Below are positions 1-64,000 of a DNA stretch of 64,000 nt, in pieces. Position 1 is the stretch's first letter. Each line of letters starts with the position of its first letter. Made by a program: the position numbers and the translations under genes. This DNA is from Ascidiella aspersa. Lineage: Eukaryota. The stretch is taken from NCBI GenBank assembly GCA_963924565.1, contig OZ004609.1:29698001-29762000 (forward strand). Reading direction: 5' to 3'. The notes below the pieces were generated by a model. It was not told where the DNA came from. It saw nothing but the letters and a program-made list of their open reading frames with translations, and ran no database searches.

Positions 1-13573: not shown

Positions 13574-13925
13574 CTGTACAGAAGTAAAATTATTTTTTTG
13601 ATTTTGTCAAGATGCTCTAAAGAACAAATAACTTCGCTACAAATCAAATGACAAATACTGTATTGTGAAATACAAATTTAAGATTCCTATGTGTTCAATA
13701 ACTTATCAAATTTTAATAAACTTTTAAATAAACTGATTTTAGTCGCACAACCTTGACAATTTTTTTCACGCCAAGTATGGTCATTTCAGTTTTTATTTTC
13801 ACACCTAGTATGGTCCTTTAATTTTTTTTTACTTTAATTTTTGTGGACTTTTTCATTTTTGTTATTAAAAACCAAGAATAACCAATAAAACAAGCAAATA
13901 ACAAAAATACAAAACTTGTGCAAAC

Positions 13926-14110
13926 CGGGGGCATTCCGTTTATTTTGTGAGCATTGCGATTGGGTATGAATTCAGGTATGCTCTGGAATGTGTCGGTGTT
14001 GCGCTGAACGTGGTTCAGGTTAGGGGCAGACATGTTTCTCGGAACAAATTCCCTGGCCACTGGATTCGGCTGACCGTGTCCAACCATCTGTTGCATGTTA
14101 TTTGGGGGAC
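13926..14110 (-). CDS. PAN3: PAN3 exon 4 (PAM2-like PNPVAREFVP, SIPEFIP)
   Basis: cttaccag acceptor, GT donor at 13925; 185 nt, phase 1-0. Confidence 0.8.
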
Positions 14111-14803
14111 CTGGTAAGAGGGATAGTGACAATGCAGGACCTGGTTAAAGGGATAGTGACAAAAATGGTATATATGCAAGATATGTACACAATTGGGGAT
14201 GGCATCATGAATCCCAATAAAACTATGACAATGAAAAATGATGTTTAACTGTTTCAATAAGCAATGTAGACCAACTACAATGGGCAAAAATAAGTTACTG
14301 GGATGTTAAGCAAACAATTGCTTTAGTGTGGGGAAGCTTGGTTAACTTTATTGTTGATATTATACTTTCTAAAAAATGTACCTTTTAAAGTTAAAAACGC
14401 TCTGTCCAATTGCAAATCTTAGTTAAAATCATTAAAATTAAATAACATTGGTATCTATATCAATACCATCCTAGTATTGATAATACCACTTGGCATCGTG
14501 TGTAGGCAATTTAAAATTATCCAAAATATTTGGGCCATCTATATGTATATATCACAGATAAGATGTATAATTGACAAATATCTATGTACAATATAATTAC
14601 TGTAAAAGCCCAGTTTTGTTCGATTTAAACACTTAAACACATGGTCCTAGTCTCATGCACATAAAAGTTTATACTTAGTTTAAATAAATTTGCATATTAC
14701 AGATTAGCTAAACACTTAAAAAAATTCTATAAAAGTTTTTTTAACATAGTATCAATTAAAATTGTTTACAAAATTCTATAAATGGCAAAAACAAGAGCCT
14801 TAC

Positions 14804-14881
14804 CCATTCCATTATTAATGTCAAGCGCTTCAAACGAGTTGATAGCATTGGCCATTGATGACTGGGGCATAAATGGAGATG
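14804..14881 (-). CDS. PAN3: PAN3 exon 3 (ASPFMPQSSMANAINSFEALDINNGM)
   Basis: tttttgcag acceptor, GTAAG donor; 78 nt, phase 1-1. Confidence 0.8.
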
Positions 14882-15071
14882 CTGCAAAAACAAAATATTT
14901 TTTTCAGTCAATCATAATTAAGCATAATATATACTTGTTCAATGACATTCCCAATTAATAGTACATGACACACAGTGTAATTTAGTTGCGGGCAATCTAT
15001 GGTAAAACAATATATAAAAAATACAGTTGACATGAATGAATATTAAATATATATATATATATTCTGTATAC

Positions 15072-16091
15072 CAGGGGTCGGCAACCTTTTGTACACATTT
15101 TTCTATGTTTAGTTTTGCACTGTTTTCTATCTTGTTAATTTTGAAACGCACGCGCACATGTCGGGAGTCCGACTCTGCAGCCCTGTGATCTGACATCTAA
15201 TTTACGTATCTTTTTTGAAACATACTTCAATGTTTTTCAGCGGATACCTAGAAATAATAGCTATAAGTTTTTCTTTTAGTTGGTTTCTCAACAGTGGTTC
15301 TCAACCTTTTTAGCATATGGACCGGTAAAATTTTAAAACAAAATTTTGCGGACCGGTGGACCTTCAAAAATGAAAATCAACCCAAAATATAATAACGACA
15401 AAAGTATGCAACTTGAAAGCAAATAACGAAAACTTCAATGTAATGAGCAATTTTCTGCTGTCTTTTTGACATCATATGTGTTTTACATGGTTTCTAAGTC
15501 TTTCATGTATAACTGGTCGTAAAGTTTAAGACTTAAATGAGTTGTAGCCTAATTTTAAACAGTTTGGCACGACACTTACAGCATTGTGACGTACAATAAA
15601 GTCCACAGTAGACCATTAACTCTATGTTACGTCACAATGCTGCAAATTACAGAACTGGTGAAGTTCTAAATTGGATGGACAAGCAGCCTTCAACATCTTG
15701 CATTTTGCAATTAAAATATAAAATTGTAATATATTTGACGGACCGGCAGGAAAGTTGACGCGTACTGGCGGTTGATGAGAATTACTGATGTAGAATGCCC
15801 TGCATTGAAGCAGTGAAAGTCATGCCACTTTTGGGGCATTGTGACGTAATACAAATGTTTAGTCGTAAACAACAAGTTTAACACCCATAAAAATCTGTTA
15901 AATACAACAGTTTACATATTCCTGACACGAACTGGAAATGTGTTCAACCATTTAGTTAGCGCTAGTGTTAGTGATGCAATGGTTGTACTTTTGTAAGGTG
16001 ATATAGCATGAGCGTTGAATCAATTGGCGTGCCCTGAAAAATCATCTCGCATGCCAAAAGTGGCACACATGCCAGGGGTTGCAGACCCCTG
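15072..16091. mobile_element. hAT (Charlie-like) non-autonomous element in PAN3 intron 2
   Basis: TIRs caggggtcggcaacc / ggttgcagacccctg; perfect 8-bp TSD ctgtatac (15064-15071, 16092-16099). Confidence 0.9.
15292..15787. mobile_element. Second hAT MITE nested inside the 15072-16091 element
   Basis: cagtggttctcaacc … ggttgatgagaattactg termini with GGACCGG subterminal motifs; TSD not resolved. Confidence 0.65.
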
Positions 16092-16442
16092 CTGTATACG
16101 CTAAAAAGGTTTACATGTTGTGTATTTTTAACATATACTTTTGTATTCCTAAATATATTCTCCCATTTTTTTATAATTTAACAGATAATTTACATCAAAA
16201 GTTTATTTTACAATTCTGCTTCTCTAAAGCCAATATGATAGTTAACAGAGTTAAGCAATGCAAGTAATAGTCATACCCTACCTTAAACACCTACACTTAA
16301 ATCGGTCTCTTAGCAAGAATATTTTTACCGGTAAATGAACTGGTCAGAAAAACAGCAATATTACAGCAAACAGAAAATATTTTATCAATAATTCTGTTTA
16401 CAAAAAAGTTACAAGGATAAAAAGTGTTTATATAAACCAAAC

Positions 16443-16652
16443 CTGAAATTGGTTGGAATGCTTTGGCTTCCACTGACAGTGAAGTGTCCAGTCCGTAGCC
16501 TTGCATGTCTTGGGTCATCATGTTGTTGTGCTGCTGATTACTGAGCATCTGTCCCTCCGGTGTCTGACTTTGACTTCGCTGCATCAGCTGCTGGAACTTT
16601 GATTCGGTTGCGATACCGAACGACGGAAGTTCGCCGACGAGGGCGCTGTTGA
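16443..16652 (-). CDS. PAN3: PAN3 exon 2 (contains PAM2-like TSLSVEAKAFQP)
   Basis: Acceptor tttcag, GT donor at 16442; 210 nt, phase 1-1, open frame. Confidence 0.85.
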
Positions 16653-17633
16653 CTGAAAGCAAGTATTTACTTGATAAAAAAATGTATATTTAAACCTTTT
16701 TAAACCCAAACCCTAAATAAAACGCTTCAACCACTTGTATGGCCCTTCGTTTTTGGTATTCAAAATATAATCAAGGGCACTTAATTACAAGTCATGAAAC
16801 AATTATATATTTTGCAGCGTTTGATGCATAGGTCATTCCATTGTCTTAAAGTGAAAAAAATTTGGTGTGTAAAATAATTAACCTTGAAGCATGCATAAGG
16901 AAAACTGACGAGAAATTCAAAATAAACCAATGAGTTACTTTGTATATCCTAATTAAGATAAAAATTATTGCATATTATTACCACTGGTACAACCTAATCC
17001 GATAGTTTAAAATTGACAAATATTTTTACAAATTTAACCTGTAAGCTTCTAATAACATTTCCTTGAATCATCTTCACCAAAACATTTGTAAATTGGTAAA
17101 ATTTGTGTAAATATGTTTGTTAAACACATGGCAAAAGTCAATCTTATCACTGGTTGGGTTTTTGACCGAACACTACTAAGCTAATTTCTTGACAAAACAT
17201 TTCAGGAATAATGCATTGGGATCAAGTGGGTTTGCAAACATGCGATATGTGGGCCCGACTTTATTCTTAATGTAAGGTAAACAATACACCAGTGGGAGGT
17301 TGTATAGCATTATAAACATAGTGTTATAAAAAGCATTGTGATACCTCTTCATTCTTTAAATTGAAAACAAGTAAGCGACATGGGAGTATAAAATCACTAT
17401 CGAATAATGGAGGTCAAATTGAAAGACAGGTGCATATCATATTAACTGTGATAAACATCATACAAATTACACTGATGGAAACAGACTAAAGATGCTTTTT
17501 CTTACAAAATATAACATAGTTCACGACAAAAACAGTTAAACAGTCCACGAAGATGTTAAAATAGTGAAGTAAATTAAAAAAAAGGTTTACAGTATAAAAA
17601 TAGAAAAAAAAAATGAGTTTATGCTTTACTTAC

Positions 17634-17679
17634 TATGTTCTGCATACATTGACGGATCATTGGGCGAAAATTCGCCCAT
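17634..17679 (-). CDS. PAN3: PAN3 coding exon 1 (MGEFSPNDPSMYAEH)
   Basis: ATG at 17679 with an in-frame TAA four codons upstream; GTAAGT donor at 17633; phase 1 joins exon 2 in frame. Confidence 0.75.
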
Positions 17680-18482
17680 TTTGAAGTTTTATGAAACGGA
17701 ATATAGAGCCACAAGTACGTGGACATTCATGGATTTCAAAACATCGTAAAAAGTTCGTTACAAATTAATGAAATAAAAATGTCAAAACCTGAGGAATTAT
17801 TTGGCAGGAACAATAGGATTTTGTTGGCGGTAAAAAATTACAAACGCTGCAAAATAAACACAGGTGTTTGCAAGTTTGTAGCCAATGCCACTTCCGTAAG
17901 TAAACAATTCAATGCATGATTTACGGAAAGACATCTGCCGCATTTTTTTTTACAAATTTTAGCTGCAGGTTGCGACCTTCTGTTCAGCTGCATTAATCAA
18001 CGTGAGTATAAGATTAATTTTGGGTTGGCTGTTGAAATATTGTTGCACCTTTTGGAACATTTTTGCATGCCTTTTTCCTTTAAGTTTGTGTCGAAAATAA
18101 TACATAACGGACTTTTCTCGGTACAAATGCAACAAAAAAGTTTTCTTTCAGTTTTCATATCAATATTTTTGCATAAATATTTTAATAGATAAGTATCACA
18201 AATAATAGTGCGGTTTAAATAAAATTTATGTTGTGATTTTGTTTACATATAGTTCAATAAATACGGATTCTTAGTAACCGCAGACAACTAGCTACTAAGG
18301 TCTATTTGTGTTGATCGCCCCGTTTTATCATGAAAAACAGTTTTGCACATAATTACTCAAGCGTTTCAAACAGTTCAGGTGCTGGTTTTGGAAAAACTTT
18401 CTAGTAAACTTAACACACGGTTAAAGGCAAATTTAGGCTAAATTTAGATAAACGTTTTCTATTTTAGTCATTTTGGCGTAAC
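17680..18482. promoter_or_regulatory. Divergent PAN3 / Kv-beta promoter and 5' leader region
   Basis: The two ATGs point away from each other about 800 bp apart. Plus-strand splice signals: donor GTAAGT 17896, acceptor ttttag 17962, donor GTGAGT 18002, acceptor ttttctattttag 18467. Confidence 0.65.
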
Positions 18483-19472
18483 ATGATATACAGAAATCTA
18501 GGCAGCTCAGGCCTTCGCGTATCTTGCATTGGCCTGGGAACGTGGGCGACTTTCGCGAACCAAATTAGCGACGAGGTGGCCGAAGAACTGGTCACAATCG
18601 CGTACGAAAACGGCGTCAACTTCTTTGACACCGCGGAGGTTTACGCCGGAGGGCGGGCCGAGATACTGCTTGGGAACATCTTAAAAAAGAAGAAGTGGCG
18701 TCGTTCGAGTTTGGTCATATCGACAAAGTTATTCTGGGGTGGGAAAGCGGAAACTGAACAGGGACTGTCCAGAAAGCACATTATCGAAGGGCTGAACCTG
18801 TCATTGCAGAGACTGCAGCTCACCTATGTCGATGTTGTGTTTGCCAACAAATCAGATCCACGGACTCCTATGGAGGAAACTGTGCGTGCATTTACACAGC
18901 TCATCAACGAGGGCAAGGCAATGTACTGGGGAACATCCAGGTGGAGTCCGATGGAGATCATGGAGGCGTGTTCTGTAGCAAAACAATTGAACCTCATCGC
19001 CCCGGTCGTAGAACAAACCGAGTACAACCTCTTTGAAAGGGAAATGGTTGAGAGCCTGTTTCCGCCTCTTCATGAAAAACTCGGGATCGGATCGTTGTCA
19101 TGGTCACCACTCGCCTGCGGAACAATCACTGGAAAATACTCCCAGGGAATTCCTGCCTACTCGAGAGCAGAGCTCAAAGGTTTTGGCTGGCTAAAGGAAA
19201 AGATCCTTTCCGAAGATGGGAGAAGACAACAGGCAAAACTCAAGGAAATTGAGATTGTTGCCGACAGGCTGGGGTGTACTGTTGCCCAGTTAGCGATTGC
19301 CTGGTGCCTTCGCTATGACATAAACAGTGGTGTTATAATTGGTGCTTCTTCTACTGAGCAACTTTACGAAAATCTCAAGTCGCTGCAGTGTCTTCCAAAA
19401 CTTGTGGATCCCTCCGTGTTAAATGAAATCGATTCGATATTAGGAAACTCCCCATCAAGCAATGTAGAATGA
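18483..19472 (+). CDS. KCNAB2: Voltage-gated K+ channel beta subunit (Kv-beta, aldo-keto reductase family 6), KCNAB2-like core, 329 aa in one exon
   Basis: YRNLGxSGLRVSCxGLGTW, FDTAEVY, [33 protein letters not shown], [23 protein letters not shown], [13 protein letters not shown], QLAIAWCLR. Catalytic Asp/Tyr/Lys/Asn intact. Probably co-orthologous to KCNAB1/2/3. Confidence 0.96.
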
Positions 19473-20040
19473 CTTAAAATGGGAATGAATGTGTCTTAAT
19501 GTATTGTAACTGCATGTCATATTTTTCAAAATGCCCATTTTTAAATGCTTTTATATTTCTATAAACTTTTACCATACATGCCCTTGTATAAAGAACAAGG
19601 TTCAAACACTTTTGTAGTGAGGTTCAAACACTTTTGTAGTGTCATTCATAATTAGTGGCAGACATCAAGAGCATTATACCCAAGTAATACATTTTGGAAG
19701 ACTAACCAGACCCAAGTGGCTGCAAAGTATTCAGGACAAAACTAATTGAGTTTAAAAAAAGTTCGATTTTAATTAAAGGTTGTGTAGTTATGTATTTATC
19801 AGTTAAAAATTCCATGTGATTTATTTAAAACTGTTTTTCAGGGAATTCAATTAAAAATTTCATATATTATATATATATATATATAGTTTTATATTAGCTC
19901 ACTGTACTATGCTTTCCAAGCTACACTGTACTTTTTATTCCATATTTGTTACTTTTCTGCTCAATGAATAACAAATCTTATGTATGTAGACTGTGGTTGA
20001 GGTTTAAATATAAGAAACCCAGCAGAAGCACGGTTTCCAC

Positions 20041-20676
20041 ATGGCCGTGCGTGTGTGCATCGGAGCCATGGCGGGCTGTTTAAAGCGCGCATCCACAGCC
20101 TCTGCTGTAGTGAACGTCGGTTGTGCAAGAAAGGCATTCCTCAGTAATCAAGCAGGGGCGAAGCCGCTGTTCAAAGTAACCGACGACCCGGCCTACATTC
20201 GCGTGCGTAGCCAAAACTTCGCGCCAATCCCTATGGAGGAATCAACACCGAAGACGGGACCCTTTGCGCAGCCGACGCCGATTTTTCAGCGCCGCAGGCA
20301 CCTCAACTTTGACGGGCTCACCTACGACAAGCTGCCGGTCGTCTACGTGCGCGCGGGCTGGAACAACACCCAAGTGGCTGTGACAACGCGCGATACCACC
20401 TACTGCCTTATCTCCTGTCGCAGCGTCGGCTTCCAGAAGGCGCAGAAAAAAAGCGAGCTCGCGGGCGAGACTGTGGGCCGCACGGCAGCCGAGCGCAGCC
20501 TTCTCAAGGGCTGTCACAAGCACGTGAGGGTCGTGATCCGAGGCATTGGCCCCGGACGCAGGTCCGCACTGCGAGGTCTGGATCTCGGCGGTATGGAGAT
20601 CGCCTCAATCAGCGACCGCACCCCCATCACCAATGACTCGCTACCACAGCGGCCGAGACGCATCAGGCGTGTTTAG
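20041..20676 (+). CDS. MRPS11: Mitochondrial small ribosomal subunit protein uS11m, intronless, 211 aa
   Basis: N-terminal Arg/Ala/Ser-rich presequence; uS11 motifs VYVRAGWNNT, SCRSVGF, VRVVIRGIGPGR, ISDRTPI and a basic C-tail RPRRIRRV. Confidence 0.92.
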   Translation: MAVRVCIGAMAGCLKRASTASAVVNVGCARKAFLSNQAGAKPLFKVTDDPAYIRVRSQNFAPIPMEESTPKTGPFAQPTPIFQRRRHLNFDGLTYDKLPVVYVRAGWNNTQVAVTTRDTTYCLISCRSVGFQKAQKKSELAGETVGRTAAERSLLKGCHKHVRVVIRGIGPGRRSALRGLDLGGMEIASISDRTPITNDSLPQRPRRIRRV

Positions 20677-21042
20677 TCGCCTGTAGTAACTGTACGTTTC
20701 GATGGACTATTTGTGCGGGTTATCTTGCCCTGTGTAAACTTCACGAGGCGCAGACACAACTAATAAAATCAATCCTTTTGAACACTTTAGTCCAGTAATA
20801 GCTTCCACCTTACTGTTATAATATGGTTGATGAGCGTCGTCATACAACCCCCTTACCATTTGGTCTTTACCCATTTGCCATACATTTATCACGTTAATCG
20901 CAGGCTTAAACATTTCGGTTTCTTCAAAGCGCAAAGGTCATTTCGAACACTGCGGCATGTCTGGCGATTGGGCTAAATGTGTGTTCAAGCAATTATTTAA
21001 ACTTGCCTATATCTTTGGTATTGCATCACACACCTTTCTCTA

Positions 21043-21048
21043 AATAAA
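21043..21048 (+). terminator. Candidate poly(A) signal for MRPS11 (another at 20762-20767)
   Basis: AATAAA followed by GT-rich sequence (ttgttgttttgt). Confidence 0.5.
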
Positions 21049-22348
21049 ACCAGTTGAGTATACGCCCTCGATTGTTGTTTTGTAAGAGCTTTGTAATTTG
21101 TAAAGCTGCTGCGTTCCAAGCTACGCTGCAACCGACTGTAACGGAAAAAGTAGTTTATTAATTGCTCTTTTGAAAGGGTTTTATAAAGCTACAGTCACCG
21201 CTTTAACTTGGCATGCATTTAGGTCTTTATGCGAATTTGTGTTATACCGACTACCGATTTATGTAAGCTCTGTACTGTCGTATTTTAAAATATGAGGTAA
21301 TATGCTTATCCTGTTATGAGCTTATAACAGAGCACCCAAGTTTTCACAGTATATATGTTTTTATTTGCGAAATATATGTCCCTGGGGAGTTTAAAAGTAA
21401 CTTAAAAACAACAATAAGGCAGTACACAATAAACCAGTAAACGATTGCAACTCTTGTGCGTCTATATAGTTATTCCGTAGCCTTGGTGCAAAGTCAGTCA
21501 TAACCAGTAGGCCAGTGAACAGCCTACCGCAGCACACTTTAAAACATTTGGCTTCAGTTTTTAGTATGACATGAAGTGAGAATAGATAACGAATTTTGAA
21601 GGAACCACATAAACACATCAGTGTTTTATCTGGGCCAATTGACTTTTAGTAATAAGGTAAGCGCTGACTAGTATTTGTTTAGGCTTTTCACGAAGCGGAT
21701 GTTATTCGTTGTCGTCAGCTCTTTCGAGCGAAAATGACAAACCAATATGACTGGCTGTCATACCTTTAGTTCATATCCGGCTTTAGCGAGATACTTTGTT
21801 GTTAATATCAGTGGACGGCGGTGGTTCACTGTTTTTCACCTTGCCTGGTCTGGCCTTTGAGTTTTTTCCGCGGTATGCACAATGGTTATCAATACCTATA
21901 GCATTTTACAAAATGGATCAGTTCGCAAACGACAATAGAGTGTGGAGTCACTAGGGCCGGGCCCCTAGCCAGGAAAATATATAAAACTAAAAAAGCAGTT
22001 TCATTTTAGACAAAATCACAAGTTTTTGCCCATACTACAGGCATTTGCAGCGGGCGTATATAATGTTTTGCAATGTAAGGAAAACGTTTGCAGGACAATG
22101 TTTCAGATTAGGCGTTATTTTGCTGGCTATTTAAAGTTGGAAGGGCGCAACTCTCGGCTACATGCGGTCCAATTCTCTTCTTTCACACGTTTCACGTGGC
22201 CCAAGCGCCACTCAACGCTTAGCATATGACACCGTTATGCACGCCAAAAAAACGGCAGTTGTTGAGTGTACAGCTTACCGTTTCGACCAGACTAAAACGG
22301 CATGTAAAGGTTCTGCGGAAACGCAAAAGACAAGAACAGCAATCCACG

Positions 22349-22878
22349 CTAGAGGCTCGTCTCTCGCAAAACAGCGGTCTCTGCATTTCCCGGGGCCGAA
22401 CCGCCGTCGTTGGACGACGACGCGTTAGTGTTTGCCTCCTTGTGCGCGATCACGCCGTCCAGAGTCACACCGGGTAGGGTTGGCGTCTCCGGGCGGTTGC
22501 CGCGCGCCGTCACAATGCTGCCCACCTGGCTGTACAGCTTTGCCAGCACGGCGTCGACCAGGTTTTCCTCTACAGCGACACCGCCGACTCCGCCTTCAAG
22601 CGAGTTGCGTCGCGAGCCGTGTAGAAGCTTGCGGTCGAGTTGTCTGGCCCTGGCGCGGCATCCGAACCACGAAGCAATGAGGAAGAAGCCGAGAGCCAGC
22701 ATGAAAATGCCCATTGCCATAGGCGCCGCACTTAGCTTCTTGAGGCGAGCCTGGTCCTTGCCTGTGTTGGTGCTGGCGCTGATGCCGATGCAGACGAAGA
22801 CGAGGCCGCCGAAGACCATGAGCGGCGCGAAACCGCTGGAAAGCTTGGAGCAGCGTCGCGCGCGCTCCGACTCTTGCT
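22349..22878 (-). CDS. Orphan two-TM protein, last coding exon (TM1, short loop, TM2, basic tail, C-terminal ETSL)
   Basis: Acceptor cctcccacag at 22879, phase 1; GC-rich codons; hydrophobic segments FAPLMVFGGLVFVCIGISA and AMGIFMLALGFFLIASWFGC; stop TAG at 22349. Confidence 0.85.
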
Positions 22879-22940
22879 CTGTGGGAGGCAATAAATACAT
22901 TATGGGTGACTTGGTGCATTTTAACGCTTCAAGAAGATAA

Positions 22941-23645
22941 AGTTACCAGTAGCATTTGGGCTAAGAACACTCTTAATTAAAATGAAAGACCCTAAATATT
23001 TTATAAATTTGACGACATGAGATGGCATTATAGCAAAACGTTTAAAACATCAGGAATTATGCTGATTTTTTGCACATCCTGGCCTATTTAATTTTATTGA
23101 AACAGCAGCATTCCGTTAGGACTTTCGTTACTCATGACTAGTCTTTGACTTCAACAATATAGGCATGGATTATATAGTTACCAGTAGCATTTGACACAAA
23201 ACGCACTTAAATTTTTTGTACAATTGAAGACCCTGAATACTTAAATTTGGGGAGTTTATACTTTTTTAATATCTTTTTTATACTCACATGGTGACATGAG
23301 ATGGCATATATAGCAAAGCGTTTAAAAAAGAGGAAACTATATATGCTGATTTTTTGCACTTTTTGGCCTATTGATTTTTATTGAAATAGCAGCATTTTCG
23401 TCACGGCTTTCATTATTTTGTGACTGGACTTTAACTTGAAAATTAAGTAAGGATAATGCAGTAACCGGTAGCTTTTGGCGCAGAAGGCTCTTAATTTTTT
23501 TGTAAAATGAAAGACCCTAAATATTTTAAAAATTGGCTGATTTTATACTTTTCTATTACTATTTTTTTACTCACATGGTTACATAAGATAGCATATATAG
23601 CAAAGCGTTTAAAAAGGAGCGAGAACTACGCTAATTTTTGCATAT
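22941..23645. repeat. Three diverged tandem copies (about 240-280 bp) just upstream of the last exon of the two-TM gene
   Basis: agttaccagtagcattt at about 22941, 23177 and 23460, each followed by gaaagaccctaaata, acatgagatggcat and gctgattttttgca-like blocks. Confidence 0.85.
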
Positions 23646-25860
23646 CGTAAAAGATTTATTTTTACGGAGTTTTTCTTAGATCTTTCGTGCCTTGAACATT
23701 ATAGGCAAGGATGGCTTTCTTATATTATATAAAAATACGGTGTAGGCTATACGAGGCATTTCTAAAGATACAGACTTATATTGAAAAAATGCTTAGTGAC
23801 TGCAAAATTACTTGTTAACCATCTTTTGGGCAGGGGGAATCTAAAGAATTTACACTTCCAGGTTTAACGTTTATTAAAGTACGCCATATTTTTGATTTAC
23901 ATCGATAATTCTCAAGTACTTGTCGTGTTCAGCACCATTCTATCCTGAGTTATAAACCGCGTTCTATAGGTTCATCCAATGTAATTTACGCATTTCGCAC
24001 ATCATGTTATGTTACAGGATATTACGTTTAGTTTCATCTCGAGCTGAACATGTAGTTTAGAAGGTTCACATGATTTTAAAATAATACACGATTTTATCTG
24101 AAACATATTAACTTATGCGAAGAAGAAAAATCTTCGATGTATTTTGTTATCAAGATTAAAATTGTAAATTTTCATTGGTTGGTTGATAGAAGTTACTGAT
24201 ACACTAACCACCATTTTTCAACCAGGTGGGCGTTGAAAAAAGTTATGGTTTTTCAATTCGTTCAAATTCGGCCCGGTATTAACTCATTTGTTTACTGTCG
24301 CTTTCGTATCCGTAATCGAAGTCTCTGTTATTAGAATTAGTTTAAGTAAACAATTGTATATTTTACCAGCATTTTTTATTTACCGAGATATTCATGTGAC
24401 ATTACTTAATTACCAAAATAAAGTTTTGGTTTTCATTTCTCGACCAATAGTTAATAGAAGTGAACATACTTATAAAGACTGAATGAAAAGGTTGTAACTC
24501 TACCCTAAAAAAATGTAGGCTAATATTTATTTTATCTTATCATGTTATGACATGACAGCTTTTCGTGGAGCCCCACTTAGCCTTACATACCTATCACGAA
24601 ATTCATGAATAAACTCCCTGATAAATCGCATGATTTGCATACGTCAGTTTCAGGATATTTTTAACAGCGTATTTATATTTGGAAGTTCCAAACAAAATTG
24701 GGGTTTGTGGTCCCATCTTAAAATATCAGCGTCTGGGGCGTTGTTTGTGTGTAACTAACTTATAATTACGTTATGATGATAAAACTCGGCCAATGACCAA
24801 TAATGCTGTAAATTTTTAGTCATTATTATCATAGGGTCATAGCGTATTGTCCGACATTGAACAAGCACTAAACTAACGAAAATCTTGGTGCTTACGAGAG
24901 GATTTTATTTCAGGTTTATTTCGCTTATAAAGTACATTTCGCTCAAAAGAACAAATATACCTTGATTTGCAAGACGCTAATTCGTTTTTTTTCCGATTTT
25001 GTCTGCTGCTAAAATGATTAAGCGACGTTTCATGTCGGTTTGTTCGAAATGATTTAAGTGCGTCAGCTCTACACGCAACTTTAACTGGTAATGATCACAA
25101 GGTCATTGCTGACTTGTCAATTAACCAACGTATTTCGCTGAATCTTTTATTGCTAACATATTTTAATATGCTATATCTGTACGACACGTAATCGATGCAT
25201 TAGCGATCAAAAAGCATTATTTTCATTTTTTATAAGCATAAACAAGTCTTCATGTTACACACCTAGTTTGTGTTTTATGAAGCCACTGCTTTTTAACTTA
25301 AGTGGGGTAAAGTCAAAAAGTCAAGTATACCAAAGAAAAATAACAAAAGTTGAATGAATTCGAAATTTATGCACATAAATAATTCGTTCAAAGATATATT
25401 CGCATTTAGCTGCTGTGAGTTGAACAAAGTTTTTCACAAAGCAAATTCAAAGCAGGCCTCTAAGTATTTTAGTCTATTGTCTGTATAATTAATCGTTTTG
25501 ATGTTAAAATTTAAAGCTGTTTTTCATATTACTTAGAATCAATCATGTAACGTAACTGAAAGAACGACATTTAAGATCTTTTTATAGTTATTGTTCGTTT
25601 TTTGGAAAGAATACATAACGACAGCCAGTGACGAATCTAACGAATTGTGGGTATAACTCATACGAAATAGCGTCCTACAACAATAGCTAATTTAAACATT
25701 TTTCTGAAGCTGTTTTCTGTCAATTTCCAGAATTTGTTTTTCTGTCAATTTCCAGAGTTTGCGCACTCTTGTAATCTATTTATGGGAGTTTCTGGACTCC
25801 ACTGCTTGAAAGCATTACTTCTAGCCTAAAGGCAAATTAACACTAAAACCACACAATTAC

Positions 25861-26109
25861 CGAGGTCCTTGATTTTATCCCAATGATGTCGCGTCCACTC
25901 CTGCCCGATGCTCTGCCTCCCGGAGGCTCGCGACTGGCTTCCGCTGATGCGTGGAGCGTTGAGCGCCTCCTCGGCGAGGTTGCTCTCGCGCAGAGGGATG
26001 TTGTGCATCTCGCTCACGGAGGAGGAAGTCCGGGAGAGAAAGGACACACTCCCGGAGGAAGATGTGCGCGAATGACGGCTCTCGCTCCTCGAAACCATCC
26101 GGTGCGCAT
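25861..26109 (-). CDS. Orphan two-TM protein, middle coding exon (Ser/Arg-rich)
   Basis: Strong acceptor tctctctcttcag at 26110, donor GTAATT at 25860; 249 nt, phase 1-1; GC-rich island in an AT-rich intron. Confidence 0.82.
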
Positions 26110-28942
26110 CTGAAGAGAGAGAGAAAGAGTTGAATGATTAGTGTTTTATAAGCTATGAAAAAGGGCTACAGAAAAATCAAAGATTGGGATAAAAGATGAA
26201 AGAAAGTGGTTCTGGTCGAAATTTTCTTTTGTGTGTAGGATTGGATCTCTATACGCATGAATATTAGGCAGATAAGTCTTCGAACAAACTAAATCAATGT
26301 TTTCACGGCACGCGTAAAAATTGTCAAGAGAGTTATGAATGTTGAGTGTTTTATAAGCTATGAATTTTTATCGTCAAAATCCCTTAGGGCCTCTAATTGC
26401 AAATATTTTGTAGAACACCACATTTTCTTGACTTACTCTGATTCCAAACTTCCATTGCACCGCCAACCAGGATCATTCGTTAATTCGCATTAAAAGCTAC
26501 GGCCAAGAGATAAGCAGCGAGTTCAGTATGTAAATTTTCAGAAAGCTCGCAGACCCCTGTAACCATTTTACGGCCAATTGTGGGTTCATGTGCCCCTGGT
26601 TGGGAATCCCTGTCCCTAATCTCATGTGTACACCACCATAAACTTGTTTTTTCGTTATGTTTTGTTTCAAAACCTTTTTCTATAAAAATAAAATTATCTG
26701 TTACTAATGCACTGGTTTAGTGGGATCCGTTATTGGATAAACTCTTAAATCTTATAAAACTATTCGTGTTTGTCTTTTTTTAAAGGGCTTAGTAACATGT
26801 TAATCCTTTTAGTTCCAACCGGTTTGACTTTTCAACGGAAACACGTCATAGCATAACGCTACTAAAAACAATTACGTCACAACAAAACGACTCTTACAAA
26901 CAGACTGTAAGTTTACCGAATTAAATCGTACGCCACTAAAGAGATTTACCAGATCAGTGCAAGGTACCAAATCAAACAAGACAATTCTTTCACCAAAAAG
27001 TACTAACAATAGCTAGGCCTACTGAGATTTTTATTCAAAGTCAACCAATTTTTATTTATGTACGATATAAAAAGCCATCATCGAGAAACATGACATTTCT
27101 TATTCTTTAAAATTCCATATTTTACTTAACTGCTGGAGACCAAACGCAAGTGCTTTTTAAAACTTGCACTACAAAAGTATTTATCCACAGAAACAAGAGC
27201 AGTTATGCTTTCGATATCTGCAGCCGAGCGCTTACAATGTAAATGAGGCGCAGCTCTGCTGGTCAAAAATAAATGCCAAACTAACCCATCTGGGTCGTCG
27301 CCAATTGCTCGCGCTCTCTTGTAATTATAACTTTCCATTTTGTCAATAAAAGGAGCTAGCTTTCATTGAATTCCAGCCTTTATTAATACCATCCTTATCT
27401 ATAACGAGTCTAGGGTAATATAACGGCAATTTGAAACAAAATATCGTCCTAAAAAGATTATTCTAACGAATCACTTTTTCCTTGATGTATATTAGACCCC
27501 TTGGCCGAATGTATCCGTGCATAACCTTCTTTGGCAATAGGCTAGACGCGCAGAATAAACAAATTGGCAAAACTGGTATAAGGAGCACTGCTCTATATAA
27601 TTTAAACATGCTGTAATTTCTCAACGACAGCCCCAAATTCCAAATATAACCGTTATTTTTGTATTTATGAAAAAAAAATTATGGATTTTTCGTCCTATAA
27701 AACACATAAAAACAGTAAATTACTTTCAACTCAAATTTGCAGTGCTACTAACCCAGTCCAATTGCTTTCAAACGATCAAAACAAATTAAACACCCAAAAA
27801 CATAAAGTTAAAAAAAAAATTTCAAACCAAAGTTAAAAAAAGTTCAAACCAAACTTACTTATTGTCTTACACTATTCCTTTTAAATAAGCGGTTCGCCTA
27901 TTACTTTATGTCAGATATGTGGCGTTGAATAATAATATTAATAAGAATGGATGCTGCTTGGTTTAAATGACAGCATAATCACACCTCTTTAATTATACAT
28001 TTCTATACGGACTATATTAAACAAAACCAATTAATTTATAAAAACAAAAGCATGTGGTTTCTTTCTGCAATCAACAACGAGTATACCTTGTTGCAACCAA
28101 TTGAAATTTAATTACAGGAAGTATGCGCATTATGATGGAGATTTGTAAATGCTGTTTCATATTCACAAGAACATGACCTAGTCATACAGTTTTATATATC
28201 TTTTTTACAAATTTATTGTTCTGAAAGGTTTTCTTTTTATATAGTTTAAATGATTTTATACGGCTCCGCAAAGGCTCTTGAGGTAATATTGATACGTGTG
28301 CCGTTGTTGACACAGTCATATATTGTGCATGAGTGTTTTAGTTTCCGCTGTAATTTCGAGCGTTAACCACACAACAAAACCATAATAGTACAACCGAAGT
28401 TGTTTCGTACAACAATTGTCAGTGAAGGTTACTATAAGTCATGGGTCGGGAACCTTTTACCTAAAGGAGCCATAAAAGCGGAATACTTTTGGTAGTACTT
28501 TGATAAGAGACATATAAACATGTTTTAACATCTAGTTTATGCTGAAACAAAATGATGAGTTAAATAGGGCTGTTTGTTCTGTTCTTATTTAAAAGACAGA
28601 GCATATTAAGCGCGAAAAAGTGCATTAGTTAAGTTTACGAAACTTTAATTACAGAGTGCCATGATACCAACATGACGTTTGGAACAATAAGAGATTCAAA
28701 CGGACTAACAACAACCAATAGACAAATAGGATTCACGCAAAGCTCGTATTAAAAAATAAAAAGTATAGTTTGGAAAGTGGCCATATAGCCACGTGCAGTT
28801 TTATTCACATCATGCTAGAATGATAGCTTAGCCTTATCTGCGGACAAAATTGTCTCATTTTAAGAGCCATATGGCGTCACCAAAATAGCCTCTAAGTTAA
28901 CTAATCACGCTACTAAATACGAGCACACACTTAGCAGCCCAC

Positions 28943-29402
28943 CTGGAATGCTGGTGACCGAAACCCGGTAGCCGATTCTGCTTGAACTGCTGGCTGGCAG
29001 GAACACCTCGTTGCTAACGTATTCCTGCGAGGTGCTGGTTCGCGTGGCGAACTGCAACGGCGAGTTGGCAGAGTGTGGCCTCCTACCAGAAGGCCCGACT
29101 CCGACTATGGGCGACGGTGCCCGACGGACGTAGTTCCTGCCTTCGCCCCTATCCAGCCTGTGTCCGCCCACAGGGGTGTGACGTGCGCTGGGGGCACGAC
29201 CGCTCCTGTACTTTACTTCGTACACTCTCTCAGTCGTCTGCTGATGCGGACTTCCCCCTTCTGGGAGCGAGGCGATCGAGTCTCGCAGCAGCCTGGTTTG
29301 TGACGTAGATGAAGTCGGAGAATCTGCCGAACTCTCGGCCCTAATTTCGCCCGCAAAGAAGTGCTCCCGTTCTTCGCGACGGCCATTTGCGTTTGCATCC
29401 AT
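28943..29402 (-). CDS. Orphan two-TM protein, first coding exon (MDANANGRREE…; predicted disordered)
   Basis: ATG at 29402, donor CAG|GTGGGC at 28942 (460 nt, phase 1), upstream acceptor ttgtttcgacag at 29527. The three exons sum to 1239 nt = 412 aa + stop. Confidence 0.75.
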
Positions 29403-30612
29403 AATACTGTTTGCTTTAATCTGGATTGCCGTTGTGCAGATTTGCGGTATCGTAGGTTCCTGTTGTACAGCTTTACAGTATCGTGGGTTATGTCGCCATG
29501 CTTAATTGTTTATGGACACGCTTCACCTGTCGAAACAAGTAACAGGCTTAGTCTGTTCTACAACATGTTTATTACTGGCTACGTAAGTAGACAATTTGAA
29601 TATGGCAAACAGACTACATTAAAATATTTTACAAATTGACCTTTTTGACGTCTTACAAACGTAAAAGTTTCAAATAACACAGTGTCACTAAATAACGAAT
29701 GAAGTTAAAATACATGTGAAAAGTTGTCAGATGCAATAAGGCCCTACTAACCAAGTTTTGATGAACTTTTAAACTGAATGTCATGACGCTAATTGTTACA
29801 GTTCTTACTCAATAGTTATTAAACTTCACGTTGTTGAACGATAAATAAGCAAGTTAATAAAGTTCGACAATTTATATCCCGTCGGTGTGATCGCCAGTCC
29901 AGTTATCCGGCCCTTCACGGAGAAAAAGTTTGATAACGCCTAAAATAACACATTTAAATAGTATTAGTGTCATAAACAAGTTGATAAAAAATACTTTCAA
30001 ATAGCCTTGCCTCCTCAAATTAATTTTAAGCAAATCGGTCCAAGATACGATCACTTTACAACTAAATATATTGACATCGACTGTACCAAACAATTAAGTA
30101 TTAAACCATTCTGTCTAAATTTACTAAAGCTAGCTTAATATTTCAACAATTAAATAACATTTAAAATCAAGAAAATTGTAAAAGACGTAAAACGTAGTAA
30201 AACACTCGCCAATATCGTATATTGATACCACCAATAATAACAAATCAGCAGTGTATATTAGTATACAGCCTTCTGAACCTATAGCTGCTGTACCAGTTTA
30301 AGCTGTCACAGCCTACGTCCACTTCCAGTCGTTCTATGTAGTTACACAAGAGAAGCAAATGCTGATTAACTCTGACGATCTCTGATTTTATTAAACGTGC
30401 TGGGCGCACAAAGCTGTACGGGCCAATTCGTGAAAGACATTATTTCAGTTTGACATTAAACGTAGACCTATTACTTTGTAGTGTTTAAGGAAGCAAACGG
30501 GCATATAAATTTCAAGTTGTCCACAAATACAAGATATTACCAATCACTGAGACTTAAATACTATATTGACAAACTAAACAAGACACATTTCACCAATTAA
30601 CTAATCAACAGG

Positions 30613-31173
30613 TAGGGTTGCCAACCGTCCTTTATTACAAAGGACAGTCCTTTATTTTCCTTTTTTGTCCTTGTCCTTTTTGACATTCATAAAGGACGCC
30701 AAATGTCCTTTATTTTGATCTTTTGTACTAGATTTCATTCAAAAACGTTATTATTTAGAATATCTATTAAAAATCAAGAGCATGTATCATGTATGTGAAA
30801 ATGCCTTACTAGCTACCGAAGCAAATGAAATCGTTACTAAAGCGTAAAACAAGATTCTGTGCTACTTAAGACAGCAAAATCTCAGAAAAAATATAATTTA
30901 AAAAAATAATAGTTACAAATATACTACGAAAAAATGAACATTCTATAATGTATTTCTTATTTGTGTTATTTCATGCATGTCATAAACTCATAATTACCAT
31001 TTTTGAAATTGTTGAAAAGGAAAATACGTGTTTTTGTTACTTTTAAGTTATGTAACGCAACCATAATGGTTATGTTTAAATATTTTGTTAAAAAGGATAT
31101 ATATATATATATATAAAACATATGCATATTATTTTTTGTCCTTTATTTTCCATTGACAAAATTGGCAACCCTA
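30613..31173. mobile_element. hAT (Blackjack-like) MITE
   Basis: TIRs tagggttgccaa / ttggcaacccta; perfect TSD tcaacagg; GTCCTTTATT subterminal repeats. Confidence 0.92.
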
Positions 31174-33436
31174 TCAACAGGTGCGTTAATCAATAACGTT
31201 GGAAACATTTCTACGGTAAAAAGTCAATGTGGTTTGTATTTTACGAAAATGCTTTGTTTACCCAACTCTTTTAGTTTTTAAATTACTTTTTTGAAAGAGA
31301 GAGAGAGACAAAATTAGACTTAAAACAAAGATGACATACATGTCGCTGATATACTTTAATATGAATTGTTGCAACTCGCAGCATTTGAATTTAGGCCCAA
31401 GTCAATTTACATTTTGGTCAGCGTTAAAGACACAAATAATAATAAACAACATCTGTCATATTGTATGTCAAGGTAGACAGGTCCAATCTACCTATATAGA
31501 ACAAACCTATAGGTGGTGGATCCATTTCCAATAGTCTCCAACAAATGATAAAGAATAGCCTAAATTCAACAGTGTTCGGAAACAGTGTTAGGTTAAACAT
31601 AACGGTCTTGTTCGACAGGGTTTTACAGATAAGCCGATAGCCTTAAAACTTAACTTGAATTGGGATGAAGTCTATAATTTCTGTTTTCTGTCACTCTGTA
31701 CTTCTGACCGATGAAACAATCTACTAACTTAATGAAGCTTTCTCCTTTTTCGTCCTTGCCTGTTCGTATTATATATAGAAGCCTCTTCCCGTCGTAAAAC
31801 GCGCCTTGCGAACTAGCAGGTGTCATACGCTTTTTTCTACATTATTATAGAGCTTTATAAAGAAAGTTCTGCGTGGCAGCAAAACAAGTTGACCAACGTC
31901 TTCCAAAGCGTTCTCATTACTGTTATTTGCAATATAGGTTCATGTTTATTCAATAGCTCATTTCAAGCAGTTTTTAAGTAAGGTAGGGTTAGCATAGTTT
32001 AACATTAAAGGAAACTGACTTATGTTTATGTGTTTTTTAATGTATCCCATAGTTCAAGGGTGGCTAAACAGTCGCTCGCGAGACGCATGCGGCTCAATAT
32101 TAAGTTTTATGCGGTTCTTACGTTTCAGGTTGTATTTCAGTTTTTTAGGATGTTCAGTGTCAACTTTCGTGTGCTTTATTGCTTGCCTATCTTAACTTAT
32201 TAAATGCGAAACTCGTTGCCTTTTCAATATGTCTTTGCCCGTTTGAGAAATTTTATCAGTATAAACATGATGTGCGTCGTATGACAGTTTGCCTAAACCT
32301 CACTACAGGCTAGTTGTTTTTCTAGCCTGTCCTGCTTGCATCATTGATCGACAGATTTGGTGGGTCTGCGATGGCTTTCTCTGTAATTTGCGTAAAAGGT
32401 TAAGAATTTTGTCGCCTTGCCCTTTAATGATTCTGCTTGATTTCCGTTGCATATTTGCGCACGAGACTTACTTAATGGCATCACGTTTTTACCGTGCCCC
32501 CTCAAACAAATATAAGGGACCCAACCCTGCTTAAATCCTACTCCTGTTAAACGAAAAATCACCAAAATGACTTCACGAAATATTGTTAGTGTACAACATC
32601 AATGATAAATCTAGCTGAGCAAAGGCATACGTGGAAGTGAGCAAAAAGGTTTCTTGTACTGAAGGGTATAGTTTATTGGAACTAGAACATCATATGAAAG
32701 TTAGCCAAAACATGGCAACGAGATACCTTCTATTTTAGATTAGGCAGTGTTGTAAACAAGTCATTTTGCGTAAATTACTTTAGTCAGGTCAAGCAAAAAA
32801 CAAACCAAAAAACAGTGCCTTAAATGCAGTTAAGTTGTTCGTTGTTAAAAAATGTTAAAGACCGCTATTGTGCAGCGTATATAGAGCAAAACACACAATC
32901 TACCTCAACCTATCAGATTCGATCTTCACACTAAGATTTATTTTCCTCCTTTAACATTAAGGTGCTTGTAAACATATATGCACCAGACCTTTTTACTTTG
33001 GAGCCAAAAAAATCAAGTTTAACTAATCAATAAAAGATCAACATTACTGTTTTTTTAAAGTTGGATAGCTAAGCCGCTACACGATAATAGTATTTGGAAT
33101 ATTTTGAACGAGCGGTTCTAAAACGTTTTCACCTGTCAGACCTTACTTTCTTGCAACGAATGGAGGAACCTATCAGATTTTTCAAACGCGAAATATTTAA
33201 TTAATATCAGTACTTAATTACGCTAACATTCTATGAAAACTATAACAATAAAACGAATTGCTGTAAACAAAGTGTCAAAGTGTTTGTTATATCAATAAAT
33301 CTCAAACGAAAGAATGCTCTCCAGCTAATATAATTTACCAGTCAACGAATTTAAAGATGTCAACGAATTTTTTCTTGGTGACTTGGTGACCTCCAGGGGT
33401 CCCCATTGTTTAACACCCATTGATTTAAAACTTTTA

Positions 33437-33713
33437 AGTGATTCTTAACCTTTTATGGCTTACGGCACCCCTCAAAAATAATAAATAGATTTTCGGTACT
33501 CTGACTGGAATTTTCGTGGAGTATTTTATTGCATTGTTACTATAAATGGAACTGGAACAACACAATAAACTAAAAACATTGAGGAAAATGTCATTTGACA
33601 TATTACCAAATGAGCAAAAATCAGATTCTTAAAATTCTCACACACCTATCGGCACCTTTGAGCATGAGAAATGGCACATCAGGACGCCGCGGCACCCCGG
33701 TTGAGAACCACTG
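33437..33713. mobile_element. hAT (Charlie-like) MITE, copy A of an inverted pair
   Basis: agtgattcttaacc … ggttgagaaccactg termini; reverse complement of 33921-34228. Confidence 0.85.
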
Positions 33714-33920
33714 CTTTAAACCTTGGAAGGCAACACACGACAGTCCTATTGCAACAATGAGAGGTCAGGAAACTTCCGACAAACGGACAACCGACGTCAC
33801 TTCGTATACCTGCTTCCTCGTCAGACCTTGCAACAAACGTGTGACGTCACTCCCGAAAACTGATCATTGCCTAGATTGAGCAGGACTCCAATAACCTTTA
33901 TTATGTTAAAGCGTCTAATG

Positions 33921-34228
33921 CAGCTGTTCTCAACCGGGGTGCCGCGGCGCCCTGTATGCCATTTCTCATGCTTAAGGGTGCCGATAAGTATTTGAGAATT
34001 TTTAAGAATCTGATTTTTACTGAGTTGGTAAGCATCTTGATACAACTATTTGTGTACGATTAGATACAATTATATAAGATGACATTTTCGTACAAGTTGT
34101 AAGTTGATTCCAGTTCCATTTATAGTGACACTTTCAGCAAAATACTTAACGAAAAGTCAAGTCGGGTGCCGAAAATTTACTTATTATTTTTTAGGGGTGG
34201 CGTAAGCCATAAAAGGTTAAGAATCACT
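33921..34228. mobile_element. hAT (Charlie-like) MITE, copy B of an inverted pair
   Basis: cagctgttctcaacc … ggttaagaatcact termini; same family as copy A, opposite orientation. Confidence 0.85.
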
Positions 34229-34978
34229 AGCCCTATGTCTATGCATTTTTTGACATATTTCACAACTGTATTATTATACTGTATAAAGACGAGAAGCAAA
34301 ACAACAAACGTATTCAGCCCATTCGATTGAAATACCAACGCAGTAAAACGCATCAGTGCAACGTAATCTGTCCGTATTTTTCTGGTTCTAAAACCTTTGT
34401 ACCTGCCAGACTTATTTTAATTTCTTAAAAAAATGGTCGATCATATAAATTTTAAATAAAAATAACTCAATAACAAATTAATAGTTACTCCATTATTGAA
34501 AATCCAAACTACAACAGAATACAAACGTATACTTTATCTACACAAGCGCTGTCAAATTTATTATCATTGAAACTCAATAAGAGAATATAAATTACAGTCG
34601 ATCAACTTCCCTGAAACTTTATGGCGGGCGCACAGGTGTCCGCGTACTCAAGTTTTAAGGCCACTGTTTTTCTTAATGTTATCTTTAAATTATATAGGCA
34701 ATTTAAACCCCATTTATTTTTTCAATAAACGCTAATAGGTAGCTTTAAAACCAATAAACCTTAACGGCAATCATTAGCTTTTACGACTAAGAAAGAAGTT
34801 GTGACAGTCCTGCTTTACTATTTTAATCATTTTTAGCCAATCATTGTTCAACGTCGCGATTTCATATTAAAATTGCTTACGACTATATTACCAACAAGCC
34901 ATATTTATATTATTTTCCCCCTGTAAGCATTTCAAAATTAAACACATATTTTTGAAAAAAATATATCATTTAACTCAC

Positions 34979-35660
34979 TTCCCGTTTCTTCGATTAGTTT
35001 TTCCCCTACAAATGCACACATTGTTGCAAAAGCACATATCGCTACAAGCAAAACGAAAAGAGATTTATCTCTACTCATTAATCCACGGTGTACAATAAAC
35101 AAATTTAAAAAGCCTGACAGAAAGGCAACGGCAGCAATAACGACCTAGAGGCCAAGCAAATACGAAAACAATAAAAAACAAAACAAAGCATACCGGATTC
35201 ATCAATAACGCCGGCAAACACAAACAAACACTTCTCTCCGACACCCCTTGCTCTTTCTCGTTCTCTCTGAAATCCCGGCTAATTGCGCCTCGTGTGTGGT
35301 TCGACACACTCAGTGCTAAACAAGTGCTCTTTGTTTATCTTCCGTCGAGCTTCTGATGCTCTTCTGCCTGGCTGCATGACGTATGACATCACGCTGCATC
35401 GCGTCGTTTCCTGTTCGCATGCGCAATGTTTTGCTATTAATCACGCCCGCCGTCCTGTACAGCAGGGCCCCGTACAGGCAAATAACAATTTAACGTAGTG
35501 CGATATGGGCCCATGTAATTAGCGCACCGCACGCGCTGTCCGTTTGCGACGGCTCACCGCTTTATTTGCTGATTGCTGCTGGGTGCTGGTCACTGCCTGC
35601 TGTCGTGACGCTGCGAGGTGGCTTCACGCGACATTAGACACAACGTGACGACGCGAATAA
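34979..35660 (-). promoter_or_regulatory. Candidate promoter and non-coding first exon of the two-TM gene
   Basis: Minus-strand GTGAGT donor at 34978 next to a CpG-rich block (about 35270-35660) with TGACG half-sites. Confidence 0.4.
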
Positions 35661-37788
35661 ATCCTCCGTTTTCGTTTCCCCGCCGCTTTGTGATTTTTGA
35701 ACGCCTTGACCTGTATGGTGAACCGTTGAATGTGGCATGCCAAGTGCAAAATAAAGCGGGATTGCAAAGAAATTGGTACCCTTTTTTCTCGTGGGCATTT
35801 ATTGCTTTGTTTAATGTAATTTTTGGCGTGGTGATCCTTGAAAGGGGCTACGTCAAAACGTGCATTATAAATCTGTATTTTGCCGTTAGAGATATTGCCT
35901 TTTGATCATCATGACATACACAAAAACGAGTTTGGTTTACACTAATTACAAAATCTATTTGCTACATGTAGCCTATACTCTGCACATATAATAATAACGT
36001 GTACTATTTTTAAACACTGGTATTTTAATATTGAAAATTCCAAACAATTTTGGACCTTAATCAGTGTAGTTTTGGTTTGGTTTATATCAATTTTAATTTC
36101 GATAATACTGCTTTTGGTATTGAATATGAAAAACCACTTGTCAAATGTATCGGATATTATATTACAGCAATAAAAAGTTGCCACACAAACCCATACTCTC
36201 GTCGATATGGCCTACTTATACGATATACAGAAATAGTTTTATAAAGCCCATTACCCGGGACGCATGATATTACCTGAATAACGTCGCAAGCATACTAACC
36301 TGAATAAAAAACAGCTGGTGATTTTATACATCTTGTTATTTTCAGAGCATTCTTCCTCCTCTATTCGTACGTATAGCGATTTTTTTCCATACAAATACCT
36401 GATATGTGTAAAAAATTTTATGCTAAGGTAATGCTTTCCAGGTCGTTCGAAAAAATGTGCATTAGCGTTTATGATAAGCTTTAGTTAATTCAAAAGGTAT
36501 TTACTCTTTCTGTAAAGTTTCATCTCCAAGCTTGACAATCCCAAATCAAAAGGTAAACCATGGCTGAAATGCACATATTTATTTGGTGGAATCGGCATGT
36601 ATACAGTAGGAATGCGAACGCTTAACATCAGTATCGTCTGTGATTCTACGTTATGCTTTATTCCCACCCGAAGCACCCAGCAAACGCATTATGAATGTAC
36701 AGGACTGCTGTTTAACGAGGTTGGGATCGTCGCACGCATTGTGACCGCACAAAGGATCAGGCCTGCGCGCGCACCGGAAGCTGTCACTTCAAGATGTCAA
36801 AAGGCGCCGGATGAAGCCTGTCCCTAAATACAGGCTCCATGCAACGGTGAAACGCTACATTAAGCTGTACAACCTGTTTCATCATTAGGCTATGTCGAAT
36901 GTTTTTTTTTCGATTTGAAAAACACACCCTAACCAGAAAATAGTTTTCAAAGTTTCTTGGTGGATTTAAATCGAACAACTTAAGCAATAAACATATTGTG
37001 AGGCTTTGCGTCTTTAAAACGGATGTAGTTAAAGCCTCCACATACACGAGAATGTCGTATTAATACAAAACTTCCAAACATTACAAAACTGTTAAACTTT
37101 AATGCAGAGGTTCTTTAGACGTAACGCTTTAACAGTCTAGCATGCTAATAAATTTTTTCCGTGATAATTTTTTTAAGGGCAGATTTATTTGACTTCAAGT
37201 GTATTGAACTATTGGTATTTTATTGGTTATACATTGGTAATATACTGTGTTGGTTCAACACTGGGGAAAAATGTTTTAAATGTTTCGAATTCAGATAAGT
37301 TTAGTATTTTTAGTTAATGCCGTGTTATGTGTTTCTCCCGATTTATATCGTCTTTGCAAATGGCCGTTGTACCGCAGGTAACACATCGGTAACTTAAAAC
37401 CTCAAAAAGCAGAAAAAATATTTTAATCTTAACTTTTGGGTCAACACAACTTGATAAACGCCAATATATCAAGCAATGTACATTTTTTATCTGTGCTCCA
37501 TGCGTCACGTTTCCTGTAAATTTAAATTAAAGTTGCATTTTAAAACAAATGCCTATAGTCGCAATTTTGTCAACAACGCCCCATGGCCTTCAAATTCGAC
37601 TTAAATCGCATATTTGCGCACACCTCCAAACGTAATAACAAGTTCATTGGCTCATTTATTTTATACCGTCAGAGTATGACGTCATTGCATGTATTTGAGA
37701 TCCTATTGTGAACCCGGTCCGCCACAACAGTTTAAGTTTTTCATGCGTCCCGCGGTTAATAAATAATTGCCCACCCCTGGTCTATACC

Positions 37789-38473
37789 CAGGGTTGCCAT
37801 CGACATGGACAAAAAATAAGTACAACCGAAAAATTAGATAAGAATTCAAAAAACGTTTTTAGAAATGTATTGTATTTATGCGAGCCGTGTCATATAACAT
37901 TCCATACTTTTTGCCAGAAACAATCTGCTTCAGCAATTTATCAAGGTTTGTGATTTGGTTTTTGGTCTACTCCTGTTAATGTTGCTTCAAAGTGTTGGTA
38001 ACCCCTGCTTATAGCTTTGCTGATTTAATCACAGTGTCGACTGCACTGCGCACCCGTTTCTCATTACCAACCACTTCGCAAAAAAGTCTGCTTTGTCGCA
38101 CCCTATTCTGATGTAGCCTAAACAGCAGCAACCTTGTACTGCTGTTTACTGCTAAAATGCTGTCTGCTGCTGTGTTCACTGCCCTACCTATCTCACCACT
38201 TACAAGTAAAATTCTGAGACTTGTACGCCACAGGAGTACCTTTTCGTTTATGATGTCATAAAATCTTGGCGCAAAAGCATAATTTCAGAATATTATTGAA
38301 CACCGGCTACCAGAGGAAAACGATCGAAGTTCAGTAGCAGTTGAAAATAAACAAAATAAGGACGCAAATCGAAAACAAGGCATTTCTTAGAAATAAGGAA
38401 ATGAAGGTTTTGTAAGACCTGGCTCTTCAAAATAAGGACAAATCTTAGAAACAAGGACGGTATGGCAACCCTG
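37789..38473. mobile_element. hAT (Blackjack-like) MITE
   Basis: TIRs cagggttgccat / atggcaaccctg; perfect TSD tctatacc; AATAAGGAC subterminal repeats. Confidence 0.9.
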
Positions 38474-39261
38474 TCTATACCTTAACACTTGGACGTGTCA
38501 AGTAATACAAGAAAATTAACAAACGTAATATTTTGCTTTTTTCATAAACTAGTTGAGGGCAAAGCAACACATATAGACAAACTTTAATTTTGCCCGAAAA
38601 ACTTTCGCTGACATTTTTTGTAATTGTTGTTCATCCGCACGTACATAGCCTGCTCACGACCTAAATCTCAGCGTGAATCTTGATGGCTCACGTCACTTCC
38701 GGTTTTCCAATTGTTAAATTCTGGCAAGGTAGTAGTGACTCGTAAAGATGGCGTAATACAACACGATTTATGTCTGTTTATATAATAAAACTGCACTTTT
38801 TAACGTTATTCTTCTATTTAGCGATAGTCAGTGTGGTTAAAAAGCTATATAGAAATAACAAAGTATCGGCACACGTCATCAGTTGCCAAAGTTAAGTCCC
38901 AGTCAAATTAGAGCAAGTCATGTCCGCCATTGACATAAAAACAAAATGTTAAAGCATTACAATTGTGTTGAGCGACAACTTAATTAAGAAATATAAAAAA
39001 TGTAATTGAATCCTCTGACTGCCAGAAAGACCTTCTCCATCATTTTTCGCGGTACATTGCATTCGTTTTCAAAAGGTCTAGATAACCAATTAATGTTCAA
39101 CGAGATGCGTCAACATCCGGCATATTTAGGCTACCCCTCTATTTTTGGTGTTTGCGAATCATTTTGGCTCTTAATTCACTCCCACCTAAAACCCCACATA
39201 AACTGAAATAATTTCATTTTCAAAATGGTGCTATTTGTGCTCCAAATAAAACTTAAACCTT

Positions 39262-39521
39262 AGTCCAAGTTGAGTCTTTTGCAAAAATAACAAGTCAAGT
39301 ACCAGTCCAAGTCATTGGTTGCCAAAGTCAAGTCATTACGAGAGCAAATGAAAAACACTTTTTTTAATCACAAATTAAAGTTATTTGACAAAATGACTTA
39401 AGTAGGCCCTACATCCAAGTCAAGGCATTTGTCCCAAAGACTTAAGTCTAGTAAAGTAATTTGAAAACAGTAAATTAAATGCAGTTAAGTCAAGTCAATG
39501 ACTTAAGTTATTACAACACTG
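39262..39521. mobile_element. Partial AAGTCA-rich DNA element (same family as 45759-46207)
   Basis: Multiple caagtca/gacttaagt motifs ending in tacaacactg. Confidence 0.6.
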
Positions 39522-41732
39522 CCAAATACCCCTTTTGATGTGTCGTTCAACGGAGTTGTTTTGTGTCTAAAATAGTGAAAACTTTAATCTGCACGAGGGC
39601 AGCAAAGCGTTAAAAAATCCCCTGTTTTACGCTCGCGTCTCTTTTGTTGATATTGCGATGCGCGAATCTGCTAAAGTGGAACGGCTGTTCTCAGAAGCCA
39701 CAACACGCAATTGTCGAACGCGTAAGCGTGTGTTTTTGGCCGGACGCTGAAAGTTTTCTATAGTTACGGCTAAATAGCGAAGTGGCTTTGTAAAAATTAG
39801 AGCACATGAATTATGGATTACAGCCGCGGACACAGGTTTATGCAGTCAATGTGAAAAAGTGCTGAGGGAGCTCTTAACAATTGCTTTTTACAGTTAGTTG
39901 TGTATGCCGGGCGAAGCAATTAAAATGGATTGCGTTAGACAGTTCTAAACTCGATTTGAACTCTGGCATTTCAGTTGTGCTGAGTAAGGCCAAGGGTATG
40001 GGCTTAAATGTGCTGTCATATACAGTTAGAACACCATGGCTTTACAGAACTGCATTTATAGGCGTATAGAGGCTTTAATAAGCTAGCTCTGTGAGCTCTT
40101 TGCGGTGTGTACCGGACGTTATACAGCTCGGTATACAGCACACGGTGTTGTTTCTTGGCTTTGTGGTGCTGTAAAACAGCCTTGTAACCATTTAGTCCTG
40201 TATTTTTGTTTCACACAGTGTTTTTGTATTATCTGTCTCCAGCTGGCAATATTGTGAAACTATTTCGATCAATGGCATATGACTGGGGTTGCTTTGTATT
40301 ACCTTCTGACTCATATGAACTTGTGTTTCAAGTCTTTTTATGATATTTTATCAGTTTTATTTTTGTTTTATGCATTGCAAATTGTTTAAAAATGAGACTC
40401 GATATACAAAACATAGTAATCTTGCAATCTAATATAACAATAATGTAGAGCTCTTCTAAATTATACAACCTCACCATATGTGTAACTGTAAAACATTCCA
40501 TGTTTATGTCTTTGGATAGTTATGCCTGACTGGTTTTATGTTTTTAAAGTGCAATTCTGGTCTAATCCATGAATGTTGATATTCTATAACCAGTTTCAAA
40601 CAACATTAATCAATAATATAAGCAATCAAACTATTTATTATTTATCAAAGCTTATATGGCAATAACTGTCAGTTTTAAACACTATTTTTTATAATTTTTT
40701 TTAACTTTTTATGTTTATTTGTGTGAGACCATGGTTTGTTTGGTTAATTATTTTGTACATAGCACTGCATATTTATAATAGTATGTAAAAAGTATTTCAT
40801 TAAAATGTTGGCTTCCAAAGTGCAAACATTTTGGTTGTCAAATATATGTGCGTTATAACATTAAGTTTGCCATTGTAAATAACTGAAAGGTTTCTCAGTT
40901 AAATCTGTAAAAAAATGTTGACAGAGATTTACAGCCCATGGCTTATCCTGTATTGAACGCATACGATACTCGAAGTAACTCTACACCTTATTGAAATAGG
41001 TCGTCTATGACGTCACATCTATTCCCTGATGCGTGGCTGGTACTCATTGATAATGAAGCCAAAACGCATTATTTAGTCAGTTTACTTGTTTTGCCTAACG
41101 TCACGCTAACAAGTGGAAACGTTTTAACTTTGTAACGTATCGATTAAGCTGACAATACAAGTAGTGCCAATGCGCTAGACAAGGGTTTCTCTTTAAAACC
41201 TGTTTTAAACCATTTTTATCCAGTGTTGAATTTGATCGTCATTTCAAAAGCGTTGGGTTGGCTGTCTTGTACAGGAAAGGTCGCTTTGGAAGAGTCAACT
41301 GTCGCCATAGATCCAGCAGAATCGTCTTACGGAGCTTTCATCTAATCGTACGGCAAATTACCGATCTACACCTAAACACAACATGACCTCGTCGTGTAAA
41401 ACAAATACAAGTGTTAAACAGAGGCGCTCTTTTTCGCCCAAGGCGACTGGAGCAGCCCGCAGACTCGGTAGCTCGCGCGAGAAAGCCACAATTTCGTTGG
41501 GCGTTTATAGGCGGAGCTAGTACGAATCGCGAATTGAGTGACAGGCGCTGTTAAGTGTGTTGCTGCCAGACTAGCGTTCTAAAGAAGTGTTTTGCTTTGA
41601 TAATAATCTGTGCATTTTTCTAGATTTTTCTGACCGGAATGTAGACAATAACAGAAAGGTGTTTATACTCCTGGTGTTTAGTTGACTGGCTTAGACGTAG
41701 TAACATGAATCCATTTCTTTAAACCTTTAGAG

Positions 41733-42052
41733 CAGTGGTCGGCAAACTGTGGGCCGCGTCCCAAAAGTGAGCCGCAGAGCCATTTTTAGTGGGCCGTAAG
41801 CTACTTTTTAATAGTTCAGTTTTATTATGCAGTTGTCGGCCCCATGACTGCTAGCCGAACATTTATTGTACTAAATTTTATAAGTTATTGTGTGTGGCGT
41901 AGCGTTGTGACGTCATTCTAAAAATTTCTATGCCGCCAACAAACAAAAATCCTGGATCCTCCCCTGTTGTCGTTGTGCTTTTACGTAGTGGGCCTATAAC
42001 AGTCCTGGAAAGAGTATTTTGGGCCGTGACAAAAAAGGTTTGCCGACCACTG
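41733..42052. mobile_element. hAT (Charlie-like) MITE, 320 bp
   Basis: TIRs cagtggtcggcaaac / gtttgccgaccactg; perfect TSD ctttagag. Confidence 0.93.
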
Positions 42053-44499
42053 CTTTAGAGCCTACGATTTAAGCGCTTTGCGTTTTACAACTTTACCTCA
42101 GCGGGAGTTAAAATTGGGGCTCGCATTGGAGCTCTTGTTGTCCCTGGCAATTCAGCAACAAAACAGTGCTGGTAGCGTCGCGTCACGAGGCAGGCGACGT
42201 CATACTTTTAAAAAAAAGGTTCCACGCAGCTCTGTTTTCGGCTGAACGGCGCCGGACAGGCAGACCTGGATTTGGCAACACAGTAGCAGCGGCGGCGGTG
42301 TTTTTTTACGCTTGTCTGGTTGAAGATTTGCCTTGTGCCGGAACTAGGAATGTCCGCAATCGCGAACAATAATACGCCGTAAAGTTTATTGGCCGACAGC
42401 TGAAACAGCCATGCCGGCATGTGCGGGCACAAAGCCAGGACCAAGGCACTTTGAAAGAGGTTTGTAGAGTATTGTAAGGAAAAGAAGAGCCGATATATTC
42501 CGCCATTTGGTTTGAAGTCGGCGACTTTATTGGATTTAATATGCTGTGATTCTCTGCAAATTAATATGTAGATAAGAAAGGTTACAGTTATATCTCTCTT
42601 GAAGATACGTACTCTGACCCTTTTTGAATTTCTGCAGCTCGGAGGCTTTAATTAAGATTAACAATGTTTGGATAAGTAATTGTTTCAAACGTATTTTTTT
42701 GCGGTTTAACCGCGTCCAACTGATTTAGCTGCCAAAGTTGGCCAGTAAACATGACCAAAAACCGCGTCTTTCTTCGTAGTTTTAAAGCCTTTAAGGGTAC
42801 TGGTAAAAAAGAGGTGGTAGACGGCGCCAATGTTTTTGTTTAAAAGTTTGCGGCCCAAAAAAAGGATTTGCGTTGGGTTTCGTTGCGTTTAACACCGTCG
42901 CAGAAACCTTGGCAATGTATACAAGTTGCGGCAAAGGCAAAAAAGTCAGGGCGCTTCTTATAAAGCGACTCGAGCTGAAGAAATACAGCGCAGAAATCCG
43001 TTTCGGTCGGCCATCTATTGAAATGCGCCGGCGCAAAAATCGATTTGCGCGCATTGACGGTAAGATATTATGCCGGTCGATTTCAGCGGGGCAAGCCTTT
43101 TAAGATCGCTCGTTAGCCTTAGAAGCTTCGTCTGCTGCTCTGTGTTCGCCCGGTTAGACTGCCAGGCACACTAAAACGCGTATTGGAGTCAAACGGCAGA
43201 GAATTTAGCAGCGTATTAGGCCCCGACAGCTTTGCTCATTGGCTGTGGCAGGCGATGGCTGTTGATACTATTGTTAAATTGAACTTAACCAAAGGCTGTG
43301 CCCTTTGTAAAGCAGTGATAGCATTTCATGTTTGTTTGACGTTAAATACCTTTGTCTTTAGTGTTCTGAACAATATACTGGAAAAATAGAATTGAAGCCA
43401 GTTTCGATTTTCGTAAATGGGCATGGATTGTGGTATAAGTTTGTTGGAACACGGTCAATTGTTTTTCCTTTATTGTTTGTCTAGTGCATATATTTTTCAC
43501 ATATAGTTGCAATAATATTGCCATGATGAAGATGTCCGAATAAGTATTTGAAATGTTGGTATTTAAATAGAAGTTTGCCGGAAAAAATTTTTACAATTCT
43601 AAACAATTACTTGCAGCAACAGTATATTCAGAGCAAGGTTTATAGCGAGAGAGCACAATGTGTCCTTTCTGCGTTTTTGCGCGTATATTTTGGCAAAATA
43701 AAATCCGAACCCGAATCCTTTGTTGTATTCGCGTCCAATTGAGGCGCTTGATATTCCTTGCGCGTCTTAAACCCGGAATCGAATAGTGTTTGTTTTCTGG
43801 GCTCAGATTCTCCATAAAAGCGTCCACCCAGACACAGAGCATAGCGCGCCTCGCTTTAACGTAACGCAAATCAAAACCGACCGGATTCGGCTGCCGTTCA
43901 GTCGACATTTGATGGCTCCTGTTTCTGTTTTCAAACATCCGCTTGTGAACAGTTTACCTTCGTGAGTAATTCGGTGAAATACGTCAGCTTGATTTTCCGA
44001 AGGGCTTTTTAGCGGATAGCATTTTCTTTTAGCAGCTCATGTTACAGTTTTGTAGGAGGCCAACGGATTGGCCGTTTTTCAGGATACGCATTTTACTCTT
44101 TAGGTATTAAAGTACGACTTTAATACCGTTTACCTGTTTTGTGTTAATATGAAAAGTAAAATAACAATGGATATCCATATCCTCGTAAGTTAAAACACAC
44201 TAAGGGGCGTTTTTTGGCAAAGTCAGTTTTCATTTCTTTGCAAGTATTCTTTAGACTTTTCTGGCACAATGAAAGTCAGTAGTTTTATTTTTTTTTTCAT
44301 TTTATGAAAAGTTGTAAAGAGGAATAAAGTTCGCCTAAAATGGCATCACCGCCAGTCTCTAGAAAACTCGGAAGAGTCGGAAAATCTGCTTTCATTTGAA
44401 GTCACCTTCGTCGTTTACTCGCAAAGGCGGGCGATATCTTCTCGAAACATTAGGTTTGCAATTGTCCATTCCTCTGTGTTAAAATTCACGCGTGTCTTT

Positions 44500-44830
44500 C
44501 CTTTGGCGCAGACAAAGCGCAAGCACGTGCGCACTTTCGAGTTTACGCCTAATATGCGCGGCGCGTCGACCAGTTTCAGTCAGGGTAAGACTCGCGTGAC
44601 GTAAACATTACTCCGCGCCCCCACCCCCCCAACCGCTCTACCCCCGCGCAAACCGCGTCTTGGGTGTTCGAGACGGGCCCCGCGGTCGCCGATCGATTCC
44701 CGATGGAAACGCGCCGTTTTCGGATCGAAACGATCCACCTCTCCGCTCTATAAACGTTTTGCTCTAAATGCCAGCCTCGCTTTTGATCCTTTTCCAGCGG
44801 CCGCGTGTTTCGTTTAAAAAACGGTTTGTC
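44500..44830. promoter_or_regulatory. CpG/GC-rich promoter-like island upstream of Slo1
   Basis: Dense CG dinucleotides, C-runs, GTGACGTAA, CTATAAA near 44748, plus-strand GG|GTAAGA donor near 44585. Confidence 0.35.
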
Positions 44831-45758
44831 ACTTCACCACGGCTTATTTTTTAAAAGGCGATTTTTTTGGTGAAAGGCGATTAGTTCGCGCAGGCGAAAC
44901 CCTAAGTTAGGTTGCTAACAGTGTGTTTTAAGGTGGGGTAGTTGCGCAAAATACTGCGGGTGCGACGGTAGCACAACCAATAGAAAAGAGTCTTTAAAAA
45001 AGAGACAGAATTCTTTTACGTTTGTGTAGTTTTGTTGAACTGCAGCTGTTCAGCAGTGTTCTTATGAAACCCAAATGTAAACTGCTTACTGTTTTGGCAA
45101 TCTACGAAATATGCTCTACTCAGAAACATAGAGGAACCTACTCAGAAAACATAGAGGTAGATACTCAGAACACATAAAGGAATCACATTCTTGAGTCACT
45201 AATGTGCATTTGTTGCCGCCGATGTTAAAGGCACTTACGCGACACGAGTTAATTTCGTTTGTAATAAGCCCCATAACGTGACTTTTTACGGACAAGTGGT
45301 AGGGTGAACGCTTTTCGACCATGACTTTTCGAGCCTTTTCAATTTGGCGCGACACTGTTTTTGCGAAAACGGCTTTACAAAGCAAGGCGTAAGGAAACTG
45401 AACCTATCGGTATTGAAAAGCAACTCGTACTGGCCTTGAGAGAATTGCTGTTCAAGTCCAGTGTCATGTCCAGGACGGCTTTAAGGCTATACAAAGGTCG
45501 TGCCACCGTCAGCCGCGTTTCTGTATACACTTATAGCGGCTGACGCTTGAAAAGGAAATGCCGCCCCACTGCGCCAAACCGCGTCTACAAGAAAACGTTT
45601 GATTGATGCAACATTGCAAGGCCTGCTACAGCTGCTGGACCGGCTGGGAAATAAAGCTTGCTAAGTTGATTAGGCAACTGTTCTTATGTGTGCGTCGTTC
45701 TTGCGGTTGTTTTGTTCAGTTTCGTTTAATCAGGTGCCGAAACTTGTTGATCAGCTGG

Positions 45759-46207
45759 CAGTGTTGTAAACGAGTCATTTTGAAAGTCCCAGTCGGGTCA
45801 TTGTAAAATAACTTGAGTCCAAGTCAAGTCTTTTCAAAAAATAACAGTCAATTCCCTGCCAAGTCATTTATAGAGCAAGTTAACTACAATCAAATCACTG
45901 ATATAAAAATATAACGATAAACCTTTCAAATATATTAACTCGTCCGATTATGAGCAATAACCCAATTAAAAATTAACCAGAAACAACGTTTAACAATCTA
46001 ATTGTTTTAGGTGGAAAAAATGAGACAAAAAGCTTATGTTGTTCAACATTAAGCATGAACACTTTTTTTAAACCAAGTCATTTGTCCAAGAGACTTAATT
46101 CAAGTTAAGTTAAGTCATTTTACCGAAACGACTTAAGTCAAGCCATTTAAAAACAGTGACCTAAGTGCACTTAAGTCATGTCATTGACTTAATTCAATAC
46201 AACACTG
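45759..46207. mobile_element. hAT-like MITE with AAGTCA subterminal repeats
   Basis: TIRs cagtgttgta / tacaacactg; a related left end is near 32746. Confidence 0.75.
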
Positions 46208-49200
46208 CCAGTTGCTGGGTATTGTTTTTAAATGTACTGTGAAAACGTGACTAGTTTAGAGTTTGTTTCCCTGAAAGCGTTTTAGTGTAATAGTGTGCCG
46301 TCGTATAGAATTTTAAAGTGAGTGTTTCTTCAACAATCGTCATATTTTGGCTTTTACCTGCAATCAAGCGACAAATTGTTGTATGCAACAACGACGGTGA
46401 TACAAATAAGCTATCTTTGACCCAGCAAACCAACACTTTGGCTGAGGCGTCATCTTAACGTACATTTCGTTTTTAAGGCATGTCGAGTTTTTGAAGCGCA
46501 TAAACTCACACGTAAAGTAATACCTCTCTGTAACAAGTAACTTTTGTCAACGTTTTCGACCCACTGGTTATTATTTTTTGACTCGTCGGTTGTTAACGTG
46601 CTGCTTTGAAACAAGGAGAATGTCTCCATAAAATGTGCAATTCTTGAACGATTCTATATTTGCCATAACCACCATCTGTTCTCTGTATCAATTAGCCATT
46701 ATGCTCACTGTTAGCAGCACATCGATACACGACTTTGTGAACGTTTTGCAAACTTGCTATTGAACCTGTGGCTCTCGTGACGTGGAAGCCTCAACTGCGC
46801 TTTCTTGCCAGGGACATTTTCGGCCTAAAATAAAACACTTTTGAAAAGATAAGCAAAGAATTTAAATTTCAACTTCAATTCTTATTAAGTTGCTTCAAAG
46901 TTTAAGGCACTCTCCTTTTATACCATTTTACAAAATTTGTATTTTTAACCCAGTTTCACAAATCCGATAAGTCATTTGAAAAAAAAAGGTTCAGTTAAAA
47001 AAGAGTGGCCCAAATAAATGATAAAAGATTCATTTTATAAATGATAAAAGATTCATTTATTTTTTTTATTTGCATACGTTTCGGCAAATGCTTATGCCAT
47101 CTTCATTGCGGTAAACTTATTTGGGCCACTCTTGTTCTACTGAAGATTCTGAACAGATTCGTGTTTAGTGCTCCTAAGGTTCAGTTGTTTGGAAACTTGG
47201 CTTAAAGTTCCAAATTCCGGGATATATTTGTGTAACGTAACACATAACCCTGGCATACTTCGCCCGTTCTTCGACACAGCCGAGGAAATCGCGTGAAAAA
47301 ATCCATAAACAACGAACGCGTGCCAGCAGGGGGGCGACGCTTTGACAAACAAAAGCAAATCCATCTCCTGGCGTTGGCGACACGAAAAGGACTGTTACGT
47401 CACGCTCCCCGAAGCGTAGTGCGTCGTTTTTTTTGTGCCTTTTGCATCTCCCAAGATGCAAGAAGATTTTTTTTCCAAAGTGCGATTAGCGCTTACATCG
47501 TGGCCGTTTGCAGTGGGAAACATTGTATATAAACTGTTATTACCAGGCATAGTAATATAAATAAAAAAAACAGTTCCTCTGGGAATGGTTAAATTACAAT
47601 TAACAGACGACACATTCAATATCGTTGCGAATTTGATGCCATTTTGCCCCAGTGCAATGTATTACAAAATAAGCAAAATAAAGCCGAAGTGCCTAAATCG
47701 AAAGCTAATAGCGAAGTGGCCACGTTAATTGGCTTAAGCTATTCGTTCCTAAAATTTGATTGCCGCTTTTTTGCTTCTGTTCTACTTGCGCCTGATATGA
47801 GGACACATGTTTTCAAAACGGGCATGAAAGCTGGCAACCGGTTAAAAAATGATAAACGCCATAGTTGTAAAGGGCGTTAAGTAGATATTTTCATAATGAT
47901 CATTACTTCCGGTAACGTACAAATGTGCACCCTAACTAAGGCAAGGAAAAATTGAAAATTAGAAAACAAGTAAAGAAGAGAGTAATAAAAGGCTTATTTC
48001 TCTGCCATTTTTAAGTTTTTAGCCGTTAACCGGGCCAGCAGGTTTTTGGCCAGTCGCGCCGCTCAATGGCTTGACGAAATTTAACCATCGAACCGGGATT
48101 GTTGGATTTGTTTTTTTATCAGTCGGACGCGACGCCCCGCGCCCAGGGGCCAAAACGAGCAGTGGGGGGTTTGGGTCGGCCTATTGTCTGTCGGATTTTC
48201 GGCCGCGAACGACACCTTTGTCTCTGGTAAAACCGCGCTCGTAACGCCGTGTCACGAAACGACCCCGATTTTCGTTCTCGGCGTTTTTTTTTTTTCGCAA
48301 ACGGTCGCAGCTGCCGCCCCTCTCGTCTCGACGTGGCCGTTTTAAAAAGCGCTAGGCTACTTTATAAGCGCGCTTTTGTATCCTGTCTCTTTTTATACGT
48401 TTTACTCCCAAATCGGACTCCAGCGAAAATTGCACAAAAACGGATGAAACACTTGAAACGGAAAAACGAAAATTGCCCAAAAGGGACGTTTCTTAAGTGG
48501 TCGTGATCAGGCCTTTCGACAAAATTGCAAAGAAACAAATAGTTTTATCTATGTTACTCCTAAGAAATAATAAATGTGGGAGCATTGTGGTTTTTATTTG
48601 CAACTTTTTTTCGTGTGACATACGATTTTAGTAATTTTCGCACATGAATGAAAATGTTTTACATGAATAAAAATAATTAACAGGTGGTACAGCGAAAATA
48701 AATCACTTGGGTGTGGCAGAACGAAGTGGGATTTTTCAGTTTTAACAAAGGTCGAGGTATTAGAATTATTGCTCAACAAGTTTCATTTATTTTTATTCCA
48801 AATACAACATGTGTCTCAAACGCAAAAAGTTGTGTAGAGTTTAGCTAGGCAGCTCGGCAAAAAAAAATTTTGATTTTTTGTTTTTTAAATGATTTGCTAT
48901 TAAAATCGTCTGGGCCGCATTTCGTGACCTTTTAATGTAGGATCAGTCGATATTCAACAAAAGGGTATAAGACGAGAGATTTTTAAAGTGCTTTACTTAC
49001 CTCATACTGCTGTTCGGTTATAAATCAATCCACTCAGGTATTCCCGCTGTGTGACCAAATGCACCCGTAACTAGTTTGCAAAAAATCAATCGGGTATGCA
49101 AATTGCGTACACGACAGCGTTCGATCAAGTCCCCATTTATGGATGACGTCACTTACATCATGGCATGCTTGCTGTTCTGCCCGTGTCTTACAATTGGCAG

Positions 49201-52200
49201 GCCCGTTTAGTGAAGGTGAGTGAAGCTTAGTTCTTTAAAAACTTCCGTATACTTTACTCATTTGTCAGGAGATTCATTTTTGGAATTTTGCTCAATCAAT
49301 AGCCCGCATTAGTATATCAATGTTTGTCTTACTGATCTAGAAATACCCGATTACTTTTGGTATGTCACCTAATTAATACATGAACGCAAGTTACAGGACA
49401 ATTACAAAAGGTGGGTGCGATTAAAAAGGTCAAGAACCACTTGTCTAGCTTTCAGATGCGCCCTTAGCCTGAAAGATACTTTGTGTTAACTTTGATAAAA
49501 ATGGATATTTTTAACTCATACGCTTTTTCTTGGTGCGATTTAGTTTTCTTTGTCAAGCTTGGTGTGTAGTAAGAGTTCAGGAAAGATAAAGACATTCACC
49601 GTATAAAAAAGGTGCACTGAAAGAAAACGTAGCTTTCTGCGTTTTGTTCTGGCATTCAAGCTTATTTACATTTTCCAGTGCTATTCAATTCCATTCGAAA
49701 TTCCTAAAACTAAATCGCAACATTGCTCGCATTTGCCTTTTCCAAGCGCAGTTGCGACTCAAAGCAAATATTTACTTTGAACCTCATGAATCTTGACTAA
49801 ACGTGCAGCCGTGTTTGTCCGATGTCGAAATTGTGTCCGTGTGAGTCTATCTACACAGAAATGGTTGCGAAACCTGGCCGGGTGGTGTGAGTTGTCGGGT
49901 CTGTTCCTCCTGTGAGAAGTCGGTCAGCACGGTTTTTTTTTTCAACCTGTTAAAAAACCCTCGTCCAAATTGCAGGGTGGCAAAAAGTATTCTGTAAAAT
50001 GGTGAAAAGAGACGCAGAAGCTTTGTTGGAGAGTGTGTCTGGCGCTTTTCCAAATGTAAACATTAATATTCTTATTTCAGCTATAATAAACATTTTTTTA
50101 GTCCTTTTGTATAATTGTAACTTTAATTTTTGAAACTTTTATGCGAGCTAGTAGAAAGCCCCATAAAAACGTTTGGGCTCCCATGATTTTAGCCAAAAAA
50201 AACGTGAGGCGTAATTCCCTAAAATTGGTTTCGTGATTTAACGTTCGCCCTTAACCCATATTGTTTGACATAAGAATGCTATTTTTGCGTTTTTTGCGAT
50301 TCAGTTTACATTAGGTGATAAAATAACAGATGTTTTTATTATTGGTTACGTTTTGCGTCAATCAGCTCCATTGTCGATATGTTTTTGTAAGCTTCTCCTT
50401 AATTTTAGTTTTTGTAAGCTTCTCCTTAAAGTTTTGAGTACAAACACGTCACTATGGGTTCGTTTCTGACTCGTCACTATGGGTTCGTTTCTGTCTGTTA
50501 CATGAGCACCTCGAAATACGCTGGGCTTATTTTTCCAGATATATCCTTTTTGGGGCTTTATCCTACATTACTAGAAAAAGGTTATACAATATTATGACGT
50601 GTATTAGCTAAAATTGTGCGTCGTAGCCCTTTTCGCCTTTTTAGACTTTGCTCGTTGGTTATCGTATTTTTATATTTTTTTTGTGACATTTTACGTTGTG
50701 CGTGGTGTTGTTACAGTCCCTGATAAAGACATCCTGTATAGATATTCTTAGTACAACCCCTTTGACTTGTCGGAAATGCGCTACACTGCAAGTACTGGAT
50801 TCCGCTTTTTATGCCAAGGAACAATGCCGCTCCTATAGGACAAATAGAACACACGCGCTCGCATTGCGGAAAACATCGGGCGCTTGGCGAACAGACGGTC
50901 GTCGCTCGCCTCATTATGATTTTTGATCGATATACGATGCGATGCAAGGCCTCCGCCGTCGGACGGTTGCATCCTGTTCGAATAACGCGAGCGCCGACCG
51001 TTGAACATCGATTAGAAGAACGCGCCCTTTCCGTCGTCGCGTACGATAGAAACTTGCGATCAATGTCATCCGTGTATATTTTTCGTTTGCCGCCTGGCCC
51101 CGCCCGGGGGTCGATCTGGGTACCTTGCGTTTCCTGCATGTTTTGGCCAATAGGGTTGTCCGATACGATTGGATCAGAGGCGACACCAGATGACAAGTGA
51201 TAGTGTCGGTTTTCTCTTCAGGTCCAGTTCCGTACAGAAGTTTCATCCGCAATTTGCGATCTTACTCATTTTCGTGGAAAAAACTTACTTAACAATTAAA
51301 AGCTTTCTTTCCCTTCATTTCTGGCTTTATACCCAAAACATAGTAATATTTACAGGCGAAACTCTTTAAACTGCCAGGACCTTTACGCGGGTTTCATGTC
51401 TACGTTAAATATGGCACCACACGCAGGCCGTTTTGGCCAGAGTTTACCAACCTTAGTGACCTATGTTTGGGTCACAAGCCAGGGGTTAAGATCCACTCAT
51501 TTAGAAGTGGAACTAAAATAAGAAGATCTTCCGCTACTTGTGTATTTACTCCAACGTTTTGGCTACCTGTGCAGGAAGCCCTCATCAGGGAATGCGAGCA
51601 ACATCACGCAAAGTAAAACGACACAAAAAAGAAGAGGTCAAAATGTTATGAACAATACACAAGATAAAAAGCGACAAGGCCAACACGCACAACATGAGTT
51701 GTTATATTTTAACACCTGTTTGTATGGGCCTGGATGGCAGTAATGCAACGGCATAATATTTAGAAGTGGGGCTTTGTTTTGAGCATGTAGTAGTTCTTTA
51801 CTCGCGATAGATAAAACTGATTGGTCCACCCCAAGTTCGAGACGCTCTATAGTTTAGGCTCGTATATTTTTCGTTAATCGTGTGACGTAAAAAGCGTCGG
51901 AGATTGCGTCGATTAGGACGGTGACGCACAATGTGGCCTGGCTGAGGCGCATTTAGACCGCAGAGATTTTTAGAGATAAAGCTGCCAGTCGGAAAATTTA
52001 AGACGGGCAGTTTGGACACGGGGGATTTCGAGTACCCTTATTCGGATTAGTCTTTAAGTATCGAATGAAGTAATAGATGCTAAAAGGCATCAGAGAAAAA
52101 TATTATCGGAAACTGTTTTTTTTTATGCTAGTGTCACGTTTAAAGTGTCGCTCACATTAGCGAAAATAGTTAATTCGGGAGGGTTTATTAGATCGCGTGC

Positions 52201-53440
52201 GGCCAAATAATGTAAAGAAGCTATGCGATTACCGCCATTTGCGCTCTAACAACTTTGTAGCCTTTCCTTCTCATTTACGAAATTTACCAACTAATGGCCT
52301 GTATAAGGGTTCTACAGTTCAAAGCTATCCGCTTTTCATTTAAATTTGAGAAAAAAATGTCCAAAAACGGAGTAATTCTATCCTTTATGTAGCGGCTATG
52401 CACGCTGGCCTTGCACGAATTTCACAATTCCGCGACAGATGCCAGCCTTATGCAATGCATCGATCTGCGTTAAGTGAGATCTAAATGTAAGACTGTAATC
52501 TTATTTCCGCTCCTCCTTGATAAACGGTGGCCATACGTGCTGACGCTCCACCAAAACAGTCAAAGTATTTCAGGCATTTTAAATACATTCTAAAAAATAT
52601 TTTTTCTCCCAAAACTATACCTTGTCTTCTGATACCTAAAGTAATACAGTCTAAGTTTTGTCTAAGTTTTCTTATATTTTCTTTATAGCACAAATAAATA
52701 TTTTATATTTTGCTATTTTTTTGTTTTGTTCCTTGTGGGTCCTTTTAAACGTATTTTTATTCTAAATGTGTTTGTTTCGTGAACTTAAGAAATGACGAAT
52801 CTACATTGTTTTAAAAATCGCATCTGTTAAAAAAAAGTGATGCATCGTAAACTTGGTCCAAGTTGACTTCTAAATAGATTCTTCAGTATTAACAATACCT
52901 TTAGTAATAAAATGCCTCTTATTAGATAATATGCTAAAATGAACATGTTTCGGCCGCATTAAAGTCCTGTTTCATAAGCTTTGTATTTCGTTCCAGTTGT
53001 GCAAAAAGACAGTGGTAAACATTGTCCAGGCTTTCTGTCGTAATTAAAGTCACTCACTGTTGAAGAAAATTTGTTTCGCCTTCAATCTTTTTAATTATTT
53101 TGAATCTGCTCGATTTTGAATGCAGTGTCGTCATTTACTTGCAAGGGCGAGGGTATATAATTTATAAACATTTAGTTTGCCATTAACAGAATTAACAGGC
53201 GTACAAACTGTTATAGCTGCGCATAATTTTGCGTTTGCCTGATACAGAAAAATGTCGTCGCGTGTCGCGTATATTTGCCGGTCATGTGTCGCGCTCGTCA
53301 GATAGGGCGTCATGAATTATTGACGAGCGACCGGAGCCCCCCTCCCTAACCGCCACGGTCGTTTGTGCCCTGATCCGACCGCTTTGCTCCCTCCCTCCCC
53401 CCCCCCCCAACTATCTGGTCCTGATGTCAATTCGCTTATT

Positions 53441-53857
53441 TTATTTTTACGGCTACCGCTCTGCTTTGTATAGCTTTGTGCGCGACTTTCGGCTTCTGCC
53501 AAGATTTGCTTGATTTTTTCGCGTCGCATTGAGACAGGTTGATCTGTGGCGTAAAATTTCGCGCTGGTTTTATCTTTATGGCTACCACATGTCGCTCGGC
53601 ACTGCTTTGCATTACTTCGTCCGCGATTTTGGTTCCACCCAAGATTTGTTTGATTTTTTCTCGTCGCATTGAGACAGGTTGATCTGTGGCGTAAAATTTC
53701 GCGCTGGTTTTATCTTTACGGCTACCACATGTCGCCCCGGTACTGCTTTGTATCGCTTTGTCCGCGATTGTTGGTTCCTGCTAAGATTTGTTTAATTTTT
53801 TTCGCTTCGCATTGAGACAGGTTGATCTGTGGCGTAAAATTTCGCACTGGTTTTATC
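53441..53857. repeat. Three tandem copies of a unit of about 140 bp
   Basis: cgcattgagacaggttgatctgtggcgtaaaatttcgc recurs exactly, with gagacagg at 53531, 53671 and 53814. Confidence 0.95.
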
Positions 53858-56800
53858 AGGTGTTTTCGATTTCGCCATCTGCTTAGATTCCGTTGTCAGG
53901 AAACGTGTCGAGCCTATTTTAGATTTTAGGTTAGCCTTTCCATTGGATTCTGTTGTTGCTTTTTCATTATCAGTCATTGTGCTTTGACTTCGACATTTTG
54001 TTATTATAACCTATGTTCGGGAGCGTGTTTTAGCGGAATGAGTTAATTTTTCGACCGATTCTCTTATCAATAGACCTTACATTTAAGCGCCCAACGACAA
54101 AAAGGTTTAGGTTAAGCTGTTGCGAGAAGTTAGTTTCCTTCCAGATGCTGTAGACCCAAACGCGTTGCGTGAAATGGGCAGATATTTTATTGCAGTTCTT
54201 TGCAGGAATTTCTGTGAAATATTTAGAGTTTGACGTTTGTTAGTGGTCAGATCAGGTTTGTTCTCTTTTAAGTCAATTTCAGGCATAAAAATCAAAACAA
54301 ACGATTTTTACGCAATAAGAGAGACTTAATTTACCTTGAAGCCCACTATATGTTCCAGCAAAGCTATACCGATTGATCGAGTTATAATATAGTTAAAACT
54401 GGTACATTTTGATTGCAGTTGCAAAGTAACGCAATTATATATCTGCGATCTCCTAGTGTCGTTTAATGTTTCTATCATAAATCACTTGTTGTTCTACAGA
54501 TATGTTCGTGTGCGTATATATGTTTTTAGATCTAAGTTCTGTTTTGCGAAATACACGTGGCGAATGCGCTGATTACTTGTCTTAACCATCTTTAGTGGTT
54601 AAAAGTGTTTTTTTCCCACCTGTACTGTGGTAGCTCCGACCCTAAGAGAAGTTGCATGTCGGTGGAGAATTTGAAATTTGCAGTCAAATTCTGGACAAAC
54701 GCTTTTCTTCAATCATGCAGTAAAAATGCATACGGAGTAAAATTGCATATGGTAGCTCACATGTTTGTTAGTTTTCCACTAAGTGAAACTTGTTTGAATT
54801 TTTCTTGCTGTTGTTGGTTAATGGTTTAACTATCACATTGTGCGCTGAGTTATGTGCCAATATGACACATACATATTACATATTATATATACAGACGCAG
54901 CTTGCCAAAAAGCCAAACCAAACCAACAGTATGTAAGATTAATGTTCGTTGTGGTTTGGTCGTTACCTGGCATCTAATTTAATACAAAGAGCTTTCGTTT
55001 GGCTTCGGGCCGGTTATAACCTCCGATAAAGAGCGTCCTAAAACGAAAGTAAAATAATATCGCCTTATTTGCCAAACCCGGTTTTGCGAAGGTTTAAAGC
55101 TGCGAGATTAGGAGTTTATCCACTTGAGCCTCTAAAAATAGATTTGTATGAGGGTTTATCGAGCTCATGAAAGTTTATATAAGGTAGCGTATGACCTTCG
55201 TGCTATAGGCCGTTAGCAGCATGTAGATGCTAGCTTCTTGGCAATAAAGCTTTTTTTATCATTGTTTATCACATGGTGGCTTGCGCATTTGCACTTTTAA
55301 GCTAATCCCCTATACATTTGCATTTTTTTTTAGCTAATCCGTATACTATAGACCGGTCGTAATCAAATGGCGGATCTCGATCCGGTTTCGAATCTTTTTA
55401 ACTTTTTGTGTTGATCTTCCAATTTAGTCTTAAAAAAAACTTTTTACAGTATTTTCATGTGGATACCAATTATCAGTGTTTATGAATATTGTAAAAAACA
55501 AGCATAGAACAAGACTCGCAAATGCTCATTTCCAGGAGATTTTGAGGATATCAGTACACGACAGAAAGCCCCAAATCGATGCTATTGCGCGATCTAAATA
55601 AAAAATATGTTTACTATTCGTATGTAGTGGATCATCATGTTGCTAGGTTTGGCTGTAGTGGATTATGACAGAAATCATTTGAACATCCCTGCTATAGACC
55701 TTCTGTTAACGTCGTCGTGTCAATTCGGTTACCATCGCACTGTTGCCAGATTCGCACCTTTGTTTTGTATCGACAAACCTTAACCCCTCTGGCCGTTGTT
55801 CACTTGCTTGCTTGTTTGTGTGTGTCTGCCTGTGTGTTTATCGGATTGAGGGCGGCGGCAAGCAAGAAAGAGGTCGACCTCAAAACAAATTGTTTCGACA
55901 CCTCGCTACAAGTTTCGGACTTGTCGCATAACACCATTAAATATACTTCACCGGAGAGCCAGCGTCGGGCGGTGTTAGCACCTGGACGGGACGCCAGTCG
56001 ACGTCAACACTCTCCTGTGGCGCGCTCGCCAGTACAATCGTTCGTGGGCTGGCGTAGTGATCGGATCAGCGACCTTAAGTCATTAGTTTCGCGTCGGCGG
56101 CTCAAATCGGCCGGCATTGTGCCCTGTTGTTGTTCGCGGTGGCGTTGAAATTGAAAGGCAAAGGCGCGTACTGGCGAATCAACAGCGAATAAAAGACCCG
56201 ACGACCTTCTGAGGCTTTGTTGTGTGTCGGCTGTGCGCCGAGCGTTTGGTCTGTAGGCTGGATTGGTTTCGAATTTGTTGGAGCGCATTGTACCTTGTGT
56301 TGTGGGTGCCGAACGAGACTGGTGCGAAATGCTGCTGTGTTTTGGGCAGGTCTTCTACCTAGTGTAGTTTGTTCACGTTAAACCGCTTTGCATGGCTAAA
56401 ATTGAAAATAACCAGCACCGTTTTTGTAACCCTGTTTTCGTGCGCCAAAGTAGCGGTTTGCGAAAGGCTGCCGGATGATTTTAAAGCTTTTATGTAACCT
56501 AAACGAAGTTAGAAAAGAAGAGCTTGGGTAATTTTGCTGTAGCGTAACTTATATAGCACTCGTATTGCACGACGTTGAATTGCAGTTAGGTACAAGTTGT
56601 CGTCTGAACTTTACTGCTGTACCAATGGTATGACCGCTATGGAGTTTGATGAGCATAACAGATTCGCCAGCAAGCAGTGAAGATTTGGACTGCTTGACTG
56701 AGCTTTGCTGTTTTTTATGTTTTATTCAATCGCGCTGAACGCTAATGCTGCAATGAACAGCTTGCTATAAACAAAATCTCCTATCGTGTGCATGATGATG

Positions 56801-57440
56801 ATGTTATGTAAAAGCTAATTTAGACAGAATCGTGTAATAAATATGCTGCACAATATGACTCGAGCAAAAATAGGATACATTGCGCTTGTAAGGTTGTTTT
56901 CAGACCTTAATTGGAACGAAATGACTCGGAACAATACAGGATAGACGTCGGCAACAGATACAAGCAGCAAAGTCGGGACTTGAACGGCAAAAAACAGGTT
57001 GTTTTAACCGTATTTTCGTTTTATTTAGAAAAAAAAAATAGGCGACCGACATTGCACTTTTAAAAGAAAAGGTGTGACACGAAACCGACTGCCGCACTAT
57101 TTGGCCGAAAAAAATAGACAAAAGGAGTTCACCCAACAACAATGTCGCGTCGCTAAAAGAACAACTACAAAACGGATCTATAACCCAAGTTTACAATAAA
57201 GCAAGCGGCGTCGCCGGTGGTCAGGAGTACAGACAAAATATACCACAGCAGAGTATCTTCATTGGGCGTTTCGGCCACCAACCGTAGACCATCTCGCGCG
57301 ACAAACAGTGATGAGAGATCCGTGTTGACGGGCAGCTGGGCGCTTTGAACTTAAGGCAAAGGAGAAGGGTCTATTTCTCCCCTGTCTTCCCTATTGTCTT
57401 TCTTGTTTTCCTGTGAAAGAGGAGCGACCCGGAACCGGAA

Positions 57441-57500
57441 ATGACGGAGCCGTCCGCCGTTACGTGCAATTGCACGCCCGCCGTTTCGGTTCCGACCCTG
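57441..57500 (+). CDS. KCNMA1: BK channel (Slo1) first coding exon, MTEPSAVTCNCTPAVSVPTL
   Basis: Long pyrimidine tract 57371-57412 then AG at 57419; ATG at 57441; CTG|GTGAGT donor; phase 0 matches the S0 exon. Confidence 0.7.
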
Positions 57501-60180
57501 GTGAGTGTTACCCTGTTTCGGAACTTTTTTGCTTTTCTGTATCCATAAAATACTGGTATTTTAACACTGATGATGGCATGAGGTATTGGCGAAACGTTTG
57601 TAAACACCAAAATGACGATTTTTTTTAACATAAATATAGATTTTTGGCAATTGTACAAACGCGACTCAGCACGAGTAATTTCGTACCGAAATGTGTCGTA
57701 TAATATAATCCCTGAACAAGAATCAAAACTTCTCGGATTCGCAACAGAAAACTGTTTAAAAATCCTGGGCAACAGAGTTGAAATTCGTCTCGCAGATTAT
57801 TATAGAACGCAAACGGAAAGAATACAACCCCAAGCAATATTTCTGTTGCCGGCAGATGGTTGCCCAAATTGCAAATTAACAAAAAGTAACAACGTCGGTG
57901 AACAGTCGCACGAAATATATAAACATATATCTTCAGGTGTTTTCGGTGGTGGATAAGGTATTATACGAACGAGTCATTTATAATTCGCGATGCAAATATT
58001 ACGCAACAGACTTTAGGTTTTCGTAATACCTCTGGGAAATTCCGAAAAAATAAAAAGCCAAAACGTTTGTAAAATCTACATTTATTTTTTTCTTGTTTTA
58101 CACGTTTCCGCAATAACTTATGCCATCAGTAGATTTTATCAACATATTCTGGCTTACAAATACGCATTAAAATTACCACAAAACCGTACTGTGTGTCGAG
58201 AGTTTATTTCTAGGCCAAACTATGTATTTTTAAGACCGGTAAGAAGGAGCCAGTTTCGAACCCTCAAAAACAGCCAAAAAACTTTAATTAAACTCGCGAA
58301 CGTAAGTCAGATGATGGTGCAAAGAAACTGTGTGATCAGGTTACCCGGTTGTGCGAAAGCTCGTCGAGAGTTCAACACAACTTGTCTCGTTATAATGCAA
58401 CATGATTATCCTAGAATTAGACAAATACGACCATTTACAAAGCTTGGCCAAAAAACTGATACTTTGCCAACCCAACTGCCAGTCAAACCTGCCCGTCTCG
58501 TCCAACGTGCCGCTACCCGGATCACTGCTTTTAGTCGCAGATTATCCATAATTCATCGAAAATGCGCAAAGCAGACAAAGCGCTGCCGCTTTGTTATTTT
58601 CTCGAATATTTCACTGTTTAATTCGCGTGATGCGGTCGCATTTTAGAGCTCAAATAATGCCACAGCTAGACACTTTGTCTTTGTTAACTCTAGCTGATCT
58701 CGCCTTTAAAGGACGATCGTCTCGGCATTGCGCCTTAACTTGTATTATGCATATTCGCCGGTTCTAATGAATAAATCATGATTCGCTCGGATTTTAAACG
58801 GTCTGCTCTTACGAAAAAAAATCGTAATTAAAAATCACACCGAAAACATGTCCCGGCCGATGCTAATGTTGAAAGCATATCCCTGTTAAAACCACGAGCG
58901 CAAGCGTTTAAAACGGTTCTTGTTAAGGTCAGGAATCATTTAAAAAAGGACTTACCAAACCTTGTTCTTATCCGCTTTGGTGCAAAATGGTTAATAGAGA
59001 ATTCTTTTTAACGATTTCTTTCATTTTGGATAATTATGTAATCTAATTTCAGTCGTTTCGTTTGCAGCTTTGGTAAAATATTTCCAAACATAAGTTATTA
59101 AGTCATTTTGTGATGATGTCAACGCTTATTAAATTATAGGCAAGCATCAAGCGTAAAATACTGTTTTCTTCGTTTGTCATGGCCTGTAAAAACTATATTT
59201 TTGTTTGAGTGACAGTGGGAGTTTCAGTTTATGTCTCACGCAAACGAGTACTCAGCTTTTTGGATAAATTAACAAAGGTATAATTATACATGGCTAAAAT
59301 AAGCCTGCACCGCCTATAAAAATCGACTGTTGTGTTTGATTGAGTTTTCTAATACGAAGATCGGTATATTTATACACTAGGCCTGTAAATCAGTTTTAAA
59401 TCTAGGTATTGGGCTCTTAAATAGCACTACATGCCGTGCGCGGTCACTGAAAAGCCCCCTAGGCACACAATATCGCGTGAGAGGTTGTTGACCTTGTAAT
59501 ATGCGCCGCCACGCCAAGCCACGCAACGCTACAAGCACAAGACGTACAGTCGTACATGCGTTAAGCGGCAGACGAGGGGCCGCCTGGGTAAATATCGACG
59601 GCTCGGCGACACAGAAAACAAACAAAGGAAGATCTGCGCCCGATCTCCATACGTCCCTCGACGGCAAACGTTTGTTTCGTTTCCCTTTTGACGCATTCGC
59701 TTCGCGAGGATTTGGGTGTTTTTTCAGCGGATTGCGTCAGTTTCGCTTACCCCTTGGTGCGTAAAGGAGAATTTTGACGCAAAACTTGCTTGTTTATTCT
59801 TGACGCAAACCTTTGGGTTTTTGTATGGTGTGGACTGATAAAGGCCAATATGTCTAAATTACTTAAACCTAATTTGATTTGCGAGGTTTAACTAATCATT
59901 TAGGCCGAGTTTTCTGAAATGCTTAATTGAGTTTGCAAGGTATTGGTACGCCTTTAGGCTTATCTAAATTATATCAAATAATGAAACCAGTATAGTCTAA
60001 CATCCCTGTGTCTAATACCAGCCCTGTAGTTTGAAAATCGCACGTCTAACATTCCCCCAACGGTTTCGAACAAATTCCCCGATAGTTTGACACCAACATG
60101 TCCCATATTCGCCTTTGAGAAGCGTCCAACAGATTTTGTTATTGTTTAAATTTCAAAACCTTTTTTTCTTTTTTTTCCAG

Positions 60181-60311
60181 ATCCCGAACACATGCGAGAA
60201 CACGCGGATGTGGTATGCCTTTCTCTCCTCTTCTCTCGTTACCTTCTTCGGCGGTCTGCTGGTCATCCTTATCTGGCGCATGTTCAGCTACATGTGCTGT
60301 CCCGGCTACAG
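60181..60311 (+). CDS. KCNMA1: BK channel (Slo1) S0 exon, IPNTCENTRMWYAFLSSSLVTFFGGLLVILIWRMFSYMCCPGY
   Basis: Matches the Slo1 S0 motif RMWxAFLxSSxVTFFGGL; ttttttccag acceptor, AG|GTGAGC donor; phase 0-2. Confidence 0.96.
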
Positions 60312-62318
60312 GTGAGCAACATGTGCTTTCGTTTGTTTAACTCGGATTGTTGCTAAGTCGGCATCCATTTCTGGTCCAAACCCCAGTAATGATTGGAAGT
60401 TTTTTGTACCATAGGTTTTTCGCGAAATCGGCAGCTATTTTTGGTCATAACCCCAATAATGATTGGAAGGTTGTCGTATTATTGTAAAAAGGGTATTGCT
60501 TCCTGTGTATTGAAAATTATGAAAAATATAATATGCATTGATGAAATGGACTTATTATAGGTGCTTGTATAGGTTTGCCACATTTTTTAACATTCACAGT
60601 ACCTAACCATCTTGTTCAATTTTCGTTTTTTTCCAAAGACAAGGAAAAGTAAAATAAAGTTAATATGTGACCAGGTTAGGTAACTAAGACATTTAAAACC
60701 CCAGAGCCAATTGTGGCACTTGTTTTTTGAAATAGGCAAGTCAAATGTACCCGCAACTGATCGCGTTGCTCTACCTATCTACTAGTTTAAGACAGCTTTG
60801 CTGTTGCGTCGGACACTTATTTTCATAAATTGGCATTTAGCGTTTTTACCACGTAGATATTTCTTTGACGTAATTGGCCTGCGTTTTTTTGTAACCATTT
60901 TTTTGTGGACATGCGGTAATGCCAAGTGCTCGAAACTCTTTTGCCAGAAAATTATATATCCTTGACGGGGTTTTCCATTTGTAAACATTGGTTGAGGGTG
61001 CTTGATTTACTGGGAAACTGTAAACGTAATTTGAGGTGTGCACTCTGTATTCGCGGTACCGCTATAACGATAAGGAGAAGCTGTTAATCGTTGTGATATT
61101 ATTCATGTTTTAGACAGTAATTTTTTCCGGTATATTTTCACAGCGTGCGATGGTATAATTTGTTAGTAAAATTGACACCCATAATTGTTATTTGATAAAA
61201 ACTAATTTTGAATTTCCGGTATCTCAAAACAAGTTTGTATGACCTAATTTAGTTGTAAAGTATAGTCTTGATTTTCGATAAAAAAGCAACGACTATATGC
61301 AAATGACTACACCACTACTACATGTTCATGGCACCGTTTCGCACTGTGTTTGCTGCACAAACTTTTCGCTGTTTGCTCCGTTCGTGAGTTGCCTAGACAA
61401 ATAGATTTGGAAACACACAGTCTTTACTAACGCGTTATATCGGCCTTGAAAATCAGCAATCTCCTTGAACGCCGTGATATAAAAATCGTCTGGGAGAAAA
61501 ATCAATGAATATATCAGTAAATAGCTTATACTGAAAAAAATATATTGTGAATGGCACTCATACCAGTTGTTACATAGAAATAAAAAAATACTCGGTTATT
61601 GCCAATTATGTTGTGACTTCTTGCTATGGTAGTTGTCTTCGTTTAAACGACAAACGCGATAATTTTATTAAAACCCGGGCTGAGTTGTTTGTCGGCATGA
61701 ATTATGCATTTGCACCGATGCTTTGAAAGGCGAAAGTAATTAAGGTAAAATAGGAAGTGTCAAGTCAAAAACACGCGGAGTATTGTTTTGTTTTTGTACT
61801 TTTGTAAAAAAAAACTCGTGTAGAGGATTGGGCACTTATGACGAGTGTTAGGGATGGGGGTTGAAAAACTGAAATTTAGTATATTTCTTGAAATGAGACT
61901 TTTTTTACTTTTCCTTGACAAAAGGGCCTATATTATGTGGGAGTGATTTTCTATATTTTTATAATATATAACCCGTTTAAAAACACGCCATAGCACAACA
62001 AGTGAAATCTTCCTACAAATACATGGACTTGAATGTACCAATGGCTGACTTATTAAAATATGCATCAGTCCTGTTTGTTTAATGGCATCTGTCGCGTTTT
62101 CTCGCCGAGCAATACAAATAGAAACCTTAATCGGTACGACGCGCGGTAATTTTCGACCTGTTTGAATTAAACATTAAACCAATGGAAAACATTAAACCCC
62201 TGAACCACAACGCGACGATGGCAAATATTTTTTGCGATTTTTTCGTGTATACATGACCTTTTTAGATATGTATATAGCCTTTGAAACGACGCTTTGACGC
62301 AACATCGTGGGCTCAGCA

Positions 62319-62575
62319 CAGAGGCGTATTGCCAGGGTATTTTGCGCCTGGGGACAAACTATATAAGTGGCGCCCCTCCTCCATATTTAATCACACTTTC
62401 TATTACATTAACATAATATACCTTACTTTGTACGGAAAAACAATTCACATTTTTTAGAACATTGTGTTTAAAAAAGAACCGCTTTTTGTGAAAATTTTGA
62501 ACCTCATTTTGGCGCCCCTGTAGCTTGGCGCCCGGGGATATATGTACGCCACCGCCTTTCTTAGCTAGGCCTCTG
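62319..62575. mobile_element. hAT (Tip100-like) MITE in a Slo1 intron
   Basis: cagaggcgta / taggcctctg termini; GGCGCCC subterminal motifs; TSD gctcagca/gctcatcg (6 of 8). Confidence 0.75.
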
Positions 62576-63105
62576 GCTCATCGCCAGCTATGCTACGTTT
62601 GTTTTTCCGACTCGAAGTGAAATACACGCTAAATTATTGAACAATTTGATACGCTGCTGAAAAATGTTATTTTCGTGCGGATTTATTTTTCACGTTTTGC
62701 ATAAAATGCTGTTCTCCTAATTCATAAAATGTACCTTAGTAAAGAACATGAGAAGATTTCCCAGCAAACCAAACTAATCATTAGTAACTGACCAAACCCC
62801 CACAAGAAAGTGGTAAAATGTAAAATGCGCCCCTCCCAGCCACAAAAAATAATAAAAATAAACCTAGAATACAGTCATATAATTTTTTTACGACATCTAT
62901 AGTCAAACGCTTACGCACAACAGTCTATATAGTAAAAATCCTTAGCAAACTGCACATAACCCGATTAAACTGACCCAACACTCACAAATGTAGCATCAAA
63001 CAGCCTCTTTTCTAAAAAAAAACTGACACTTAAAGACGCTTTAAAAAGGGCATCCAACCACCAAGCGAACCGCTTTGTTTACTTTGAAATATCATTTCGC
63101 TACAG

Positions 63106-63274
63106 CGAAGAGCCGAAGCCGCTGCTGGACTGTGACGAGAGCGGCGATGACGAATCAGAAGTGGCCGCTGAGAAACGCAAGAGCGTGGGAGCGATAGAGG
63201 TGGGCTGGATGACCGCAGTCAAGGACTGGGCAGGCGTCATGATCTCGGCCCAGACCCTCATCGGCAGAATCCTG
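63106..63274 (+). CDS. KCNMA1: BK channel (Slo1) S0-S1 loop exon (…[26 protein letters not shown]); gene continues beyond the window
   Basis: Near-identical to Slo1 [26 protein letters not shown]; ctacag acceptor, GTGAGT donor; 169 nt, phase 2-0. Confidence 0.97.
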
Positions 63275-64000
63275 GTGAGTGTGTGTGCTTGCGCGCGCGT
63301 GTGTGTGTACGTGAAGGAAGGTGCGTGCATGTGTGACCCATAGCCCATCTTTTTAATATTAAAATGCGTTATGGTTTAATGTTGAACCTCGTAAAAATCA
63401 TTCTATGCCCAGTCGCCATTAAAAACTATATAGTACGGCAAAACTTCGTATTTCGTGTTTGGCGTAACTTAATTTTGAGCTCATCGCACGCATAGTACAT
63501 ATAACCAGCACTTAAAACGAGCGCTGATGTATATAACGTTTCTCGTCATAAGAAAGTGTTAATTTGTTTCTATTCCGCCTCCGTCCATCGGAAGTACGTG
63601 CTGTGACCGCAAGCAGGGCCCTTGCTCTTAATCTAACCAAGTCCGTTGTGCCTGTGTGTTATAATCGCTTCAACTTCCAGTCAAAGGCAATTTACACTCT
63701 ATTGCGTTTCGCTGCAGGCGTAACACTTTGCTTAGGCCGGTGGTTCCCAACCTTTTTGTACTCGCGACCCTTTTGCCGATTTGCAAAAACCTTCGCGACT
63801 CCCGTTTCTCCTTTCATTGAAAACAAGAGTAAAGGTGACTAAAACACACGACTGGTTCATAGAGCAAATGTCGTTAACATTAACATAATTGTTGAACATG
63901 TGCAGTATTTGACTTCCTGCACTACTAATTTGTTTCTTATTTTGTTTATTGTCAATTTTTTGTTCGACAAATAGTACACAGTGGGCCAGGTTATACAGTC

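What the first reader, a model, noticed from the sequence alone, without database searches (positions are those of the whole stretch)
22349..29402. Hidden 412-aa orphan membrane protein with PIRT/TMEM100-like architecture and a PDZ ligand
Seen: three ORF fragments join through GT-AG sites, both junctions phase 1 (29402-28943, 26109-25861, 22878-22349), into one 412-aa frame. It has about 250 aa of Ser/Arg-rich low-complexity N-terminus with no signal peptide, then TM1, a loop of about 16 aa, TM2 (GIFMLALGFFLIASWFGC), a basic run (RARARQLDRK…RRNS, a PKA-type site) and terminal E-T-S-L. Known: PIRT and TMEM100 are two-TM, short-loop TRP-channel regulators with a Gly-patterned TM2 followed by a basic cytosolic cluster; x-T-x-L-COOH is a class I PDZ-binding motif. 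Inference: an undescribed ion-channel auxiliary or scaffold subunit with a much longer N-terminus than vertebrate PIRT/TMEM100.
Basis: partly seen in the sequence, partly recalled or inferred. Interest (0 to 1): 0.8.

Follow-up and report, generated by a model that had tools for sequence, protein, structure and literature searches.

The report
Tunicate two-pass membrane protein gene
The three fragments really are one expressed sea-squirt gene for a small two-helix membrane protein with a docking tail for PDZ scaffold proteins; relatives turned up only in tunicates, where four species list it as an uncharacterised gene, and its function and any tie to ion channels remain untested.

Summary
Three minus-strand exons (29402-28943, 26109-25861, 22878-22349) have GT-AG borders and are both phase 1. 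Exon GC is 0.60-0.63 against 0.32-0.34 in the introns. Spliced contigs of a public run support both junctions.

The product has a disordered Ser/Arg-rich N-terminus and a helical hairpin (TM1, 17-aa loop, TM2). A basic run RARARQLDRK, LLHGSRRNS and a terminal ETSL follow.

It is not a strict orphan. It is the single-copy orthologue of uncharacterised genes in Ciona intestinalis (LOC100182279), Ciona savignyi, Phallusia, Clavelina and Styela. The hairpin, the loop, LLHGS and the C-terminal E-T-x-[VIL] are conserved in these.

No relative outside this family was found. This covers an exhaustive profile search of 1.84 billion proteins, Pfam, PDB sequences and Foldseek.

PIRT/TMEM100 membership is not supported. 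The same genome has a true PIRT-family gene elsewhere, and Pfam's PIRT model ignores this locus. A profile-profile comparison with the tunicate PIRTs is borderline (probability 53-59%; 1 of 120 composition-preserving shuffles reached the score).

Best reading: a tunicate-restricted membrane adaptor with both termini in the cytosol, tethered to PDZ scaffolds. The channel-subunit role is untested speculation.

The parts
29403..29671 (-). 5' untranslated leader (at least this far)
   Evidence: X3 contig runs unspliced from 28943 to 29671. An in-frame stop lies upstream of ATG 29402, with no earlier in-frame ATG after it.
28943..29402 (-). Coding exon 1: 153 codons plus 1 base. Disordered Ser/Arg-rich N-terminus with conserved short motifs (SPTSSTSxTRLL, RRAPSP, SNEVFLP, YRVSVTSIP).
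   Evidence: Translation. GC 0.60. 47% identity over 92 aa to Phallusia P0030. Motif alignment with Ciona and Clavelina. X3 exon-level depth and the junction.
26110..28942 (-). Intron 1 (2833 nt, GT..AG, phase 1). It contains a dispersed repeat at about 28300-28900.
   Evidence: Joint 26109->28943 in an X3 contig. GC 0.34. DNA-run depth is raised 3-5 fold with many odd joints at 28300-28900. No tandem repeat was found.
25861..26109 (-). Coding exon 2 (249 nt): Ser-rich stretch, IPLRESNLAEEALNAPRIS, and a conserved GQEWTRHHWDKIKDL segment.
   Evidence: Translation. 78% identity to Phallusia and 58% to C. savignyi. X3 depth 60 in this bin. The three polymorphisms here are all synonymous.
22879..25860 (-). 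Intron 2 (2982 nt, GT..AG, phase 1)
   Evidence: An X3 contig ends at 25861 with a loose end equal to the reverse complement of 22878-22849. Orthologues read ...KDL-E-QESERARRC across it.
22349..22878 (-). Coding exon 3 (175 codons plus stop): hairpin domain and C-terminal tail
   Evidence: Translation. 74% identity to Phallusia. Family alignments A1 and A3. Single copy in the genome.
22772..22831 (-). TM1 (FAPLMVFGGLVFVCIGISAS), preceded by the basic RARRCSK with a juxtamembrane Cys
   Evidence: Hydropathy. AF2 helix 16-35, pLDDT about 80. F27, C29 and G31 are nearly invariant.
22724..22771 (-). Short inter-helix loop (TNTGKDQARLKKLSAA), unusually well conserved
   Evidence: N37, D41, L45 and L48 are at least 90% conserved, as is P52, the first residue of TM2.
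22658..22723 (-). TM2 (PMAMGIFMLALGFFLIASWFGC), ending in the invariant W70 and C73
   Evidence: Hydropathy. AF2 helix 42-85. M59, L66, W70 and C73 are invariant.
22601..22657 (-). Juxtamembrane basic run RARARQLDRK, the invariant LLHGS, and RRNS (a basophilic-kinase consensus)
   Evidence: Net charge +6. L85, H86, G87 and S88 are invariant. RR[NGS]S is kept in the named ascidians but lost in some clades.
22517..22573 (-). Predicted cytosolic helix (VEENLVDAVLAKLYSQVGS) with the conserved K113
   Evidence: AF2 helix 102-120 at low pLDDT. K113 was invariant in the first 14-sequence alignment. Its hydrophobic moment is low, so it is not clearly amphipathic.
22352..22363 (-). C-terminal E-T-S-L, a class I PDZ-ligand consensus (x-[ST]-x-hydrophobic-COOH)
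   Evidence: 20 of the 33 stored family entries, fragments and near-duplicates included, end in a class I motif (E-T-x-[VIL]), among them all five named species. The motif is absent in two or three divergent clades.

Best explanation
This is a real, expressed, single-copy gene with three coding exons on the minus strand. It is the orthologue of the uncharacterised Ciona gene LOC100182279 and belongs to a protein family found only in tunicates.

The product has about 250 residues of disordered, Ser/Arg-rich and probably phosphorylated cytosolic N-terminus. This carries a few conserved short linear motifs. It has no signal peptide, so TM1 should insert as a signal anchor with the N-terminus inside. 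A conserved 17-residue loop faces the outside or the lumen, and TM2 brings the chain back. The basic juxtamembrane helix, the invariant LLHGS, the RRNS site and the free C-terminal ETSL are then all cytosolic.

Inferred mechanism: it acts as a membrane adaptor or regulatory subunit. Its tail is held by a class I PDZ scaffold (Dlg/PSD-95-, MAGI- or NHERF-type). Its Gly/small-residue-rich hairpin and conserved loop pack against a partner membrane protein. The basic run contacts acidic lipids, and phosphorylation (RRNS and the Ser-rich N-terminus) tunes these contacts.

Shown here: the gene model, its transcription and splicing, the conservation pattern, and the absence of detectable relatives outside the family. 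Inferred: the topology, PDZ binding, lipid contact, phosphorylation, and the nature of the partner.
For: - Exon borders and frames.
- Exon/intron GC contrast and two hydrophobic segments.
- Spliced contigs for junction 1, a matching loose end for junction 2, exon-only depth in X3, and an unspliced leader.
- In-frame stop upstream of the ATG.
- Orthologues in five named ascidians covering all three exons and both junctions.
- Single copy in the genome.
- Invariant hairpin, loop and LLHGS residues.
- C-terminal E-T-x-[VIL] kept across clades.
- AF2 model with a helical hairpin, TM2 continuing through the basic run, and a disordered tail.
- The Atlas model of the C. savignyi orthologue is mostly low-confidence, which fits disorder.
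- Net charge +6 after TM2.
- No other family claims it: Pfam, PDB sequences, Foldseek, an exhaustive profile search with only 14 hits, all in the family, and a word search at E<=10 with 19 hits, all in the family.
Against: - There is no protein-level, localisation or interaction evidence.
- X3 is not on record as RNA. I infer it is from its exon-only depth and spliced contigs. The one declared RNA run, X5, gave only 20 reads, mostly intronic.
- The loop carries net charge +3, so the positive-inside rule alone does not fix the topology.
- The PDZ-type end and RRNS are missing in some family clades, so they are not indispensable to the fold's function.
- A terminal consensus motif is common and does not prove PDZ binding.
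- The helix at residues 102-120 is modelled at low confidence.
Confidence: 0.6

Rival explanations
1. It is a very divergent member of a PIRT/TMEM100-type superfamily of two-helix regulators. It would then work like PIRT: the polybasic stretch after TM2 binds PIP2, and the hairpin docks on TRP or other channels.
For: - The architecture matches the one reported for human PIRT (PMC6773951, read): an unstructured N-terminus, two TM helices with a short loop, a polybasic C-terminal helix, and both termini inside.
- hhalign of the family against the tunicate PIRT alignment aligns TM1 with TM1 and TM2 with TM2. Probability is 53-59% and the score is 38.
- Reversed controls score 25. Within-TM column shuffles average 24 (sd 5.5), and only 1 of 120 reaches the real score.
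- Protein-language-model neighbours of the C. savignyi orthologue include TMEM174 (0.82-0.84), TMEM100 (0.80-0.83) and PIRT (0.80-0.81).
- The tunicate PIRT orthologues also carry a long N-terminus.
Against: - No family member matches Pfam PIRT or TMEM100 at E<=10.
- The PIRT model scanned over the whole genome finds a true PIRT gene at G000:C3:18521018-18521230 (57 bits), but this locus is not even among its candidates.
- BLASTP of exon 3 against that PIRT gives E>1.
- The signature residues differ: PIRT has YYRKAI...GPICLAIGLL...WIPIIKTKLKR, while this family has RRCSKLSSGF...TNTGKD...WFGCRxRAR..LLHGS.
- The hhalign signal rests mainly on a GG..F..G pattern in TM1.
- Atlas scores of about 0.8 are reached by a third of shuffled proteins.
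Confidence: 0.15
2. It is a trafficking or endomembrane hairpin protein rather than a cell-surface adaptor. The ETSL end would then serve PDZ-dependent sorting (GOPC/PIST- or SNX27-type). The RxR-rich run after TM2 would serve ER retention and release.
For: - The conserved R-x-R-A-R directly after TM2 and the conserved C-terminal motif.
- A Neurensin-containing cluster appears among the weak language-model neighbours.
- No signal peptide and no N-glycosylation sequon in the loop (direct reading).
Against: - The RxR run lies immediately at the membrane, where such signals usually do not work (general knowledge, not tested here).
- Nothing here measures localisation.
- The well-conserved exoplasmic loop suggests a specific contact on the far side of the membrane.
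Confidence: 0.2
3. The model is an artefact: chance ORFs, a pseudogene or a non-coding transcript.
For: Very low coverage in the one declared RNA-seq run. Exon 1 is poorly conserved at the level of whole-sequence BLAST against Ciona and Clavelina.
Against: - Spliced contigs at exactly the predicted junctions.
- Orthologous proteins with the same junction residues.
- Synonymous-only polymorphism in exon 2.
- Strong exon/intron GC contrast.
- An intact frame of 412 codons.
Confidence: 0.02

Closest known systems
Uncharacterised ascidian proteins: Ciona intestinalis LOC100182279 (XP_002120998.1, 347 aa), its Phallusia mammillata orthologue (391 aa), Ciona savignyi H2ZIA4, Clavelina lepadiformis LOC143449490 and Styela clava LOC120347850
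   Same: True orthologues. Identity to Phallusia is 74% (exon 3), 78% (exon 2) and 47% (the conserved part of exon 1). They share the junction residues, the hairpin, the loop, LLHGSRRNS and the E-T-x-[VIL] end.
   Different: The N-terminal disordered part varies in length and sequence. The window ends in L where most have V or I. None has a described function, and no paper mentioning LOC100182279 was found.
PIRT (Pfam PF15099) and TMEM100 (PF16311), vertebrate two-TM regulators of TRP channels
   Same: A disordered N-terminus, a two-helix hairpin with a short loop, both termini cytosolic, and a basic stretch right after TM2 (PMC6773951 and PMC10077888). Profile-profile similarity in the hairpin is weak.
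   Different: There is no HMM match. The genome has its own true PIRT gene. This protein has a roughly 100-residue tail after the hairpin, ending in a PDZ-type motif. It also has an invariant LLHGS and a conserved loop, which the tunicate PIRT alignment lacks.
TMEM88, a two-TM protein that binds the Dishevelled PDZ domain through its C-terminal VWV
   Same: The same design principle: a small two-pass protein whose free cytosolic C-terminus docks on a PDZ domain (PMC7339227 and PMC6700443, listed).
   Different: No sequence relationship was detected: no Pfam family matched. The ligand class differs (E-T-S-L is class I, not VWV). The N-terminus here is much longer.
TMEM174, TMEM215 and Neurensin-type small hairpin proteins
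   Same: They appear as weak language-model look-alikes of the hairpin half of the C. savignyi orthologue (0.78-0.84).
   Different: The scores are in the range shuffled proteins reach. There is no HMM match, and a TMEM174 scan of the genome gives only E=3.8 at another locus.

Membership tests
Tunicate LOC100182279 family (unnamed, no Pfam model) | Significant full-length similarity to the named orthologues, covering all three exons | tested here: met
   Against Phallusia P0030: exon 3 E=6e-89, exon 2 E=8e-31, exon 1 E=3e-15. Family profile hits run from 1e-117 to 1e-42. In the tree the window groups with Phallusia.
Tunicate LOC100182279 family (unnamed, no Pfam model) | Signature residues: RRCSKLSSGFAPLM-FGGLVF-CIG, the TNTGKD loop, WFGC-RxRA, LLHGS, and the E-T-x-[VIL] end | tested here: met
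   All are present in the exon 3 translation and are invariant or nearly invariant in A1/A3.
PIRT (PF15099) | Match to the family HMM at or above its gathering score (30.6 bits) | tested here: not met
   No match at E<=10 for the window exons or for 21 relatives. The genome-wide scan hits another locus at 57 bits, not this one.
PIRT (PF15099) | Two TM helices, a short loop, cytosolic termini and a disordered N-terminus | tested here: met
   Hydropathy and the AF2 model. This is a prediction only. The PIRT description is from PMC6773951.
PIRT (PF15099) | Polybasic C-terminal helix that binds PIP2 and the channel's S1-S4 domain | not testable with these tools
   A basic run (net +6) follows TM2. 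Binding would need experiments.
PIRT (PF15099) | Profile-profile homology to bona fide (tunicate) PIRT proteins | tested here: inconclusive
   hhalign probability 53-59%, score 38. Reversed controls score 25. 1 of 120 within-TM shuffles reaches the real score.
TMEM100 (PF16311) | Match to the family HMM | tested here: not met
   No match at E<=10. There is no match anywhere in the genome.
TMEM200 / DUF2371 (PF10177) | Match to the family HMM | tested here: not met
   No match in the proteins or in the genome. The control genomes gave no hit either, so the genome scan is weak evidence.
Class I PDZ-ligand-bearing membrane proteins (a functional class, not a homology family) | Free C-terminus matching x-[S/T]-x-hydrophobic, on the cytosolic side | tested here: met
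   The protein ends in E-T-S-L followed by a stop. The motif is conserved as E-T-x-[VIL] in most clades. The cytosolic location is inferred from the topology.
Class I PDZ-ligand-bearing membrane proteins (a functional class, not a homology family) | Demonstrated binding to a PDZ domain | not testable with these tools
   Needs a pull-down, a peptide array or a two-hybrid assay.

The most novel reading that the evidence does not exclude
The family is the tunicate branch of a wider, so far unrecognised bilaterian superfamily of two-helix regulatory subunits. That superfamily would unite PIRT, TMEM100, TMEM174 and the unnamed arthropod and mollusc clusters that the language-model search ranked highest (0.87-0.88, 180-187 shared features). 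In tunicates this member would have gained a PDZ-anchored tail and would act as a scaffold-tethered auxiliary subunit of a channel or receptor.
Probability: 0.12. Interest if true: 0.6.

Novelty: new variant of a known kind. Interest (0 to 1): 0.35.

Why it matters
Tunicates are the closest living relatives of vertebrates. This family is conserved across named species of the three traditional ascidian orders, is single-copy here, and its hairpin, loop and tail are conserved in a way that suggests selection, yet it has no name, no Pfam model and no literature. A small two-pass protein with a conserved PDZ docking end is the typical design of regulators that place or tune channels and receptors at synapses and junctions. 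It is therefore a reasonable knock-out or tagging target in Ciona, where the orthologue LOC100182279 is directly accessible.

The work also shows that tunicates have a genuine PIRT orthologue with a long N-terminus. That sets the right comparison for any claim about PIRT-like genes in this lineage.

As it stands, the finding is a well-read but ordinary lineage-specific membrane protein gene. It is not a demonstrated new mechanism.

Tried and rejected
- Pfam scans of the three exon translations, 13 relatives and 8 full-length orthologues gave only sub-threshold hits typical of hydrophobic segments (Tetraspanin, DUF981, Yip1). I rejected these as composition effects.
- A PDB sequence search with the family profile found nothing at E<=10.
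- AF2 followed by Foldseek against the PDB gave only unspecific helical hairpins, with no hit at E<=0.001.
- TMEM200/DUF2371 was a lead from memory (a similar pre-TM1 motif). It has no HMM support in the proteins or the genome, so I dropped it.
- The TMEM100 and TMEM174 genome scans gave nothing at this locus.
- The ESM Atlas could not read the window's own sequence, so I used the stored C. savignyi orthologue instead. The Atlas returns no identifiers, so its arthropod and mollusc look-alikes could not be tested.
I therefore could not check the source organisms of the unnamed relatives, intron positions in other species, or synteny with the Kv-beta neighbour.
- Read laying is limited to 6000 letters and one call. 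Junction 2 was therefore seen only through a loose end, not as a joint inside the stretch.
- The joined 412-aa protein was never assembled, searched or folded.
- Literature searches for LOC100182279 and for ascidian two-TM PDZ proteins found nothing relevant.
- The search of earlier findings returned nothing.
- The helix at residues 102-120 was tested for amphipathicity. Its hydrophobic moment is low, so I do not call it amphipathic.

Full report

Yes. On the minus strand, the stretch 29402-28943 opens with ATG and runs 153 codons plus one base to a GT. The stretch 26109-25861 is preceded by a polypyrimidine tract and AG, and is followed by GTAATT. The stretch 22878-22349 is preceded by CCCACAG and ends in TAG. 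Both junctions are phase 1, and the split codons read GAT and GAG. The total is 153+1+82+1+175 = 412 residues.

The exons have GC 0.60-0.63 and the introns 0.32-0.34. The joined protein was never built, searched or folded.

**2. Transcription and splicing**

One public run of the same organism (X3) is not on record as RNA, but it covers the exons only and carries spliced contigs. It shows three things:
- A contig joint 26109->28943, with ends CT..AC on the plus strand, which is GT..AG on the minus strand.
- A 3115-nt contig that stops at 25861. Its 30 loose letters are the exact reverse complement of the first 30 bases of exon 3 (compare).
- A contig that runs unspliced from 28943 to 29671.

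In that leader the reading frame has a stop upstream of ATG 29402, with no earlier in-frame ATG after it. Two DNA-like runs (X1, X2) cover exons and introns evenly.

The three differences they show inside exon 2 (25883, 25889, 25892) all fall on third codon positions and are synonymous by my reading. The introns carry dozens of substitutions and indels.

The declared RNA-seq run X5 gave only 20 reads, so expression in that sample is low. Because read laying takes 6000 letters and one call, junction 2 is supported by the loose end and by orthologues, not by a joint inside the stretch.

**3. What the protein looks like**

- Exons 1 and 2 are Ser- and Arg-rich (16%/13% and 24%/12%). There is no hydrophobic N-terminal segment.
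- Exon 3 holds two hydrophobic segments, at residues about 16-35 and 52-73, separated by a 17-residue loop.
- After TM2 come RARARQLDRK (net +6 over 19 residues), LLHGS, RRNS, a predicted helix, a low-complexity stretch and the terminal ETSL.
- AlphaFold2 with the family alignment gives a helical hairpin. TM2 continues as a helix through the basic run to residue 85. There is a further helix at 102-120 and a disordered tail. pLDDT is about 80-89 in the hairpin and 61 overall.

There is no signal peptide and a roughly 250-residue N-terminus, so the simplest topology puts both ends in the cytosol. The loop is also net positive (+3), so this remains a prediction.

**4. Relatives**

- A word-based search with exon 3 found 13 relatives, including Styela clava LOC120347850.
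- An exhaustive profile search of 1.84 billion representative proteins found 14 proteins, all with E<=1e-12 and all belonging to this family.
- A second search with a full-length alignment at E<=10 found 19, again all from the family. It added Ciona intestinalis LOC100182279 and its Phallusia mammillata orthologue.
- Cluster look-up named Clavelina lepadiformis and Ciona savignyi H2ZIA4.

The Phallusia protein matches exon 3 at 74%, exon 2 at 78% and the second half of exon 1 at 47%. It reads ...RVSVTSIP-D... and ...KDL-E-QESERARRC... across the two junctions.

A local alignment of the N-termini shows small conserved islands in an otherwise fast-evolving region: SP[ST]SS.S.T[RK]LL, RR.PSP, [DE]Y.S[NS][DE]VFLP and YR.S..S[IL].

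The gene is single-copy in its 308-Mb genome. In a tree of the hairpin-plus-tail region, the window groups with Phallusia.

The named species represent the three traditional ascidian orders (my own taxonomic knowledge).

**5. Conservation pattern**

- Invariant or nearly invariant residues cluster in TM1 (F27, C29, G31), the loop (N37, D41, L45, L48), TM2 (P52, G56, M59, L66, W70, C73), R76 and LLHGS.
- 20 of the 33 stored family entries (fragments and near-duplicates included) end in a class I motif, E-T-x-[VIL], including all named species. Two or three divergent clades lack it.
- RR[NGS]S after LLHGS is kept in the named ascidians and lost in other clades.
- Cysteines flank both helices on the presumed cytosolic side (RRCSK before TM1, WFGC after TM2). 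This is the usual setting for palmitoylation; I offer that as an inference only.

**6. Is it a member of a known family?**

No Pfam family matches any exon or any of 21 relatives beyond weak hits typical of hydrophobic segments. The PDB sequence search and Foldseek are both blank.

- Pfam PIRT scanned over the genome hits G000:C3:18521018-18521230 at 57 bits, inside a 234-aa open frame. That frame has a long N-terminus, a hairpin and IIKTKLKRK.
- This PIRT gene has orthologues in Phallusia, Ciona (LOC104266546) and Clavelina.
- The PIRT scan did not list the window's locus among its four candidates, and the TMEM100 scan found nothing at all.
- BLASTP of exon 3 against the PIRT-like protein is at noise level.

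A profile-profile comparison of the two tunicate families does align TM1 with TM1 and TM2 with TM2. The probability is 53-59% and the score 38. Reversed profiles score 25. Of 120 shuffles of columns within the PIRT transmembrane segments (mean 24, sd 5.5), one reached the real score. That is a weak signal, roughly p = 0.01, resting largely on a GG..F..G pattern.

The language-model neighbours of the C. savignyi orthologue include TMEM174, TMEM100 and PIRT at 0.80-0.84, a level that shuffled proteins often reach. They also include unnamed arthropod and mollusc clusters at 0.87-0.88, which I could not retrieve.

My conclusion is that the resemblance to PIRT/TMEM100 is real at the level of architecture (PMC6773951; PMC10077888). 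Membership failed the HMM test, and remote homology stays open at about 15%.

**7. How it most likely works**

The conserved free C-terminus of the x-T-x-hydrophobic type is the textbook class I PDZ ligand (established knowledge). The most likely mechanism is therefore a two-pass adaptor whose tail is held by a PDZ scaffold, while its hairpin and conserved loop contact a partner membrane protein. The basic juxtamembrane helix would sit on acidic lipids, and phosphorylation would act as a switch.

TMEM88 is a known example of a two-TM protein that works through a C-terminal PDZ ligand (PMC7339227 and PMC6700443), although it is unrelated in sequence. None of the binding steps is shown here.

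A trafficking or endomembrane role is the main rival (about 20%). The Kv-beta gene 2.9 kb away is noted but is not evidence in a eukaryotic genome.

**8. Novelty and verdict**

The gene model is correct and expressed. Its family is already catalogued in four named species as 'uncharacterised' gene models. It has no Pfam model, and the literature searches run here found no paper on it.

I rate it a new variant of a known kind: small hairpin adaptors with a PDZ tail. Interest is moderate to low unless the superfamily link or a partner is shown.

- The Atlas could not read new sequences.

Noticed in passing
window 18483-19472 (+): An uninterrupted 329-aa open frame is a clear orthologue of the voltage-gated potassium channel beta-2 subunit core (PDB 6ebk/2a79, E=2.6e-157; Pfam Aldo_ket_red). 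It aligns to residues 38-362 of the 367-aa PDB chain, so the variable N-terminus would need an upstream exon. The whole core is intron-free here. It lies 2.9 kb from the 3' end of the gene under study.
   Followed up: partly
window 20041-20676 (+): A single-exon 211-aa frame with a Ribosomal_S11 domain (E=1.3e-15), probably the mitochondrial S11. It is convergent with the gene under study. The 3115-nt X3 contig that ends in exon 2 has 2908 letters beyond it. If collinear, it would reach about 19971, suggesting overlapping convergent 3' ends assembled into one contig (inference).
   Followed up: partly
window about 28300-28900 (inside intron 1): The DNA-like runs show 3-5 fold higher depth, and many short contigs with odd joints and loose ends. 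This indicates a dispersed repeat. Tandem Repeats Finder found no array there.
   Followed up: partly
L002 1036-1740 (+) = G000:C3:18520553-18521257: A genuine PIRT-family gene of this tunicate (Pfam PF15099, 56-57 bits). It has a roughly 165-aa disordered N-terminus before the hairpin, the basic IIKTKLKRK after TM2, and a conserved ...RTFSL end. Orthologues exist in Phallusia, Ciona intestinalis (LOC104266546) and Clavelina. PIRT is therefore not vertebrate-only.
   Followed up: yes
L003 (G000:C2:17897263-17897451, -) and L004 (G000:C6:3836176-3836376, -): Weak sub-threshold matches to the PIRT model (E=0.31 in a 328-aa open frame; E=1.35). These may be further two-helix hairpin genes of this genome. 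I did not look at them.
   Followed up: no
window 25990-26007 (-), exon 2, and the Phallusia orthologue P0030 residues 187-192: Exon 2 contains IPLRESNL, and Phallusia has LRETSL at the same place. This is nearly the same hexapeptide as the window protein's own C-terminal LRETSL. It may be chance or an internal copy of the tail motif.
   Followed up: no
window 29403-29600 (-): The leader holds two very short upstream ORFs (ATG TTG TAG and ATG GCG ACA TAA). An AG sits 18 bases before the start codon and could be a trans-splice acceptor, as is common in ascidians. This could not be tested with the reads at hand.
   Followed up: no
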